A stretch of DNA of 64,000 nucleotides from Candidatus Micrarchaeota archaeon (GTDB lineage Archaea; Micrarchaeota; Micrarchaeia; Anstonellales; Bilamarchaeaceae), in the NCBI GenBank assembly GCA_032123335.1, contig JAQBFN010000050.1, forward strand, positions 904 through 64,903, given 5' to 3'. Below the pieces are notes generated by a model. That model searched no databases. It was not told the origin of the DNA and worked only from the letters and a program-made list of their open reading frames with translations. The translations under genes and the position numbers were made by a program. Below, piece by piece: positions 1 through 64,000 of this stretch; the stretch's first letter is position 1, and each line of letters opens with the position of its first letter.

Positions 1-508
1 ACGGATTGGTTTGTGTTGCTTCCCCGGTAATGAAGCTCATGTCCGCGTAAACAAGCACAGGAAGCATCGGAACGATTATCGCAAGAGGAAGGTATTTCGC
101 ATGCCTAAACAATTCCTCATTGTCCATATGCGAAACTATGTACCCTATGGAAGCCGCGGTAAGCACCACAAACCCAATCTGGATTGCTGAATTCAGGCTC
201 CAGAAATCCTCTTGCGTGTACAAAATCCCTATAAAGAACAATACAAGAAGCGCAAGGAATGCAACTACCCACCTGGAAAGAGGGGAAGGAAATCTCTTTC
301 CCCCCACAATCAAAATGCTCCCCAGCTTTCTTTTGGAAACAACCAAATGGAAAAACAGCGTGATGAGCGGAGAGGCAATTATGTAAATATTCAGCCTCAG
401 CATCTCATCCTCAACAAATAATGAGGTAAGATACGAAAGCAAAGTCAGGGCTGCAAGAAGCACAACAATGAAAATTATGGAATCTGCAAGAACATTCCCT
501 TTCGCCAC
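1..508 (-). CDS. polytopic membrane protein, partial (continues beyond window start)
   Basis: Hand translation of the reverse strand is open from ~508 (GTG) to position 1: VAKGNVLADSIIFIVVLLAALTLLSYL...VVAFLALLVLFFIGILY...IGFVVLTAASIGYIV...LPLAIIVPMLPVLVYA. Several hydrophobic helices. Missing from the ORF track because truncated. The + ORFs 120-386 and 212-421 are its shadows. Confidence 0.45.
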   Translation of the reverse strand, partial: MAKGNVLADSIIFIVVLLAALTLLSYLTSLFVEDEMLRLNIYIIASPLITLFFHLVVSKRKLGSILIVGGKRFPSPLSRWVVAFLALLVLFFIGILYTQEDFWSLNSAIQIGFVVLTAASIGYIVSHMDNEELFRHAKYLPLAIIVPMLPVLVYADMSFITGEATQTNP

Positions 509-570
509 AGGAAGCTTACTTACAAACTCCTTAAAAATCCGCCTTCGTAAATCTATACGGGTGAACCCTT

Positions 571-1662
571 TTGAAAATAGCAGTAATCGGAGATACTCAT
601 CTTGGCTACCCCCGTTTCTATTCGGACAGCTTCACCCAGGCCCGCTCCGCCTTCAAAGATGCAGACCAGAAAGCAGACCTCATCCTTTTCTTAGGAGATT
701 TGTATGATTCCAGGGTCCCTTCCCTCCAGGTTCTTGGGGAAGCAGTTTCCCTTTTCCGGGAGCTCAAAACCCCTGTATATGCAATCCACGGAAACCATGA
801 GAGGAGGAGCCGCGGAGCCCTCAACCCCGTAGAATTGCTCCAGAAAGCAGGCCTACTTACCCATCTCCACATGGATTCCACTACATTTGAAAAGGATGGT
901 GAAAAAATCTTCCTCGCTGGCCTTGGGAACGTCCCGGACGACCTCGCGCTCCGTGCCCTTGAAAAGCTCAAGGAAAAAGTAACTCCTCCTTCGGATGTAT
1001 TCTCGATCTTACTAATCCACCAATCCTTCAAGGAGTTCGTATATGGGGAAAACCTCTCTTCAATCCACGATCTGGAGCCCCTCAATTACTCCCTCTACCT
1101 GAATGGGCACATCCACGCGCACAAAACCGGAATGGATGGAAAGTTCCTGGTTCCCGGAAGCACCGTGCTTACCCAATTAACCCGGGAGGAAACCAAGCCC
1201 AAGGGCTACATCCTTTACGATACTAATTCCAAAACCCACGAATTCGTGGAAATCCCCTCCAGAAAATTCATTTTTGAAGAAATCGAATTTGAAAACACAT
1301 CTCCAAAAGATGCGCAGGAACGCATAAATGAAAAGCTCGCAGAGCTCAAATCCCCGGACGCAATAATCAAGCTCCGCATAAAGGGAACACTTGCCCAGGG
1401 ATTCAAAGCCTCAGACCTCACCCTTCCTTCAGGAGAAGGAATCTTCATAGACAACCGCCTCAACGAGCGCCACCTCAAAAGAGAAATAGAGAAACTGCGC
1501 GAAATGCGTGAAAACAAGCTCTCCATGCGCGACCTCTCCGAACAGCGCCTCAGGGAGCGTTTAGAAGGAAAAGTCTTCCTATTTGACCCCCAGAAGCTCT
1601 TTGAGCACCTCCTGGAGGGCCCCGAGGCCGGACTGGAGTATTTAAAAACAAAACGCACCTAA
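571..1662 (+). CDS. mre11: Mre11-type DNA double-strand-break repair nuclease (calcineurin-like metallophosphoesterase)
   Basis: Phosphoesterase motifs in order: VIGDTHLG, GDLYD, HGNHE, GHIH. TTG start 7 nt after GGTGA. Charged coiled C-terminal region. Confidence 0.8.
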   Translation: MKIAVIGDTHLGYPRFYSDSFTQARSAFKDADQKADLILFLGDLYDSRVPSLQVLGEAVSLFRELKTPVYAIHGNHERRSRGALNPVELLQKAGLLTHLHMDSTTFEKDGEKIFLAGLGNVPDDLALRALEKLKEKVTPPSDVFSILLIHQSFKEFVYGENLSSIHDLEPLNYSLYLNGHIHAHKTGMDGKFLVPGSTVLTQLTREETKPKGYILYDTNSKTHEFVEIPSRKFIFEEIEFENTSPKDAQERINEKLAELKSPDAIIKLRIKGTLAQGFKASDLTLPSGEGIFIDNRLNERHLKREIEKLREMRENKLSMRDLSEQRLRERLEGKVFLFDPQKLFEHLLEGPEAGLEYLKTKRT

Positions 1663-1687
1663 AATTAGTTGCAGAAGGTTGTCGTCC

Positions 1688-2404
1688 ATGAGTCATAAAA
1701 AACCTGATATCTCAATCGTGATACCAACCCTCAATGAAGAGGCCTACCTGGAGGATGCGCTAAGCTCACTCAGGAACCAGTTTATCCACAGGAATTACGA
1801 AATTATAATCTCAGACGGCCACAGCGACGACAAAACCGTTCAGATTGCAGAAAAATACGATGCAAAAATAGTTTATGAGCGAAAACGCACAATTGCTGCG
1901 GGAAGGCAGGCCGGTGCCCTGGCAGCAGAAGGAAAAGTAATTGTTTCCGCAGGTGCAGACAGCTATGTGGATTCCCACTGGCTGGATATGCTTACTCGCC
2001 CCATCTTTGACAAAACCCACATTGCAGCAATCGGGCCCGTAGTCCCAAGGGACGGAACCCGCATAGAGGATGCATTCTCCCATGGAATCCTCAAGCCCCT
2101 TGCAGGAATTCTCGCCAAAACCAATACTCATTTTGCTGCAGCCGACAACATGGCATTTGATGCGAAAACGTTCCACAAGGCAGGTGGCTTCAACCCTAAT
2201 CTAGTAACCGGGGAAGACACCGACCTCGTCCGCAGGATAAAGGCGCACGGAAAAGTCGCCTACCTCCCCGATGCCCATGTATATGTTTCAATGCGCAGGG
2301 TTCGCGAGTGGGGCCACTGGAAATACCTCACTTTTCACACTTCAAATTTCCTCAAATATCATTTCAAGGGGGAAGCGCACGACAAATACGAGCCGGTAAG
2401 GTAA
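1688..2404 (+). CDS. family 2 glycosyltransferase
   Basis: ISIVIPTLNEEAYLEDALSSLRNQ...YEIIISDGHSDDKT plus GEDTDL motif, typical GT-A/GT2. ATG at 1688 follows GAAGG; the track ORF starts at TTG 1679. Confidence 0.8.
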   Translation: MSHKKPDISIVIPTLNEEAYLEDALSSLRNQFIHRNYEIIISDGHSDDKTVQIAEKYDAKIVYERKRTIAAGRQAGALAAEGKVIVSAGADSYVDSHWLDMLTRPIFDKTHIAAIGPVVPRDGTRIEDAFSHGILKPLAGILAKTNTHFAAADNMAFDAKTFHKAGGFNPNLVTGEDTDLVRRIKAHGKVAYLPDAHVYVSMRRVREWGHWKYLTFHTSNFLKYHFKGEAHDKYEPVR

Positions 2405-2459
2405 TGCAATATTGCTTCCCTTTGCCAAAGTATTATAACTAGTTATTCAATATCTTCCT

Positions 2460-4211
2460 GTGGATGTTGTTATTGCAGCTGATTTGCTGGACTTCTGGCT
2501 TATAATCTTCTTCTCCTTCCTGGGGGTAGCCCTCAGTGCGAAGCTCAAGCTCCCCAGCGTAATCGGCCTCCTCTTTTTCGGTGCCATTATTGGCCCGAAC
2601 TTCCTCGGAATAGTAACCGAAACCAGCTTCATTTCCATTATCTCAGAAATCGGGGTAATCCTCCTCCTCTTCTACATCGGAATCCATTTCAACCTGGATA
2701 AAATATCCAGGTTCGGCCTGCGTGCAACCTTCGTTATCCTGATAAAGTTTGCATTAATCTTCCTGCTCACCTATCTCGCAGCAGTATTCCTGGGCTTCCA
2801 GATGCTGGATGCCATCATAATGGGCGTAATCCTTTCTTTCTCCAGTACCGCAATATTCGCAAGATTGATAGCAGATTCAAAGCACGAAAAAAGGGACGAA
2901 TCCAACTTTATGTCAGCAGTGCTCATCCTTGAGGACATTACGGCCGTTTTCGCCCTCACCCTCCTTTCCCAATTGCACGGGGACACCACCCTTTCCATAG
3001 GCCAGGTAGTAATTTCCGTGATTTTTTCCCTAATGATCCTTTTCTGCTCCTATCTTATCCTGAGGTGGCTGGTTATCCGCCTTTCAACATGGCTTGATGA
3101 AAAGAACCTGGAAGCACAGTTATTTTCCGCGCTTTCCCTTTGCGCCCTCCTTGCTTTAGTCGCAATGGCATTCGAGCTTTCCCCCTCAATAGGAGCGTTC
3201 CTTGCGGGAAGCACAGTTGCTGCAATTCCCATCTTCAAGAAAATAGAGTCTACCCTTAAGCAGATGACCCTGCTCTTTGCAGCATTCTTCTTCTTTTCAA
3301 TGGGAATGCTCGTAAATATGGAATTCATACTTGGTGCATTGGCAATCGTTGTTTTCTTTGCAATATTCAACATGGTCCTGAAGTTCGCTTCGATTTCCTT
3401 TTCCACTTACATGACGGGTTTCGGAGGCAAAGCTTCATTATTTGCAGGTCTCCTGATGGTTACCTCAAGCGAGTTTGGGCTGATTATTGCCTCGCAAACC
3501 GTGGGATTAACCTCATTTGATTTTGTTTCGCTTTCCACCGCGCTCATAGTGATAAGCGGGCTCACTGCCTCCCTTCTCATCCCCAGGGAGAAGAGGATAG
3601 GAATTGCGCTTGGAAAGAGGTTTGGCCTGGAAGGAAGAAGGAACCCCTTCAGACACCTGTCTGCATACATGAGCCATGTCATACACCACTTTGAGCCAGG
3701 GGGCCCATTCTACGAAACCTTCCGCAAGAATGCGAGAACCCTCATCATAAACCTGCTTGCACTATTCACTATAGACTCCCTCCTGGTTATCATAAGAACC
3801 CAGTTTGCCGCCTATTCTGGCACCATAGCGTACATGGTCGGCCCCCTGGACATATTCGAAATCTTTGCCATCCTGCTTTCCCTTTACCCTCTTTACAATA
3901 TCCTGAAGGTGCTTACTGCGCTCGCAGGCAAATTCTCCCAGGCATTCCATTTCGGCTTGGCCCGTCACGCAAACATAAGGAGCAAAATGATGGAGGATTT
4001 CTTCTTCTTTGCACTCTTCCTCATGATTGCGCTTCCCATCCCGTTTGCAGTGAGCATGCTGAACCTCCCGGGGATACTCCAGCAAGCTTTCCTCATCCCC
4101 CTGTTTGCAGCATTCCTGTTCCTCCTGGACCTTGCGAGGCTCGCCACAAAGCTCCTTGCCCCCCACGAAGACAAGTACCACAAACTAGAAGGATACAAGG
4201 GAAAAAGGTAG
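2460..4211 (+). CDS. cation:proton antiporter (CPA2/Kef-type Na+/K+:H+ exchanger family)
   Basis: 583 aa, about 12 or more hydrophobic helices. N-terminus LKLPSVIGLLFFGAIIGPNFLG is typical of the sodium/hydrogen exchanger family. Confidence 0.75.
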   Translation: MDVVIAADLLDFWLIIFFSFLGVALSAKLKLPSVIGLLFFGAIIGPNFLGIVTETSFISIISEIGVILLLFYIGIHFNLDKISRFGLRATFVILIKFALIFLLTYLAAVFLGFQMLDAIIMGVILSFSSTAIFARLIADSKHEKRDESNFMSAVLILEDITAVFALTLLSQLHGDTTLSIGQVVISVIFSLMILFCSYLILRWLVIRLSTWLDEKNLEAQLFSALSLCALLALVAMAFELSPSIGAFLAGSTVAAIPIFKKIESTLKQMTLLFAAFFFFSMGMLVNMEFILGALAIVVFFAIFNMVLKFASISFSTYMTGFGGKASLFAGLLMVTSSEFGLIIASQTVGLTSFDFVSLSTALIVISGLTASLLIPREKRIGIALGKRFGLEGRRNPFRHLSAYMSHVIHHFEPGGPFYETFRKNARTLIINLLALFTIDSLLVIIRTQFAAYSGTIAYMVGPLDIFEIFAILLSLYPLYNILKVLTALAGKFSQAFHFGLARHANIRSKMMEDFFFFALFLMIALPIPFAVSMLNLPGILQQAFLIPLFAAFLFLLDLARLATKLLAPHEDKYHKLEGYKGKR

Positions 4212-4263
4212 CTTAACTGCACCTCTTAAAAACTTCACCCTATTTCTTGTATAGGTGAGGACT

Positions 4264-4551
4264 ATGGATAACCCTCAAGGAACGATTTGCCAGAGCTGTG
4301 GAATGCCAATGGAAAAGCCAGATGATTTCGGGACCAATGCAGACGGAAGCATAAGCAATGAATTTTGCAGCCTATGCTACCAGAACGGCATATTCACTGA
4401 GCCGGATATTTCCATGCATGAAATGATTGAGAAAGTAACACTCATTTTGATGAATTCAATGGACCTCCCAAAAGAAAAAGCAGAAGCAATTGCAAAGGAT
4501 ACAATCCCGCACCTCAACCGCTGGAGAAAGTACGGGACTGAATATCTTTGA
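4264..4551 (+). CDS. putative zinc-ribbon domain protein
   Basis: CQSCGMPM...FGTNADGSISNEFCSLCYQNG (CxxC...CxxC) matches the conserved 'putative zinc ribbon' family pattern. ATG preceded by AGGTGAGG. Confidence 0.6.
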   Translation: MDNPQGTICQSCGMPMEKPDDFGTNADGSISNEFCSLCYQNGIFTEPDISMHEMIEKVTLILMNSMDLPKEKAEAIAKDTIPHLNRWRKYGTEYL

Positions 4552-4552
4552 A

Positions 4553-4638
4553 TGCAGGGGAAGGGATTTGAACCCTCGTAGGCACTAAGCCACAGGATCC
4601 TAAGTCCTGCACGTTTGACCAAACTCCGCCACCCCTGC
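4553..4638 (-). tRNA. tRNA-Leu (anticodon UAG)
   Basis: Reverse complement folds as a cloverleaf. Acceptor GCAGGGG/CCCCTGC plus A73. Anticodon stem CAGGA/TCCTG with loop CTTAGGA. Long variable arm (class II). T-arm GAGGG-TTCAAAT-CCCTT. No encoded CCA. Confidence 0.9.
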
Positions 4639-4933
4639 GTCAATTTTTATTGCAGCAGCACTCCGAAGCAAAAATCTGAGAAAGATCTGCTTTCTTCTCG
4701 TGAACAAAGTTCACGATTGTCAAAAAACACCGTTTTAAGCTGCCTTTTTGTTTTCTGCACATTGTTTTGCCTTGGGGTTATTCCTGCAATGCACTTCTAA
4801 TCGAAGCATCTTCTTTAGGCTAAGAAAATAATATAAATACCCAACCGCACCAAATCATGCATTGCTGTCCTCCTCCACCGGACAGCGAGCATTTATATAC
4901 TCCAGATTTGAGATAAATACAGAGGTGGATAGA

Positions 4934-5158
4934 ATGAAAACAAATGGTTCTCAAAGAGGGATAAGCTACAGAACTCCAGGGGCCAATGAAGAGTACTCTC
5001 TCATGTATGCAGACAGAACTGCCGCAAGACGGGCAATGATGGACAAGCAGAGGCAGTCTTCTTCTCACCTTTCAGAAGTGAGTATCTTGTACATGAAAGT
5101 AATCCTCTTGCTGGGGACACTCTTCCTGGCGTATACGATGTTCAGCCCGCATCTCTAG
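4934..5158 (+). CDS. small tail-anchored hypothetical protein (74 aa)
   Basis: ATG preceded by AGAGGTGG. C-terminal hydrophobic helix VILLLGTLFLAYTMF. No recognisable domain. Confidence 0.3.
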   Translation: MKTNGSQRGISYRTPGANEEYSLMYADRTAARRAMMDKQRQSSSHLSEVSILYMKVILLLGTLFLAYTMFSPHL

Positions 5159-5163
5159 CGGGC

Positions 5164-5976
5164 TCATTTCTTCTTTTTTGAAGCCTTCTTCTTGGGTTTT
5201 GCAGCTTTCTTCACCACAGCCTTCTTCGTTGCAGCTTTCTTCACAGGTTTCTTCTTCACTACTTTCTTAGCCACAGCCGTCTTCCCTGCCTTGGTTTTCA
5301 GGGGCGCAGCCTCCACAGGCTTCCTAGGGGCAATGCCCACTCCAGCCAGCTCCTTCTTATACTCAAAATATGAATCCACAAACAGGATGAGCGCAGCAAC
5401 AATCAACAGCCCCACAAGGTAAAGGATATATGCAGGCGCAAGAAGCCCTACAACAATCCAAAGAGCCCCAATTCCCACAAAGACGTCCTTTGCTATATTG
5501 TGGGTCCTTGCCCACACCTTTTCGCTGCTTAGGGTCCAGGGAGTCCTTATCCCAATAAACCAGTTCTGCTTGCTCTTTCCGCAGAGCATGCCCAGATAAA
5601 TGAACAGGACACCTAATGCAGGCGCAGTAAGCCTGTTTATCTCAAATACATACCCCAGGTTCCACGCAACCGAAAGGAAGTGAATATACGCGAGGAAAAA
5701 CATGAATATGAAAATGAACCCCTCATAATATCTGTCGAATTTCTTTATGTTCTCCTTCATTGGGTCTATGTGCGGAATCAGGTAGAAGAACAGCAACAGC
5801 ACAATCATCGCTGCAGGCATCAAAAACAGCCCAATATTCTTTTCCATGTACCCGTTAGCTTCCCCCGCAGCATTCCAGTGGGTTGCCATATAGTCCGGAA
5901 CAGCATCATAATAGTACACCCCAACTCCAACTGAGCCCAGCAGGAGAATCAGGATAATCCATTGCATCCAGTTCAT
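5164..5976 (-). CDS. SdpI/DUF1648-like membrane protein with lysine-rich C-terminal tail
   Basis: N-terminus VPDYMATHWNAAGEANGYM resembles the DUF1648/SdpI signature, followed by multiple TM helices. Tail KKVVKKKPVKKAATKKAVVKKAAKPKKKASKKKK. The track ORF extends to GTG 6042; ATG 5976 (MNWMQW...) is preferred. Confidence 0.6.
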   Translation of the reverse strand: MNWMQWIILILLLGSVGVGVYYYDAVPDYMATHWNAAGEANGYMEKNIGLFLMPAAMIVLLLFFYLIPHIDPMKENIKKFDRYYEGFIFIFMFFLAYIHFLSVAWNLGYVFEINRLTAPALGVLFIYLGMLCGKSKQNWFIGIRTPWTLSSEKVWARTHNIAKDVFVGIGALWIVVGLLAPAYILYLVGLLIVAALILFVDSYFEYKKELAGVGIAPRKPVEAAPLKTKAGKTAVAKKVVKKKPVKKAATKKAVVKKAAKPKKKASKKKK

Positions 5977-6073
5977 GAATGTATATGTGTTCACCAACAA
6001 ATTAAAACCGTTTGCAAAAAGCTTTTTATTCCCATTTCCCACTCCTTAAAAACTTTCTCCCCGATATAGGCGC

Positions 6074-6835
6074 ATGCTTCCCAATCACCTGATTTCCTTC
6101 TTTTCAACTGATGTTCCGACCATCCATTTCTGGGAAGATGGGGGAGAAACATCCACAAAGCTGGAAGGCGAGCATAAACTCGAATTTGAGGGCCCAAAAG
6201 CCTGCGTAGGATTCAAATCCCGCAACAACCGCTACCAGTGCCCCTACCACTATGAGGGAAGAATCCAATGCCCATTCTGCGGCTCCAAGGACATCTCCAG
6301 GATATACACGCGCCACGATTTCAAGGGCTACGAAGATTTAGAAGAAGAGTTCTCCAAGCGCGAATTCTCCCTATATTTAGTTTCCTTCGGGGAAAGGGTA
6401 AAATGCGGTGTAACCCACGCAAACAGGATAACTGAGCGAGTAAAGGAGCAGGGCGCAGACTATTACGCGGAAATAATGCGCTTCAGGGGAAGGGAAGCGT
6501 ATGAAATGGAAAGGCTTCTCCAGAGCCATTTCGGCTTTAGCAATGCAGTCCAGGCAAGAACCAAGCTCAAGCTCCTGGGCAGGGAGGATCCCCAATTCCT
6601 GGAAAATGCAATAGTTGAGGTTGAATCCACTGCCCCATTTAATGAGTACATGCTGGATTCTCCAATGCCCAAGAAAATCGATTATCCAATCCCTGAAAAG
6701 TACTCAATAGCCGAAAACATAGATGGAAAAATTTTGGGCGCAAAAGGCCCCCTACTATTTTTCGAAAACGCAAACGGCGCATACGTAACCAATATGAAAG
6801 CGTACACAGGGAAGTTTTTCTCTCTAAAAGAATGA
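6074..6835 (+). CDS. hypothetical zinc-ribbon protein (possibly DUF2797-like)
   Basis: YQCPYHYEGRIQCPFCGSKD Cys/His cluster followed by a conserved-looking globular region. Family assignment is from memory only. Confidence 0.5.
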   Translation: MLPNHLISFFSTDVPTIHFWEDGGETSTKLEGEHKLEFEGPKACVGFKSRNNRYQCPYHYEGRIQCPFCGSKDISRIYTRHDFKGYEDLEEEFSKREFSLYLVSFGERVKCGVTHANRITERVKEQGADYYAEIMRFRGREAYEMERLLQSHFGFSNAVQARTKLKLLGREDPQFLENAIVEVESTAPFNEYMLDSPMPKKIDYPIPEKYSIAENIDGKILGAKGPLLFFENANGAYVTNMKAYTGKFFSLKE

Positions 6836-6874
6836 TTTTAATATGTTTCCGTCTTATTCCATGAGGTGAGTTTT

Positions 6875-7474
6875 ATGGTTGAAAAGAAACGCGCACTTAA
6901 AATGAGGGGAAAAAGAGTCGGGCTTGCAGTGATGGAGAAATACGACCTGCCTAAATTCAAGAGATGGCTGAACGACCCGAAGCTCAGTCTCTTTATGCGT
7001 GAATTCGACGCGATGCTTGCAGATGAAAATGTCATGGAATGGTATGAGCAGAGTATCCATGATGAGCACCAGATAGATTTCTCAATAGTGAATATGGAGG
7101 ACGGAAAACTGGTGGGGGCATGCACCCTAATTGGAATAGACAGGAGAAACTCCACAGCAGAATTAAGGATATTTATAGGGAAGCACAAATTCTGGAACCA
7201 GGGATATGGAAGCGAGGCAATGGTTCTCCTCCTGGACTATGCATTCAACATACTCAACCTCAACAGCGTCTACCTCAAGGTAAACTCAATAAACAAAAAC
7301 GCAATCCATGTATACAAAAAACTCGGATTCAGCCTCGCAGGTAAAAGAAGGCAGGCCCGCGCATACCTCAGGAAATACTATGATTTATACCTGATGGACA
7401 TGCTTGCAAGCGAATATGACAAGAAGCATAAGTCCAAGATTCAGGAGATAATAGAAACTTACTCGGGCGATTGA
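6875..7474 (+). CDS. GNAT family N-acetyltransferase (RimJ/RimL-like)
   Basis: Acetyl-CoA binding region NQGYGSEAMVLLLDYAF and NAIHVYKKLGF. ATG after GAGGTGA. Confidence 0.8.
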   Translation: MVEKKRALKMRGKRVGLAVMEKYDLPKFKRWLNDPKLSLFMREFDAMLADENVMEWYEQSIHDEHQIDFSIVNMEDGKLVGACTLIGIDRRNSTAELRIFIGKHKFWNQGYGSEAMVLLLDYAFNILNLNSVYLKVNSINKNAIHVYKKLGFSLAGKRRQARAYLRKYYDLYLMDMLASEYDKKHKSKIQEIIETYSGD

Positions 7475-7475
7475 A

Positions 7476-7985
7476 TTGATTGAGCTCTTAGTGGTTGCAG
7501 CAATATTGCTTGCAGTGGGCATAGGGATTAAGCTCAATTTCAGGATTTACCATATAAAGCCCTTCATAATCCTCCTTCTCCTTTTTGCGCTTACAGGAAT
7601 CCCGGACGTAGTAATCACATCACACTACGCACATCTGCAGCCTGAAAAGGAAGGTAACCCGCTTGCAGCATACTTCCTCTCTTTTGAATATGGAATTGCA
7701 ATAGCCGCATTCCTCTGGGCTTTTGGGTGGATACTCCTCTCTGAAGCATTCGTAAGGGTGAAGCTTTACCCCCTTGCTTACTTCACCCTCCTCACATTAT
7801 TTGCAGCCCATCTTTTGGGAACCCTTACCTGGGCAGACAACCTAAAAACAGATGACCTACGTTTTCTCTCCTGGATTATTGCCCTTGGCTACACTGTTTT
7901 GTTCTGGGCAGGCCTGCAGCTATGGAAAACAGCCAGCTTACCTGTGGCCCCTAAACGCAATTCCCGTAAGCGCAAGAAACATTAG
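7476..7985 (+). CDS. hypothetical integral membrane protein
   Basis: 169 aa, 4-5 hydrophobic helices, basic C-terminus. Start abuts the GNAT stop. Confidence 0.5.
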   Translation: MIELLVVAAILLAVGIGIKLNFRIYHIKPFIILLLLFALTGIPDVVITSHYAHLQPEKEGNPLAAYFLSFEYGIAIAAFLWAFGWILLSEAFVRVKLYPLAYFTLLTLFAAHLLGTLTWADNLKTDDLRFLSWIIALGYTVLFWAGLQLWKTASLPVAPKRNSRKRKKH

Positions 7986-8204
7986 GATGAGCACACCGGG
8001 AATTCCCCAAATCACCGTAATCAAAAGCGTCCAGATGTTTATCTGAATCCTTATTCCGAGCCAGCCCAGCAATTTAAGCGCGACAAGTGCGATAAGCGAA
8101 TTTATGAACAATGCAACCGGGCCAAGTGCCTGGAGCGCGAACCAGAAGAAAATAATTGCCAATACCAGCAGAATCAATTCCGTAATCATAAGGCAATAAG
8201 CCAC
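7938..8204 (-). CDS. small membrane protein (BofA-like)
   Basis: 88 aa, 3 hydrophobic helices. Layout resembles the pro-sigmaK-processing-inhibitor BofA family. 3' end overlaps the convergent 7476-7985 gene. Confidence 0.45.
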   Translation of the reverse strand: MAYCLMITELILLVLAIIFFWFALQALGPVALFINSLIALVALKLLGWLGIRIQINIWTLLITVIWGIPGVLILMFLALTGIAFRGHR

Positions 8205-8240
8205 CCAAAATTTATTAAGTTTGGGCTTGTTTTTATCCCT

Positions 8241-8924
8241 ATGAAATACAGCATGGAAGGTTCAGTAATGCCCCTCCTCCACATAGTTCTTGATGAAAAC
8301 GAAACAGTGATCTCGGAGAGGGGAGCAATGGTATGGATGGACGAAAACATCCATATGCACACCAGCTCCCACGGGGGCATGGGCGGCGGAGTGCACCGCA
8401 TGCTCATGGGGGAATCATTCTTTGTAAACAAGTTCACTGCAAAAAACGGCCCGGGTTCAGTTTCCTTCGGGCTCTCAGTACCTGGGAAAATAGTGGATTT
8501 CAAGATCTCCAAAGGAAAGGAAATAATCTGCCAGAAGGATGCATTCCTTGCGGCAAGCTCAGGCATAAAACTCAAATCTTACGTTAAAAAGAAAATAATG
8601 GTTGGCTTCATGGGAGGGGAGGGATTTGTTCTCCAGAAACTCTCAGGGGAAGGCCACGCATTCCTGGAAATCGATGGGGAAGTTTACAAAAAAGAGCTAA
8701 AGAACGGGGAAACCATCCGCGTTGAAACAGGAAGCATTGCAGCATTCGACCGAACTGTAAGCTATGGCATTATACGGGTAAAAGGAGTAAGGAATATGCT
8801 TTTTGGGGGCGAGGGGATGTGGCTTTCAACCCTCACCGGCCCTGGCACGGTCTACCTCCAGACAATGAGCATGCCCCACCTTGCAGAGAGGCTGCTGCCC
8901 TTTCTTCCGGCAAAGAAAAAATAA
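8241..8924 (+). CDS. AIM24/TIGR00266 family protein
   Basis: LHIVLDENETVISERGAMVWMD...GGEGFVLQKLSGEGHAFLEIDGEV...GPGTVYLQTMS is typical of the DUF124/AIM24 family. Confidence 0.75.
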   Translation: MKYSMEGSVMPLLHIVLDENETVISERGAMVWMDENIHMHTSSHGGMGGGVHRMLMGESFFVNKFTAKNGPGSVSFGLSVPGKIVDFKISKGKEIICQKDAFLAASSGIKLKSYVKKKIMVGFMGGEGFVLQKLSGEGHAFLEIDGEVYKKELKNGETIRVETGSIAAFDRTVSYGIIRVKGVRNMLFGGEGMWLSTLTGPGTVYLQTMSMPHLAERLLPFLPAKKK

Positions 8925-8929
8925 TGAAT

Positions 8930-10201
8930 TTATCGGTTTGGCTGGCAGTTCTTGAGCTCTTCCAGGAGCAGGAGGGTATCTATATCGTCCTCCACTCCGT
9001 TCTCTTTCCTGTTCTGGCTCACTGACCCGTAAATCGGGGACTCCTGATCATCTATCTGCTCCATCAATATTCTTTCTTTCATTTCTATTGCAAAGTCACA
9101 GTCCCCGAGCCTTACCGCGTTCCTTCCCGCAAGCGCATAGGTTTCCATTTCCTCAATTCCGTTCCCGGTCCCAAGGTTCTCCATCTTGTATGCACTGCTT
9201 ATTTTTCCTGTGCTCTCCCAAGCAATCTTCATCTTGTTGTGCAGGATGGTTGCGGGCACATAAGTCTTGTAATCAGAATAGTACATTCCTGCCCTCAGCA
9301 TGTGGCTGGTCAGGCATTCATCCTTCCCTTCCGGGTATTCCCGCCTGCTCTTTGCAATATCATATTCCTGCCAAAAGAGCCCGTTGGACTGGTCCTGGCA
9401 GGTAAGGAACTGCGCATTGGTTTTCACAACCATCACCCTCCAGATCGCGTCCTCGTTCGCAAGGGTCTGCATCACTTCCCACCTCAAATCATCTATGTCC
9501 ATCCTCCTGCTTACCTCATAGCTATCCTCATCCCAGCTTAATCCCCTGCTCATGATATTCATGTACTGGTTATAGGTAATCATCTGGTCGGCTATTGCTT
9601 TCCCTTCAGTTTTGTATCCATGCTCCGGGCCCCATTTCTCTTCTGCTTCGTAAAGCGCCCAAAGTATCCTCATATCGTCATCCGTATTGGATACATTCTC
9701 CCTTGGAGTATAATCATCTGCCCAGATGGACCCATATACAAGCCCATATTCCCCATTTATCATGTGCTCCTTTACAAATGCCCATTCTATATCAAAAAGG
9801 TCCTGGTTGTCCACAGTGAGCGCATATTCCATCATCTGCCCCATGGTTTCCCCAAGTATGTACGGCCTCCCGTTTGTATACACGTTCCGTACTCCTCCAG
9901 TTGAATCACTCATGTGCACAAGCATAAACCATTCAAGCATCTCTTCAGGGGTTTCATGCAGCTCCGGAGGCCTCACCTCAACCACATCAAGCAGTGTAAC
10001 CTCTTCAGGTTCTTCTTCCGGCTGCTCTACTTCCGCAGCATATCCGTTTGAAGAAAGCGGTTCGATTTCCTCAACCTGCGTTATTTCTCCTTCTCCAGGT
10101 ATGAAGAATGCCATAAGGAGAGGGCCCACGGTCAGGGCAAATAATATAATCACAATGACGGCTACAAGTGAGTATGTCCAGAAATTTTTCTTCTTCGCCA
10201 T
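8930..10201 (-). CDS. membrane-anchored glycoside hydrolase family 8-like protein
   Basis: N-terminal TM helix and acidic spacer. LGETMGQMMEYAL resembles the SEGQxYGM catalytic-Glu region. NTDDDMRILWALYEAEEKW partly matches the GH8 signature A-[ST]-D-[AG]-D-x2-[IM]-A-x-[SA]-...-[FW]. Confidence 0.6.
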   Translation of the reverse strand: MAKKKNFWTYSLVAVIVIILFALTVGPLLMAFFIPGEGEITQVEEIEPLSSNGYAAEVEQPEEEPEEVTLLDVVEVRPPELHETPEEMLEWFMLVHMSDSTGGVRNVYTNGRPYILGETMGQMMEYALTVDNQDLFDIEWAFVKEHMINGEYGLVYGSIWADDYTPRENVSNTDDDMRILWALYEAEEKWGPEHGYKTEGKAIADQMITYNQYMNIMSRGLSWDEDSYEVSRRMDIDDLRWEVMQTLANEDAIWRVMVVKTNAQFLTCQDQSNGLFWQEYDIAKSRREYPEGKDECLTSHMLRAGMYYSDYKTYVPATILHNKMKIAWESTGKISSAYKMENLGTGNGIEEMETYALAGRNAVRLGDCDFAIEMKERILMEQIDDQESPIYGSVSQNRKENGVEDDIDTLLLLEELKNCQPNR

Positions 10202-10233
10202 GGACCCATAATCCCCGAAAAGGGTTTTATACC

Positions 10234-10659
10234 TTACTCATTCCTGCGGCTGAATAGGAACGCCCCAAGCCCAAGCAGCACAAACCCTATTCCGCAAAGC
10301 CCCTGTTCTCCTGAAGAAGCCGTGCTGCCGCCAGAAGTTGTAGTTCCACTGCTGGTTCCGCTTTCTGAAGAAACAGTCCCCATTATGCAGTCCCCCTGCG
10401 CATCCGCACATTTCCCCACCGCTTCAGAGAATTTTGCATCACTTCCCCCATAACACCCCTGGGTAAGCTCATTGAAATCACCGCCAGCAGCAGCGCATCC
10501 ATCCCTGAGGCACTGGAAGTATTGAGTGTAGCACTCAGAATCATCCGGCCCGGAGGGGGATGAGCTTCCATCCGTAGTTTCCCCTACGTTTACAATCTGC
10601 CCTGCGAACAGGACTCCCGCCAAAACCAAAAACGCAAATATCCATTTCATATTTTTCAC
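10234..10659 (-). CDS. secreted Cys-rich protein with Cys-containing C-terminal anchor
   Basis: Signal peptide MKWIFAFLVLAGVLFAG. Eight or more Cys. S/T/G-rich stalk, then LCGIGFVLLGLGAFLFSRRNE. 4-nt overlap with the upstream gene. Confidence 0.6.
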   Translation of the reverse strand: MKNMKWIFAFLVLAGVLFAGQIVNVGETTDGSSSPSGPDDSECYTQYFQCLRDGCAAAGGDFNELTQGCYGGSDAKFSEAVGKCADAQGDCIMGTVSSESGTSSGTTTSGGSTASSGEQGLCGIGFVLLGLGAFLFSRRNE

Positions 10660-11192
10660 CCTTGCTTGTACACCGCAACATCCGCCCAGTATGCATACCC
10701 TGCATAACCCGCAGCAGTCTCGAATACCTTTATCCTGTACGTTGCCCCTTCAGGGGAAGTCCAGTATGTGCTTTCCCCCGGGCAAACTTTATCCTGGAAA
10801 AGCGTTTCAATATAAGTCCCGCTCATGTCCCCCACCCTCAAAGCCGCGCACGGATACGGATAATCATCCGTAATATCATCCACAATAAGCGCATACCCGT
10901 CGAATTCCACTGCCTGCAGCTTTTTCGTCCCTTCCTCCTCATCCTCTTCAGTTACACCCACATCCCAGTGCACAAGTTCCTCCTCTTCCACTTCTGGTTC
11001 AGGCTCCGGAACCTCTTCCTCTGGTTCAGGTTCCGCAGCAGGCACCTCTTCAGGTTCATATGCAGGGGGAGTTTCCACCACCGGAGCAGGTGCTTCCACA
11101 AGCTGAGGCTCCCCGGCCTGCTCAAACTCAAAATAGCCGCAGCAGCCGGAGAAAAGCATCCCAAAAACCAGGAAAAGCGCGAAATATCTCAT
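10656..11192 (-). CDS. putative lipoprotein with acidic Pro/Glu spacer
   Basis: MRYFALFLVFGMLFSGCCG lipobox-like signal, then EPEEVPAAEPEPEEEVPEPEPEVEEEE spacer and a C-terminal globular domain. Confidence 0.6.
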   Translation of the reverse strand: MRYFALFLVFGMLFSGCCGYFEFEQAGEPQLVEAPAPVVETPPAYEPEEVPAAEPEPEEEVPEPEPEVEEEELVHWDVGVTEEDEEEGTKKLQAVEFDGYALIVDDITDDYPYPCAALRVGDMSGTYIETLFQDKVCPGESTYWTSPEGATYRIKVFETAAGYAGYAYWADVAVYKQG

Positions 11193-11285
11193 CCTTCAAT
11201 AAACCAGGGGAGGTTTAAAGCTCTTTATCTATAATGTGTCAATAAGTGGTAAAATAGATATATTTATAAAGCCTGACTGGGTAAT

Positions 11286-12323
11286 ATGAATATGGGCATT
11301 TTCACTCGCAGGATGAACGTTGAAAAAGCCAAAAAGGCGTCGTTGCAGGAGCGCGGGCCCAAAAATAATTATGGGCGTGCTGTGCTCAGGGCGTTGCACC
11401 GGGCAAAAATAAGATTAGAAACAATCTACGGAGTGAAGGTCCAGAAGATGCCATATGTGATTGTTGCTGCACGGAAGATTCACGCAGACCGCGAAACCTT
11501 TGCCGCATATTTAGAAGAACTGAAAGCATGTGGCCAAATGTCCGAGATCCACTGCAAGGCCAGTAGGGAATACCAGTCTAGGGGTTTTGATGCGTTTAGT
11601 GAAAACGTATGGGAGGCAAGCCAGTTTGCGACACACGCATTGCGTGCAAGATACGACAGCTCCCTCCAGATGATGCAGATACCTCCAGCTGCTATTATGG
11701 GTCCACATGCATTTACATTTCTAGAAGACAGCATTGCACATGAACTTGTTCATCATGTGCTCTGGGAACAGAGAAGCCCGGTCTATGCGCCACACAAACA
11801 TTCGATGTATGCAGCCCCTCCCATTGCAAGCCAGGCCGCCAATGAGGGCTTGGCCATGTATGTCCAGGATTGGCAAGGCATTCCAGTTTTGAAAAGTGCG
11901 GGAGAACTGGGAGCAGCTATAATCAAATGTCCCATTAACTTGATCGGAGGGGTCATCAGGTCGCTTAGCCTGGCAATCAAGAACCCCATTTGCTTTATGG
12001 CAATTGCTGCAGGAGCTTTCATGTCTGCAGCCACGCGACTCCGAAAATTTATAGCGGCAGCGCTAAGGAATACTATATGGTGGGAGCCAAAAGAGTTTGC
12101 CAGAGCATTGGAGAAATATCCTATTGCCTACTATGCATTTGACCCTTATTCAGATGGATTGGCATTTGTAAAGGAGGTCGTAAGGCTATTTTCCAGCCAG
12201 AAACGTGCCTTCGATACAATCACAAAATATCCTCCAGAATCAATGAGGGAAGTACTTATTCCTGATGAATACCTTAGAAGGGTCCGCAAGGACGTGAATG
12301 CAGATATCCGGAAGCTGCAGTAG
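11286..12323 (+). CDS. hypothetical protein with HExxH motif (putative metallopeptidase)
   Basis: IAHELVHHV (HExxH) is the only recognisable motif. 345 aa. Confidence 0.5.
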   Translation: MNMGIFTRRMNVEKAKKASLQERGPKNNYGRAVLRALHRAKIRLETIYGVKVQKMPYVIVAARKIHADRETFAAYLEELKACGQMSEIHCKASREYQSRGFDAFSENVWEASQFATHALRARYDSSLQMMQIPPAAIMGPHAFTFLEDSIAHELVHHVLWEQRSPVYAPHKHSMYAAPPIASQAANEGLAMYVQDWQGIPVLKSAGELGAAIIKCPINLIGGVIRSLSLAIKNPICFMAIAAGAFMSAATRLRKFIAAALRNTIWWEPKEFARALEKYPIAYYAFDPYSDGLAFVKEVVRLFSSQKRAFDTITKYPPESMREVLIPDEYLRRVRKDVNADIRKLQ

Positions 12324-12365
12324 CCTCCACAACCCATTTTAACCTTTTTTCCGAATTCCCTGCAG

Positions 12366-12683
12366 GTGTTTAAATTGAAAAAGCTGTTTGCAATCGTGCT
12401 CGTCTCCGTGCTCCTCTTCGGGTGCGCAGGAATCGGCACAACTCCCCTCAAGGACCTGAACGACAACCCGAAGGCATTTGCAGGAAAGGAAGTAACCGTG
12501 CATGGAACAGTAACCAATACGATAAAAATCGGCCAGCTTTCCGGATACACCTTAATAGATGGGGAAGGCCACGGAATAAGGGTGTCCAGCCAGTCCCTCC
12601 CTGCGGAAGGAAAGGAAATCACGATTACGGGAATGTTCGTGATGGATTCGCTTTTCGGATACTACATCCAGGTTCCTGAGTAA
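12366..12683 (+). CDS. small lipoprotein, OB-fold-like
   Basis: MFKLKKLFAIVLVSVLLFGCAG lipobox. The beta-rich remainder (GKEVTVHGTVTN...ITITGMFV) looks like an OB-type domain. Confidence 0.55.
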   Translation: MFKLKKLFAIVLVSVLLFGCAGIGTTPLKDLNDNPKAFAGKEVTVHGTVTNTIKIGQLSGYTLIDGEGHGIRVSSQSLPAEGKEITITGMFVMDSLFGYYIQVPE

Positions 12684-14609
12684 TCAGGAACCGTTCCCTC
12701 TTGTTTTCCTGTCGAATTCAACCTTCCACCCTATAACAGAATCCAGAATCTGCTGCCCAATCTCAGAAGGTTCATTGTGCTGCCCGATTTCGTCCTTCAA
12801 ATTAAGCTTTACAACGTCCCCCTGCTTATAATATGAAATTATTCCTTCCTTATACAGGAAATCCTCCACGACTTTAACGCGCTCCTCAGGATTTCCTCCT
12901 TCCCTTGAAAGCACAACGCGCACATTTTTCCTGAAAGCACTAATCGGGAAATATTTTCCGCCTATTGCAGATTTTCTTGAAGAGAGCCTCAGCCCATAAA
13001 TAATCGCCCTTTTCACGTTCTCAACAAGTATCCCTTTCGATGCGATGTATTGCTCGGTTTCCTGGGAGAGCTCCAGGCTCTGGTGCGGCCTTTTAATCTC
13101 CCTTGCCGGCACAGCATCTCTCCCTTCCCCATTTTCATCCTCTTCCTCAACCTGGCCACCGTTTTTCACAAACCTGAGGGAGTACTCCGTGTATCCCCTG
13201 AGCGCCTTTTCCACCCTCTCATTTCCGGATTCCAGCTCAACCAGGGCTTCAAACACCTCATCTTCATATGCTTCAAGCAAAGAGTGAACGCCCTCCCTTC
13301 CTGCAGGAGGGCTTGAAACAAGTGCAAGCACTGCGCTGAGCTCCTGGCTTTCCCGGTCTTCTCCTGCACCAGGCATCAGCTCCATCCACCCAGAATAATT
13401 ATGCAGGACATCCATGAGGTCCCAGCAGCTGTCTTCGTTCAGCACCCTGAACGCATAGTGCAGCTGCCTGTGCGCAATTCCCTCTGATTCAAGTATTGAT
13501 GCAACAAGGGTATGTTTCCCCACGATCTCCGCATCCAGCCCTTCCTGCACAAGGAAAACTGCATCTTCCCTGCCTATCCCATAATATTCCAGTTCAACAA
13601 CCGAAACTGCATTACCCTCATTCCATTCGCATGCTTCACCCAGCTTTTTCACATAGTTTTCCGGGAAGCGTTCTTCAGGATATTCCCTAACCAGCCTTTT
13701 TGCAAGGCTCGTGTGCTCAGCAGGAAGCACAGGTTTCTGCGGTTTCTGTACCACAACTATTTTTTCCATACAGTTCTTGAGCAGTTTCTCCCATTTTTTC
13801 GGGAAAAGCATTTTCAGCAGCTCCCTTGCAATGTTCTCCGGGGGCACAAAACCAATGTTCCAGAGTGGGTCCTTGTATTCTTCCGGAGTGAGCTGCTTCC
13901 AGATGGGGTTAAGCAAGCCGTTTTCCAGGCTGCCACGCATGTACGTGGGAATTTCTATTCCCAATCCTTTAGTAGCAATATAGGTGTGGCCTGCAATCCG
14001 TTGTATCTCCACTGAATGCTTCAATGCCTCCAGCCAGCACTCACCAATTGTTTCCAGAGTTTCTGCATCCGGAGTTGGGTTTTTTGCAAGCGCTTCTATG
14101 GAATCAATATATGAATTTACTGAAATGCCAAGAATATCAAGATGCTGGCCATAATCCTGGGACCAATCGCAAATCTGGTTCTGGCTTTTGGAGATTTCCG
14201 CTGCAATTCTGTCCGTGGCCGCATTCCCTCTTTCCAGCAGCTCCAGGACAATCTTTTCCCTTGCCAAAATGCCTGCTGAGCCTTCTTCCAGTATCTCATC
14301 AACCAGCCGCTTCCCATCTTCAAGACTCTGGAAGTTCCTGGTTGCAATTCGCTGCATTTTTTCCATGGGGAGGCTGGAAATGCCAATCATTACGCGTGCC
14401 ATGTTTTCTGCACCAATGTTTCCGAATACTGCATACTGCTCAAAATCCGCAATAAGGAAAGCTTTCAATCCGGAAATGGAACTCCCTGAGGCGAATGCTG
14501 CACGCTCCCGTTTCATCACTCCCCTGAATTTTTTAACCTCCTTCCTGAATGAATCGTTGCTGGTTGAGATGAGCGCCCTGCTGAGCTTCTCTTTGTTAAG
14601 ATGTGCCAT
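12684..14609 (-). CDS. large hypothetical cytoplasmic protein (641 aa), no recognised domain
   Basis: Long uninterrupted ORF with balanced composition. No signal peptide, TM helix, P-loop or other motif seen. Confidence 0.6.
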   Translation of the reverse strand: MAHLNKEKLSRALISTSNDSFRKEVKKFRGVMKRERAAFASGSSISGLKAFLIADFEQYAVFGNIGAENMARVMIGISSLPMEKMQRIATRNFQSLEDGKRLVDEILEEGSAGILAREKIVLELLERGNAATDRIAAEISKSQNQICDWSQDYGQHLDILGISVNSYIDSIEALAKNPTPDAETLETIGECWLEALKHSVEIQRIAGHTYIATKGLGIEIPTYMRGSLENGLLNPIWKQLTPEEYKDPLWNIGFVPPENIARELLKMLFPKKWEKLLKNCMEKIVVVQKPQKPVLPAEHTSLAKRLVREYPEERFPENYVKKLGEACEWNEGNAVSVVELEYYGIGREDAVFLVQEGLDAEIVGKHTLVASILESEGIAHRQLHYAFRVLNEDSCWDLMDVLHNYSGWMELMPGAGEDRESQELSAVLALVSSPPAGREGVHSLLEAYEDEVFEALVELESGNERVEKALRGYTEYSLRFVKNGGQVEEEDENGEGRDAVPAREIKRPHQSLELSQETEQYIASKGILVENVKRAIIYGLRLSSRKSAIGGKYFPISAFRKNVRVVLSREGGNPEERVKVVEDFLYKEGIISYYKQGDVVKLNLKDEIGQHNEPSEIGQQILDSVIGWKVEFDRKTRGNGS

Positions 14610-14652
14610 TGATTAAATTGTGTCTAAAAGTGTTTAAATATCTTTCTAACCT

Positions 14653-15348
14653 CTATTTCACGAGATAGTAAACAGAAACCAGGAGCAGCATCAGCCCCAA
14701 TCCCATCAATCCTGCCCAAACCACAGGGAATTCTGGTTCTTCCGCACGAATCCCTCCGGGAACCGGCTCTGGGGCAGTCTCGTCTGGTGGGGCAACCTCT
14801 CCAGCCCCAACCATTTTTTCATTTGAACCTGGTTCTGCCCAGGTTCCTTCTTCCATTTCAGCAGCCAGGGGTTCCGCTTCAAAGTATTCCTCATCCATAG
14901 CCACATCACTTATTGGAGCAGCTTCTTCCGGAGCCGCAGCACCCCCAAGCATAAACTGCTCCCCCGCAGCATATTCCATTTCAGCAGCAGCAGGGGCCCC
15001 AAACGCATTTATGAAGTTCCACCCGCTCCCGAAAACAAGAATCAGGCTAATTGCAAGCATAATCAGCACTTTAGCCGGATAGGGGCTTACAATCCCTTTC
15101 CCCTTCCGCGTAAGCTCGTAGTATTTCCACTTCCTCCCCTCATCCATCTGCATAATCAATCCGGCTTTCACAAGCACATCCAGGTGCTCTTTCATGGTTG
15201 AAACCGAGAGCCCAAGCTCATGGGAAAGCTCAGTAAGCGTCTTCCTCCTTTTGGAAAGCGCCTTCAGGATCTTCACCCTGGATTCCGCTGCAAGAGCCTC
15301 GAAGCTCCTCCGGTCCAGCCTTATTGTGTCGTCCATCCCAACCATCAT
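14653..15348 (-). CDS. membrane-anchored ArsR-family wHTH transcriptional regulator
   Basis: SFEALAAESRVKILKALSKRRKTLTELSHELGLSVSTMKEHLDVLVKAGLI is an ArsR-type HTH. It is followed by a TM helix, an acidic Pro/Glu region and a C-terminal TM helix. Start taken at MMVGMDD; the track ORF runs to 15510. Confidence 0.65.
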   Translation of the reverse strand: MMVGMDDTIRLDRRSFEALAAESRVKILKALSKRRKTLTELSHELGLSVSTMKEHLDVLVKAGLIMQMDEGRKWKYYELTRKGKGIVSPYPAKVLIMLAISLILVFGSGWNFINAFGAPAAAEMEYAAGEQFMLGGAAAPEEAAPISDVAMDEEYFEAEPLAAEMEEGTWAEPGSNEKMVGAGEVAPPDETAPEPVPGGIRAEEPEFPVVWAGLMGLGLMLLLVSVYYLVK

Positions 15349-15457
15349 CTCTATCCGCCCAATGATTTTTATTCCCTCCACCAACTTAAGAGAAATCCGT
15401 TTTCTTTCGGCGAATACCGTAGGTAGTTTTATTGTTTTCCCCACCATAAATCTATAC

Positions 15458-15856
15458 ATGGGGAAAGAAGATGGAATCTCGATCCTGTTCTGCCCGAATT
15501 GCGGGTACAATCCCCATGCAAATGATTACCTGAACATACATGGCAGGAATGAAGTGCATTCCCTCAATATTTCTCCTGTAGAAGGAACGTATCTATGCAC
15601 CCAGTGCAAATACAGCGGAAACCTCTTCTCAATCCCGGAAACGGATCTCTACAAGATGCAGTTTGACCTTGATGAAATAGATGCGCCCGTAAAGCACGCG
15701 CAAAAAGCCAGCAAGCGCTTCTTTCTCTACGCCCTTGGATTTCTTGCAATAATTTTCGTAATTTTCCAGACATCCAGCCTTCTTCTTGCAGCAGCACTCA
15801 CTGTCATCCTCACCGGAGTAATCCTTTACACCGAGCTCACGTCCAAAGTCCGCTAA
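15458..15856 (+). CDS. zinc-ribbon membrane protein
   Basis: CPNCGY...CTQCKYSG (two CxxC) plus two C-terminal TM helices. Divergent from the ArsR gene. The upstream part of track ORF 15194-15856 is antisense to ArsR and was discarded. Confidence 0.5.
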   Translation: MGKEDGISILFCPNCGYNPHANDYLNIHGRNEVHSLNISPVEGTYLCTQCKYSGNLFSIPETDLYKMQFDLDEIDAPVKHAQKASKRFFLYALGFLAIIFVIFQTSSLLLAAALTVILTGVILYTELTSKVR

Positions 15857-15898
15857 ATTCCTGCGCATAACTATAAATCTTCCCGTTCTAATCCACGC

Positions 15899-16213
15899 AT
15901 GGTACCCCCTTCCAGGAAAGAGCTGAAGAAAGCCATGCTAAATATCTTCCTGTCATCAGATGAAGCGGAAAAAAAGAAGCACTCACAAGAATTCACAAAG
16001 CTCCTTTTCACTTTGGTTGAGTCCAAAATGCCCGGACAAGACGAAGAAGAAATTTACATGAAGCAGATGGAGGCAATCGGCCTCTTCAGCCAGTACATAT
16101 TCAGGAAAACAAAGGAAAAATCGGGAGAAAAAGAGAAATCCCAGAAAAAAATTCTTAAGGAAATCTCGGATGAGTCCGATGAGCTGTTTGAGGATATTGA
16201 AGCAGTCCTCTAA
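15899..16213 (+). CDS. hypothetical charged protein (104 aa)
   Basis: Lys/Glu-rich helical ORF with no recognised domain. Confidence 0.45.
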   Translation: MVPPSRKELKKAMLNIFLSSDEAEKKKHSQEFTKLLFTLVESKMPGQDEEEIYMKQMEAIGLFSQYIFRKTKEKSGEKEKSQKKILKEISDESDELFEDIEAVL

Positions 16214-16374
16214 TCCGTAAGCTTCAGCATCCTATTTATCTCTGCTCTCCTGGTGTTTGCACATTTGCTGCAGAAAATGTATGTGACATCATCTATGCTG
16301 CGCATTCTTTCTCCAAGATCCTCCATCTCAATTCCACATAATGAACAATTGTCTAATCCGCCAAATCCTTGCAT
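16210..16374 (-). CDS. small 4-Cys zinc-ribbon protein (54 aa)
   Basis: Hand translation: MQGFGGLDNCSLCGIEMEDLGERMRSIDDVTYIFCSKCANTRRAEINRMLKLTD (CxxC...CxxC). Below the track size cut-off. Its stop overlaps the stop of 15899-16213. Confidence 0.35.
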   Translation of the reverse strand: MQGFGGLDNCSLCGIEMEDLGERMRSIDDVTYIFCSKCANTRRAEINRMLKLTD

Positions 16375-16442
16375 TCCGGTCACCTAGTCGCCTCATCACA
16401 TTCACCTGAAAAAAATAAAAGCCTTGTCATTGAAACTCTTTC

Positions 16443-17237
16443 ATGAGCCTGATAGGATTTGAAGAGCCCCTGATAGCGTTTGTAGTCGGCATTTACTCTA
16501 CAATTGAATCAGTCCTGGGTCCGGACCTTACGAATTTCTTTACAACCGCATTCGGAATTTCAGTATATGCAATTATCCTGGGAACATTCTACAATAATTT
16601 CTCCAGGCAGAAATTATTCGTCCTGGAGCGGACCAAGGAGGAAACATTCAAAGACCAGCTAATCCATTACGTTACCCTGATTGCAAAATACACATTCGCC
16701 TTCCCGATAATCACATTCGTGTGGTTCATGTTCCTCACGATTTTCCTGGTCTTCCTTGGAAACCAGGATGTTGCAAATGTAATGTACATCTCCATTGCGG
16801 TGGTTGCCGCAATCCGCATAACCTCATATTGGGATGAAGGGATTGCAGGGGACCTTGCAAAGATGCTTCCCCTGGGCCTGCTTGCCTATTTCATAAGTGA
16901 CCCTTCTTTCCTGGACGCAGCGACGTTTGAAGTGAAGTTCTTTGAGATTACCCAGCTTCTTCCCCTCGCGATTCCATTCTTCATATACATCGTGCTCCTG
17001 GAATGGTCCCTGAGGATACTGCTTTCCCTCTATGACCTCGTGCATCAGTATAAGCATTTTGCACCTGCAGCTGTAAGCTCAAGAATCCCTGAGCGCCCCG
17101 ACCGAAAGGAAAGGGGGCCGAAGCCAATGCCCAAGGTGGAACCCAAGCCAATGCCCAAGGTGGAACCCAAAGCCAAGGGGAAGGAAAAGCCCAAAGGGAA
17201 GAAAGGGGATCTAGAGGACATGGGGCTGGAGGAGTAG
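16443..17237 (+). CDS. integral membrane protein with basic PK-repeat tail
   Basis: About 6 hydrophobic helices. C-terminal PKPMPKVEPKPMPKVEPKAKGKEKPKGKKG. Confidence 0.6.
   Translation: MSLIGFEEPLIAFVVGIYSTIESVLGPDLTNFFTTAFGISVYAIILGTFYNNFSRQKLFVLERTKEETFKDQLIHYVTLIAKYTFAFPIITFVWFMFLTIFLVFLGNQDVANVMYISIAVVAAIRITSYWDEGIAGDLAKMLPLGLLAYFISDPSFLDAATFEVKFFEITQLLPLAIPFFIYIVLLEWSLRILLSLYDLVHQYKHFAPAAVSSRIPERPDRKERGPKPMPKVEPKPMPKVEPKAKGKEKPKGKKGDLEDMGLEE
17121..17168 (+). repeat. perfect 24-nt tandem duplication inside a CDS
   Basis: AAGCCAATGCCCAAGGTGGAACCC at 17121-17144 is repeated exactly at 17145-17168. It encodes KPMPKVEP twice. Confidence 0.85.
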
Positions 17238-17240
17238 GCC

Positions 17241-18125
17241 ATGCGCAACTTATTCATTTTCCCGCTTTTGCTTTCTTTTCTTCTTTTTGCAGGATGTGCC
17301 TCAAACGGCTCAAATGGGGATTCAGCATTCATAGTCCCCTATTTTGAAGATGAGCAGTACTCGGATTTCACCGGGGAAATTGAAAGGTATGTTGCTCCCC
17401 AGCCAGATGAGTATGGGTACACAAATCACTATTATACTATTATGGGATTCGAATGCCCGGATGGCTCCGAACCCGAAGTTGTAACATTTAACTGGGAGAA
17501 CCCATCAACACAGGAGGTTTACCTTGCGGGCTCCCCCAGCGAACCTTTTGCGCATTACCGTGCAACCAACGATGCGGTTTTCACAGTAAAACTGCGTGTG
17601 GATTATGTATGCGAGGGAAGGTCCGAAATATCCGAGGCCGAATCCCAGAGAAAGGGCATCATGCTCTATTTTGCTGAAGAAGGAATGCTTTATGAACAGG
17701 AGGCAATGGCCACCTGCCCCGGGGATTACCTCCCCACACTTATCTCTGAAAAGGACTCAATAGGAAAAGGGACTCCAGTAGGAGCGGATTCGGATGAGGG
17801 GTGGTTTATCACTTCCCACAAGGTAGTGGTTGCGGAACCCTATGATTACGCAATCAACGGATGCGGGAAATACGATGAGCACTGGCTCAACACTTACATG
17901 AGGGAAAGCGTAAACGGGACCCACTGCGAAATTGGTGAATGCAGGGGCTTCTGGCACACCTTTGAGTGCCCGAAGGATAATGCTGAAGGCGTCCGCAGGG
18001 AAGTGTATGCGGGGAAGAACTGCATTTCCGTTTCCCAGCAAAAGGATTTCCGCAGCCCCCAGGAATGGTATAATATTCTCGAGATTCCTGAGTTCCCTAG
18101 TGCAGAAACTACTGGATTCAATTAG
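17241..18125 (+). CDS. putative lipoprotein, unknown function
   Basis: MRNLFIFPLLLSFLLFAGCASNG lipobox. Cys-containing globular remainder. Confidence 0.6.
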   Translation: MRNLFIFPLLLSFLLFAGCASNGSNGDSAFIVPYFEDEQYSDFTGEIERYVAPQPDEYGYTNHYYTIMGFECPDGSEPEVVTFNWENPSTQEVYLAGSPSEPFAHYRATNDAVFTVKLRVDYVCEGRSEISEAESQRKGIMLYFAEEGMLYEQEAMATCPGDYLPTLISEKDSIGKGTPVGADSDEGWFITSHKVVVAEPYDYAINGCGKYDEHWLNTYMRESVNGTHCEIGECRGFWHTFECPKDNAEGVRREVYAGKNCISVSQQKDFRSPQEWYNILEIPEFPSAETTGFN

Positions 18126-18126
18126 T

Positions 18127-18143
18127 GTTCTTTAGGCAAGAAC
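18127..18143 (+). terminator. hairpin plus T-rich tract after the lipoprotein gene
   Basis: GTTCTT-TAGGC-AAGAAC perfect 6-bp stem immediately after the stop, followed by CTTTTTATTTCTTC. Confidence 0.35.
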
Positions 18144-18192
18144 ACATATCTCCAGTCTTTTTATTTCTTCTCTTCTTTACTATTCCGGGAGG

Positions 18193-18813
18193 ATGGAAAT
18201 GCTTAAGCAGAACTCTTCTTCAAAAGGAATCCAGGAAAGGATTGGCGGTCTTCTTGCATTCATTCCGCTCAGGCCAAACCACTGGACCGTTCTTGCGCTT
18301 ATACTTGCAGTAATGGGTGCTTTTGCAATTGCGCTTTTGCAGGACCTTACTCTTGGGCTTATCCTCTTTATTATAGGTGGCTCCCTGGACATGGTGGATG
18401 GTGCGGTTGCCCGCGCAAGAAATGAATCCACAAAGTTTGGGGGATTCCTGGATGGTGTTTCCGACCGCTTTATGGAGGCACTTTTCCTCTTTGCATTCAT
18501 GTTTTATCCTCTCCCGGAAATACTCATTGATTCCAAAATCTGGCTTGCTGCACTTGTTTTCCTGGGAACCTGCATGCCTTCATTTATCCGCGCATATTCC
18601 GAACACCACGGTGTACTCACCAAGGAAAAAGCAAAAGCAATGGGCGGGATTTTCGAGCGCTCCGAGCGTCTTATCCTGATAACTGCAGGCCTTGCTGCAG
18701 GAATCCTCTTTTCCATGGACTATTTTGTTGGCGCAATAATCCTTGCAGTTCTCCTTTCAGCACTAACGGTTCTGCAGAGAATCCTTTATGTATTGGAGTA
18801 CAGGGTTGAGTAG
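18193..18813 (+). CDS. CDP-alcohol phosphatidyltransferase
   Basis: DGAVARARNESTKFGGFLDGVSDR is an exact match to D-G-x2-A-R-x8-G-x3-D-x3-D. Multiple TM helices. Confidence 0.8.
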   Translation: MEMLKQNSSSKGIQERIGGLLAFIPLRPNHWTVLALILAVMGAFAIALLQDLTLGLILFIIGGSLDMVDGAVARARNESTKFGGFLDGVSDRFMEALFLFAFMFYPLPEILIDSKIWLAALVFLGTCMPSFIRAYSEHHGVLTKEKAKAMGGIFERSERLILITAGLAAGILFSMDYFVGAIILAVLLSALTVLQRILYVLEYRVE

Positions 18814-18817
18814 TTTT

Positions 18818-18844
18818 TAACAAAAATATTTGTAACAACCCTTA
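18818..18844 (+). promoter_or_regulatory. TATA/BRE-like promoter, copy 1 of a perfect 27-nt repeat
   Basis: TAACAAAAATATTTGTAACAACCCTTA is identical to 19143-19169. It contains the A/T box AAAATATTT preceded by AACAAA. Confidence 0.55.
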
Positions 18845-18852
18845 AATTCTAA

Positions 18853-19083
18853 TCCTGTATTCATTGTTATTGCACACTGGCAATACGGTTGCTTTGGCTT
18901 GCTCCGATTGGTTACACTGATTGGGTTGAGTTGGAATATGCATGCAGCTGATGGCTATGTGGGCCTGCCCAGCATGAATTACTAGACCTGCGACTTTTCA
19001 TGCTTTGCCTGCCCTTCCCGTCTGTTGTACGGTCATGCGTTCGTGCGCATCTCCGGCCGCGTCAAAAGTGTGTGTTTCTTTCT
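18853..19083 (+). ncRNA. structured RNA of unknown class, copy 1 (boundaries approximate)
   Basis: No credible ORF. Closing helix CACACT 18873-18878 / AGTGTG 19067-19072. Hairpin AGCATGAA/TTCATGCT (18971-19004) with loop motif GACCTGCGACT. T-rich ends at 19075-19081, then T6 at 19118-19123 and T7 at 19129-19135. Confidence 0.5.
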
Positions 19084-19142
19084 CTATTAAAGTGCAATAT
19101 AAATTTCAAAAATATTCTTTTTTGCTTCTTTTTTTCCTTCAG

Positions 19143-19169
19143 TAACAAAAATATTTGTAACAACCCTTA
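19143..19169 (+). promoter_or_regulatory. TATA/BRE-like promoter, copy 2 of a perfect 27-nt repeat
   Basis: Identical 27-mer located 325 nt downstream of copy 1. Confidence 0.55.
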
Positions 19170-19177
19170 TATTCATT

Positions 19178-19424
19178 GCATATTAACAGTAGGGATGCAC
19201 ACGGACAATTCGGGTGCCTTGGAAAAAGGTACGTTGTTGATACCTCTACCTTGTAACGGCCAGTAATATGGTGGCTGGACCTGCGACTCACCATATGACA
19301 CTCGTGCAAGGCATGTAGATCAATTGCGTGGTTATGTCTGAAGTAGACTGATGAGTTAGGTCCGTAACGGTTTGCTCTATGCATTTCCGACCGAGTCCAG
19401 AGTGTGCATAGTTATCTTTTTTTT
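19178..19424 (+). ncRNA. structured RNA of unknown class, copy 2 (boundaries approximate)
   Basis: Closing helix ATGCACAC 19195-19202 / GTGTGCAT 19402-19409, then GGAC/GTCC. Hairpins GTGCCTT-GGAAA-AAGGTAC (19214-19232) and ATATGGTG/CACCATAT (19266-19296) with loop GACCTGCGACT. T8 terminator at 19417-19424. Confidence 0.55.
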
Positions 19425-19432
19425 GAAGAGTG

Positions 19433-20131
19433 TTACGCCTTATGATGCTTCACGTTGATAGCCGCCCCCGGCTTCAGATTCTTATTCTTAAGCATCCCGA
19501 GCACCTCATCTGCAACTTCCTCCGGCTTATATTCTGCATGCCCCCCATAGAGCTCCTTCCACATCCTGGTTTGAGTTGCCCCGGGACAGACCGCATACAT
19601 CCTGATCCCCTTTCCCTCTAATTCCTGCGCAACCGCTTCAGTAAACCCTACTACTGCAAACTTTGTTCCGCAGTACACCCCAAGCCCCGGGAACCCTGTT
19701 TTCCCCGCCACAGAAGCAGTATTGATTATCACCCCTCCCCTTTTCATGTGCTTTAATGCCTCAAAAGTAGAATGCACCATCCCCCGGTAATTCACATCAA
19801 TCATCAGGTCGATTTGCTTTTTTGTATTTTTTTCCAGGTTTCCTTCGAATGCAACCCCCGCATTATTGAATAGCATATCCAGCTTCCCGAACTTCTTTAT
19901 GAATGTGGAATACATTTTCTTTATGTCCGCATCTTTTGTTAGGTCCACCACAATCGCAAGCGATTTCCTCCCCAGCTCCTTAATCTCCTTTGCAGTTTTC
20001 CCCACTTCTTTTTTGGTGCGCGCAGCAACCGCCACATCAGCCCCGTTCCTCGCGAGCATCAATGCAATCTCTTTCCCGATTCCTCTTCCTCCCCCGGTTA
20101 CGAGGGCAGTCTTATTCTCAAAAAGCGCCAT
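19433..20131 (-). CDS. short-chain dehydrogenase/reductase (SDR) family oxidoreductase
   Basis: TGGGRGIGKEIA (TGxxxGIG), NNAG, and YCGTK (YxxxK) motifs. Confidence 0.85.
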   Translation of the reverse strand: MALFENKTALVTGGGRGIGKEIALMLARNGADVAVAARTKKEVGKTAKEIKELGRKSLAIVVDLTKDADIKKMYSTFIKKFGKLDMLFNNAGVAFEGNLEKNTKKQIDLMIDVNYRGMVHSTFEALKHMKRGGVIINTASVAGKTGFPGLGVYCGTKFAVVGFTEAVAQELEGKGIRMYAVCPGATQTRMWKELYGGHAEYKPEEVADEVLGMLKNKNLKPGAAINVKHHKA

Positions 20132-20198
20132 GCACCTTTTTCAAACTCAAGCTTAAAAATCCTTTTCAGCTTCAACACTAATCCGTATTGTGTAATTT

Positions 20199-20272
20199 GC
20201 CCTTATCGTCTAGCCTGGATAGGACGCTGGCTTCCGGAGCCTGTAACCAGGGTTCGAATCCCTGTAAGGGCG
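20199..20272 (+). tRNA. tRNA-Arg (anticodon CCG)
   Basis: Acceptor GCCCTTA/TAAGGGC plus G73. D-arm GTCT...GGAC. Anticodon stem CTGGC/GCCTG (one U-U mismatch) with loop TTCCGGA. T-arm CAGGG-TTCGAAT-CCCTG. No encoded CCA. Confidence 0.9.
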
Positions 20273-20273
20273 C

Positions 20274-20885
20274 TTAAAAATCGGGAATTTCGCTCCCCAG
20301 TTTTGCCCCCTGTTTAAGAAGGAGGGCCTTACTCACCAGCTGGTCGAACATGCGCGCATTGTCCAGGGCAGTTTTCCCATTATAATCCTTAAGGTTCACA
20401 TTGGCATTGTAAGCAATAAGCATCCGCACAACACCCTCTTTTCCATGCCTGCAGGCCCGCATCAGTGCGGTTTCCCCTGAATTATTCGTTATGCTCACAT
20501 TAGCATTGGAAGTAAGCAGCAGCTCAAGTATTGCAAGGTCGCTGTTGTCTGCTGCATAGTGCAGCGCGCTCCAGCCTCCCTTGTTTTTTGCATCTGTTTT
20601 AGCGCCTGCACCAAGCAGGATGACAACTATCTTGTCATTCCCCTTTTCTACAGCAGTCATAAGGAGGGTCATTCCATAGCTGTCAGCAGAATCGAAATCC
20701 GCGCCTGCCCGGATGAGCCTCCTTACTCCCGGGACATCTTCTTTCATGATTGCTGCCCATAGGAGGACGTTGAGCTTTTCCCCGATGTTTCCAAGGGGTT
20801 CCTGCAAAGGCTCGGACAGCCGGGGGGCTGGGGGGAATTCTGCGCGCGGCATTGTCGCTCGCCCTTTGATTTCCTTCAGTGCCAT
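20274..20885 (-). CDS. ankyrin-repeat protein
   Basis: Four to five ANK repeats (GMTLLMTAVEKGNDKIVVILLGAGA, GWSALHYAADNSDLAILELLLTSNANV, GETALMRACRHGKEGVVRMLIAYNANV, GKTALDNA). Its stop abuts the tRNA-Arg 3' end. Confidence 0.8.
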   Translation of the reverse strand: MALKEIKGRATMPRAEFPPAPRLSEPLQEPLGNIGEKLNVLLWAAIMKEDVPGVRRLIRAGADFDSADSYGMTLLMTAVEKGNDKIVVILLGAGAKTDAKNKGGWSALHYAADNSDLAILELLLTSNANVSITNNSGETALMRACRHGKEGVVRMLIAYNANVNLKDYNGKTALDNARMFDQLVSKALLLKQGAKLGSEIPDF

Positions 20886-21093
20886 AAGGCATTTAATGCC
20901 TGAAACGTTTTATAAAAGTATTTTTTATGGAAGAATGTGGCGGAAACACCGGAAACCTACCCCTTCCGAATCCTTTTTAAATGCAAATTAGTGGCATTTC
21001 CAGGTGACCGGAATGACAGAATATGAAGAATACGTAATGGAATGTTTTGAAAAAGAAGCAGATGAATTCCTAAAAAAATGGGAAGAAAAAGAG

Positions 21094-21468
21094 CTAATGT
21101 AGCTCTTTTATTTTTATCATTGCCTTGTCCAGCTGCATTTTGTAGTATCCGCCCACAAGCAGGAGGAAAACACCGCCAATAATAAAGCCGGCACCCTCAA
21201 TCATAAGCACGGAATCTATGTATGCGCTCGCACCTATCACAAGGATAAGCATTCCCGCACCGGAGAATAAAGCGCTATACAGTATGGGCGGAACAAGCTC
21301 CTTCACTATGTGCGCGCTCCTCATGGTAATCTGGTCCACCTTATCGCTCGCCTTATCCAGAATCTTCTCAACGTTCGAGTCTATCCGATTGGTGGCTTCA
21401 TCCACTACCACATTCACATAACTCTTGGACATGGGGATAAGAATCCCTTTTAAAATCTCTTCAATCAT
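21094..21468 (-). CDS. hypothetical membrane protein
   Basis: ATG 7 nt after GGAGG (MIEEILKG...). Two adjacent C-terminal TM helices. Immediately downstream of 21470-21757 on the same strand. Confidence 0.5.
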   Translation of the reverse strand: MIEEILKGILIPMSKSYVNVVVDEATNRIDSNVEKILDKASDKVDQITMRSAHIVKELVPPILYSALFSGAGMLILVIGASAYIDSVLMIEGAGFIIGGVFLLLVGGYYKMQLDKAMIKIKELH

Positions 21469-21469
21469 C

Positions 21470-21757
21470 TTAATGCCTCCCTTTAAGGAGCGCCCCAAGC
21501 GCAATTCCTGCAGTAAACGCAAGAGCAGCATAGGTAAGCGGCTTATCCTTTATTTCCTTCTTCAGCTTTTGAACTTCTTCATTGTTTGCAAGAATGTGGT
21601 CTGCCTCCCTAGTAATCTTCTTAAGTTTTTCAGCAAACTCTTTCTCCTCAGCAGTAAGTTTCTTCACTATCGGAGTTTCCTCCAACGAAGCAACAATAGC
21701 CTTAACCTTATCTTTCCTAATCTTCTTCTTTTTCTTAACCGGCTTCTTCTTAGCCAT
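21470..21757 (-). CDS. small Lys-rich tail-anchored protein (95 aa)
   Basis: MAKKKPVKKKKKIRKDK..., a coiled region, and a C-terminal TM helix YAALAFTAGIALGALL. Preceded by GGTGG. The longer track ORF (to 21931) is antisense to the AI-2E gene start. Confidence 0.45.
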   Translation of the reverse strand: MAKKKPVKKKKKIRKDKVKAIVASLEETPIVKKLTAEEKEFAEKLKKITREADHILANNEEVQKLKKEIKDKPLTYAALAFTAGIALGALLKGRH

Positions 21758-21801
21758 GAATACCACCGCACCTATATTCCATCTATATTTATAAAGCTTA
21801 T

Positions 21802-22821
21802 TTGCATTCCCTTTACGTGAGTCCCGTGATAAAGGAAAAGAAGTACCTTGCACTTTTGGTTCTCGTATTGTTTGCACTGTTTTTTCTGTTTGCAGCGCTA
21901 CCGCTCCTCCTGGGAATATCCGGAGCAGCAATCCTTTACGTGCTCCTCAAGCCCATGTACATTGGCCTGGAGAAAAAGATCAACCGAAAAACAATAAGCG
22001 CGCTAATCGTGATGTTCATTTCTTTCGCAGTAATCGTTGTTCCCCTTCTCGCGGTTATGTATTTTGCAGTAACCGACCTTGCAGTGTTCTTCAGCGACCC
22101 GCAAAAAGTAACCGAGGTACTTGCAATTATAGATTTCAGCCCTGGTTCCGTAGACCTCACCAAGCTCCTGGAGGAGCACATTGAAAGCATCTCCAGCGTT
22201 GCCGCAGGGATATCGCTTCTTGCCCTGGACATCATAATAAGCATATCCGTAAACCTCGTGGTGATGTACATAATCGTATTTTTCCTCCTCACTGAAAACA
22301 AGCGGGCATCCGCAGCAATGCAATCACTAATTCCATTCAATGAAAAGAATTCCAAGCAGCTAGCATCAGAATTCTACAGCGTAATCAACGTAACCTTCAT
22401 AGGGAACGGAGCAGTCGCAATCGTAATTGGAGTCCTGATGGCCGTGGGCCTCTATTTTGCAGGTGCTGAAAACATAGTTTTCTGGGCACTTATCAGCACA
22501 ATAATGGCAATTGTCCCGATAATCGGAATCCAGGTAATCTGGATACCTGCAGGCATCTACTACATAATCATAGGGGAATACGTAACCGCTGCAGCAATCA
22601 TAATCTGGGGCGCATTCCTCAGCTATATACTGGATGGTCTGGTGCGCCAGCTTGTGCAGAGCAAAATCGGAAGCCTTCACCCCTTCACTTCCCTAATGGG
22701 CCTGATAATCGGAGTAACCTATTTCGGAGTAACAGGAATCATAATCGGGCCCCTGCTCATCTCCCTGTTTGTGCTTACTGCGCAGATGTTCAAAGAGGAA
22801 TACATCCCGGGATGGAATTGA
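21802..22821 (+). CDS. AI-2E family transporter (PerM/UPF0118)
   Basis: 339 aa, about 8 TM helices, with the typical family layout and C-terminal GxxGxxxGPL region (GVTGIIIGPLLIS). Start uncertain: TTG 21802 or GTG 21817/21826. Confidence 0.8.
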   Translation: MHSLYVSPVIKEKKYLALLVLVLFALFFLFAALPLLLGISGAAILYVLLKPMYIGLEKKINRKTISALIVMFISFAVIVVPLLAVMYFAVTDLAVFFSDPQKVTEVLAIIDFSPGSVDLTKLLEEHIESISSVAAGISLLALDIIISISVNLVVMYIIVFFLLTENKRASAAMQSLIPFNEKNSKQLASEFYSVINVTFIGNGAVAIVIGVLMAVGLYFAGAENIVFWALISTIMAIVPIIGIQVIWIPAGIYYIIIGEYVTAAAIIIWGAFLSYILDGLVRQLVQSKIGSLHPFTSLMGLIIGVTYFGVTGIIIGPLLISLFVLTAQMFKEEYIPGWN

Positions 22822-22826
22822 TTCAA

Positions 22827-23462
22827 ATGCACCGCGCATTCCTATTGGTGCTTTTGCTTCTTTTTGCAGGCTGCTGCTCCACTTCCGCACCTGAAGGTCC
22901 CCCAAAGCTCGTAGACATCCAGCCTGAGGATTTCCAGGAAATTCTTGATTATGAGCCTCCTGCAGAAGAAACGCTCCCTGAGCCTGAGCAGGAAGAATCC
23001 CCGACCTGCCCGGAAGGATTTGAGGATCTCGAAGAATATGGGTGCATTTTCGCCCCCATGAATGAGCAGGTTTCCAGCAAGGGCATGCTCCTCAATTTCA
23101 CTTTCCTTAGGGAGAAGAACTGCACCTTTAATTTCATGAACTGGACAGATTTCAAAGGCTATTTCCTCGTATTCGTAGTAGATGCAGAAAACACAGGAAC
23201 TGAAAAAGAGTACTTAACTCCATCCCATTTCATCCTATTCGATTCTGAAGGAAGAAAGCGCACCGCTTCAGAATTTGATGTTCTCTACTGCGCAAACAAG
23301 GCGGAAGTGGTGCTCCAAACAGTTCTCCTTCCCAATCAGTCCAGCTCGGGTGAAATCTGGTTCGAAGTTCTGGACCGGAACATAACCGGGCAAATGTACA
23401 TCGCATACGACCGCAATGGAGTGGATGACGAAGAACTCATTTTCCCGTTCCAGCTAGAGTAA
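22827..23462 (+). CDS. putative lipoprotein (DUF4352-like beta domain)
   Basis: MHRAFLLVLLLLFAGCCS lipobox, acidic Pro/Glu spacer, then a beta-rich domain (FVVDAENTGTEKEYLTPSHFILFDSEGR). Confidence 0.6.
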   Translation: MHRAFLLVLLLLFAGCCSTSAPEGPPKLVDIQPEDFQEILDYEPPAEETLPEPEQEESPTCPEGFEDLEEYGCIFAPMNEQVSSKGMLLNFTFLREKNCTFNFMNWTDFKGYFLVFVVDAENTGTEKEYLTPSHFILFDSEGRKRTASEFDVLYCANKAEVVLQTVLLPNQSSSGEIWFEVLDRNITGQMYIAYDRNGVDDEELIFPFQLE

Positions 23463-23492
23463 TCTTAAATAAGTTCCACATGAATTCCCTGC

Positions 23493-24098
23493 ATGAAGAA
23501 TCTGTTGCTAATTTCACTTGGCCTGCTTTTGGTGCTTTCTTTCGGATGCACCCAGGAAACGGAAACCCGCTATTACGTATGCCCGGACGGGAGGGAAGTG
23601 CTCACAATAGATGAGTGTGTAGTGGAGGATGAAACCTCTGGGGAAGAGCCTTCTGAAGCTACAATAACCGATGTTGATGAAGAGGCCGCCCCCCCAGAAA
23701 CGCCTCCTGCTGAAATTGCCCCAGAGGCAGCACCCGAAGAATTTCCAGAGGATGCCCCTGAATATTATGGACTAATGCCTGCAGAGTATATGAATATTGA
23801 TGCAGTGGGTGCAGCAGAGCTTATCGAAATGAACCCCCAAATAATTATCGTAGATGTTTCCCCTGCATATGCACAGGGCCACATTCCTGGCGCAGTTCAC
23901 TATCCGATTGGGGACGGCTCCTTTGATGCAGCTTACTCTGAGTGGAATCCCCATGAATTCTACCTGATCTACTGCCATGCGGACAGTCCTTCAATCCAGG
24001 CAGCCCAAACTCTCGCTGATGTGGGTTTCACAGAAGTTTACAGGCTTGAAGGAAACTACCAGGCCTGGGTAAACGCAGGATTTGAAATAGAAAAATAG
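23493..24098 (+). CDS. lipoprotein with C-terminal rhodanese-like domain
   Basis: LLLVLSFGCTQ lipobox and an acidic PE-rich spacer. Rhodanese pattern IIIVDVSPAYAQGHIPGAVHYP...YLIYCHADSPS...GNYQAW. Confidence 0.7.
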   Translation: MKNLLLISLGLLLVLSFGCTQETETRYYVCPDGREVLTIDECVVEDETSGEEPSEATITDVDEEAAPPETPPAEIAPEAAPEEFPEDAPEYYGLMPAEYMNIDAVGAAELIEMNPQIIIVDVSPAYAQGHIPGAVHYPIGDGSFDAAYSEWNPHEFYLIYCHADSPSIQAAQTLADVGFTEVYRLEGNYQAWVNAGFEIEK

Positions 24099-24103
24099 CC
24101 CAA

Positions 24104-24505
24104 CTATTTTTCTTTCTTTTTTAATTTTAAGGAAGCAGAATTTATGCAGTACCTTTTTCCAGTGGGTTTCGGCCCATCCTCAAACAAGTGCCCCAGGTGC
24201 CCTCCGCATCTAGCGCAAACAACCTCAACCCTTTTCATTCCCAAAGTTTTATCCTCATTAAGCTCCACATTCCCCTTGGAAACAACCTCCCAGAAGCTTG
24301 GCCATCCGCTTCCGGAATCAAATTTAGTTTCAGATGAAAACAATTCGTTCCCGCAAGCCCCGCACACATATACTCCATTTTCCTTATTGTGCAGAAGCTT
24401 CCCGGTAAATGGAACCTCAGTTCCCTTTTCCCTAAGCACCTTATACTGCTCAGGGGTAAGCTCCTTTTTCCATTCCTCCAAGGATTTCTTTACCTTCTTC
24501 AACAT
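24104..24505 (-). CDS. msrB: peptide-methionine (R)-S-oxide reductase
   Basis: CGACGNELF...GWPSFW...[21 protein letters not shown] (SelR domain with both CxxC pairs). Confidence 0.9.
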
Positions 24506-25749
24506 TATCTCCTTCGATTTTTCTTCGCAGGCCCATAATTCCTTCTTCCCGTCTTCTCATGGGCACGCGGCCTTTTCCTCCTGTCCTGGCTTGAGGTGCC
24601 AGGCCTCGGCCCCCTTCTTTCCCCCCGTGGAGGCCCCCGCCGTATATCGCCCCCTCCTTTCATCCATGCAAAGTCCGGGTGGTCATCTTTGCTCCTATCC
24701 TTGTCTTCTTCATCCCTGGACTCAATAAACGTAACTGCTCTCCCCTCCTTGCCCATCCTGCCGGTCCTTCCAACACGGTGGATGTGCGTATCCGCATCCT
24801 GGGCCTCATCATAATTTACAATAAGCTCAATGTCCTCTACGTGTATTCCGCGCGCAGCAACATCTGATGCAACCAGTATATGGGTTTTCCCCGCTTTGAA
24901 TGAAGCCATTACGCGCTCCCTGCGCGCCTGGCTTATGTCCCCATGTGTCCCTTCTGCTTTGTACCCATCTTCCCTCAGCCTCTCATACAGGTAATCCACG
25001 CCCCTCTTAGTAGCCATGAATATGAGCACTTTTTTGTACTCTCCCTGCCCAAGTATCCTTTTCAGGTTCGAATACTTCTTCCTCCTGGATACCTGTATAA
25101 AATCCTCCTTGATCTGCTGCACCCTTTCCTTTTCCCCGAGCTCCAGGGTTTCCGCAGGTCCCCTTATGTAGTGCGATGCAAGATCCAGAATAAGCTCATC
25201 CAAAGTTGCGGAAAAGAGCAGCACAATCCTCTGCTCAGGAATATGCCTCATAATCTTGTCCATCTCATCTTTGAACCCCATATCCAGCATTTCGTCCGCT
25301 TCATCCAGCACAACTATGTTGTATTCACGCAGGTTCACGGTTCCTCGCTCTGAATGGTCCACAAGCCTTCCCGGAGTCGCAATAAGTATGTCCACTCCCT
25401 TTTGGAGCGCACGCATCTGGATATCTATTTTCTGCCCTCCATACACAACCACAATCTTGTGGTGGTGCTCCTTTGCAATCCCCTTCAGCTCCTCCGCAAT
25501 CTGCACTGCAAGCTCACGCGTGGGCGCAAGCACCAGCGCTTTCTTGTCGCGCTCCGCATCCAGCAGCTCAATAAGCCCAATCCCGAATGCAGCGGTTTTC
25601 CCTGTTCCGGTCTGGCTCCTTACAATGAGGTTCTCTCCCTGCAGTATAAGTGGAATCACTTTTTCCTGCACTTCCGTTGGCTTGTAGTACCCAAGCTCTT
25701 CCAGCGCCATTACCGTTTTATCTGTAAGCGCCATTTTTCTAAATCCCAT
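24505..25749 (-). CDS. DEAD-box ATP-dependent RNA helicase
   Basis: PTEVQ (Q), SQTGTGKT (I), PTRELA (Ia), TPGR (Ib), DEAD (II), SAT (III), HRVGRTGR (VI). Arg-rich C-terminal tail. Confidence 0.9.
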
Positions 25750-25826
25750 TTTATCACGTAATTATCAGAATTATAGATAATCTATGCATCCTATGTTCAA
25801 TTAAATGTTCCCTTGATATAAAAAGC

Positions 25827-26735
25827 ATGCGGTTTCTGCTTTTCTTATTCGCGGTTCTCCTTTTTTCCGGTTGCTGCACCCTTATCCCTGCAGAAGAAAT
25901 CCCTGAAGAAGCCCCTGCGCTGGAAGAGCCTGGGCAAACCCCCCCGGAGGCGCCCCCCGCCCCAACCCCAGAAGAGCCTGAAGAAGAACTTTCTGGGCAA
26001 GAGCCCCTTCCAGAGCCAATATGCGGTGACGGAATTCTCTCCAATGGGGAAGAATGCGACCCCGGAAGCAATGAAACACTTTGCTCAGGCTGCTTTGAAT
26101 GCATTGATTGCGAATGCATCAAAACCTTCACAGATTCTGACCACGACTGCATTCCGGATGAATCCGATAATTGCCTCAATCTCTACAACCCTTCCCAATC
26201 CGACCAGGACGAAGATGGGGAAGGGGACGAATGCGATGAGTGCTCCCAGGACCCCCAAAACGATGCGGACAGGGATGGGGTGTGCGCCAATGAAGACAAC
26301 TGCCCTGAAACAAAAAACCGGGACCAAATAGATTCAGATGAAGATGGATTAGGGGATGAATGCGACCCCTGCCCCAACGATCCAGAAGATGATGCAGATG
26401 AGGATGGAGTATGTGGGGATGAAGACAACTGCCCTTCCACCCCAAACCCCAAGCAGGAAGACCACGATTTGGATGGAAAAGGGGACGAGTGCGATTCCAC
26501 CCCCGTAGATTGCAGCAAATATTGTTCCTCAATCGGACACAACCACCATCTCGGAGAGGGCCTGGATGAGGATGAATGCTATGATGGGGTAGTAGAATAT
26601 ATCGAAGACCATCCCCTGGACCCGGAGCCCTGCGAAATAGTAATTGCTGCTTACCACTACAAACTAATAGAAATAAACGGAGACGAATACAGTTGCTGCT
26701 GCCTCCGCTACAAGCTTGACGACCTTAACTGTTAA
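25827..26735 (+). CDS. lipoprotein with CGDG-GEECD Cys-rich module and thrombospondin type-3 (Ca-binding) repeats
   Basis: AVLLFSGCC lipobox and PE-rich spacer. ICGDGILSNGEECDPG module. Repeated DxDxDGxxDxxDNC units (DSDHDCIPDESDNC, DQDEDGEGDECDEC, DADRDGVCANEDNC, DSDEDGLGDECDPC, DADEDGVCGDEDNC, DHDLDGKGDECD). Confidence 0.75.
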   Translation: MRFLLFLFAVLLFSGCCTLIPAEEIPEEAPALEEPGQTPPEAPPAPTPEEPEEELSGQEPLPEPICGDGILSNGEECDPGSNETLCSGCFECIDCECIKTFTDSDHDCIPDESDNCLNLYNPSQSDQDEDGEGDECDECSQDPQNDADRDGVCANEDNCPETKNRDQIDSDEDGLGDECDPCPNDPEDDADEDGVCGDEDNCPSTPNPKQEDHDLDGKGDECDSTPVDCSKYCSSIGHNHHLGEGLDEDECYDGVVEYIEDHPLDPEPCEIVIAAYHYKLIEINGDEYSCCCLRYKLDDLNC

Positions 26736-28228
26736 GGATTTACATCCGTAGGTCCAGGCTCCTCGGGCATCTCTTCCTCAAAAGGCTCAGGAAAATATTC
26801 AAAAGGTTCGCACTCCCCTGCAGCACAATCCAAATCCGTAGCCATCACATACTCAGGAGGCTCGCCGGGCCCTGCCCCGTCATAAGGCACAAACGCATCA
26901 AAGAGGAAATCAGTTGCCCAGAATTTCACCCCTTCAACCAATCCCACACCCTCATAAGTTACAAGTTCCCGCTTCAATGCCTCCACAGGCTCAATATCTC
27001 CATAGTAAAGCATATTCACAGTTTGCGCATCCGAGAACATATTCATGCTTGGGTTCGGGTGAAGCCCCTCTCCTCCTTCCACAACCTTCCCGTTTTCCAG
27101 GATTGCATGGTATTCCCCAAGCCCCTGCACATAGAAATTAATCCTCTCGTTCCCCATCAGGCCGGAAAGCATCGGTGCAGATGCAATATTGTAAGCAACA
27201 TCAGTTACCGGCTCTTCCCTCACATCCGGCTTTAGGTGTGTTGAAGCAGGGGGCTCCACAGGAGGAGCAGGAGTTGTATGGTTACAGCTTCCACACCCGC
27301 GCAAATTCGCGGGGTCGGTTTCAGGATACAATGATTCCCACCCGGAAGGTATGCAAAACCAGCACCCAGTATAATAATTGTAAACGCACTGAACAGTTTC
27401 CCCTTCATTTTCAGGTTTGCAATTGCTGCTGCAGTCTGCCTTGCTTGCATACTCCCCTTCAGCAGGGTCACATGCAGGCTTCTCGCACTGGCAGCAATAC
27501 GGGCAGCAGAATCCATTTGCATCACATCCATTCGGGGTTGCAACAGGGTCGCATCCCTCTCCCTTATCCTTATCCACTTTCCCGTTTCCGCAACAGCACC
27601 TGTCCGGGCATTCCTTCCCATCGCATGTATCCCTGATAATCTCATCTATATGTGCCTGGGTCTGGGTTGCCTGCCCTGGAGTAGTATTGCTCATTATCCC
27701 CCCATCTCCATCTTCCAGCCCCATAAGGTGCCCGGCTTCATGCGCAAAATCAAGATAATTCCCGCCTCCCGGGGCAGGCCTGCTCATCTGGTCCGACCAC
27801 CAGCCCGTAAGGTTTCCACCCGTAGATATCCCGGGAGGGTACATGTATCCCATGTATTTTTTCCCTCTCGTATCCTTGGGAGGAGTTGTTGAATAAGGAG
27901 TTACCTTTATGCAATGCCACTCCGTTGAGGTTTCCTTATCGCAGTTCTGCACGGATTTTGTATTCACCACAAATTTCACGGTGCACTTGCATTCCCCCAC
28001 AGTAGGCGGGTCCCCGCCTGCATTGTTCCAGAAATCCTCAATCTCGTTCGCCGCTCTTGCGCGGTACCCTGCATCCGCGCCCGCATCAAAAGCAATATTC
28101 AGCGTAATCGTGAATGTGCACGAATCCGCATCCAAATCGCATTCCGTAGCTTCCTGCCCGTTAGCCCAGGCTAAAGAGCTGAGAAAAAGCAAAAAGAAGA
28201 TCCAGGTGAGCAATAAATTTTTTCTCAT
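26732..28228 (-). CDS. secreted zinc metalloprotease-like protein (HExxHxxGxxD, metzincin-like) with Cys-rich module
   Basis: Signal peptide MRKNLLLTWIFFLLFLSSLAWA. HEAGHLMGLEDGDGG motif. CCCGNGKVDKDKGEGCDP...CCPYCCQCEKPACDP cluster. Acidic C-terminus. Its stop overlaps the convergent 25827-26735 stop. Confidence 0.65.
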   Translation of the reverse strand: MRKNLLLTWIFFLLFLSSLAWANGQEATECDLDADSCTFTITLNIAFDAGADAGYRARAANEIEDFWNNAGGDPPTVGECKCTVKFVVNTKSVQNCDKETSTEWHCIKVTPYSTTPPKDTRGKKYMGYMYPPGISTGGNLTGWWSDQMSRPAPGGGNYLDFAHEAGHLMGLEDGDGGIMSNTTPGQATQTQAHIDEIIRDTCDGKECPDRCCCGNGKVDKDKGEGCDPVATPNGCDANGFCCPYCCQCEKPACDPAEGEYASKADCSSNCKPENEGETVQCVYNYYTGCWFCIPSGWESLYPETDPANLRGCGSCNHTTPAPPVEPPASTHLKPDVREEPVTDVAYNIASAPMLSGLMGNERINFYVQGLGEYHAILENGKVVEGGEGLHPNPSMNMFSDAQTVNMLYYGDIEPVEALKRELVTYEGVGLVEGVKFWATDFLFDAFVPYDGAGPGEPPEYVMATDLDCAAGECEPFEYFPEPFEEEMPEEPGPTDVNP

Positions 28229-28261
28229 GCCCAGATATCTCTAATATCCTTATAATAGTTA

Positions 28262-29596
28262 CTAACTGCCACAAACTTCTCCTGTCGTGTCCCAGAACAC
28301 TATCCCCTCAGTGCAGTATGCAGCAGCATCCCAGGTACAATACCCATCCGTTATATGCCCATAATCAGAGTCCATGCAGTTCGGATAAACCCCGCCGCAA
28401 ACTTCTCCAGTGAGGTCCCAGTAAACAGTTCCCGCATCACAGTAGGCAGCATTATCCAAAGTGCAGTACCCATCCGCAATCTGCCCATAATCTCCGTCAT
28501 AGCAGTCCCCTGTGCTTGAGGATTCAAGGAACTCCCTGTAAAGCGCAGCCTCCTCATCCAGGTTCTTCAATTCACACTCATGGTCCCCAACAGGCATCGG
28601 AGTAATCCCACTCTGGAAAGCCCCATGCACATCAATAATATGCAATTCCGGGTCCTCCATATTCTCAAGCCCAATCAGTATTGCATCCTCAAAGCTGCTT
28701 ATGTCATCCCCGGTTACAGTAGTCTCTATTGGAATCCAGTAACCTTCCGGGTGCCACACAACCACAAATGAATGCCCTGGAATAAATGCAATCCCTGTTT
28801 CATAATCCAGCTTCTCCAGTATGGCAGCATAAAGCACCGCCCCATCTATGCAGTTCATCTGATTATACTTGAGTGACTGGTGCGGGAGCCTTACGTTCTG
28901 CTGGTAAATGGAGGTCTCCACATTTGTAGTGCTCAGGGTGCTTGAAACATAATCCATGTCCTGGAAATAAAGAGAGTAAAATACAGCGGAAAGCTCATCA
29001 TACATAGTATCATCATCACCCATGTACCCAATGAACTCGCCCGTGCTCGTAAACTTCTTCGCTTCTGAAATAACTTCCTCTATGCACGGGTCATTGTACG
29101 TAACCCACATCGCAATAAGGGCCTCATCCCCCAGTTTCGGAGAGAACACAGTAGATTTCTCAACCTGCACATTCTCCGTATCCACACGCAGTGTTTCCCC
29201 TCCTACGCTGAACCTTGTTTTCAGGGTCGCGGAAGTGGCCTCAGGAATCGCATAAAATCCTTCTTTATGGGAAAAGTGAATTCCCACTGTTTTTGTAGTT
29301 CCCGGAGAAAGCACAATGGTCTGCTCAAACTGGTTTGAGTATCCCTCAAGCTCAGAGCTTACCAAAACAGTAACGCTTTCACTCCCCTCATTTGTAACAT
29401 CGCAGGAAAACGAAGGAATATCATTCATTGATTTATAGAATTCATACGAAGGCGTAATTATGTCGAATTTCTCGCAGGAAACCCGGATGTTCGGGCCGGA
29501 ATCCCCCGCTATTTCCCCTCCTCCATCATCTATTGGCCCACAGCATCCCGCGAGCAAAACAAAACCAAAAACAACCAAAACAAATATCCTGTTCAT
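28262..29596 (-). CDS. lipoprotein with transglutaminase-like Cys-His core and duplicated C-terminal Cys module
   Basis: VLLAGCCG lipobox. NCIDGAVLYAAILEKLDYETGIAFIPGHSFVVVW...WIPIETT (C...H...D/E pattern). Two copies of DYGxIxDGYCTxDxAAYCxxGxVxWDxTGEVCG. Confidence 0.6.
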   Translation of the reverse strand: MNRIFVLVVFGFVLLAGCCGPIDDGGGEIAGDSGPNIRVSCEKFDIITPSYEFYKSMNDIPSFSCDVTNEGSESVTVLVSSELEGYSNQFEQTIVLSPGTTKTVGIHFSHKEGFYAIPEATSATLKTRFSVGGETLRVDTENVQVEKSTVFSPKLGDEALIAMWVTYNDPCIEEVISEAKKFTSTGEFIGYMGDDDTMYDELSAVFYSLYFQDMDYVSSTLSTTNVETSIYQQNVRLPHQSLKYNQMNCIDGAVLYAAILEKLDYETGIAFIPGHSFVVVWHPEGYWIPIETTVTGDDISSFEDAILIGLENMEDPELHIIDVHGAFQSGITPMPVGDHECELKNLDEEAALYREFLESSSTGDCYDGDYGQIADGYCTLDNAAYCDAGTVYWDLTGEVCGGVYPNCMDSDYGHITDGYCTWDAAAYCTEGIVFWDTTGEVCGS

Positions 29597-29640
29597 GCGC
29601 CGATTTCAGCATGGATTATTTTAAGGCTTTTGATTTTCCA

Positions 29641-29976
29641 TTAGCCCATTGGGTACCTGGGTCTCCCGCATTCATTATACCAGCCGCTCGCATCCTGGGT
29701 TATCCCCACAGGACGATGCCCTTTTCTCATCCCTTCAAGCCTTCCATTAAGCTCATCCAGGCCTTTCTTTACATCCGTTCTCTCTTCGTGCAGCCTATTT
29801 GCCAGCATAAGGTTCAGGAGCATTCCCATCTTTGTTCTTGGATTATTCATCCTTTCCAAAACCCTTTCCTTGAGCTCATGGTATTTTGCAAACGCCTTTT
29901 CAGCCCGTTCCTTCATCTCTGGTTTCTGCATATTCCTGCTTTTCACTCCAAAAATCCGCAATCCACCCATTATCAT
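29641..29976 (-). CDS. hypothetical helical protein (111 aa)
   Basis: Charged helical ORF with no recognised domain. Preferred over the overlapping N-terminal extension of track ORF 29533-30867. Confidence 0.4.
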   Translation of the reverse strand: MIMGGLRIFGVKSRNMQKPEMKERAEKAFAKYHELKERVLERMNNPRTKMGMLLNLMLANRLHEERTDVKKGLDELNGRLEGMRKGHRPVGITQDASGWYNECGRPRYPMG

Positions 29977-30030
29977 AGTTATATTATATGTAAGAACGGT
30001 TTAAATTCCTTTTTCAACACAATAAACTGC

Positions 30031-30867
30031 ATGGAATCCAGGCAAATTCGCCGCCAAGGAGAGCGTTCCCGGCCAAGCGAAAGGATGGGATATGGCTTCC
30101 GCAGCCCGCTCATAAGCAGGGACACTCGCCGCCTCACAGTAGAGAATGCAGCAAAGGAACTAGGCGTGGATGTTGAAATGCTCAAGAAGATTTTTTCCGC
30201 AAGGCAGGAAACCGGAAACTTCGAGCGGTATGGAAAGCGCGGAATCTCAATCCTCCTCAAATTTGATTTCGGCAAAAAGGAGGTAGTGATGGAGGGGGGT
30301 TTGAGCACAATTTCCCGCTTGGCGCTCCCGGATGTTGAAACGCTCAAAAAATACCTTGAGCTAAGGGAACAGGTAAGGGGGAGGAAGCTGATTGCGGTTT
30401 CCAAATCCTTCCACACCAGGAACCCGGAACCCGTAGCCCGCATGCGCAAATTCATAGGCTCCCGTCTTCTCCTCCCTCCCGAAGTAGAGGTTCCGAAGGT
30501 GTGTTTCTCCGAAAAAGAGCCCAGGCTGAGGGCTACGGTGCGGAAGCTCAATAAAATAATCTACTGCGAGCCCAGGCACGGAGAAGGGCTTGTATTTGCA
30601 TCAACCCTGCTTGAGGGGTCGGACTACATGCGCAGCAGGCTCCTTGCCAAAACAAAGCGAGAGCTTGTTTCATTTTCCTCTCATGAAGAAATTCCCTTTG
30701 AATTCGGCATGAAGCTCTTGATTATGGATGCACTGTATGCGGACAGGATACCCGAGCTTTTCCTTGCTTTGAGGCCATTTTCCTTTGATCCCCTCATAAT
30801 GAATTTCCTGAACTCCGGCCGGGGCCAATACCTCGAATTCATCCCTCCCCCGCCCGCAACATATTAA
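30031..30867 (+). CDS. hypothetical protein with possible N-terminal HTH (278 aa)
   Basis: In-frame ATG at 30031 after the divergent gene. LTVENAAKELGVDVEMLKKIF looks HTH-like. No other motif. Confidence 0.45.
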   Translation: MESRQIRRQGERSRPSERMGYGFRSPLISRDTRRLTVENAAKELGVDVEMLKKIFSARQETGNFERYGKRGISILLKFDFGKKEVVMEGGLSTISRLALPDVETLKKYLELREQVRGRKLIAVSKSFHTRNPEPVARMRKFIGSRLLLPPEVEVPKVCFSEKEPRLRATVRKLNKIIYCEPRHGEGLVFASTLLEGSDYMRSRLLAKTKRELVSFSSHEEIPFEFGMKLLIMDALYADRIPELFLALRPFSFDPLIMNFLNSGRGQYLEFIPPPPATY

Positions 30868-30890
30868 AGTTCTCACTCTGAGCCTTACCC

Positions 30891-32312
30891 ATGAAACGAA
30901 TCCAGATATTCTTTTTTCTGCTTTTAGGCTCAACCCTGTTTGCAGCACTTCCTTCGGGCCCGAGTATGCCCTGCCCTTTTTCTGCATTCGCAACCAATTA
31001 CGATGACTGCGCTTCAAGCTGCTTTGGCTATTATACAGAATGTGATATAGGAGCCTGCATAAGCCACTGCGAGGAACTCTTCCTCACCGGAGAGGGGGAA
31101 GGTGATGGCTCCACAGATAAATGCGCAAATGTGCAGTGCTATGATCCCTACTGCGATGGAAACGAGCTTGTAACCTGCGACTGCGATGAAACCACAGGAG
31201 GATGTGTATGCACTGCATTCTGGTGCGCGCAGGGATGTGACCCTGCAACCCTTCAGTGCGAAGATATCCCCACGGATTTGTGCGCCAATGTGCAGTGCTA
31301 TGATCCCTACTGCGATGGAAACCAGCTTGTAACCTGCGATTGCGATGAAACCACAGGGCAGTGCGTATGCTCTGCATTCTGGTGCGCGCAGGGATGCGAC
31401 CCTGCAACAGCCCAGTGCATTGAAAAGGAAATCAACACCGTTCCCGCAATAATTGAAATACTGGATTACCCAGGATATGTAATTTTGCAGGATAGAGGGG
31501 AATTGAACAAACTCGACTTGGGTGTGAAGGCCACCTACCTTAATGGAACACCTGCAACCGGAGCAAGGGTGCACGTGCGCTTCACTGACCCCAAACACAC
31601 TGGCGTACTTGGTCCCTGGGGTTTTAGAGACACAGTATTCTTCATTGAGTCAGATGGATATTATTATGGTGATCTGGAGTTCCCAACCCTGCGCAACATA
31701 AAGGAGTATCATTGGGATGAGTTTCCCTATTATGTCCAAATAGACGTAACCGTTTCCATGCACGACAACTCAAATGATTGGTCCGCAACAAAATCTTCGC
31801 AAATTGAGCTCCGCTCCCCCGCTCCCCGCATCCTTCAAATCTCAATAAACCCTACTCCTGCACAAGCCGCAGAAAAGCACCAGGTGCGCGTAGTTGTAGA
31901 TGACCCTGACAGCACGGAACTCACCTACGTCTTCACAAATTTTGGGGGAAAGTGGACCACACCACACACCGGTGCGATTAAAGGCTCCACAGACCGGGTT
32001 TCTGCATTCACCTCTTCCAACCAAAATGAAGTGCTTGAATGGGAGGCACCCCCCCGCGGCTTCACCCATAATAATAACGAGCTTACCTATGCGGTAAATC
32101 TGGCCAATATAATCATAGATACCTTTACAGTAGGGCCCACAGAGGCAATGCACAATGCGGATGCAGCGCTTGAAAAAATACCCGAAGGGGAAGCCATGTC
32201 CGATAAGATGTCTGTAGTGATTGTAGTGATGGATTCTGATGGATTCTACGATAAGGAATACTACAGTTTCCCAATGGAATATCTTGGCCTTAAGCCTGAA
32301 GGAGGCGGATAG
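30891..32312 (+). CDS. secreted Cys-rich protein with tandem 53-aa module
   Basis: Signal peptide MKRIQIFFFLLLGSTLFA. Two copies of CANVQCYDPYCDGNxLVTCDCDETTGxCVCxAFWCAQGCDPAT. Beta-rich C-terminal region. Confidence 0.65.
   Translation: MKRIQIFFFLLLGSTLFAALPSGPSMPCPFSAFATNYDDCASSCFGYYTECDIGACISHCEELFLTGEGEGDGSTDKCANVQCYDPYCDGNELVTCDCDETTGGCVCTAFWCAQGCDPATLQCEDIPTDLCANVQCYDPYCDGNQLVTCDCDETTGQCVCSAFWCAQGCDPATAQCIEKEINTVPAIIEILDYPGYVILQDRGELNKLDLGVKATYLNGTPATGARVHVRFTDPKHTGVLGPWGFRDTVFFIESDGYYYGDLEFPTLRNIKEYHWDEFPYYVQIDVTVSMHDNSNDWSATKSSQIELRSPAPRILQISINPTPAQAAEKHQVRVVVDDPDSTELTYVFTNFGGKWTTPHTGAIKGSTDRVSAFTSSNQNEVLEWEAPPRGFTHNNNELTYAVNLANIIIDTFTVGPTEAMHNADAALEKIPEGEAMSDKMSVVIVVMDSDGFYDKEYYSFPMEYLGLKPEGGG
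31122..31418 (+). repeat. 159-bp tandem duplication (2 copies) inside a CDS
   Basis: Copy 1 starts at 31122 and copy 2 at 31281. The copies are near-identical at nucleotide level over ~138 nt, with only a handful of substitutions by eye. Confidence 0.85.
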
Positions 32313-32313
32313 C

Positions 32314-33078
32314 ATGAAAAAACTACTATTGATTTTCCTGGCACTTGGAATGCTTTTTGCAAATACTCCTCAGCAAGCACTGGACTCCTATTACACTGCA
32401 TACATGCTGGAGGATATAGATGCATTCATGGGCACAATAGATACTTCTGATACAACTTCCGAGCAGGTTTCCAGCACGCGCGAACGCACTACACTTCTCT
32501 GGCAGCAATACGATACGGATTCTTACGCCATCTCGGAATTAGATTGCCTTGAGGATGGAGAGGATGCGCTTTGCGAATACCAGCTTCATGCGGAAATAAG
32601 CGGTGCAGAAACATTTTCCTCTGATATGGATTATGTTGCGCTCCTCCACAAGGTAAGCGGGGAATGGAAGGTTTCCTTTGCAATACCCCTGGATGAATAC
32701 ATTGAAGCCAAGGAAGAGCAGGAAAATCTTGCAAGGCTGGATGAGGAGAATGAACTCTATTCCAAGGAGCCAATAGATGGGCCGGGCCAGGTTACTTTTA
32801 ATGGCGTACCCATGTCAGACCTGAGTAGTGAATTGGACGATATGCTCTATTCCTGCACTTCCAATGAGTACTGCCAGCAGTACGGATATGGGGATTTCTG
32901 CGGCGCTGATGGAAGGTGTTCTGGCTCTGCAGATGACGGTTGGGAGGATGTTGATTGGACTGAGGATGATGGCTGGGAGGATGTTGAGTGGGATGACTCT
33001 GAACCAGAGCAGGAACCCTGCCCGTTGTCCTTTGGGCTTCTTCTGATTCCATTTGTTCTTTTCTTAAAGAAGAAATAG
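32314..33078 (+). CDS. secreted protein with Cys-containing C-terminal anchor
   Basis: ATG after GGAGGCGG. Signal peptide MKKLLLIFLALGMLFA. Acidic W/D/E-rich stalk (DDGWEDVDWTEDDGWEDVEWDD), then EPCPLSFGLLLIPFVLFLKKK. Confidence 0.6.
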   Translation: MKKLLLIFLALGMLFANTPQQALDSYYTAYMLEDIDAFMGTIDTSDTTSEQVSSTRERTTLLWQQYDTDSYAISELDCLEDGEDALCEYQLHAEISGAETFSSDMDYVALLHKVSGEWKVSFAIPLDEYIEAKEEQENLARLDEENELYSKEPIDGPGQVTFNGVPMSDLSSELDDMLYSCTSNEYCQQYGYGDFCGADGRCSGSADDGWEDVDWTEDDGWEDVEWDDSEPEQEPCPLSFGLLLIPFVLFLKKK

Positions 33079-33088
33079 TTGGAAGGGT

Positions 33089-33541
33089 CTACCCCTTCCT
33101 TATTGCAAATCCAGTTAGTGCGAGCAATGCAAATCCCGTTATGCACCAAGTATTAACCCCTCCGCCCAGCGGAGTGCATTCACATTCCGAGTTAATGAAT
33201 TCATCTTCTGCACAGGTTTTTCCTCCGCATTCCGCCACCATCACATCAATGCACTCATTGCCCTCGCAAACCTCTGTCATTCCCGGGCACTCAAGATCAG
33301 TGCAGCACTCATATGGACATTCGGGTTCTACATAGCAATACCCATTTATGCAGATTCCAGATAGGCAATCAGAATTATTTTCGCACTCAGGTGGTGCAGG
33401 CGGAGCTAAATCATCTTCATACAATATTGGTTCAGGGAACTCCTCATCGTACAATGTTGGTTCCGGAATCTCGTCAGTTAACCCTGTTCCCGCAAAAATC
33501 ATTCCACACAAAAGCAGAATCATAACCAGCATTTTCTTCAT
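33089..33541 (-). CDS. secreted Cys-rich protein with Cys-containing C-terminal anchor
   Basis: Signal peptide MKKMLVMILLLCGMIFAG. About 16 Cys in CxxxC-type spacing. Ends NTWCITGFALLALTGFAIRKG. Confidence 0.6.
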   Translation of the reverse strand: MKKMLVMILLLCGMIFAGTGLTDEIPEPTLYDEEFPEPILYEDDLAPPAPPECENNSDCLSGICINGYCYVEPECPYECCTDLECPGMTEVCEGNECIDVMVAECGGKTCAEDEFINSECECTPLGGGVNTWCITGFALLALTGFAIRKG

Positions 33542-33658
33542 AATCTCATCCCTGTGCTTTCCCTAAACGCCCAAATTTTTAAACGCTCCCACATCCAAAA
33601 TCATAGAAATCAACTAATTAAGAACCTTTTAATACCTTTATTAACACAATTACTTCCT

Positions 33659-34426
33659 ATGTCAAAATCATTTTCCCAAATGAAGAGAAATACTGCTAAC
33701 CCAGTTGCCAGCCCCCTAAAAAGACGCCCAGGCAGACCAAGGAAATGGGGAAAATCCAAGAACGTTCTGTTAGATATGGATTCGTTTAGAGGCGATCCCC
33801 TGAGCGAAAGGGATATGCGGATTATGCTGATTGCAGCTACTATTGAGAGGCGCGAGCTCGAAAAGGAAACCAACAATCGGGGTAGCGCCTCAGTTTCCCC
33901 AACGCTTGAAGAAAAGGACTGGCCCGAGTGCACGGAAAAGCAGCGTGAAATAATTGCAAAAGGCCTTTTTCGGGCCATTCAGGAAACAGATGTGAAAAAA
34001 CTTTCCTCATTCCTTAAACGGGGCGTTCCGGTAGATATGCGGAACGAGTTCGGGGACACGATTCTCATGCAAGCTGCAGGGACCGGAAACATTCCTCTGC
34101 TGGAAGAGATTCTTAAGCACAATCCGGATATTGAAGCCCGGTCCAGGGGCAGAGGGGACACCGCAGTAATGTGCGCTGCAGAATCCGGGAAAACAAAAGC
34201 AGTCCTCTTCCTGCATAATGCGGGCGCAAAACTAGATGCAAGAAACAATGGAAAAAAGACCTCGCTTATGCTTGCAGCATGGGAAGGCCACCTGGATACG
34301 GTTGCCCAGCTCCGGAAGCTTGGCGCAAACCCAAGATTGAAGGATTCTTCCAATCGCACCGCATTGGATTATGCAAAACTTGAAGGGCACAGGGAAGTGA
34401 GTAAGCTTCTTTCTTCCCGCAAGTAA
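33659..34426 (+). CDS. AT-hook plus ankyrin-repeat protein
   Basis: KRRPGRPRKWGKSK (GRP core flanked by basic residues). Three to four ANK repeats (GDTILMQAAGTGNIPLLEEILKHNPDI, GDTAVMCAAESGKTKAVLFLHNAGAKL, KKTSLMLAAWEGHLDTVAQLRKLGANP, RTALDYAKLEGH). Confidence 0.75.
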   Translation: MSKSFSQMKRNTANPVASPLKRRPGRPRKWGKSKNVLLDMDSFRGDPLSERDMRIMLIAATIERRELEKETNNRGSASVSPTLEEKDWPECTEKQREIIAKGLFRAIQETDVKKLSSFLKRGVPVDMRNEFGDTILMQAAGTGNIPLLEEILKHNPDIEARSRGRGDTAVMCAAESGKTKAVLFLHNAGAKLDARNNGKKTSLMLAAWEGHLDTVAQLRKLGANPRLKDSSNRTALDYAKLEGHREVSKLLSSRK

Positions 34427-34467
34427 TCCCTTTTAATATTTTCATAAATCTATTTGCGCTGATTACC

Positions 34468-35349
34468 ATGTTCATAACAATTCTCTCTGATGGCCCGGAA
34501 GCAAGAAAGCAGTTCTGCAAGCTCATTGGAAAAGAAACAGGAAGCGGTGACATCACTTTTTATTCCTCCAATTTCCAGGGAGTAATCCGCACCCTCTTAG
34601 AGCCCACGCTTTACCCGGATAAACTGCAGCCCCTCTTATACTCCCTCTCACTTGCAGATTATGTAGTTCTTCTTGTTGACCAGCTCACCCCCCACACAGG
34701 AGAGATAATTGTTGCGCTTGATTCGCTCAAAAAGGAAAAAGGGTGCATCATCTCCCAGGCCGAGCTACCCCTCAAAGGAACAATTCTCGAAAACTACGAG
34801 CGTCTCTCCCAGGAAGAAGCAAAGGAAAAAATCCTTTCCCTCCAGAACCCTGAAGGAGATGAAGAGCTCCTTTCCTTAGTGGACAGCTATTTCCAGGTAA
34901 AAAGTGTGGGGAATGTAATCCTTGGCGCAGTCAAGTGCGGCTCCATAAAAAAGCGCGACAAGCTCCTCCACCTTCCCTCCAAAACAGAAATAGAAATCAA
35001 GTCCATCCAGCTTAACGATAAGGATGTGGATGAAGTTTCCGCAGGGGGAAGGTTCGGAATCTGCTACAAGGGCGAGCCCATAGACCGCGGAATCCTTGCT
35101 TCCACTTCCAACTCATTCACAATAAGCGAAAAGGTTCCCGGAACATTTACAAAATCCCCCTTCTACAAAGCAGAGATTCCAAAGAAAATTCACGCATACT
35201 CCAACCTCCAGTTCCTGGAAGGCGCGGTTTCCGATTCTGAGCTCACTCTTGAAAATCCCATTGCGCACAAACCCGGGGAAAGAATTCTGATTACTGACCC
35301 GGGAAGCCCAAAATTAAGAATCTGCGGAGTTTTTGAAGTAAAAAAGTAG
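34468..35349 (+). CDS. EF-Tu/SelB-like protein with degenerate (P-loop-less) G domain
   Basis: Domain-II pattern FQVKSVGNVILGAVKCGSIKKRDKL...IEIKSIQLNDKDVDEVSAGGRFGICYKG...DRGIL plus a domain-III-like tail. The N-terminus lacks GxxxxGK[ST], NKxD and DxxG. Confidence 0.6.
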   Translation: MFITILSDGPEARKQFCKLIGKETGSGDITFYSSNFQGVIRTLLEPTLYPDKLQPLLYSLSLADYVVLLVDQLTPHTGEIIVALDSLKKEKGCIISQAELPLKGTILENYERLSQEEAKEKILSLQNPEGDEELLSLVDSYFQVKSVGNVILGAVKCGSIKKRDKLLHLPSKTEIEIKSIQLNDKDVDEVSAGGRFGICYKGEPIDRGILASTSNSFTISEKVPGTFTKSPFYKAEIPKKIHAYSNLQFLEGAVSDSELTLENPIAHKPGERILITDPGSPKLRICGVFEVKK

Positions 35350-35359
35350 CTCATCCACA

Positions 35360-35393
35360 CTTCCAGAGCTGTCTTCCGCACGCGCTCTGGAAG
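35360..35393 (+). terminator. 10-bp perfect stem-loop after the EF-like gene
   Basis: CTTCCAGAGC (35360-35369) pairs with GCTCTGGAAG (35384-35393), with a 14-nt loop. Confidence 0.4.
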
Positions 35394-35571
35394 CATGGCC
35401 CCCCAAAGTGAAAGGAGCATAAGCTTATTCCAAATCCTTTTCCCAGGACCATTCCATCCGAATCACCTGTTATTAGTACGGATTTTTGCATTTATAAAGA
35501 AAAAGAAGCAGTAGGTTTCCACTGTTTCCGGTGACCATAGCTGTTTTAAACGTTCTTGGGAAAATAATCCC

Positions 35572-35784
35572 ATGAATAAAAAAGAGCTCAGGTTCACTGC
35601 TAATTTCCAGGAAGATTTTGCACACGAATTAATGGAGCAGGACGCAAAGGCAATAAACGAAGTCACTCCTGGTTTCCTTCTCCCCCCTAAGCTTGAGCTT
35701 CCCGGGCAGGACAACACAATAAAGCGCATTGAAGGCAGGACAATGCTTTCCATGCCGTTCATGAAGAAGAAAAAGGAGGAGTAA
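35572..35784 (+). CDS. hypothetical small protein (70 aa)
   Basis: ORF only. Weak ribosome-binding site and no motif. Confidence 0.25.
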   Translation: MNKKELRFTANFQEDFAHELMEQDAKAINEVTPGFLLPPKLELPGQDNTIKRIEGRTMLSMPFMKKKKEE

Positions 35785-35848
35785 TTCTCTTTTACCAGCC
35801 TATGGCTATCACTCACCCATAAACTTTTTAAAAATATCCAAAAAGGGT

Positions 35849-36172
35849 TTACCCAAAGGAAATTCCGCCGGTTCCCCTAAGGATGTATTCGATTGTCTTT
35901 CCTACTTCCTGCACTTTCTTTTTGTAAATATCCGAAAGGGTTTCCCCTCCTGAAGATGAGTATTTCGCCACCCCGCTGTCATCCTTTTTTATAAGCTTTA
36001 TGGACTCAAGCTTCTCCAGTGCATCATAGGTTTTGGAGCGTGCAATTTTGAGATTTTTGATTAGTTTGCCCGCGGTAATGCTGGGGTGGGAGCACACGTA
36101 AATGTAAATGCTGGATTCTTTTTCAGAGAGCCCCAAAAATCCAAGGGACCCCTTAATGTCCTGTTTCACCAT
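35849..36172 (-). CDS. TrmB-family wHTH transcriptional regulator (short)
   Basis: LGLSEKESSIYIYVCSHPSITAGKLIKNLKIARSKTYDALEKLESIKLIKK is a TrmB N-terminal wHTH pattern. Confidence 0.65.
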   Translation of the reverse strand: MVKQDIKGSLGFLGLSEKESSIYIYVCSHPSITAGKLIKNLKIARSKTYDALEKLESIKLIKKDDSGVAKYSSSGGETLSDIYKKKVQEVGKTIEYILRGTGGISFG

Positions 36173-36229
36173 ACAAACTACTTTAGCTATGGAAAGCCTT
36201 TTAATATCACCCGCGCCCGCACCGACGCA

Positions 36230-36862
36230 CTATTCCTTCAGCTGCCGGTAGAATGTAAGCGCATTCAGTGAAAACAGCATCATCAGGAGCAGGGTCCCGA
36301 GGAAGAGCCCGGTTTTTGCAGTGAAATGCATCTCATCAATCTGCTTCTTGGTTTCCCGCATGTTCGCTATGCTTGTACTCACATCCTCTTCAATCGCCGT
36401 TATTCCCAAAGTAGTTGAAATGGTGTCCTCTTTGATGCTTTCCATCGAATCCGCAGTCTCCTGCATCGAAACAGCAGTTTCGCCCATGTCCGATGCGGTT
36501 GAGTAAAGAGAGCCAGTGACATCAGAAGGCATATACGGGATTGCCCCAATTGCGCCCGCAAGCCCGTTTACTGCCCCGGACATATCCACCATCACATCTG
36601 CAGAGCTCTGGAGCGTTGCATATGCATCGGTTGCAAACTCCCCGAAGGAATCTACTGAACTAGCCGTGGAATTCACAACCAACCTCGTATTCTCCAATAC
36701 TGAAATTACTGCATCCACCTGCCCGATGCTTATTTCATGTACCGAATCCAGCAACCCGTTGAATATGAAAAAGAACCATAAAACCAGGAGTATCCCTACT
36801 ACGCTTACCCCTACCCCGAAAACAGCAATCGTTTTGTCAAGGCTGCCCTTTTTCTCTGCCAT
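36230..36862 (-). CDS. membrane protein with extracytoplasmic helical S/T/D-rich domain between two TM helices
   Basis: Start taken at MAEKKGSLDK. TM helices near both ends. The central region is helical and low in hydrophobics. Upstream of the TrmB gene on the same strand. Confidence 0.55.
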   Translation of the reverse strand: MAEKKGSLDKTIAVFGVGVSVVGILLVLWFFFIFNGLLDSVHEISIGQVDAVISVLENTRLVVNSTASSVDSFGEFATDAYATLQSSADVMVDMSGAVNGLAGAIGAIPYMPSDVTGSLYSTASDMGETAVSMQETADSMESIKEDTISTTLGITAIEEDVSTSIANMRETKKQIDEMHFTAKTGLFLGTLLLMMLFSLNALTFYRQLKE

Positions 36863-36931
36863 GGGAAACCCTAAACACTGCAATAATAAAAAGATATGCA
36901 AAAGCAAAAAGAAAAAGGAAAAAGGGAAGGG

Positions 36932-37237
36932 CTACTTCTTTGCAACCTTCTCCTCCTTCAGCACTTTCTTCGCAATCAGGAAAACCACGAGCGCGATTAT
37001 GAGGAAGTAAATCAGCGATGCAAGGAATGGCCCCCACCCAATTACGAACGGCCCAAGCGCCACAGTTGCGGTTTCCCATCCTCCTCCTGGAATAAGCGGG
37101 TTCACAAGTGGCATGATCACGTTGTCTACAAGGGATTTCACCAAATCATTGGTTGCCGCGGCGATAATGAACGCTACCGCAAGCCCAATAACTTTATACT
37201 CTTTCAGGAATTCCATGAATTCTCCTTTCACTCCCAT
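36932..37237 (-). CDS. mscL: large-conductance mechanosensitive channel
   Basis: MGVKGEFMEFLKEYKVIGLAVAFIIAAATNDLVKSLVDNVIMPLV...FLASLIYFLIIALVVFLIAK matches the MscL TM1/TM2 pattern. The track ORF N-terminal extension was discarded. Confidence 0.8.
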   Translation of the reverse strand: MGVKGEFMEFLKEYKVIGLAVAFIIAAATNDLVKSLVDNVIMPLVNPLIPGGGWETATVALGPFVIGWGPFLASLIYFLIIALVVFLIAKKVLKEEKVAKK

Positions 37238-37307
37238 AAGTGCACCTGTTACCCCCAGCCCAAGCAACTTATTAAACTTTATGCGGGAGAACCTACCGGG
37301 TGGAAAG

Positions 37308-37547
37308 ATGGCAAAAGACCACAACGTAGGCATGATTGACCGCTTATTCAGGGTAGTTTTCGGAATCACATTCATCACAGGGGGGCTCATTTACCTGGCT
37401 CCCCCTGTTTCATACCTGCTCCTGCTGCTTGGTGCAATACTCGTACTCACCGGGCTTTTGGGCAAGTGCCCTGCATACTCCTTCCTTGGCATAAACACGT
37501 GCGGGGGAATGTGCGACCTCAAGAAGATGCCCAAGTCAAAGAGATAA
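37308..37547 (+). CDS. DUF2892 (YgaP-like) small membrane protein
   Basis: MIDRLFRVVFGITFITGGL...LLGAILVLTGLLGKCPAYSFLG is the characteristic DUF2892 pattern. Confidence 0.65.
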   Translation: MAKDHNVGMIDRLFRVVFGITFITGGLIYLAPPVSYLLLLLGAILVLTGLLGKCPAYSFLGINTCGGMCDLKKMPKSKR

Positions 37548-37563
37548 ACCAGGTGTATCCCAA

Positions 37564-38259
37564 ATGAACAATTCAGATAAAATCGTTCCAGTACTCGCAG
37601 GATTATTCGTGGTGCTGCTAATAGCCGCGATATTCTTTGGGCCCCAAACTCAGCAGCAGGAAACCCCTGAGCCCGAACCCGAAGAAGAGCTGGAGCCGGA
37701 GGAATCCCCGGAGCCTGCACCTGAGCCTGAAGAGGAACCCGCCCCAGAAGAAGGTGAACCAGAAATGAAAGAAATCGCAGTTATCGAAACATCCAAAGGA
37801 ACCATTGAAATTGCGCTCGACCGGAAGAACTCCCCCATAACCGTGGAGAACTTCGTAACCTATGCAAATGAAGGCTTCTACGATGGAACGATATTCCATC
37901 GTGTAATCCCCGGATTCATGGTCCAGGGAGGCGGAATGACTCCGGATGGAGCCGAGAAGGAGGTCCACGCGCCCATAAAGCTCGAATCCAAGAATGGGCT
38001 CAAGAACACCAGGGGCACAATCGCAATGGCCCGCACAATGGTCCCTGATTCCGCCACTTCCCAGTTTTTCATAAGCACTGCGGACAACCCGTTCCTGGAT
38101 TACGCGCCCGGAAACGATGGATATGCAGTATTTGGGAAGGTTGTTTCCGGAATGGACGTGGTTGAATCATTGGAATCTGTGGAAACTGCAACCAATGGAA
38201 TGCACGGGGACTGGCCGGTGGAGGACGTGGTAATTACGCGGATTTACCTAAAGCAGTGA
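37564..38259 (+). CDS. membrane-anchored cyclophilin-type peptidyl-prolyl cis-trans isomerase
   Basis: N-terminal TM helix and PE-rich spacer (ETPEPEPEEELEPEESPEPAPEPEEEPAPEE). FHRVIPGFMVQGG and GTIAMAR cyclophilin motifs. Confidence 0.85.
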   Translation: MNNSDKIVPVLAGLFVVLLIAAIFFGPQTQQQETPEPEPEEELEPEESPEPAPEPEEEPAPEEGEPEMKEIAVIETSKGTIEIALDRKNSPITVENFVTYANEGFYDGTIFHRVIPGFMVQGGGMTPDGAEKEVHAPIKLESKNGLKNTRGTIAMARTMVPDSATSQFFISTADNPFLDYAPGNDGYAVFGKVVSGMDVVESLESVETATNGMHGDWPVEDVVITRIYLKQ

Positions 38260-38366
38260 TTATGGTTATTTGTGTTAAAAATATGCAAAAAGCGTAGCTT
38301 TAAATACTAGCGTTGAGTAATACATATGGAGTTCTAGGAATTCTGAATGTTTAGGGTGATTCATCT

Positions 38367-38516
38367 ATGTACCATATATGCGCCAATTGCAGAACCCGTG
38401 GAAAGGACCGTTCTTATTCCTACCCAAAGGGTTGGCGCTCAAGGGCCCTAAATAAAGAAATTGTGCTTCTTTGCCCGGTCTGCCAGGCAAAGCTTGTTAA
38501 TGGAGTAATTGCTTGA
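38367..38516 (+). CDS. small zinc-ribbon protein, paralog A (49 aa)
   Basis: Hand translation: MYHICANCRTRGKDRSYSYPKGWRSRALNKEIVLLCPVCQAKLVNGVIA (CxxC...CPxC). Below the track cut-off. Confidence 0.5.
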   Translation: MYHICANCRTRGKDRSYSYPKGWRSRALNKEIVLLCPVCQAKLVNGVIA

Positions 38517-38597
38517 GAGCATTTTTATCAGTGAATCGGTGCAGACCCACTCGTTCTTAGGGAATTGGTGAAGAAACACTTCTTCAAGGTGAATACC

Positions 38598-38750
38598 ATG
38601 TACTACCACATATGCGCAAACTGCAGAACCCGCGAAAAGGACAAGTCTTTTTCCCACCCGAAGGGTTGGCGCTCAAGAGCAGTAAATCAAGCGATTGTGC
38701 TTCTTTGCCCGGCCTGCCAGGTGAAGTGCATTCACGGAGTAATCTCCTGA
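38598..38750 (+). CDS. small zinc-ribbon protein, paralog B (50 aa)
   Basis: MYYHICANCRTREKDKSFSHPKGWRSRAVNQAIVLLCPACQVKCIHGVIS. Tandem duplicate of 38367-38516, including a GGTGA-type leader. Confidence 0.5.
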   Translation: MYYHICANCRTREKDKSFSHPKGWRSRAVNQAIVLLCPACQVKCIHGVIS

Positions 38751-38780
38751 TTTTATAAAGATTCTCTACATTCTTTTTCT

Positions 38781-40577
38781 ATGAAATTCATCTCAATCGT
38801 ATCCATATTGCTGCTTTTGGCAGCGGTTTCTTTTTCTGCGGATACCCGTTCAGAGTGTTATGCAGATTGCCAGGAAGAATATGATACTGCTGTTGCTGCA
38901 GCCCAGGCCATGGCCGCATCCGGCCAATACACTGAAACCGTTACTTACGGGGGAACCTGCCCGCGCACCAGCTCATACGGCGGCTCGGGCCCATACGCAA
39001 ACCTCGCGAAGTGCGTTGCAGTCCAGCAAATCTGCATTGATGGCGGCAGTTCGGATTGCTCCTCCCAGCTCCAGTCCTGCTGCCTTGAAGAGGCTATTCT
39101 CTCATGGAGCAGGACCAAGGACAACTGCGAATCCAACTGCGATTACAATTTTCCCGATGATGACGATGGCCCCTACCCTGGAGGATATGAAGATTATGCG
39201 GGGGACGAAATCTGCCCAACCTCATGCATAAACGGCAAAATCTACAAAATGGTTTACACTGGATACGGAATATGTGAAGTCCAGGACCTTACCCCAATCG
39301 AAACCTGCCCCAACGGATGCGTTCCAGATAATCCCCATGTGGGATGCAGGCCAGCAGCAGAAGACCTTTGCTCTGATTTCTATGACCGCTTTGATGAGGA
39401 ATCCTGCTATGGAAACACCCATTATTACAATTGCTACTGCGACCCATTGAATGGAGAGCCCAGGTGCGAACTTGAGGAATGCCCCCAGGGATGCGATTCT
39501 GCAGGCCTGAGATGCAAACAAGATAAATGCACAGGAACCAGCTGCCAGGACAGGTGCGAAAGCCCTGGAAATGATTTCGAGAGCATACAAAGAAATGGCG
39601 CCTGCAATCCAAATACCGGGGAATGTGTCTATAGTGAAAATATTGTATGCACTGCAGGGTGCTCCATGGTTGGGGGAAAACCTTCCTGCAATGAAGACTG
39701 CGACAACGGGCTTGATGATGATATGGACGGGCTTGCGGACTGTGCAGATACAAGCTGCTCAACAAGCCTCTATTGCTCCTGTGAGAAGATAGGGGGGTAT
39801 ACAGGCTCTATAGGAGGGAAGCCCATGGTGATATTGATTGGGGGGTATTCTTTCCCCGATACTACCTTTTTCTATAATTACAAGAACCGGGATGAAGAAG
39901 TGAAGTCTGATGCGAACAGGATAGCAAGTGCGCTTCGGACAACGTCACCATTTAATGAGATGAGCTTTGAAATTTACGCTACCAGGCTGCCCCAGGGTGT
40001 GTTCACAGGCCCCTGGAGGAGCGACCTTCTTTCCAAGTGTTCTGGAAAAGGGGGGGAGTTCACCTTGTTCCTGAATTACAAAGACAGCACAAGCCTTTCC
40101 AGAAGCAAGCTGTTTTCCATGAGCGCCACTGTTTACAGGGGCACCGGGAACCCTTCCAATGCAGACCTGGAGCTCACTGTTTTGCATGAGATGGGGCATG
40201 GATTTGCAGGGCTTTGGGATGAATACACCATAGCAAAGGAAATCGGCTTGGGCACAGGGACCCTTGCCGTGATGAGGGATTCGGTTTTCTCTAAAAAAGC
40301 GAACTGCGCAATTGCCCCTGATATTCCAACCTGCCAGGAGTACTTCTCCAAGTTCAATGTTTCCTACACCTGCGAAAAGGGATGCAGTGCCGGGGCATGG
40401 TACAGGCCTTCAAAGGAAAGCATCATGAATAATGTACATTCCTCCTCGCAATTCAACGAAGTGAGCAAGAAGATAATAAGGGACAGGATAAATGCATTTG
40501 CACATCCTCCCCTTCCCAGGACCACAGCCTCCTGGGAGAACTGGGCGCATGGAAGGAATCCTGAGCCATTGAGGTGA
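38781..40577 (+). CDS. secreted Cys-rich protein with C-terminal M64 (IgA-peptidase)-like HExxH domain
   Basis: Signal peptide MKFISIVSILLLLAAVSFSA. About 50 Cys in the N-terminal half, including CDNGLDDDMDGLADCADTSC. VLHEMGHGFAGLWDEY resembles the M64 HExGHxFxGLxDEY site. Confidence 0.65.
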   Translation: MKFISIVSILLLLAAVSFSADTRSECYADCQEEYDTAVAAAQAMAASGQYTETVTYGGTCPRTSSYGGSGPYANLAKCVAVQQICIDGGSSDCSSQLQSCCLEEAILSWSRTKDNCESNCDYNFPDDDDGPYPGGYEDYAGDEICPTSCINGKIYKMVYTGYGICEVQDLTPIETCPNGCVPDNPHVGCRPAAEDLCSDFYDRFDEESCYGNTHYYNCYCDPLNGEPRCELEECPQGCDSAGLRCKQDKCTGTSCQDRCESPGNDFESIQRNGACNPNTGECVYSENIVCTAGCSMVGGKPSCNEDCDNGLDDDMDGLADCADTSCSTSLYCSCEKIGGYTGSIGGKPMVILIGGYSFPDTTFFYNYKNRDEEVKSDANRIASALRTTSPFNEMSFEIYATRLPQGVFTGPWRSDLLSKCSGKGGEFTLFLNYKDSTSLSRSKLFSMSATVYRGTGNPSNADLELTVLHEMGHGFAGLWDEYTIAKEIGLGTGTLAVMRDSVFSKKANCAIAPDIPTCQEYFSKFNVSYTCEKGCSAGAWYRPSKESIMNNVHSSSQFNEVSKKIIRDRINAFAHPPLPRTTASWENWAHGRNPEPLR

Positions 40578-40582
40578 TTGTT

Positions 40583-41140
40583 ATGAAATTCGCATATGCA
40601 ATATTTGGCTTGTTCCTGATTTCTTTGGTGTCGGCAGAAGCCCTGCTTGTAACAGTGGAATATAATCAGGGAACTATGGGCATAACTTATGTAGAGCTGC
40701 TTGAAGGGCCTGAGCCGGGCTATTCCAGCGATGGAGACTTTATTCTTGCATATGAGACCCCCTCCGGGACAATACCCGGAACTGCATTCTACATGCCCCT
40801 GATAACAAGCACACAGGAAGAAGAGATTTTTGTCTCTGAGCAGGCAGAACAGACCCTCACGATACCCTATGAGTCCGGGGCAGACAGCCTTTCACTTTAT
40901 GATAGGGAAGGGAACCTGCTTGCCAGCTTCAGCCTCCAGGGAATTTCAGGGGAAGGGGACTACAAAGGAACTCCCCCTTCCGAAAGCATAGCAGGGAAGA
41001 GCGGGAAGCCCTCTGTTTCCGGCGCACTGGATACTGCTTTGAGCACAAGCGCAGGAGATTCCTCCTCCTCTTCCGAAGAGGGCTGCTGCGGTCCCGCGTT
41101 CATCCTTCTCGCTGCCCTTCTCTTTGCACGGAGGGCATGA
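40583..41140 (+). CDS. secreted protein with CGP-CTERM-like sorting tail
   Basis: ATG after GAGGTGA. Signal peptide MKFAYAIFGLFLISLVSAEA. Ser-rich stalk, then EEGCCGPAFILLAALLFARRA at the C-terminus. Confidence 0.6.
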   Translation: MKFAYAIFGLFLISLVSAEALLVTVEYNQGTMGITYVELLEGPEPGYSSDGDFILAYETPSGTIPGTAFYMPLITSTQEEEIFVSEQAEQTLTIPYESGADSLSLYDREGNLLASFSLQGISGEGDYKGTPPSESIAGKSGKPSVSGALDTALSTSAGDSSSSSEEGCCGPAFILLAALLFARRA

Positions 41141-41141
41141 A

Positions 41142-41522
41142 ATGGTTAACCTGGACAAGATTCTGGTAAAAAGGACCGCACAGGCGCACAAATCTTTTTT
41201 TGGAAAGCGCATCACTGCCCTTTCTGAGCGGATTGGGGGGGTTTCCGCAGCCGCAGCCCTCAACATCGTTTTCACGGCAGCCCTCGGCTTCATAATCACC
41301 TTCCCTATCTACGAAGTAGGGGGATTCTGGCTTGCCCTCCCAACCGGCGCATTCACACTTCTCCTCATGCTTTTGCTTTCCTTGGGAATCCTTTCCTACA
41401 GATTCCAGCTTGAAAAGCCCTATGCCCGCAAGCTCCTCGTATTCGCAATCCTTTTCTCCCTCCCATTCGGGCTCCTGAGCCTTCCCCTCCTGCAAGAGCT
41501 CAGCACAAACAAGAAGGAATAA
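41142..41522 (+). CDS. hypothetical membrane protein
   Basis: ATG 7 nt after GGAGGG. Three to four TM helices. Same-strand continuation of the 38781-41140 genes. Confidence 0.5.
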   Translation: MVNLDKILVKRTAQAHKSFFGKRITALSERIGGVSAAAALNIVFTAALGFIITFPIYEVGGFWLALPTGAFTLLLMLLLSLGILSYRFQLEKPYARKLLVFAILFSLPFGLLSLPLLQELSTNKKE

Positions 41523-41547
41523 AACCCTTCCCTGATTATCCATTTCA

Positions 41548-42381
41548 ATGAAGAAGCTGGATATCACAGTAACCAAGCAGGACGGAAGCAAGGAGAGATT
41601 CAACCCTGAAAAAGTAAGGCGCGCACTCCGCAGGACCGGCCTCACCACAAAGGAAGCGGATACTGCGCTCAAGCTCCTTTACCCTCACCTCAAGGACGGA
41701 ATAACCACCCGCCAGATTTACTCCAAGCTCTACTCAATAATCCGCAGCCTCCGCCCGGAAAAGAAATACCGCTTCAACCTGAAGCGCGCGTTCCAGCTTC
41801 TTGGCCCCGCGGGCTATGAGTTTGAGGATTACACCGCAAAGCTCTTCCGCCGTCTCGGATACACAACCGAACTCCGTGCAATACCCTCAGGGAAATGCGT
41901 AACCCACGAAATTGACGTAATTGCCCGCAAAGGAAAGGAGAAATTGATGGTGGAGTGCAAGTTCCGCAATGAGCCCGGAGCAAAATGCCGCATCCAGACC
42001 GCGCTTTACATATACGCACGCTTCCTTGACCTTGTGGATGGCGCAAAGCTCCACTCCAAGCGCCCATTTACAAAACCCTGCCTGGTAACCAATGCCAAAT
42101 TCTCCTCAGATGCAAGGGAGTATTCAAGATGCAGGGGTATGCGCTTAATCGGATGGAGATACCCTGCCCAGGAAAGCCTTGAGATTCTCGCGGACCGCAC
42201 CAAATGCTACCCAGTAAGCGTAATCAACATGAAGCAGCACACCCTCCGAAAGCTTCTCAAGAACAAATTCATAATCGTGCAGGATATTCCCAATGACCCT
42301 GACGAGCTCGTAAAGATTGTAGGGCTTTCCCCCACAAATGCAAAAAGAATAGTAAAGGAAGCGCAGGATGCAAGAAAATAA
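41548..42381 (+). CDS. ATP-cone domain fused to Mrr-type (PD-(D/E)xK) restriction endonuclease domain
   Basis: ATP-cone: ITVTKQDGSKERFNPEKVRRALRRTGL...ITTRQIYSKLYSII. Mrr_cat: GYEFEDYTAKLFRRLGYT...HEIDVIARKGKEKLMVECKFR. C-terminal HhH-like VGLSPTNAKRIVKEA. Confidence 0.75.
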   Translation: MKKLDITVTKQDGSKERFNPEKVRRALRRTGLTTKEADTALKLLYPHLKDGITTRQIYSKLYSIIRSLRPEKKYRFNLKRAFQLLGPAGYEFEDYTAKLFRRLGYTTELRAIPSGKCVTHEIDVIARKGKEKLMVECKFRNEPGAKCRIQTALYIYARFLDLVDGAKLHSKRPFTKPCLVTNAKFSSDAREYSRCRGMRLIGWRYPAQESLEILADRTKCYPVSVINMKQHTLRKLLKNKFIIVQDIPNDPDELVKIVGLSPTNAKRIVKEAQDARK

Positions 42382-42438
42382 CCCCCTGAAACAATACTTA
42401 TTTAAACACTCATCTACACTATCTATCAAGGTGGAAAA

Positions 42439-43068
42439 ATGAAGTTCTCAGATCTTATGCCTTCAGACCAGAACAGGCTTACGGTACTAGTAGTAGAGGA
42501 TAATCCGGAATTTGCAAGAAATGCACAGGAAGCGCTTTTCCGTTCACAAACTGTTATTGTTGCATCTGAACTTAGTGGCGCCCTTTCCATGATAAGGAGC
42601 ACGAAGATAGATCTCATTCTAAGCGATGTTCGCTTTCCCTCCAAGCCTAAGGAGGAGCCAAAGGAAAACATCCGGGAGCTCCTGTTCGATGCAATGGAAA
42701 GAACAATTCCAATCTGCTTTGTTACCCAGGCAGACCACCACGGGCTTACCGAGCTAAATGAAAGTGGATATGTAGCGATTCGTGCCCTGAATATGGATGA
42801 CCTTGCGCAAAGCCTCTTTGAAATCACCAGGAAAAGAAACAGGGAAAAGAAGCTTTTCAGCCAGCTCAAAACAGGGAACAGCAAAACAATTACTTCGGAT
42901 TCCAAGACCCCTGAAATCTGGTCCAGTGCCCTGGACATGCTCAGGAATGCATGTGCACAGCCTAATCGCCCGGTTGCAAAAGCAATAGAGCAGGTTTGCG
43001 GGCTGGGGCTCTCAGTAACAGCAAAGAAAGGAATGCCCCAGGTAATCCCTGCCCGCGGCAAAAAATAA
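42439..43068 (+). CDS. orphan response-regulator receiver (REC)-like protein
   Basis: VLVVEDN, DLILSDVRFP (acceptor Asp position), PICFVTQ. No output domain recognised and no histidine kinase in the window. Confidence 0.65.
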   Translation: MKFSDLMPSDQNRLTVLVVEDNPEFARNAQEALFRSQTVIVASELSGALSMIRSTKIDLILSDVRFPSKPKEEPKENIRELLFDAMERTIPICFVTQADHHGLTELNESGYVAIRALNMDDLAQSLFEITRKRNREKKLFSQLKTGNSKTITSDSKTPEIWSSALDMLRNACAQPNRPVAKAIEQVCGLGLSVTAKKGMPQVIPARGKK

Positions 43069-43137
43069 TCCTTTTTTCTTCCTTTAATTTACACAAATCG
43101 ATACCTTTTTAAACACCTTTAGACACAATTAATACCA

Positions 43138-44121
43138 ATGAACAAAGCACCCCGTGGAGATGAGCCCACCCAGCCCGTCAACACAGTAACCCGGCTGAAA
43201 TACAAGCTCATGGAGGCACAGCACAAAGACAGCACTACCGGAAGGTTTCTTCGCAGGTTCCCAGAAGTTACCGGAAGGTTTCTCCACGAGTTCCCAGAAG
43301 TTACCGGACGGTTTTTCCGCAGTTTTCCAGAAGTTACAAAAAGGGGTTTCCGCAAGTTCCCGGAAGTTACCGGAGAGTTTTTCCGCAGGTTCCGCAAGCC
43401 CCTCATTATTGGTGCAACCAGCCTTGCCCTGGTAAGCGGCGCAGTTGCCGCGGTTTCCATTACTTCCTCAGGGGACATTACGTCCTCCAAGGATGAAATC
43501 CAGCTTCAGCAGGTGGACCCTGCCCAAATCAAAAACCAGCTCATGGATTCCTCAAAAAATGGGGATATCCGCAAGCTCAAGGATGCCCTCCAGAAAGGAG
43601 CGCCCATAGATTCACAAAATGAGTTCGGAGAAACTCCCCTTATTATTGTTTCTAGAACCGGAAAAATAGGGCGTATGAAATTCCTTTTGAATAATGGTGC
43701 AAACCCGAATGCTCAGGACAATGCAGGGTGGAGTGCCCTGATTGGTGTTTCCAGAGACGGCAATTTTGAAGCCGCAAAGTTCCTCCTTGACTCAGGGGCA
43801 GACCCCAAGCTCTTTAACGAAAGCAAAGAAACCGCGCTCTTCTGGGCCGCAAACAAGGGAAACAATGAGCTTGCGAGGCTCCTCTTGGAGAGGGGTGCGA
43901 ACGTGGATGCTGCAACTGCCTATGGAGTTACCCCTCTTATGCAAGCCGCTGCTTACGGCCACCTTAAAGTATGCTTAACCCTCCTTTCCGCTGGTGCGAA
44001 TGTAAATCTGCGGGATGCGAATGAAAGGACTGCAAAGGATTTTGCCTCAATGGGAGGGCAGGGGAAGCACCGTGAGGTTATCCGCTTCCTCAACGGATAT
44101 GGGGCAAGAAACGGAAGCTAA
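43138..44121 (+). CDS. membrane-anchored ankyrin-repeat protein with N-terminal 11-aa tandem repeats
   Basis: TGRF[LF]xxFPEV occurs ~4.5 times, then TM helix LIIGATSLALVSGAVAAVSI, then about 6 ANK repeats (GETPLIIVSRTGKIGRMKFLLNNGANP, GWSALIGVSRDGNFEAAKFLLDSGADP, ...). Confidence 0.75.
   Translation: MNKAPRGDEPTQPVNTVTRLKYKLMEAQHKDSTTGRFLRRFPEVTGRFLHEFPEVTGRFFRSFPEVTKRGFRKFPEVTGEFFRRFRKPLIIGATSLALVSGAVAAVSITSSGDITSSKDEIQLQQVDPAQIKNQLMDSSKNGDIRKLKDALQKGAPIDSQNEFGETPLIIVSRTGKIGRMKFLLNNGANPNAQDNAGWSALIGVSRDGNFEAAKFLLDSGADPKLFNESKETALFWAANKGNNELARLLLERGANVDAATAYGVTPLMQAAAYGHLKVCLTLLSAGANVNLRDANERTAKDFASMGGQGKHREVIRFLNGYGARNGS
43237..43395 (+). repeat. 33-nt in-frame tandem repeat (about 4.8 copies)
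   Basis: Units start at 43237, 43270, 43303, 43336 and 43369. Consensus ACCGGAAGGTTTYTCCGCAGKTTCCCAGAAGTT. Confidence 0.85.
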
Positions 44122-44159
44122 TCCCGCCCTAATTTAAATCTTGTTTTCCATAGAGCCCC

Positions 44160-45572
44160 ATGGCGAAGCAGGGCAAAACTTATCTTGGAGTAACAACGCT
44201 CGCCCTAATGACCGTTGCAGCCCTCTTTAGCCTCAGCGGCCTCACAGAAAATGCAGAGTTCGGCTTTTCCTCAATATTCTTCTATGCGCTCACCGCGCTC
44301 CTGTTCTTTATTCCCGCCGCACTCACCGCAGCCTTTCTCGCAACCCGCTTCCCAACAGGAGGCATAAATGTATGGGTTTCCAAAGCATTTGGGAAGAAAT
44401 GGGGCCTCCTTGCAATCTGGCTCCAGTGGATACAGAGCGTTACCCTCTACATAACCATCCTTAGTTTTGCTGCAGCCACCCTCGCATTCGCAATCGACCC
44501 CGCGCTCGCAAGCAACGGTCTTTTTCTCCTTGCCGCAATCCTGGTAATTTACTGGGGCGTAACCCTAGTCAACTTCCGGGGGATGAGCCTCTCCACAAAA
44601 GTAAGCTCATATGGGGTAGTACTCGGCACGCTCCTCCCCGGAGCCTTCCTAATCATTCTTTCCCTCCTTTGGATTCTGGAGGGAAATCCTATCCAGATTG
44701 AGATCTCCCTGGATGCAATCCTCCCAGAATTCCACGGCATCAACAGCCTCGTTCTTGCAATAGGCGGAATCCTCCTATATGCGGGAATTGAAATGTCCGC
44801 AGCCCACATTACGCGCCTCAGGAATCCCACGGTTGAGTACCCGCGTGCAATCTTCCTTGCAGCGGTAATTGCTTTCGTAGTATTCGTTCTGGGCTCCCTT
44901 GCAATCGCTTCCGTAGTCCCCAAGCAGAACATCAGTTTAGTTGCAGGAGTAATGGAAGCATTCACCGCCCTTCTCAACAATTATTCCGCAGGATGGCTCC
45001 TCCCCATAGTTATGCTCTTTATAGTAGGGGGCACAGTTGCGCAAATCAACACATGGATTGCCGGCCCGAGCCGCGGCCTCCTCAAGGTTGCAAGGGAAGG
45101 TTCCCTCCCGCCCATGTTCAGCCGCGTAAACAAGAACGATATGCCCACCTCCATTTTTCTACTCCAGGCAGTAATCGTAACCATCCTGGGAATCGTATTC
45201 GTAATGATGCCAGATGTAAGCACATCCTTCTGGATAATTACTGTGCTCACTGCCCAACTCTACCTCATTATGTACATACTGATGTTTGCTGCCGCAATTG
45301 CCCATTCCAAATCCGTAAAGGAAAAGCCAGGAATGTTTTCCATGCCCGGAGGGAAGTTTGGGGTCTGGATTATTGCAGGAATAGGCCTCATTGCTTCAAT
45401 AGCCGCAATAGCACTTGGATTCTTCCCCCCCGCACAGGAGCAAACAGGAGGACTTCTTTTCTACGAAGGCTTCCTGATACTTGGGATCCTAATCCTGGGC
45501 TCCGCCCCCTTAATCATGTATCACTTCAGGAAGCCCAGCTGGGTGCAGAAAAAAGCAGAGGAAAAATACTGA
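44160..45572 (+). CDS. amino acid permease (APC superfamily, glutamate/GABA-antiporter-like)
   Basis: 470 aa, about 12 TM helices, with the APC-type N-terminal region. Confidence 0.85.
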   Translation: MAKQGKTYLGVTTLALMTVAALFSLSGLTENAEFGFSSIFFYALTALLFFIPAALTAAFLATRFPTGGINVWVSKAFGKKWGLLAIWLQWIQSVTLYITILSFAAATLAFAIDPALASNGLFLLAAILVIYWGVTLVNFRGMSLSTKVSSYGVVLGTLLPGAFLIILSLLWILEGNPIQIEISLDAILPEFHGINSLVLAIGGILLYAGIEMSAAHITRLRNPTVEYPRAIFLAAVIAFVVFVLGSLAIASVVPKQNISLVAGVMEAFTALLNNYSAGWLLPIVMLFIVGGTVAQINTWIAGPSRGLLKVAREGSLPPMFSRVNKNDMPTSIFLLQAVIVTILGIVFVMMPDVSTSFWIITVLTAQLYLIMYILMFAAAIAHSKSVKEKPGMFSMPGGKFGVWIIAGIGLIASIAAIALGFFPPAQEQTGGLLFYEGFLILGILILGSAPLIMYHFRKPSWVQKKAEEKY

Positions 45573-45575
45573 TCA

Positions 45576-46322
45576 CTATCCTTCTTCCTTGAATAACTCC
45601 AACTCGAAATAGTCCAGCAGTTCAACTCCTTTCCTGTCAATCTTCAGGTTGATTTGCCAGTTTTCCACGCCTTTATTTTTCGCGCCCCTTGCGGCCCGTA
45701 TTATCCTGCTGTTGTCCCCGTCCTGCTCAGGTGGCCTGAATGGTTCCGCATCAAACATATAGCAGAGCAAAAGTATCGCCCTTGAGCCTTTCCCTATGCT
45801 TTTCCCCAGTTCCCCGAAATGCCTGATAAGGCGTTCAAATGAGTCAAACCTGGGCTGCTTTTGGTATTTCCTGCTTTTGCTGGTGGGAAGCGCAATCAGG
45901 GGAGTTTTCACTTCCACATAGTCCTTCCCAACCAGGAAATCTATTCGTGATTCCCCCAACTTCACCTCCTTCTTCACCTCCTTCCCACGCACCATCCGCG
46001 AAAGCCCCCCCACACCTATAAAATAACCCACATATTCATTTGCCCTGTTCTGGTTTATCCCAATCCACTTCTTGTTTTTCTTCTTTTTTGGGTCCAGGGA
46101 AATTGCCTCAACCGTTCCGGAGGTTTTTCTTCCCGTTCCCTCCGCCATGGAAACCAGGCAGGGGACATCTTCAAAAACGATTCCCCCAATCCTTCCGGTT
46201 GAGGGACAGTGCATCTTCAGGAGCTTTCCCCCCATCTCAACCATCATGATGAATCTGTTCGGCCTGGATTTGATTACTCCCTCAATCAGTTCTTCCTTGA
46301 ATTTGTATTTGGCCGAACCCAT
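45576..46322 (-). CDS. sfsA: SfsA family DNA/RNA nuclease (sugar fermentation stimulation protein homolog)
   Basis: SRPNRFIMMVE...HCPSTGRIG...GESRIDFLV...EVK pattern. ATG 46322 preferred over GTG 46334. Confidence 0.8.
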   Translation of the reverse strand: MGSAKYKFKEELIEGVIKSRPNRFIMMVEMGGKLLKMHCPSTGRIGGIVFEDVPCLVSMAEGTGRKTSGTVEAISLDPKKKKNKKWIGINQNRANEYVGYFIGVGGLSRMVRGKEVKKEVKLGESRIDFLVGKDYVEVKTPLIALPTSKSRKYQKQPRFDSFERLIRHFGELGKSIGKGSRAILLLCYMFDAEPFRPPEQDGDNSRIIRAARGAKNKGVENWQINLKIDRKGVELLDYFELELFKEEG

Positions 46323-46327
46323 GCAAA

Positions 46328-46789
46328 TCAGCACTCTTTCCCATGTTTTTGATGGTACTTTTGGTGGTGATCATCCGCCATCCAGAACTCTCCCGCAGGA
46401 ACAATCTCCGTAACCACCTTCTTATCCCCGTACTTCTTTTGCTGCTCCTTTTTTGATTTCTCAGCAAGATCCCTCTGCTCCTTCGTATAATAGAAAATAA
46501 TCGAGCGGTACTGGCTCCCCACATCCGGCCCCTGCCGGTTTGGGGTAATCGGATTATGCATCCCCCAGAACGCCTCCAGCAAATCCACATACGAAACCTT
46601 CCCCGGATCATACTTCAGGTGCACGGTTTCCGCATGCCCCGTATTCCCTCCACTCACATCATCATAACCAGCATTCTTTGTATGCCCTCCCATAAACCCC
46701 ACCTCAGTCTCAGTAACCCCCTCAATCTGCATAAATCCATCTTCCACTCCCCAGAAGCACCCCGCAGCAAATGCAGCTTCATCAATCAT
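46328..46789 (-). CDS. msrA: peptide-methionine (S)-S-oxide reductase
   Basis: AAFAAGCFWGVE active-site motif, with GHAETV and QYRS regions. Confidence 0.9.
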   Translation of the reverse strand: MIDEAAFAAGCFWGVEDGFMQIEGVTETEVGFMGGHTKNAGYDDVSGGNTGHAETVHLKYDPGKVSYVDLLEAFWGMHNPITPNRQGPDVGSQYRSIIFYYTKEQRDLAEKSKKEQQKKYGDKKVVTEIVPAGEFWMADDHHQKYHQKHGKEC

Positions 46790-46963
46790 GTTTTGCGCAG
46801 TCCTCCTTATCTCATGTACACATTCGTAAGCTCAAATCCCCATTCCACAACATCCGGAACATCCCTCAATTCCTGATCGCTCCAGATAAACATCTTCCCC
46901 AAATTATTAAAATTGCAGCACCCCTCAGCAAGCTTTAAATTCCATAGTATGCATATCTGCCCA

Positions 46964-47956
46964 ATGCCAATTATCTCCACTTCCAGCCTTACAAAGAAAT
47001 TCAATTCATTCACTGCAGTGGATTCTGTTTCCCTGGAAGTAAAGAAAGGCGAGATTTTCGGCCTCCTTGGCCCAAACGGCGCAGGCAAAACCACCTTCAT
47101 TTCCATGCTTGTTACAATGAAGCGCCCCACCTCCGGCCGCGCGGAAGTAAACGGGTTTGATGTTTCTTCCGACCCCATGGGCGTGCGCAAGAGCATAGGA
47201 ATCGTTTTCCAGGACCAGGCCCTGGATGAGGAACTTACCGCATACGAAAACCTGGACCTCCACGCAGCACTTTATTCCGTTCCCCGCGCAGAAAGGGAAC
47301 CCCGCATTATGGAGGTGCTCAAAATGGTTGAGCTGGACTCCCGCAAAGATGATTTAGTAAAAACCTTTTCAGGAGGGATGCGCAGGCGCCTTGAAATCGC
47401 CCGTGGCCTCATCCACTACCCAAAAGTACTCTTCTTGGATGAGCCTACTCTTGGGCTCGACCCCCAGACCCGCAAGCGCATCTGGGAATACATAGAGAAG
47501 CTCCAGAAGGAGCACAATGTAACTGTTTTCCTCACTACCCATTATATGGAAGAGGCGGATTCCCTCTGCGGCCGAATCGCAATAATCGACAAGGGAAAAA
47601 TAATTGCCCTGGATTCCCCCTCTGCATTGAAGGATTCCCTCGGAGGGGATACTCTGCTTATGGAATGCGACCACCCTGAGAAGCTCTGCAAGGCACTGAA
47701 GGGAAAAAAATGCGTGCAGGATTCCCGCCCCCACGATGGCAAGATTACCATTGTAGTTGAGAAGGGGGAAAAGCAGATCCCCATGCTTATGCAGGCTGCA
47801 AAGGATGCAGGGGTTGAAGTAAGTTCCGTTTCCCTTCACAAGCCCACGCTTGATGATGTTTTCCTGCATTATACAGGCCGCACAATACGCGAAGAAAATG
47901 TTTCCGCGGGCGAATCGTTCAAGATGCATGCGCGCGCAAGGAGGAGAGTTTCATGA
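46964..47956 (+). CDS. ABC transporter ATP-binding protein (ABC-2/daunorubicin-type)
   Basis: Walker A GPNGAGKTT, signature SGGMRRRL, Walker B LFLDEPT, H-loop TTHYMEEA. Confidence 0.9.
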   Translation: MPIISTSSLTKKFNSFTAVDSVSLEVKKGEIFGLLGPNGAGKTTFISMLVTMKRPTSGRAEVNGFDVSSDPMGVRKSIGIVFQDQALDEELTAYENLDLHAALYSVPRAEREPRIMEVLKMVELDSRKDDLVKTFSGGMRRRLEIARGLIHYPKVLFLDEPTLGLDPQTRKRIWEYIEKLQKEHNVTVFLTTHYMEEADSLCGRIAIIDKGKIIALDSPSALKDSLGGDTLLMECDHPEKLCKALKGKKCVQDSRPHDGKITIVVEKGEKQIPMLMQAAKDAGVEVSSVSLHKPTLDDVFLHYTGRTIREENVSAGESFKMHARARRRVS

Positions 47957-48708
47957 ATTCCGAGCTTCTCGCAATCTACTTTCTCTGGAAAAGGGAGCTC
48001 ATCCGCTTCTTCCGCTCCAAGAGCAGGATAATAGGAAGCATGGGAATGCCCGTTTTCTTCCTGTTTATGCTCGGGTTCGGGCTAGGTGGGTTGGTTTCCC
48101 TGGATGGAGGGGAACGCTACCTTGATTTTATTGCTCCCGGAATGCTTGGAATGGTCCTGCTTTTCGGCTCCATTTTTTCCGGCATAATTGTTCTTATGGA
48201 CAAGCAGTTCGGTTTCCTTAAGGAAACCCTTGTTGCTCCCGTGCGCAGGGAAAGCATAGTGCTCGGGAAGGCCCTGGGCGGCGCCACCACCGCAGTTGTG
48301 CAGGGAATCCTCATGCTCGGAGTAATGGCCCTTATGGGCGTAACAATTCCCCTTTCCTCGATTCCTGCCCTCCTGTTCGTAATGTTTATTATCTCCATGG
48401 CGTTTGTTTCCCTGGGAATCGCCATTGCTTCGTTTATGGAGGACATGCACGGGTTCCAGCTTATAGTGAATTTTCTTATTTTCCCAATGTTCCTGCTTTC
48501 CGGGGCAATCTTTCCCCTGGACAAAACCCCGGAAATAGTCCAGTACCTCTCATATCTAGACCCGCTCACTTTTGGGGTGGATGCGCTCCGCTCAGTATTC
48601 CTTGGGAGCTCCCAGTTTCCCTTCATGCTTGACCTGGGTGTGCTTCTTGGTTTCCTGGCTCTTACCACAGTTGTAGCCGCATACCTCTTCAGGAAAATAG
48701 AGAGCTGA
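47953..48708 (+). CDS. ABC-2 type transporter permease
   Basis: Six TM helices. 4-nt overlap with the upstream ATPase gene. Confidence 0.8.
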   Translation: MNSELLAIYFLWKRELIRFFRSKSRIIGSMGMPVFFLFMLGFGLGGLVSLDGGERYLDFIAPGMLGMVLLFGSIFSGIIVLMDKQFGFLKETLVAPVRRESIVLGKALGGATTAVVQGILMLGVMALMGVTIPLSSIPALLFVMFIISMAFVSLGIAIASFMEDMHGFQLIVNFLIFPMFLLSGAIFPLDKTPEIVQYLSYLDPLTFGVDALRSVFLGSSQFPFMLDLGVLLGFLALTTVVAAYLFRKIES

Positions 48709-48796
48709 GCCCGATTTTCCCCAGTTTCCCAAAAAGGAAAGGGTTATAATACCTAACAAACGATACTCCCATTAGTATAAGTAAATAGGTGTAAAA

Positions 48797-48991
48797 ATGG
48801 CAGAAGGAACAGTAAAGTTCTTTAACGAAACTAAGCGCTTCGGCTTTATTGCCGGAGATGATGGAAAAGAGTACTTTGTGCACGAGAGTGGGCTCAAAGA
48901 AGGAACCACACTCGCAGAAGGTGACAAAGTAAAGTTCGATGTTACTGAAGGTGACAGGGGACCCAAAGCAGAAAACGTAGAAAAGATTTAG
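48797..48991 (+). CDS. cspA: cold-shock domain protein
   Basis: GTVKFFNETKRFGFI (RNP1-like) and YFVHES (RNP2-like). 64 aa. Confidence 0.9.
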   Translation: MAEGTVKFFNETKRFGFIAGDDGKEYFVHESGLKEGTTLAEGDKVKFDVTEGDRGPKAENVEKI

Positions 48992-49103
48992 GTCTCTTCA
49001 GTTTTTTGATTTTTCTTTTCTTATTTTTCTTTTTATTTATTTTAATTACTTCTGATTTTTCCAGTTTCTTCATTTTAAAAAAATAAAAATTAAGGAAAGG
49101 GGA

Positions 49104-51122
49104 TTACCTTACCCCTAAGAAGTCCATCTTAAGCAAATTCGGATTATCCAGCCCCACCGTTCTGTGCAGCAGCCTTCCCTCGCTGGTAAGGTATGTTCCC
49201 ATGTACCCGTCCGGCCCGAAGAACTGGGACTGGAAGGTGGGCGCACCGTTGTTCCACCCATAGAACCTGAGCCCCTGGTCCACTGTACCCTGCGGAGTCT
49301 GGTATGTGTTTCCATAATCCAGCAGAAGCGTTTTGTCCTTTAGTTGTGCTGCGGTTATCACGTGCATCCCGTTCGGGGTGTTTACGCTCATCACTATTGC
49401 ATCCACTCCATTCGCCCGCATAAATTCTGCCATCAGCCAGTGGATTCCCGCGCACACCGCAATTCCATTCTTAAGGTTCTCAGGCATGGGCCCGGAGTTG
49501 TTCTGGTACCACCCTATATACTCCTGGAGGTATTGGAAGATGTCTTCATTGCTTGCATTTGCTATCCGCTCTATTTCCGGGTCAAAGATATTCCCATTGG
49601 TCATGGAGTCATATGCATCGTTCGCATAGGCAACCTGCTGCATAAATGCGCCCAGGAACCTTGCCCTAACCACCACTTCTTCCTCAGAAAGGTTCCCATA
49701 TGAGTTCTTGAACTCCTCGAAGCTGCCCGATTCCAGCATTCTTTGCTTCATCTCGTTTATGGGCACATCATAATATGCGTCTCCTGACTTTCCGAATCCA
49801 TAGGGCCCAGGGTGCTCCCTGTCCGGAATATCTGTTTCCGCAAACTCAATGCTCCCATTCTGCAGGTGGGAATATTCTGCCGTGTTTGTGGAGTTGAAGC
49901 CCTCTGCCCCAAGCACTATATTCATCCCCACCATTACTGCGGGGTCCATCCTTCCCCCAAGCTGCTGGGACCAGTGGGTCATTCCCAGGGAAAGCCAGAT
50001 ATCTATGTCCGCATCAACCGCCTTGTCCCTTACGCTCACCGTGCGGGTTCCCCTGAACCCGTACCTGTCGTTTATTCCATAGTTATCTCCAATCAACCCG
50101 ATGTCTGCAAAAGCGCGAACCGTAAATCCCTTGGGAAGCCTTATCTGTGCCCCCACTTCCACATCCTGGAATTTTGGCTCATAATACCCTACATATGCAG
50201 TCTTTATCGGGTCGTTTGCCGAAAAATAGAATGTTGGAACCCCGTAAAGCAGCAGCGTTTTTGCAATCTCCGCTGATATCCCTACAGAGAAATTCACATA
50301 GGTATCATCATATGCCGGGTAGGAAAGCGCGCCTCCGAATATTCCTCCCATCCTGAGCCTGAAGTTCTCTCCAATTGGCTGTGAGTACCCAAGCCCCACA
50401 GAATGCGAGCTGTATACCCAGGAAGCCATGTTTCCCATGAATGCCGCGCTTCCGTAATACACACCCTTTAATCTCCATACATTGAGCTCCGGCCTTAGCA
50501 TAATCCTTCCAAATGGCGCAAGCGGCCCCCTGAACGAAAGCACTCCCGCATCAAGGCGTGCAAGGTTCCTGTACCTGAATGCCCCGAATGCAGCCTCTCC
50601 CGCTTCATTTGCAAGAAAATTCACACCCAAATCTATCGGGTTGTCCCTCGTCATCTTCCTGGGCTCCCCGCCCACCTCAACCTCATCCTGGAACGGGCTG
50701 AGCGCTGGATCATTATAGCTGCTTGGTGCAAGCGGGAACACCACGTTGTGCCTCACTATTTTATCTCTCACGTCCTCTTCCGTTTCTTCAGCTGGTGGGT
50801 TATCCTTAGGCGCATTTCCCTGCTCTACCCTTTCCATCTCCTCTGAAAATTCATCCAGGCTTTTCAGAACAGCGTCTGTTTCCCTTATGGTCTCAGCTAA
50901 TTTTTTATCAGTACTGGTTTCCGCTGCAGGCTTCCCCTTTTTCTTGCCTGCTTCTCCCTTGACTTCATGCTCCCCGGTTTCCAGGTCTATGGCTTCTCCC
51001 GCATGTGGGCCTTCCTGAGGAGCCCATTTATCTTCCGCTTTTGCATTCCCGGAAACCAATGGCGCAATTAGCATAAAAGTTCCCAATGCCGCAGCCGCAA
51101 ACCTTTTTCCAAAACGAGCCAT
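49104..51122 (-). CDS. large secreted protein with C-terminal transglutaminase-like Cys-His core
   Basis: Signal peptide MARFGKRFAAAALGTFMLIAPLVSGNAKA (start at the internal Met; the track ORF runs to 51191). The central ~300 aa is rich in G/Y/F alternating beta-type segments. C-terminus: VCAGIHWLMAEFMRANGVDAIVMSVNTPNGMHVITA...LLLDYG. Confidence 0.6.
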   Translation of the reverse strand: MARFGKRFAAAALGTFMLIAPLVSGNAKAEDKWAPQEGPHAGEAIDLETGEHEVKGEAGKKKGKPAAETSTDKKLAETIRETDAVLKSLDEFSEEMERVEQGNAPKDNPPAEETEEDVRDKIVRHNVVFPLAPSSYNDPALSPFQDEVEVGGEPRKMTRDNPIDLGVNFLANEAGEAAFGAFRYRNLARLDAGVLSFRGPLAPFGRIMLRPELNVWRLKGVYYGSAAFMGNMASWVYSSHSVGLGYSQPIGENFRLRMGGIFGGALSYPAYDDTYVNFSVGISAEIAKTLLLYGVPTFYFSANDPIKTAYVGYYEPKFQDVEVGAQIRLPKGFTVRAFADIGLIGDNYGINDRYGFRGTRTVSVRDKAVDADIDIWLSLGMTHWSQQLGGRMDPAVMVGMNIVLGAEGFNSTNTAEYSHLQNGSIEFAETDIPDREHPGPYGFGKSGDAYYDVPINEMKQRMLESGSFEEFKNSYGNLSEEEVVVRARFLGAFMQQVAYANDAYDSMTNGNIFDPEIERIANASNEDIFQYLQEYIGWYQNNSGPMPENLKNGIAVCAGIHWLMAEFMRANGVDAIVMSVNTPNGMHVITAAQLKDKTLLLDYGNTYQTPQGTVDQGLRFYGWNNGAPTFQSQFFGPDGYMGTYLTSEGRLLHRTVGLDNPNLLKMDFLGVR

Positions 51123-51417
51123 CTTTCCTGCTTTCTGCTCCGGTGCCGGTGTGATTTTCTTAATCCTGAGTTCCTTTTGTTCGAATTTCATAACTTCTAC
51201 CCACCATATATTTACAGTAGAGGTAATTTAAGGTTACATTATGTAACAAATATCACTTACGCCCCCCCAAACATCACATTTATAAACACATACAAACACA
51301 ATTAATCCAAGAGATCTAGAAACCTTCTCGAATGCAGGATATTTTTGCATGGGCACCTGGTTTAATAACCAATGCTCAGAAAGCAGGTAAAGCTATTTCT
51401 CAAAAAGAGTGAGCTAA

Positions 51418-52638
51418 ATGAAATTCATAGAATTAGGACTTTCAGGCAAAACCCTGAAAGCAATAGATGCGTGCGGCTATACCCAGCCAACGGAAGTGCA
51501 GGAAAAGGCAATCCCCAAAATAATTGCTGGGGTCAACTTAGTTGTAAGGAGCCAGACCGGAACCGGCAAAACTGCCGCTTTTGGAATCGGTTTAGTTGAG
51601 CGGATTACTTCCGGCTCAACTTCCAAGGCGCTTGTGCTCGTTCCCACACGTGAACTTGCAATGCAGGTATCCACAGAGATACAGGAGCTTGGCCGGGTGC
51701 ATGGCCTGAAGACCTGCGCAGTATACGGCGGGCAGAAAATAAACATCCAGATGCGGGAGCTTGAAAAGAAATACAATATTCTTGTTGCAACCCCCGGAAG
51801 GCTGCAGGATTTATGCAAGCGCAGGAGAATCCATCTTTCCAGCTTCAACCTGATTGTTCTGGATGAAGCGGACCACATGCTGGACATTGGTTTCCAGAAG
51901 GATGTCCTGGAAATTCTTGCCCACCTCCCTTCCAACCTTGTAACGCTTCTATTTTCAGCAACAGTAGACAAGGGAGTAAAGAACATTATTTCCCGCTACA
52001 TGCCCAATTCGGAGTTTATAGAAGTAGGGGAAATGAAGATTGTTTCCTCAATAAATGAGGAGCACATAGAGCTTTCGCATGTGGACAAGGTTTCCGCTTT
52101 GCACAAGATACTTGATGCCCACCGCGGAGTCAAAACCCTTATTTTCATGAGAACAAAGAGAGGCGTAATCAAGCTGAAGGAAAAGCTTAAGCAAAGGGAA
52201 ATAGAAGGAGTCGGCATGCTCCAGGGCGACATGGAGCAGTGCAGGCGCAACAAGGTTATTTCCGCCTTTAAGGATGGCACCATCAATGTTCTTGTTGCAA
52301 CCAATGTTGCTGCCCGCGGGCTGCACATAGAGAACGTAGACCTTATTGTAAATTTTGATGAGGCTGAAAACAAGGAAACCCACCTTCATAGAGTTGGCCG
52401 TACCGGGCGCATGGGTGCAGAAGGCAAAGTAATTAATTTAATTTCGCACGATGAGCCCCGTAAGCCCCAGGGAAACCGCAGTGGCAGCCGCCATGGCACG
52501 CGTGGCGGACGCAAGAGCCCAAGCCCTTCAGGTGGACGCGCTTCAGGAGGGCGCAACCGCAGGCCTTCCAATTCCGGAGGCTCCAGCCAGGGCCGCCGTC
52601 CTTCCCGTTCCGGTCGCCCTAGAAGGGGTAAGAGATAG
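51418..52638 (+). CDS. DEAD-box ATP-dependent RNA helicase (paralog of 24505-25749)
   Basis: [42 protein letters not shown]-rich C-terminal tail. Confidence 0.9.
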   Translation: MKFIELGLSGKTLKAIDACGYTQPTEVQEKAIPKIIAGVNLVVRSQTGTGKTAAFGIGLVERITSGSTSKALVLVPTRELAMQVSTEIQELGRVHGLKTCAVYGGQKINIQMRELEKKYNILVATPGRLQDLCKRRRIHLSSFNLIVLDEADHMLDIGFQKDVLEILAHLPSNLVTLLFSATVDKGVKNIISRYMPNSEFIEVGEMKIVSSINEEHIELSHVDKVSALHKILDAHRGVKTLIFMRTKRGVIKLKEKLKQREIEGVGMLQGDMEQCRRNKVISAFKDGTINVLVATNVAARGLHIENVDLIVNFDEAENKETHLHRVGRTGRMGAEGKVINLISHDEPRKPQGNRSGSRHGTRGGRKSPSPSGGRASGGRNRRPSNSGGSSQGRRPSRSGRPRRGKR

Positions 52639-52726
52639 AGTTTTTTATATTTCTAAATTTTCTTTGTGCAAGCTTTATATGTCTTTTTGAATATATATTC
52701 AATATTACTCAAAAGAGGTAGATATA

Positions 52727-53023
52727 ATGCCAGGAAGAAATGGAACCGGACCGAATGGAGAAGGCCCTTTGACCGGCAGGGGCATGGGCCCGTGTGGCAG
52801 GGGAGCTGGATCCATGGGAGGATATGGAAGAGGTGCAGGTTATGGGGGAAGAGGTGCAGGTTATGGAAGAGGATACGGCTGCCGCTGCTGGCAGGGAATG
52901 CCCGCGGCTCCGCCCGCACCCGCAACAAAGGAAGACGAGGCAAGTTTTCTTAAAGCGGAGCTCAATGAGCTCGAAGCCGAGAAAAAGGAAATAGAAACAA
53001 GGTTGAAGGAGCTGGAAAAATAG
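52727..53023 (+). CDS. DUF5320 family protein
   Basis: MPGRNGTGPNGEGPLTGRGMGPCGRGAG... Gly/Arg-rich N-terminus plus C-terminal coiled coil ELEAEKKEIETRLKELEK. Confidence 0.7.
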   Translation: MPGRNGTGPNGEGPLTGRGMGPCGRGAGSMGGYGRGAGYGGRGAGYGRGYGCRCWQGMPAAPPAPATKEDEASFLKAELNELEAEKKEIETRLKELEK

Positions 53024-53036
53024 CCTGCAGGCAAAC

Positions 53037-53492
53037 GTGAAAGCATTTATTTTGGCAGGGACTCCGATGGATTATGCAATGCTAAACACTTCATTGATGA
53101 AGGCAGGAAGGGCACTTTGGGGCACATTTCCTGTGCTCCTTGGTGCAATACTGCTTATTTCTCTTGCAGACTCATTCATCTCCAACGAACTATATGCATC
53201 GTTGTTTTCCGGAAATCCCCTCATAGACCCCATTATAGGAAGCATTCTTGGAAGTATATTTGCAGGCAACCCCTCCACCAGCTACATACTCGGAGGGGAG
53301 CTTGTTGATTCCGGGGTAAGCCTGCTTGCAGTTACTGCTTTCCTGGTTTCCTGGGTAACTGTAGGGGTAGTGCAGTTTCCTGCGGAAGCCCTCCTCCTGG
53401 GAAAAAGGTTTGCGCTTTCCCGCAACATTGCTGCATTCCTTTTCTCAATAATCGTAGCAATAGCAGTTTCATCTGTGGTGGGCGTATGGTAA
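53037..53492 (+). CDS. predicted permease, N-terminal half (split COG0701-like)
   Basis: Four TM helices. GNPSTSYILGGEL and FPAEALLLGKRFAL regions. Family assignment from memory. Confidence 0.5.
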   Translation: MKAFILAGTPMDYAMLNTSLMKAGRALWGTFPVLLGAILLISLADSFISNELYASLFSGNPLIDPIIGSILGSIFAGNPSTSYILGGELVDSGVSLLAVTAFLVSWVTVGVVQFPAEALLLGKRFALSRNIAAFLFSIIVAIAVSSVVGVW

Positions 53493-54010
53493 GCGAAAAA
53501 AGCAATTCAGGATGGTATTTCTTTTTCGCAGTGCTTACGCTTTATATGGTCGCATACCTTTTTTCCCCGGAAAAGGTTTCTTCTTCCCTTGATTTCTTTT
53601 CCGCTTTAATCCTGAAGCTGCTGCCCATCTTCGTTCTCATATTTGCCCTGCTTGCTTTTGCAAACTATTTTGTGAAGCCCAAAATCCTTGCAGCCCACAT
53701 GGGCCATGATTCTGGCCTCAAGGGCTGGATAATCGCTGTGCTCACAGGCATTATTTCCACCGGCCCCATCTACATGTGGTACCCCCTCCTGAATGATATG
53801 CAGAAGCATGGGGTGCGCAACGGCCTCCTTTCCGCGTTCCTGTATGCGCGTGCAGTAAAAGTTCCCCTGTTCCCGGTACTCATACTCTATTTTGGCCTTA
53901 CATACACTGTTCTTCTTTCTGCCGCAATTATTGTTGCAGCGCCCCTGCAGGGCATGCTCACTGAAAAGCTTATGGAGTTGTTTGGAAATGAAAATAGCCG
54001 TATCGTCTGA
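53486..54010 (+). CDS. predicted permease, C-terminal half
   Basis: Four to five TM helices. TGIISTGPIYMWYPLL region. 7-nt overlap with the previous gene. Confidence 0.5.
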   Translation: MVSEKSNSGWYFFFAVLTLYMVAYLFSPEKVSSSLDFFSALILKLLPIFVLIFALLAFANYFVKPKILAAHMGHDSGLKGWIIAVLTGIISTGPIYMWYPLLNDMQKHGVRNGLLSAFLYARAVKVPLFPVLILYFGLTYTVLLSAAIIVAAPLQGMLTEKLMELFGNENSRIV

Positions 54011-54296
54011 AGATGGAAAAGAGGATTCCCCTGTGTGCCCGGTTACCGGGAGGGCTCCCTATTACATAATTTTTGAGGGAGAAAAGGTTTCCAAAGTAAT
54101 GAAGAATCCCTTTGCAGTAGGAGGGGGAGGCGCATCCTTTGGTGTGGTGCAAATGCTTTCCAATGAGGGAGTCGAGCTTATCATAAGCGGGAAATTCGGG
54201 CAGAACATGCTCACCTCTCTTGAAGAAAAGGGGATTAAATACAAGATTGTGCAGGGCATGAGCGCAAAGGAGGCCATGGTCGGCGCGAACCCATGA
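53988..54296 (+). CDS. NifB/NifX-family (dinitrogenase FeMo-cofactor biosynthesis domain) protein
   Basis: MKIAVSSEDGKEDSPVCPVTGRAPYYIIFE...GVELIISGKFGQNMLTSLEEKGIKY is the typical small NifX-like fold pattern. Confidence 0.7.
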   Translation: MKIAVSSEDGKEDSPVCPVTGRAPYYIIFEGEKVSKVMKNPFAVGGGGASFGVVQMLSNEGVELIISGKFGQNMLTSLEEKGIKYKIVQGMSAKEAMVGANP

Positions 54297-55051
54297 AAAC
54301 GGTTTACGGGCCAGTCCCCTCATGGCGCTTTGGAAGATCCCTGGGAGTTGACCCCACATGCAGCAGGGGGAAAATCTGCTCATTTGACTGCACTTACTGC
54401 CAGCTGGGAAAGAGTAGGAACAAGACAACGGAAAGAAAGGAATACGTTTCTCCCGGCAAGGTGTGCACTGAACTTGAAGAAACTGATAAGAGCACCACGG
54501 ACGTAATAACTTTTTCTGGGACCGGGGAGCCCACCCTAAACACCAGGCTTGGGGAGATGATTGTTTTTGCAAAGAAGTTTGGTTTCCCTGTTGTTGTGCT
54601 CACGAATTCCTCCTTTTTGCACCTCAAAGAAGTCCGGGATGCCCTGCTCAATGCGGACATTGTTTCCGCAAAGCTGGATGCCCCCAACGAGGCTATTTTC
54701 CAAAAAATAAACCAGCCTGCCGAAGGCATCCATTTAGATTCTGTTCTTGAAGGAATCCGGGAGTTCCGCAAAGAGTTCAAAGGAAAGCTTGCATTGCAGA
54801 TGATGTTTATTGATGCCACTAAGGAAGCTGCAGGAGAGCTCGCAGCCCTTGCGCGCGAAATGAACCCGGATGAAATCCAGCTCGATACTCCCCTTCGCCC
54901 TTCCCATGTTTCCCCACTTTTCCCTGAAGAGATGGGCCAAGTTGAAGAGCATTTTCACGGGCTTCCATTTATTTCTGTCTACAAAAAAAAGAAACCGTTA
55001 GTATCTCCCCTGAATGCCCATGAAACAGAGATGCGCAGGCCCGAATACTAA
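54293..55051 (+). CDS. radical SAM protein
   Basis: YGPVPSWRFGRSLGV...CSFDCTYCQ (CxxxCxxC) and GEPTL motif. 4-nt overlap with the NifX-like gene. Confidence 0.8.
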   Translation: MKTVYGPVPSWRFGRSLGVDPTCSRGKICSFDCTYCQLGKSRNKTTERKEYVSPGKVCTELEETDKSTTDVITFSGTGEPTLNTRLGEMIVFAKKFGFPVVVLTNSSFLHLKEVRDALLNADIVSAKLDAPNEAIFQKINQPAEGIHLDSVLEGIREFRKEFKGKLALQMMFIDATKEAAGELAALAREMNPDEIQLDTPLRPSHVSPLFPEEMGQVEEHFHGLPFISVYKKKKPLVSPLNAHETEMRRPEY

Positions 55052-55171
55052 TTTTCTTTTCAGTATAATTCTCTAGTTTCCCCTCATTCCGGGCGCCCGA
55101 GAAGGGGCAGGAGATAGTTTCCCTTTTCTTCTTTCCATCCGGATTATATATCTTTTGAAATTACTTTACTC

Positions 55172-56518
55172 ATGAAGAAGAAAAGCAGCTTTTCCGGGAT
55201 CGTATTGATACTCATTATTCTTTTCGGCATATCTCTTGCCTTAAACCTGGTGCAACTTTACTTCCAGCCGCTTCCGGCTTCCTGCACCATACAGGAGGTA
55301 TGCCCCCCAATCCCTGAGGAAAAGGTGTGCCCCCCGCTAGTGCTTGAAGAGGAGCCCGCACCTTCCCCTGCAAACACCAGCACCCTTATCTACCAATCTT
55401 CCTTTGAAGGCGGAACCCTCTACAAAACGCTCGATGGAAAATACAATGTCCTTGATTTGCACGGTTCATATAGGGAAATGGGCCGCCAGTACGGCTACCT
55501 TCTCAAGGATGAGCTAAATGCAATGTGCCGGGAAACCGCCGCAGACCTTGCGCAGCGGGGCCTGGATGAGCAGGGCCAGGCTGCTGAAGCCCATGGCCTC
55601 TACGGGAAATACCCAGAGCGCTTCAAGGAAATAATCCGCGGGATGTCCGAAACCTCCGGCCTCACCCTTGAAGAGCAGATACGCCTCAACGGAGCAGTAT
55701 TCACCCTTTTTGGAGTATACTACAGCCATGATGCTACCCCCGGAGACCCCACCGCAGGATGCAGCGGAACCGCATTCTGGGGCGAGTATTCGAAGGATGG
55801 AAAGCTTTATTTCGGGCGCAATTGGGACGCTTCCCAGGACCTTATGGCCCCCTACATCAAATACATGACGCTTGCGGTTTACCACCCGGAAGGGAGCGGC
55901 AACACGGTCGCAAACCTTGAGTTCGCAGGGGAGGTTTACACTGAAACTGCAATGAACGACAAGGGGATTTTCCTTGAGCTGAACAATGGAGGGCAGTCTG
56001 ACCATGCCTCCTACTCTGGAAGGGTGGATGCAGCTTCAGAGCTCTTCGCGTTTATGTTTGATTATTCTACTATGGATGAGATTGAATCTGCCTTTGAAAC
56101 CACCCGCGCAAGCGATTCCTACCTTGTGCAGGTTGCGGACAGCTCTTCCGCATATTCCTTTGAGTGGTCTTCAACTTACGGTGTGCACAAGCGCTCCGAA
56201 AACGCAAGCGGATACCTCATTGCATACAACAGCTTTGTTCCCCCTTACCCAGAAGGATGGATAATCGAGCCACCCCTTGCAGAGGATACAAGGCGCGACA
56301 ACCTTCTCGTCCTTGCCAATTCCCCAGAGTATAAAGGAAAGATGGATGTGGAGAAAATGAAGGAGTTCCTTGCAGTGCGCTGGGAGGATGGAGGAGCGTT
56401 CGCCAACCAGACCAATTTCCAGGTGATTGCAGTTCCCGAAGATTCCATTATGTGGATACACGGGATTGGCCACTCGGGCTGGTCTGAAGTGGACCTGAAG
56501 CCCCTCTTTTACGAGTAG
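55172..56518 (+). CDS. membrane-anchored C45/Ntn-hydrolase-like protein (acyl-CoA:6-APA acyltransferase family-like)
   Basis: N-terminal TM helix and Pro/Glu spacer. GCSGTAFWG...GKLYFGRNWD resembles the autoprocessing Gly-Cys nucleophile and RNxD region of peptidase C45. Confidence 0.6.
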   Translation: MKKKSSFSGIVLILIILFGISLALNLVQLYFQPLPASCTIQEVCPPIPEEKVCPPLVLEEEPAPSPANTSTLIYQSSFEGGTLYKTLDGKYNVLDLHGSYREMGRQYGYLLKDELNAMCRETAADLAQRGLDEQGQAAEAHGLYGKYPERFKEIIRGMSETSGLTLEEQIRLNGAVFTLFGVYYSHDATPGDPTAGCSGTAFWGEYSKDGKLYFGRNWDASQDLMAPYIKYMTLAVYHPEGSGNTVANLEFAGEVYTETAMNDKGIFLELNNGGQSDHASYSGRVDAASELFAFMFDYSTMDEIESAFETTRASDSYLVQVADSSSAYSFEWSSTYGVHKRSENASGYLIAYNSFVPPYPEGWIIEPPLAEDTRRDNLLVLANSPEYKGKMDVEKMKEFLAVRWEDGGAFANQTNFQVIAVPEDSIMWIHGIGHSGWSEVDLKPLFYE

Positions 56519-56599
56519 CCTTCCTATGTTGGGTTCCTGCCGCAAATGCAAAAGTTAATAACTGTCTGTTCCCCTACTCTGCTAGTATATGGTGAGCAT

Positions 56600-56755
56600 A
56601 TGGGCTTAAGCAAAAGAGATTTAGGAAAGAAAAAAGCCAATTTAAGGGCAAGGCTGGAAGAGCTTGAAAAAAAAGCAAAATTCGACCCGATTAAGAAAGA
56701 CCGGAAGCTTCATGAGGAGATTGCGGAGTTAAGGAAAAAGATTGGTGCTGATTAA
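56600..56755 (+). CDS. hypothetical small Lys-rich coiled protein (51 aa)
   Basis: ATG after GGTGAG. No recognised domain. Confidence 0.3.
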   Translation: MGLSKRDLGKKKANLRARLEELEKKAKFDPIKKDRKLHEEIAELRKKIGAD

Positions 56756-56882
56756 CTTTCGCTTCCCGTTTTTATCCGGAACCAAATTTCTTCGCTATAC
56801 TTCCATAGTTCCCTTTTTTACTATTCCACACAATTAACTTGATTAACACCGTTTTTATACTTTTTTATACACAATACACTTA

Positions 56883-59063
56883 ATGCAAACTCCCAAGCGC
56901 ACTTTAAGGGGCCCAATGCGCCTATTGGTGCCGCTAGCAATCTCTGCAACGCTGCATGCGGGAGCAATATCCGGACCAAACATGTACAAGTGGTTCCAAA
57001 ATTTAGGGAAAACTCCAGTTGCGCAGACTGCCCCCCTCCAGGAGGACATATTGCGCACCCAACGCCCCAAAGGCCAGAACCCCTTCTTAGCAGAACGTGA
57101 ATCATATGTATCCGAATTGCTTTCTTTGCTAAAAACCGGAAAGGAAATTTCCATATCCGAGTTTTTTCTCAAAAGCGAACTCCTAGACAAAAATATCCGT
57201 GCATTTGACGCTGGAGACACACCCTATTCAGAAGGATACTATAAAGGCCAATACCAGATGCTTGTTAGCAGGGCAAAAGAGCACCTAAAAGGCAAGAAAT
57301 TCAAGCTCAAGCACCTCCACATATTTTTTCATACCGAATTTACCAGAGGATATGCTCCCAAACAAGGAAATATCCTGGATATGCTGGATTCCAATTGGGG
57401 AAACTGTAATGCTTCGACCCAGCTCTTTTCTGCCTTAATAGAAGATGTCCTGGGAATCAAAGACCAAAAATTCCTTTTATACACTAACCATATAGCTTCC
57501 ATACTGGGAAAAAGAAAAATTGAGAACACTTCCCACAAATGGGAAGCTTCCTATCAATTGTACGATGGGTGCGGGGCAAAACTCTCAAAAGAGTCAATGG
57601 TGGCAGCATACCTGCTTGCAAATGGGGTCCAGGTGCCAGAACTTCCCCCTGACCTGCAAGAACCTTATCTTAAAACCTGGAAATGGCCGGACCGTTGCCG
57701 GGTTAAACCAGAAATCAATTCGGGATTGGTAAACGGGGCCAAGAAAAAATATCCCCCTGTTAACCTCCCAGGCAGCGGAGTCATTCCAACGGAGCCTATC
57801 CCTAATCCTGACTATGTGGTCAAGCAAACTGAACTTTCCCCAAAAGAAGTTGTTGCGTATGCCAAAATTGCGCGCGCAGCATATTTCTTCTATTTAGGGG
57901 AAAGCACCCCCCAAGGCGGAAATACTGTTGAATTTGAGCCATATTCCCTGGAGGGGGTAGATTGGAAAAAAATGATGAAGTATATGAAAGAACTAACTCT
58001 CCAGAACGTTCTTCTTCAATATTATCCCAGAGAATATCGCCTCCACAATAAACTTCAAAGCATTACTTCTTCTCAAATCCTGAGCCTGGTTAATTCTCTT
58101 CCAGAGAATGCCGGAGAAGACCTCAAGGAAAAACTTTGCTCCGAATATTCTTTCTCTGCGTGGAAATCCCCTCCCAAACAGATAATAATGGACTTTCCAT
58201 ACTCTTTCTGCACTAAGGAGATAGGGTGGATAAAATACCGTTATGCAAGCGGAGAATTTGCTCCCCTTAACAACGACCCTGAAGTAATAAACTATCTGGA
58301 GAAGTCTACATTTGATTCTGTAGATTCAATTGTGCTTGTCCATCTCCTGGAATACCTGACTCCCGATGATTTCCAATTCTTCCAAAATGAGTTTAATAAG
58401 GCAAATACAAATATCCAGCGCAGGTATGCTGCTTATGGAATGGTTATCTCAGACTGGAAGGCAGGGTGTGAGTTTATTTCTCATCATTCCAATTCTTCCG
58501 GGATACTCAAGCCAAAAATAATCTGCTGCAGGGATTTAGGGGCAATCTGGGAAAACGCATTAGACCTAACTGATTCTGAGGGAAGAGGCCTTACTTTTCT
58601 TCGCGGAGCCTATCTCTCAGAAGAAGAAATGGATTCTCTTGTTGCCGTATCCCAGGAGCACGCCAAAAATAGGTCGGTTACGGCAGTTCTCAAACTCTCA
58701 AGAATTATGGCAGAATATGCAGATTCCCTGGAAGGCCATTCCCCCAGAAAAGCAGAATTCTCGCGGTATGCTTTAGACCTGGCAAAGTTTGCCATTGAAA
58801 ATACTCCGGATAGCTCTAAACTGAATACCTTTTTTGCAGAATTCAGCCCAAAACATGCATCCCTCCTCATCCCTACCCTGGAAAATGGTTGCACAGTTGG
58901 CCACACCGTTTCCAGGCTAGCTCCCATAATCGACTCCAAGCTGATTCCAAAAGAAGCAATTGATGCACTTAAAAGCACTGTTTTGAACCCTGCTGATGTT
59001 CCCTACGCCAGAGTGCAGGCATCCATAATTCTTCTTGACCTGGGAATAGATCCCTTAGAGTAG
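56883..59063 (+). CDS. large hypothetical protein (726 aa) with possible transglutaminase-like Cys-His motif
   Basis: Possible signal LLVPLAISATLHAGA. WGNCNASTQLFSALIEDVLG...LYTNHIAS resembles a TGase-like core. Otherwise an orphan. Confidence 0.6.
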   Translation: MQTPKRTLRGPMRLLVPLAISATLHAGAISGPNMYKWFQNLGKTPVAQTAPLQEDILRTQRPKGQNPFLAERESYVSELLSLLKTGKEISISEFFLKSELLDKNIRAFDAGDTPYSEGYYKGQYQMLVSRAKEHLKGKKFKLKHLHIFFHTEFTRGYAPKQGNILDMLDSNWGNCNASTQLFSALIEDVLGIKDQKFLLYTNHIASILGKRKIENTSHKWEASYQLYDGCGAKLSKESMVAAYLLANGVQVPELPPDLQEPYLKTWKWPDRCRVKPEINSGLVNGAKKKYPPVNLPGSGVIPTEPIPNPDYVVKQTELSPKEVVAYAKIARAAYFFYLGESTPQGGNTVEFEPYSLEGVDWKKMMKYMKELTLQNVLLQYYPREYRLHNKLQSITSSQILSLVNSLPENAGEDLKEKLCSEYSFSAWKSPPKQIIMDFPYSFCTKEIGWIKYRYASGEFAPLNNDPEVINYLEKSTFDSVDSIVLVHLLEYLTPDDFQFFQNEFNKANTNIQRRYAAYGMVISDWKAGCEFISHHSNSSGILKPKIICCRDLGAIWENALDLTDSEGRGLTFLRGAYLSEEEMDSLVAVSQEHAKNRSVTAVLKLSRIMAEYADSLEGHSPRKAEFSRYALDLAKFAIENTPDSSKLNTFFAEFSPKHASLLIPTLENGCTVGHTVSRLAPIIDSKLIPKEAIDALKSTVLNPADVPYARVQASIILLDLGIDPLE

Positions 59064-59071
59064 TTTCCTTT

Positions 59072-59398
59072 CTATTCCAGTAGCTTTTCTATTTTTTCCA
59101 GAAATTTGCCTGCAAATTCCACCAGCTTCTTAGCTTCATCCTGTGTGGGGTAATACTCTGAAGAATACGAAACCTTGTGCCTCTTTTCCCTGTATTCATC
59201 CAATAGGTGCACAAAAGATATCCCCAGATTATCAGAATAATTCGCTTCTAAATACCTTGCCACGCACGCATGGCTCCTTTCCCTATATCCGTCCTTAAAC
59301 AAAAGCGACCTTGCCCCATCAAACATTGCCGCATACCCTGCGAGCACCGCAGAGTTCGGGCTTCCGTTTTTCACAGCCTTTTCCGCTTCCTTCAGCAT
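59072..59398 (-). CDS. HEPN domain protein
   Basis: AVLAGYAAMFDGARSLLFKDGYRERSHACVARYL fits the HEPN helix pair with the conserved SH position. 108 aa. Confidence 0.6.
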   Translation of the reverse strand: MLKEAEKAVKNGSPNSAVLAGYAAMFDGARSLLFKDGYRERSHACVARYLEANYSDNLGISFVHLLDEYREKRHKVSYSSEYYPTQDEAKKLVEFAGKFLEKIEKLLE

Positions 59399-59467
59399 TA
59401 CCTGCGCCTTTCCATCTGGCTCCGTGCCTGCACTGCTGAAGGCGCAATCTTCCTTATCATTCCCTGC

Positions 59468-59752
59468 TCATTTTATCATCAGCCCCTTCTTCTTTACTTT
59501 CTTTACTCCCTCTGGATCCCATATCCAGACTATTTCCCCGGTTTTCCTGTCTATGTGTATCTTGTTGGATTCCTCCAGGTAATCCAGTATTACGAGCAGC
59601 GTCTGGTACATGATTTTCTTAGGGAGCTGCCTCCTCAATTCCGCCTTTGTGGGGTAGGTCCCCGCCTTCTTTATGAGCTCCTCCACCATTATTACCGTAT
59701 CCAGCCGGGGGTAGTGCAGAACCTCTGTGCTTCTTTTAATCATGAGCTTCAC
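59468..59752 (-). CDS. small winged-helix-like protein (94 aa)
   Basis: TKAELRRQLPKKIMYQTLLVILDYLEESNKIHIDRKTGEIVW is a helix-turn-helix plus beta-wing pattern. Immediately upstream of the HEPN gene on the same strand. Confidence 0.5.
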   Translation of the reverse strand: MKLMIKRSTEVLHYPRLDTVIMVEELIKKAGTYPTKAELRRQLPKKIMYQTLLVILDYLEESNKIHIDRKTGEIVWIWDPEGVKKVKKKGLMIK

Positions 59753-59798
59753 CAGTTATATAAATTTATGCAATATATAAGTTTATATAACTATCGTT

Positions 59799-60479
59799 TC
59801 ACTCAACTATTTCTAGCAATTCTCTAAAATCCTTAATCTCATAATCCAGCTTTACTTTCTCATTTCTCTTGAATTTCTCCCCATATTTAGCCAAACAAAC
59901 CTTCATCCCCAGCTTCTTCGCCCCCAGCATGTCCCTGTCATTATTATCACCCACAAAAAGCGCATCTTTTGCATCCACACTAAGTTTCCTTAAAGCAGCC
60001 TCAAAAGGAGCCCTGTGCGGTTTCTTCACCTTTGTATCATCCGTAGTAACTACAGTTTCAAACAGCCTGTCCAGCCTGGAAAGAACCAAACGCATCCACG
60101 CCTTGTTCCTTGGCGCATCGGTCACTATCCCTATCTGCGCCCTCTTTTTCAGCTTCCCCAGGGTAGATGCTACCCCCGGATACGGCTTCAGCGAATTGAA
60201 CTTGCTCTTCTGGTACGCAACTATCGCCGCCTGCTGTATCCTTTCCGCCTGCCCCACTTCCAGCCTGTACGGGTGTATCACCTGGTAGAATGCCTTCTGG
60301 TATTCCACCCCATACTCATCATACACCTCAAATATCCTCCTGTACACCCTGCCTTCCCTTTCCGGGAGCCCCTTCCTCACCATCGCCCTGGCCGCGGCTT
60401 TCGCGGCCTTCTGCTTAAAGCTCCAGAAATCCAGCAGCGTATTATCTAAATCGAAAAGCACAGCCTTGAACTCTCCCAT
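59799..60479 (-). CDS. HAD-superfamily hydrolase (phosphoglycolate phosphatase-like)
   Basis: Motif I FDLDNTLL, motif II IVTDAP, motif IV VGDNNDRD. Confidence 0.8.
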   Translation of the reverse strand: MGEFKAVLFDLDNTLLDFWSFKQKAAKAAARAMVRKGLPEREGRVYRRIFEVYDEYGVEYQKAFYQVIHPYRLEVGQAERIQQAAIVAYQKSKFNSLKPYPGVASTLGKLKKRAQIGIVTDAPRNKAWMRLVLSRLDRLFETVVTTDDTKVKKPHRAPFEAALRKLSVDAKDALFVGDNNDRDMLGAKKLGMKVCLAKYGEKFKRNEKVKLDYEIKDFRELLEIVE

Positions 60480-60570
60480 GCCAATGCTTCAAGCTTAAGG
60501 TTAAAAAACGCAACTTTCTCCCTTTCTTTAGGATTTTCAAGTTCTTAAAAACGGAGGAAAGAATCCCGTT

Positions 60571-61524
60571 TCAGGAAGTTTTAAGTTCCCTTTGCAGGTT
60601 CACAAGCATATCTTCGGTCATTTCCTGAAGCCCGAACTTGTGCTTCCACCCCCAGTCTTTTCTTGCCTCAGAATCATCCATGGAGCGCGTCCAGGAATCG
60701 GCAATCTGTTGCCTGAAATCCGGAGTATAATCCATCTCAAACTCTGGAATGTGTTTGCGTACCTCTTCGGCAAGTTCACTTGGTTCGAAACTTGCTGCAG
60801 TAAAGTTGTAGCTTGTGCGCACTTTTATTTTCTCAGGTTCAGCTTCCATCAATTCAATGGTGCCACGGACTGCATCATCCATATACATCATGGGCAGGTA
60901 TGTGCCTTTCTGCAAAAAGCAGGTGTATTTTTTATTCTTGATTGCCTCATGGAAAATCTCTACTGCATAATCTGTCGTGCCTCCCCCTGGAGGCGTTTTC
61001 CAGCTTATTACCCCGGGGTAGCGCAAGCTTCTTACGTCAATTCCGTATTTATGAAAGTAATAGTGTGCAAGAAGTTCCCCTGCGACTTTAGTCACCCCAT
61101 ACATTGTAGAAGGTTCCAGAACCGTGTGCTGGGGCGTATTATCCCTGGGTGTTGTTGGGCCGAATGCCGCGATTGAGCTTGGCCAGAATATCCTGGGTTT
61201 GTTTTCGCTTTCTTTTGCAAGCTCAAGCATGTTCATCAGGCTTGCCATGTTCACCCTGTATGCAAGAGCCGGATTCTGTTCTCCCTTTGCCGAGAGTATC
61301 CCCACTAAGTGGTATATCTCGGTTATTCCATGCTCCTTAATTAACCCCGCAAGGGTTTCCTTTTCAGTCGCATCACCTATTGCGTAGGGTTGTTCTGCGT
61401 TTTCGGGAATGTTGTGGTGGTACATAGGCACCACTGCATCTTTTCCATACCTTTTCCTCAATGCGGGCACAAGCTCTGAACCGATTTGCCCGGCAGCCCC
61501 AGTAACCAGTATTTTTCTTTCCAT
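60571..61524 (-). CDS. tdh: NAD-dependent epimerase/dehydratase-fold L-threonine 3-dehydrogenase
   Basis: ILVTGAAGQIGSEL Rossmann motif and YGVTK (YxxxK). Divergent partner is kbl, a common pairing. Confidence 0.75.
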   Translation of the reverse strand: MERKILVTGAAGQIGSELVPALRKRYGKDAVVPMYHHNIPENAEQPYAIGDATEKETLAGLIKEHGITEIYHLVGILSAKGEQNPALAYRVNMASLMNMLELAKESENKPRIFWPSSIAAFGPTTPRDNTPQHTVLEPSTMYGVTKVAGELLAHYYFHKYGIDVRSLRYPGVISWKTPPGGGTTDYAVEIFHEAIKNKKYTCFLQKGTYLPMMYMDDAVRGTIELMEAEPEKIKVRTSYNFTAASFEPSELAEEVRKHIPEFEMDYTPDFRQQIADSWTRSMDDSEARKDWGWKHKFGLQEMTEDMLVNLQRELKTS

Positions 61525-61606
61525 TTTTCCGTTTTCATACTTAAAGAATTAAAAGGATGTCCTGAGTATTCCAGAGCAGTTCATATACTCAAATTGGGTG
61601 GATAAA

Positions 61607-62857
61607 ATGCCAAAAAAGAATTTTTATGGTTTGCTGGAAAAGGAAATTGGAAGGATTGACGAATCAAAAACCTCAAAGAGGCACGAGAAGGTGATTTCTG
61701 GGTTTACTCCTGAACATAGGGCGATAATTGGAGGCAAGCCCTACCTCATATTCAATTCAAATGATTATTTGGGCCTAAGGCACCACCCCGCTGTGAAAAA
61801 GGCGGAAATGGACGCTTCCGAAAGGTATGGGGCCGGCCCGGGCGCGGTCAGGTTCATTTCCGGCACGATGCAGGTTCATACGGATCTGGAAACGACTGCC
61901 GCAAAGTTCCACGGAAGGGAGGATGCGATGGCGTTTTCTTCCGCATTTGCCGCAAACCTTGCGGTCCTCCATTGCATAATCAAGGGGCAGAGCAGGACCT
62001 CTTTGGTTGGTCGGGATGCCTTGGTAATAAGCGATGAATTGAACCACCGGAGCATAATTGACGGAATAAGGGTTGCGGGGCTGGAGAAGCAGAGCAAGGC
62101 GATTTACAAGCACATGGATTATGATGATCTTGAGCGTGTCCTTGAAGAGAATAAGGGAAAATTCAAGAGGGTTCTCCTGGTAAGCGACGGAATCTTTTCC
62201 ATGCTCGGAGAATGCGGGGACATTGGAAAGATCCAGGCTGCCGCAGACAAGTATAATGGGGAATACGAGGAAGGCGTAATAACCGTGATTGATGACAGCC
62301 ACGGGGTTGGCTGTTTTGGGGCTACCGGGAGAGGCTGCGAAGAGGCAACTAACGGGAAATCCGATATTATTCTTGCGACTTTCGGAAAGGGTTTTGGAGT
62401 CGACGGAGGGTATGTGGCAGGGGACAAGGTGATGATGGATTACTTGAGGGAATCCGCCGCAACCTATATCTATTCCAACCCGGTTGCACCCGGAACCGCC
62501 GGTGCGGCCTGCAAATCAATGGAGATTGTGGATTCTCCTGAGGGGGAGGCACTTCTTGAGAAATTAAATGGCAATATTGCCTATTTCAAAACCAAGATGA
62601 AAGAAACAGGGTTTGTTTTTGCAGTTGATTCGCCCCATGCAATCCAGCCTCTTCTCATAGGGGATGCCGCAAAAGCCCGTTTGCTTACGGACAGCCTATT
62701 TGAGGAGGGCGTGCTTGTAACGAATATCAGCTTCCCGGTTGTCCAGAGGGGAAGGGATGAAATCCGGGTGCAGATAAGTGCGGCGCATAGCAAAAAGGAT
62801 ATCGACGAGTTCGTGGAAAAGGCGTCCAGGTGCGCGAAGAAATCCGGGATTTTATAA
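61607..62857 (+). CDS. kbl: glycine C-acetyltransferase (2-amino-3-ketobutyrate CoA ligase)
   Basis: Alpha-oxoamine synthase family: NDYLGL, DDSHGVG, TFGKGFG (PLP-Lys). ATG 61607 preferred over GTG 61598. Confidence 0.85.
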   Translation: MPKKNFYGLLEKEIGRIDESKTSKRHEKVISGFTPEHRAIIGGKPYLIFNSNDYLGLRHHPAVKKAEMDASERYGAGPGAVRFISGTMQVHTDLETTAAKFHGREDAMAFSSAFAANLAVLHCIIKGQSRTSLVGRDALVISDELNHRSIIDGIRVAGLEKQSKAIYKHMDYDDLERVLEENKGKFKRVLLVSDGIFSMLGECGDIGKIQAAADKYNGEYEEGVITVIDDSHGVGCFGATGRGCEEATNGKSDIILATFGKGFGVDGGYVAGDKVMMDYLRESAATYIYSNPVAPGTAGAACKSMEIVDSPEGEALLEKLNGNIAYFKTKMKETGFVFAVDSPHAIQPLLIGDAAKARLLTDSLFEEGVLVTNISFPVVQRGRDEIRVQISAAHSKKDIDEFVEKASRCAKKSGIL

Positions 62858-62995
62858 TTTTCTTTTTTTCTTTCCTACAATTCCAGCCTTTCCCCTTTCT
62901 CCACGGCTTCAAGTTTAAGGTTAAAATGCACTATTGCTTCTGAAGCAGCTATTTCTTCCCCTTACCAGAACTCTCCACCCATGCCTGCCCCAGAT

Positions 62996-63988
62996 TCAAT
63001 ACCTAATCAATTTCCCATTTTCAAAAACCCTGGTAACTCCTTCCGTCCGCTTTTTAATACAAATTCCCTCAAAACTCGATTCACATCCTCCGTATTTCGC
63101 AGATATTTTTCCAGACCGGTCTATGTTTATATCTTCTATGCTGCCAGGTGTGCTGGGAGCAAAAACAGTGCTCTTAAGCTCTCTTGAAATAACTGCAGCT
63201 AACCCATTTTTGGTAGCCCCGGTTGAGCAGGATTCCAGGATTATTGTGGGGTGAGGGGAGAAACAACCTCTTAATCTGCGAATTTCCTTAGAGTCCGAAA
63301 CATCGAGAATTCTTTTTTCTGCAAAGCCTTTTCCTAGCCATAATCCTGTTGGAGACCCATGCCCACTCAGTATCATGGCGGTTATGGCCCCATGAGTTTT
63401 TGCAACAAAGCGGACTCTTTTGTAAAATTCCCTCTCATCTTTTGATTCTATAACGAAGATTGCGTATTGTTTTTCTATTTGAGTCATCGTGGACCAGTAG
63501 GTATCATCAAATGCCCCATTCCAGTCATCGTCGGGATGTGCCAGTAGCAATATGGGCTTGGTTTGTTCCCGTGTTTGCGTATTTGCTGCAATTTCTTTTA
63601 GCCAAGGTTCCATACTCACCCTTCTACGCTTGTCATACTCTTTTTTGTAGATGTAGGCAGTATACCTGGCAAAATGGGTAATCCCATAGTCTTTATAGAG
63701 CCTTTTTGTGAGCTCGGGCCCAATCTCGTTAACTGCATAAAGAAAATCGGTATTGATGCGGGAAGAAGGAAATCCAAGTCTCGTTGCCAATTTTTTAGCT
63801 TCTGAATCTGTCAGTACAGGTTCTTCTGCAGGCTCCAAAATCGCTTCAGCACGCATTTTCCGGAGTTCCTCATTAGAGTACTGGGAGATAAGGCTGATTT
63901 TCTGTGCAGAATCCTTAGCTTCTGAATTTTTATGCAACCAGAATCCCCCGCCGCTTGCTAACAGCAGGCTGATTCCTGCACCCATCAA
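62996..63988 (-). CDS. membrane-anchored protein with caspase-like (clan CD) His-Cys dyad motifs
   Basis: N-terminal TM helix. AITAMILSGHG, then about 44 aa, then PTIILESCSTG. Each is a hydrophobic strand followed by a catalytic-type residue, as in the C14/CHAT families. Confidence 0.55.
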   Translation of the reverse strand: MMGAGISLLLASGGGFWLHKNSEAKDSAQKISLISQYSNEELRKMRAEAILEPAEEPVLTDSEAKKLATRLGFPSSRINTDFLYAVNEIGPELTKRLYKDYGITHFARYTAYIYKKEYDKRRRVSMEPWLKEIAANTQTREQTKPILLLAHPDDDWNGAFDDTYWSTMTQIEKQYAIFVIESKDEREFYKRVRFVAKTHGAITAMILSGHGSPTGLWLGKGFAEKRILDVSDSKEIRRLRGCFSPHPTIILESCSTGATKNGLAAVISRELKSTVFAPSTPGSIEDINIDRSGKISAKYGGCESSFEGICIKKRTEGVTRVFENGKLIRY

Positions 63989-64000
63989 TAGGTATGGGGC

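Follow-up and report, generated by a model that had tools for sequence, protein, structure and literature searches.

Two adjacent genes for a putative uncatalogued family of structured RNA in a Micrarchaeota archaeon

Described structured RNAs and the Micrarchaeota locus

The raiA, OLE, ROOL and GOLLD RNAs of bacteria are established examples of free-standing RNA genes that have their own promoter and terminator and specify multi-helix junctions backed by covariation. Invariant nucleotides in their junctions and loops hint at tertiary structure, and genomic context is silent on function. Y RNAs and YrlA/YrlB, also well established, form a long closing stem from their 5′ and 3′ ends, often occur as two adjacent paralogs, and are protein-bound scaffolds. 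Type T RNase P RNA is ∼200 nt long; its ends pair in a P1/P2-like stack, directly followed by a hairpin. In the cobalamin and lysine aptamers, a closing P1 helix leads to a multi-way junction, and the loops of adjacent arms kiss. To our knowledge, the universal ones aside, very few structured non-coding RNAs of archaea have been described, and hardly any in DPANN organisms.

The DNA considered here (the window, 64,000 nt) comes from an archaeon of the Micrarchaeota (DPANN), and homologs of the protein encoded beside the locus are those of Micrarchaeota/Micrarchaeia. A gap of ∼0.6 kb appears to hold two related non-coding RNA genes, RNA1 followed by RNA2, both on the + strand, as are all elements described below. 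An initial annotation had placed this gap between a CDP-alcohol phosphatidyltransferase gene and a convergent SDR gene, which domain assignments bear out (CDP-OH_P_transf, PF01066; adh_short, PF00106), and had noted within it only shadow ORFs of 88 and 81 aa, both of which are in the ORF list. Each of its statements about the sequence itself is correct at the coordinates it gave. Its central claim, that two structured RNAs of a class not yet catalogued are encoded in the gap as paralogs, each behind its own promoter, is supported: the claim survived the Rfam, helix-covariation and small-ORF tests, with transcription itself being inferred. No extra copy was found elsewhere in the window when it was searched with filters off. 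We read the gap as two genes of a family not catalogued before, whose non-coding RNAs are stable, highly structured, limited to one Micrarchaeota clade and active as an RNP or through a tertiary fold, and put the probability of this reading at roughly 0.6.

Measured against the described systems, the two RNAs resemble raiA, OLE, ROOL and GOLLD in their inferred gene organization, in their covariation-backed junction and in the invariance of junction and loop nucleotides, and raiA (∼200 nt) also in size. They differ from these RNAs in lacking any match in Rfam 15, in belonging to a DPANN archaeon rather than to bacteria, in their very narrow distribution, and in having a tandem paralog. The closing stem and adjacent paralogs recall the Y RNAs and YrlA/YrlB, but the new RNA is twice their size and has a four-way junction, and no Ro/TROVE gene is among the listed neighbours. 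It shares its approximate length and end structure with type T RNase P RNA and adjoins a tRNA gene, but has no CR-I, no CR-V, no supported P4 pseudoknot and no model score, and is absent at the loci of sister lineages. The likeness to cobalamin and lysine aptamers is one of architecture only: the new RNA does not lie upstream of a regulated ORF, and riboswitch models give no score. A short GACCUGC string in it may resemble part of the B12 box.

At ∼210 nt, with a four-way junction, a probable loop–loop contact and strong compensatory evolution, these RNAs have a complexity usual in ribozymes, riboswitches and RNP cores. DPANN genomes are reduced, and a retained gene is therefore unlikely to be idle. 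The paralog pair offers a handle on function, RNA2 being slow and complete, RNA1 fast, with one arm lost and the conserved loop kept. Genes of this kind in uncultivated archaea are overlooked by annotation based on exact patterns and Rfam.

Fold and compensatory evolution of the two RNAs

RNA2 (type 2, 213 nt, 19196–19408) is represented by 13 distinct homologs. In both RNAs, a 14-bp closing stem (P1–P2–P3) joins the 5′ and 3′ ends and leads into a four-way junction from which three arms extend; in RNA2 these are hairpin A (19216–19230), the long arm B (19231–19329) and arm C (19330–19388). The stem consists of P1 (19197–19202/19402–19407), P2 (19203–06/19395–98) and P3 (19210–13/19391–94), and it overlaps the end pairing first proposed from the window alone, ATGCACAC (19195–202) with GTGTGCAT (19402–09), which is indeed extended by GGAC/GTCC and TCGG/CCGA. 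Invariant sequence is clustered in the junction, in the apical loops and where arm C starts, in a UU/UU internal loop at its base.

RNA1 (type 1 paralog, 204 nt, 18871–19074) was found full-length, with E = 3.6e-9, by model R1, which was built from type 2 sequences only. The pairing expected for its ends, CACACT (18873–78) with AGTGTG (19067–72), is present. RNA1 has kept the closing stem, junction and loop B but has a larger arm A, and its arm C has been cut down to a short tetraloop hairpin (UUCG in the window, UUCG or CUUG among type 1 sequences). The structured cores are thus shorter than the ∼230–250 nt of the initial annotation. The two 8-bp apical hairpins that it described, one per unit, were both found.

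Folding energy by itself is unremarkable, being only modestly better than that of shuffled sequence (z = −1.4 to −2.1); the argument against chance is drawn from the relatives. In those found by a search of genomes and metagenomes, which the initial annotation had called for, the helices are conserved and covary. When all 16 distinct sequences are aligned, 97.1% of cells are paired, both sides have changed in 29 of the 64 pairs, and covariation is 0.346, versus 0.05–0.07 for slid partners. For RNA2 alone, 98.2% of cells are paired, with both-side changes in 21 of 68 pairs (28–42% paired with slid partners); the corresponding values for RNA1 alone are 95.8% and 10 of 62 (slid controls, 32–48%). 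P1, for instance, is GCACAC/GUGUGC in the window's type, GCACGC/GCGUGC in L005 and GCACUU/AAGUGC in L050, and P2 is GGAC/GUCC versus UGGC/GUCA between the paralogs (pair 8–261: GC in 12 sequences, UA in 4). At the level of the alignments, this shows that the fold has been kept by compensatory evolution in both paralogs, as had been surmised from the window's two copies. Some pairs are invariantly G-U (e.g. 21–35, 39–131 and 41–129 in the RNA2 alignment); these would be A-C mismatches on the opposite strand, which points to the + strand as the RNA strand.

The compensatory changes, which are seen in all three alignments, also bear on whether the conservation might instead reflect a small protein gene (the 81-aa minus-strand or the 88-aa plus-strand ORF) or a recent non-functional or mobile duplicate. 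Ten of the 13 homologs have a minus-strand frame that stays open over the full length of RNA2, and a tandem duplication with a near-identical 32-nt head could suggest recent copying. However, variable sites fall at the three codon positions in 21, 31 and 30 of 63 cases each, with no third-position bias; single-nucleotide indels break the frame; and stop codons interrupt it in L014, L046 and L050. The codon-position, frameshift and stop tests all speak against coding, so the small conserved ORF that would have undone the RNA interpretation did not materialize. Mobility fares no better, as the genes keep to one genomic position from lineage to lineage, the window has no other copies, and no match was found in the viral contigs, phages and plasmids searched. 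We regard either version of this explanation as barely credible.

The apical loop of arm B spans 19275–19289 in RNA2 (CUGGACCUGCGACUC, invariant in 12 type 2 sequences) and 18982–18996 in RNA1 (CUAGACCUGCGACUU). An identical 11-mer, GACCTGCGACT, had been reported in both loops; it does occur in the window (18985–95 and 19278–88), but it is not universal, since L050 reads CUGGACCU-CGUC, and only CUGGACCU is common to all. In RNA2, a kissing helix of 5–7 bp is possible between UGGACCU, the 5′ half of the arm B loop (19276–19282), and the AGGUCCG that arm C has in its own apical loop (19358–19364). The complementarity remarked on earlier, GGACC (19277–81) with GGTCC (19359–63), is part of this contact, and its five core pairs, UGGAC/GUYCG, can form in 13/13 RNA2-type sequences; one position is G-C or G-U, none has changed on both sides, and compensatory proof is therefore lacking. 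The conserved GGUY where arms B and C meet is an equally possible partner for loop B. An exhaustive search for tertiary pairs by column covariation was swamped by phylogenetic correlation (the L005-type clade versus the rest).

The same loop invites a different interpretation, in which the near-invariant GGACCUGCGACU is the seed of a trans-acting antisense regulator of one or more mRNAs or another RNA, and the remainder is a stabilizing scaffold. It is the longest invariant single-stranded stretch common to both paralogs, RNA1 shows it without an internal partner, and loop seeds are used by many archaeal sRNAs. On the other hand, in the 64-kb window no complement with up to 3 mismatches exists apart from the opposite strand of the genes themselves, and an RNAduplex scan gave 536 weak sites at ≤ −14.5 kcal/mol that could not be ranked. 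Moreover, the conserved junction and many conserved internal loops would be needless in a seed-plus-scaffold RNA. L050 is informative here: the 3′ half of its loop B has changed from GCGAC to CGUC, while the half that is complementary to loop C is unchanged. That the altered half is the one with no role in the loop C contact argues for pairing within the RNA rather than for a seed acting in trans. We therefore consider antisense regulation unlikely, though not to be dismissed.

Known RNA families and possible functions

At the gathering threshold, Rfam returned only tRNAs for the whole window and 15 related loci. Three divergent members (the window gap, L050 and L005) were also compared with Rfam 15 at E ≤ 10, and no consistent family emerged, in keeping with the expectation that none would match; the noise at this level (bxd_1, SNORD10, mir-202, tsr31, mir-92_2, sn3060) was inconsistent between homologs. 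In the literature on RNase P, non-coding RNA and RNA motifs in DPANN/Micrarchaeota, we found no description of such an RNA.

Four classes of RNA were rejected as candidates on more specific grounds. Guide sRNAs of the H/ACA class have a hairpin-pocket-ACA structure with a free 3′ ACA, and in those of the C/D class box C (RUGAUGA) and box D (CUGA) form a K-turn. None of the 17 RNAs contains a box C, the 3′ end is taken up by P1, no K-turn was noticed when the internal loops were read in the alignment, and the only, weak snoRNA matches (E = 0.19–5.6) differ between homologs. Archaeal SRP (7S) RNA is ∼300 nt long; its helix 8 bears the SRP54-binding loops, and helices 6 and 8 have GNAR tetraloops. 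There is no Archaea_SRP match at E ≤ 10 and the helix-8 motif is not conserved: AGCA occurs in 8 of 17 RNAs at non-equivalent positions, and the apical loops are of 12–19 nt rather than tetraloops. For Y RNA/YrlA, there is no Rfam match, and TROVE is not among the listed neighbour genes of any locus.

RNase P RNA (archaeal types A, M and T) is the fourth. CR-I and CR-V are universally conserved in RNase P RNA, and their strands form helix P4. Regular expressions for CR-I (GNAANNUCNGNG), GGAAAGUC, AAAGUCC and CR-V (ACNNNANNNNGNNUA) matched 0 of 17 RNAs, and the Rfam RNase P models gave no hit in the window at the gathering score, nor at E ≤ 10 for the three divergent members. In the nested model, no strands are free at P4 positions. 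A possible GGAAA/UUUCC pairing is otherwise invariant; it varies in the L005-type and in the window's RNA1, and is uncompensated there. The lack of likeness to RNase P, SRP and C/D RNAs that had been noted by eye was thus found again by the regular-expression search of the 17 RNAs and by Rfam.

Could the RNA nevertheless be a divergent, reduced housekeeping RNA that Rfam misses, such as a minimal RNase P RNA in the style of type T, or an SRP RNA? Its length of ∼210 nt and paired ends are those of a minimal RNase P RNA, and a single conserved copy per genome adjoins a tRNA gene. The leader of pre-tRNA-Arg is apparently ∼15–20 nt, which implies a need for some RNase P activity, and Rfam detected no RNase P or SRP RNA in ∼200 kb of DNA from the clade. 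Against this, CR-I, GGAAAGUC and CR-V are missing from all 17 RNAs, and the RNase P and SRP models give no score at E ≤ 10 for three divergent members. No single-stranded segment is positioned for P4 and P4 shows no covariation, the SRP helix-8 motif is not conserved, the RNA is missing at the syntenic site of sister lineages, and a second, faster-evolving and altered paralog would be unusual for an RNA of this kind. We judge this origin very improbable.

A riboswitch or other cis-acting leader was also rejected: the RNAs are not in a 5′ UTR, the T-run being followed by a tRNA or the convergent SDR gene, and no aptamer matched. This leaves the possibility of a free-standing ribozyme or a ligand-sensing, riboswitch-like RNA, with a pocket formed by the junction and the loop–loop contact. 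A closing helix, multi-helix junction, kissing loop and invariant junction are typical of cobalamin and lysine aptamers and of small ribozymes, and the invariant positions here gather at the junction and internal loops. Yet the gene after the T-run is separately promoted or convergent, the riboswitch and ribozyme models of Rfam have no match, and evidence for a cleavage site or ligand is absent. We hold this alternative to be quite unlikely.

Our preferred reading remains a stable RNP or tertiary-fold RNA as the most likely role, rather than an antisense regulator, and this is inferred only; no protein partner, ligand or target has been identified for either RNA. In the absence of expression data, we suppose that both would be abundant transcripts shielded from exonucleases. 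Loop B of RNA2 (UGGAC) would kiss loop C (GUYCG), clamping arms B and C in a compact tertiary fold through which the RNA would work, either within an RNP specific to the lineage, as its scaffold or a subunit, or by binding a ligand or protein; extended antisense pairing would not be the mode of action. RNA1 keeps GACCUGCGAC without a loop-C partner, and thus loop B must have a further role. With the loop-C receptor gone, RNA1 would present loop B unpaired, and might most simply be a variant, or a competitor for the same partner as RNA2. More speculatively, RNA2 could represent a new catalytic or ligand-/protein-binding class and, in the extreme, a replacement or partner of a housekeeping RNP, for example in non-canonical tRNA processing, with RNA1 as a regulatory decoy bearing the same loop. 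The tRNA-processing idea derives from the fixed position beside tRNA-Arg and from the pre-tRNA leader, and we give this proposal little credence at present.

Promoter-like elements, paralogs and distribution

The perfect 27-mer of the initial annotation, TAACAAAAATATTTGTAACAACCCTTA, occurs exactly twice (18818–18844 and 19143–19169), where none is expected from 100 shuffles, and TATTCATTG follows both copies, as had been said. With one mismatch, the repeat stretches to 32 nt and constitutes the putative promoter regions of RNA1 (18818–18849) and RNA2 (19143–19174). The TATA box had been assigned to AAAATATTT, within the 27-mer. That element lies ∼45 nt upstream of the RNA, and among relatives its sequence is conserved as the near-palindrome AACMAA-W5-6-TTGTAR (AACAAAAATATTTGTAAC at 18819–18836 for RNA1; 19144–19161 for RNA2). 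A likelier TATA box is CTTAWATT/TTTATATA, which lies at the canonical archaeal distance, ∼25 nt upstream or at about −26, and ends ∼22 nt before UGCAC (CTTAAATT at 18841–18848 for RNA1; CTTATATT at 19166–19173 for RNA2). Both the upstream element and the TATA-like box are kept upstream of 17/17 RNA genes. In L009 and L033, the promoters of RNA1 and RNA2 are alike in consensus only, and the perfect identity of the 27-mers is peculiar to the window's lineage. A similar box, CTTAAAAAT, precedes the tRNA-Arg gene of the window. When the window was scanned for a regulon with the upstream element, only the two RNA genes matched.

T-runs of 4–8 occur within ∼5–25 nt of the 3′ strand of P1 in every homolog. 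RNA1 is followed by a T-rich trailer (19075–19142) that comprises TTTCTTTCTCT, then T6 (19118–23) and T7 (19129–35); RNA1 of L043 and L009 has T8 or T7 immediately behind it. RNA2 ends before a T8 run (19417–19424), likely an archaeal oligo-T terminator. These runs are as first reported. Overlapping the trailer is a conserved block upstream of RNA2, AAAGTGCAATAT ... TTTTTTGC ... CCTTCAG, which every lineage retains, even where there is only one RNA gene. From these elements alone, we infer that each gene is separately promoted and terminated, and likewise that there are discrete transcripts with the corresponding ends.

We recovered 13 distinct RNA2-type and 4 RNA1-type sequences, the orthologs of RNA1 being those of L043, L009/L010 and L033. 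Pairs of RNA1 sequences are 65–86% identical versus 90–95% for RNA2 pairs from the same genomes; by this measure, RNA1 is evolving ∼3 times faster than RNA2. RNA2 is the ancestral, slow-evolving form, with one copy in each of the member genomes seen (whole genomes were not covered). RNA1 arose by tandem duplication and was met only in the window's nearest sub-clade. An exact-pattern scan of GTDB genomes gave 32 matches, 5 of them genuine and all in Micrarchaeota MAGs, and 4 of the 5 matches in JGI metagenomes were genuine contigs. One caveat is that exact-pattern scans miss divergent members; L050 escapes both patterns. Taken together, the relatives support the reading as a new family, insofar as sequence comparison can do so.

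The CDP-OH_P_transf gene has an RNA2-type gene immediately downstream of it in L001, L002, L005–L010, L014, L033 and the more distant L050–52. The gene layout of L043, which is the contig of the P0002 homolog, is not included in this statement. In the RNA-bearing relatives, the phosphatidyltransferase is down to 66% identical to the window's protein. The RNA was not found at the syntenic site in the sister lineages L003/L004 (73% identical protein), L053/54 and L055–58. As only this site, and not whole genomes, was covered, the family could be dispensable in these lineages, relocated, or diverged beyond detection. What comes after the T-run is either a tRNA gene, which has a separate TATA box, or the convergent SDR gene. 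In the P0030 lineage, the gap at the corresponding site is 800 nt long.

Occurrence of the RNAs in Micrarchaeota

The initial annotation had placed two structured RNAs of unknown class, here RNA1 (18871-19074, + strand) and RNA2 (19196-19408, + strand), between a CDP-alcohol phosphatidyltransferase gene and a convergent SDR gene, and both flanks are as described (a CDP-OH_P_transf protein and a short-chain dehydrogenase). The underlying sequence features are also present. The window contains exactly two copies of the 27-mer (at 18818 and 19143; chance predicts none), and with one mismatch the repeat stretches to 32 nt; TATTCATTG lies downstream of both copies. The ends pair as CACACT/AGTGTG in RNA1 and as ATGCACAC/GTGTGCAT, followed by GGAC/GTCC and TCGG/CCGA, in RNA2. 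Two 8-bp hairpins with different stems share the loop 11-mer GACCTGCGACT, and runs of six, seven and eight T residues lie where they had been reported.

We gathered relatives from the DNA around phosphatidyltransferase homologs, annotated as Micrarchaeota/Micrarchaeia, and by two exact-pattern scans, one of GTDB genomes and the other of JGI metagenomes. Micrarchaeota are DPANN archaea. Homolog loci and scans together supplied 13 different sequences of RNA2 type (the window and related loci or contigs L001, L002/L047, L005/6, L007/8/16, L009/10, L014, L015, L033, L043, L045, L046 and L050-52) and four of RNA1 type (window, L043, L009/10, L033); the start of contig L046 carries the truncated 3' end of a fifth RNA1. 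Where it occurs, RNA1 lies ~100 nt upstream of RNA2, and it is limited to lineages in which RNA2 and its window counterpart share at least about 90% identity. In all loci with the upstream region visible, the RNA sits directly 3' of the phosphatidyltransferase gene on the same strand, a linkage that persists to 66% protein identity (L050).

No RNA was found at the syntenic site or in the fetched surroundings (7-15 kb) of L003/4, L053/54 or the Bilamarchaeum-like loci L055-58, whose phosphatidyltransferases are 73%, 65% and 63% identical, respectively. L044 and the 27 bacterial matches of the genome scan reflect chance, not homology. Carriers amount to at least 10 lineages in one Micrarchaeota clade, and the family is narrow in distribution. 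The pattern scans undercount it, because the L050 sequence matches neither pattern. A 2.1-kb stretch without called genes on a more distant Micrarchaeota contig (L057, 3613-5722) gave no RNA-model match.

A conserved, covarying fold

Folded singly, both units are closed by a terminal stem, with energies slightly below those of shuffled sequence (z = -1.4 to -2.1); thermodynamics alone would not support a structured-RNA claim. We therefore rely on comparison. A consensus fold computed with RNAalifold from 12 close RNA2 sequences has closing helices P1 (GCACAC/GUGUGC), P2 (GGAC/GUCC) and P3 (UCGG/CCGA), with an AAU bulge between P2 and P3, leading to a four-way junction. Three elements radiate from this junction: hairpin A (GCCUU-GGAAA-AAGGU), arm C, and the long arm B, which contains three internal loops and ends in an apical stem of 9 bp capped by a loop of 13 nt. 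A covariance model built from these 12 sequences only (R1) retrieves all four RNA1 genes at full length (E = 1e-9 to 1e-4) and the divergent L050 gene (180 bits); with filters off, it finds no further match in the window.

Failure of the helices to persist in relatives would, according to the initial annotation, have refuted its proposal, and they are kept: across the sets below, 95.8-98.2% of cells are paired, compared to 28-48% with slid partners. For all 16 distinct sequences, the figure is 97.1% (slid partners, 32-43%), 29 of 64 pairs have changed on both sides, and covariation is 0.346 versus 0.05-0.07. RNA2 alone (n = 13) has 98.2% of cells paired (28-42% slid) and 21/68 pairs changed on both sides; the corresponding values for RNA1 (n = 4) are 95.8% (32-48%) and 10/62. 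Column shuffles never reached the observed values in any of the three sets, bar one secondary RNA1 measure, further pair types, which was reached in 9 of 500. Examples of change include P1 (GCACGC/GCGUGC in L005, GCACUU/AAGUGC in L050), P2 (GGAC/GUCC in RNA2 versus UGGC/GUCA in RNA1) and a U-A to C-G substitution in the hairpin A stem. Invariant G-U pairs assign the RNA to the + strand, and invariance clusters at the junction, the apical loops and one internal loop (UU/UU). These data show a conserved, covarying fold whose ends are locked together.

RNA1 has an enlarged arm A, and its arm C has shrunk to a hairpin with a UUCG, CUUG or CUCG cap. It diverges about three times faster than RNA2 (65-86% versus 90-95% identity for the same genome pairs). 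Its paired-cell counts and compensatory changes indicate that it maintains its own fold and is no decaying copy.

Identity and possible function

No known family fits. Rfam 15 finds only two tRNAs in the window, and at E≤10 the gap, L050 and L005 give no consistent match. That the RNAs are a divergent RNase P or SRP RNA is very improbable: CR-I and CR-V are missing in 17/17 RNAs and a P4-like pairing is unsupported, while helix-8 features of SRP RNA are absent. C/D boxes are lacking, the layout does not suit an H/ACA RNA, and a leader is ruled out because the RNA has an inferred terminator after it and then a gene that is convergent or has its own promoter. Viral contigs, phages and plasmids offer no similar sequence that would indicate a mobile element. 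Literature searches returned no description of such an RNA; the nearest analogues, the orphan structured bacterial RNAs raiA, OLE, ROOL and GOLLD, are alike in kind only.

A conserved small ORF would also have undone the proposal. The minus strand of RNA2 (19196-19408) does hold a stop-free frame of 70-71 codons over its full length in 10 of 13 homologs. However, variable sites fall across all three codon positions (21, 31, 30), single-nucleotide indels break the frame, and three homologs contain stops. The open frame is probably a by-product of RNA composition, and we give coding or junk sequence next to no credence. Such a frame would trap gene callers, as with an 81-aa ORF at 19139-19384. 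We consider a real, uncatalogued structured RNA family to be the correct reading with a probability of about 0.9.

Base pairing is possible between loop B of RNA2 (UGGACCU, 19276-82) and loop C (AGGUYCG, 19358-64), a contact suggested earlier as GGACC/GGUCC. Its five core pairs (UGGAC/GUYCG, one position being G-C or G-U) form in 13/13 RNA2 sequences; L005-type sequences and L050 have lost the two outer pairs. Since no pair of the contact has changed on both sides, the data are consistent with it but do not prove it. Loop B could instead pair with a conserved GGUY at the B/C junction, an alternative that covariation does not discriminate from loop C. RNA1 keeps GACCUGCGAC without loop C, so loop B must have an additional role. 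L050 alters the 3' half of loop B (GCGAC to CGUC) and spares the half that pairs with loop C, a pattern more in keeping with an internal contact than with a seed acting in trans. We regard the antisense alternative as unlikely, and a free-standing ribozyme or sensor as somewhat less likely still.

In the absence of whole-genome, expression and partner data, function is inference only. The RNA would be an abundant, stable transcript acting via a compact tertiary fold, its most probable role being that of a lineage-specific RNP scaffold or subunit, or a protein- or ligand-binding RNA; RNA1 would be a variant in which loop B is likewise displayed but lacks its intramolecular receptor. This mechanism in particular remains tentative.

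Putative promoters and flanking regions

In the aligned regions upstream of all RNA genes, positions from about -64 to -47 are occupied by a conserved near-palindrome rich in A/T, AACMAA-W5-6-TTGTAR. It lies ~20 nt 5' of the TATA box, at 18819-18836 and 19144-19161 and in all related loci, and occurs in the 64-kb window only at the two RNA genes. Its symmetry suggests a dimeric transcription-factor site. The AAAATATTT earlier taken for a TATA box belongs to this upstream element, at the wrong distance; the correctly spaced TATA-like box is CTTAWATT, TTTATATA or TTTAAATA, ending ~22 nt before UGCAC. This spacing is canonical for archaea, and transcription is therefore expected to begin with the first base of P1 or an adjacent one. 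Perfect 27-mer identity is peculiar to the window lineage, in which it suggests local homogenisation; the promoter pairs of L009 and L033 have only the consensus in common.

Within 20151-20273 of the window, a similar box, CTTAAAAAT, lies ~45 nt upstream of the mature 5' end of tRNA-Arg(CCG), implying a leader of ~15-20 nt and thus a need for RNase P activity. None of the ~200 kb of clade DNA surveyed yielded an RNase P RNA.

Every RNA gene has a T-run downstream. In the window, RNA1 is directly followed by a weak run (TTTCTTTCTCT), and T6 and T7 come further downstream; T8 and T7 directly follow RNA1 in L043 and L009, respectively. Every lineage conserves a block of ~60 nt, (A)GTGCAATAT ... 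TTTTTTGCMC ... ACKTCRG, that lies 5' of the RNA2 promoter and 3' of RNA1 or of the phosphatidyltransferase stop codon (window 19085-19142, L001 1575-1640, L005 3635-3700, L050 10625-10690). Because this conservation exceeds the needs of a spacer or terminator, the block may act as a regulatory region or constitute another small element.

The gene 3' of the RNA differs by locus (tRNA-Arg(CCG), SDR, Yip1 or a small ORF). An SDR gene separates the RNA from tRNA-Arg in some lineages only (19433-20131, - strand, in the window): it runs convergently there and in L009, L014 and L033, is co-directional in L050 and is missing in L001, L002, L005 and L007. Given this variability, the region 3' of the RNA is a rearrangement hotspot, while the phosphatidyltransferase-RNA link is fixed. 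Upstream of the phosphatidyltransferase gene, the window encodes two proteins without a Pfam match, one of 294 aa with a lipoprotein-like N-terminus (LFAGC; 17241-18125) and one of 264 aa with a lysine/proline-rich repeat tail (16443-17237). A gene of similar size (290-292 aa; compared by size only) lies upstream in L001 and L005-L008, directly adjacent in L001 only.

In two genomes with a single RNA gene, TTCGGRAAAGAGTGTR comes right after the phosphatidyltransferase stop codon (L001 1553-1580, L002 4215-4245) and resembles the RNA1 3' end (CCGNGTCAAAAGTGTGTG). It may be the remnant of a lost RNA1, or a coincidence; if a remnant, the duplication predates the twin clade.
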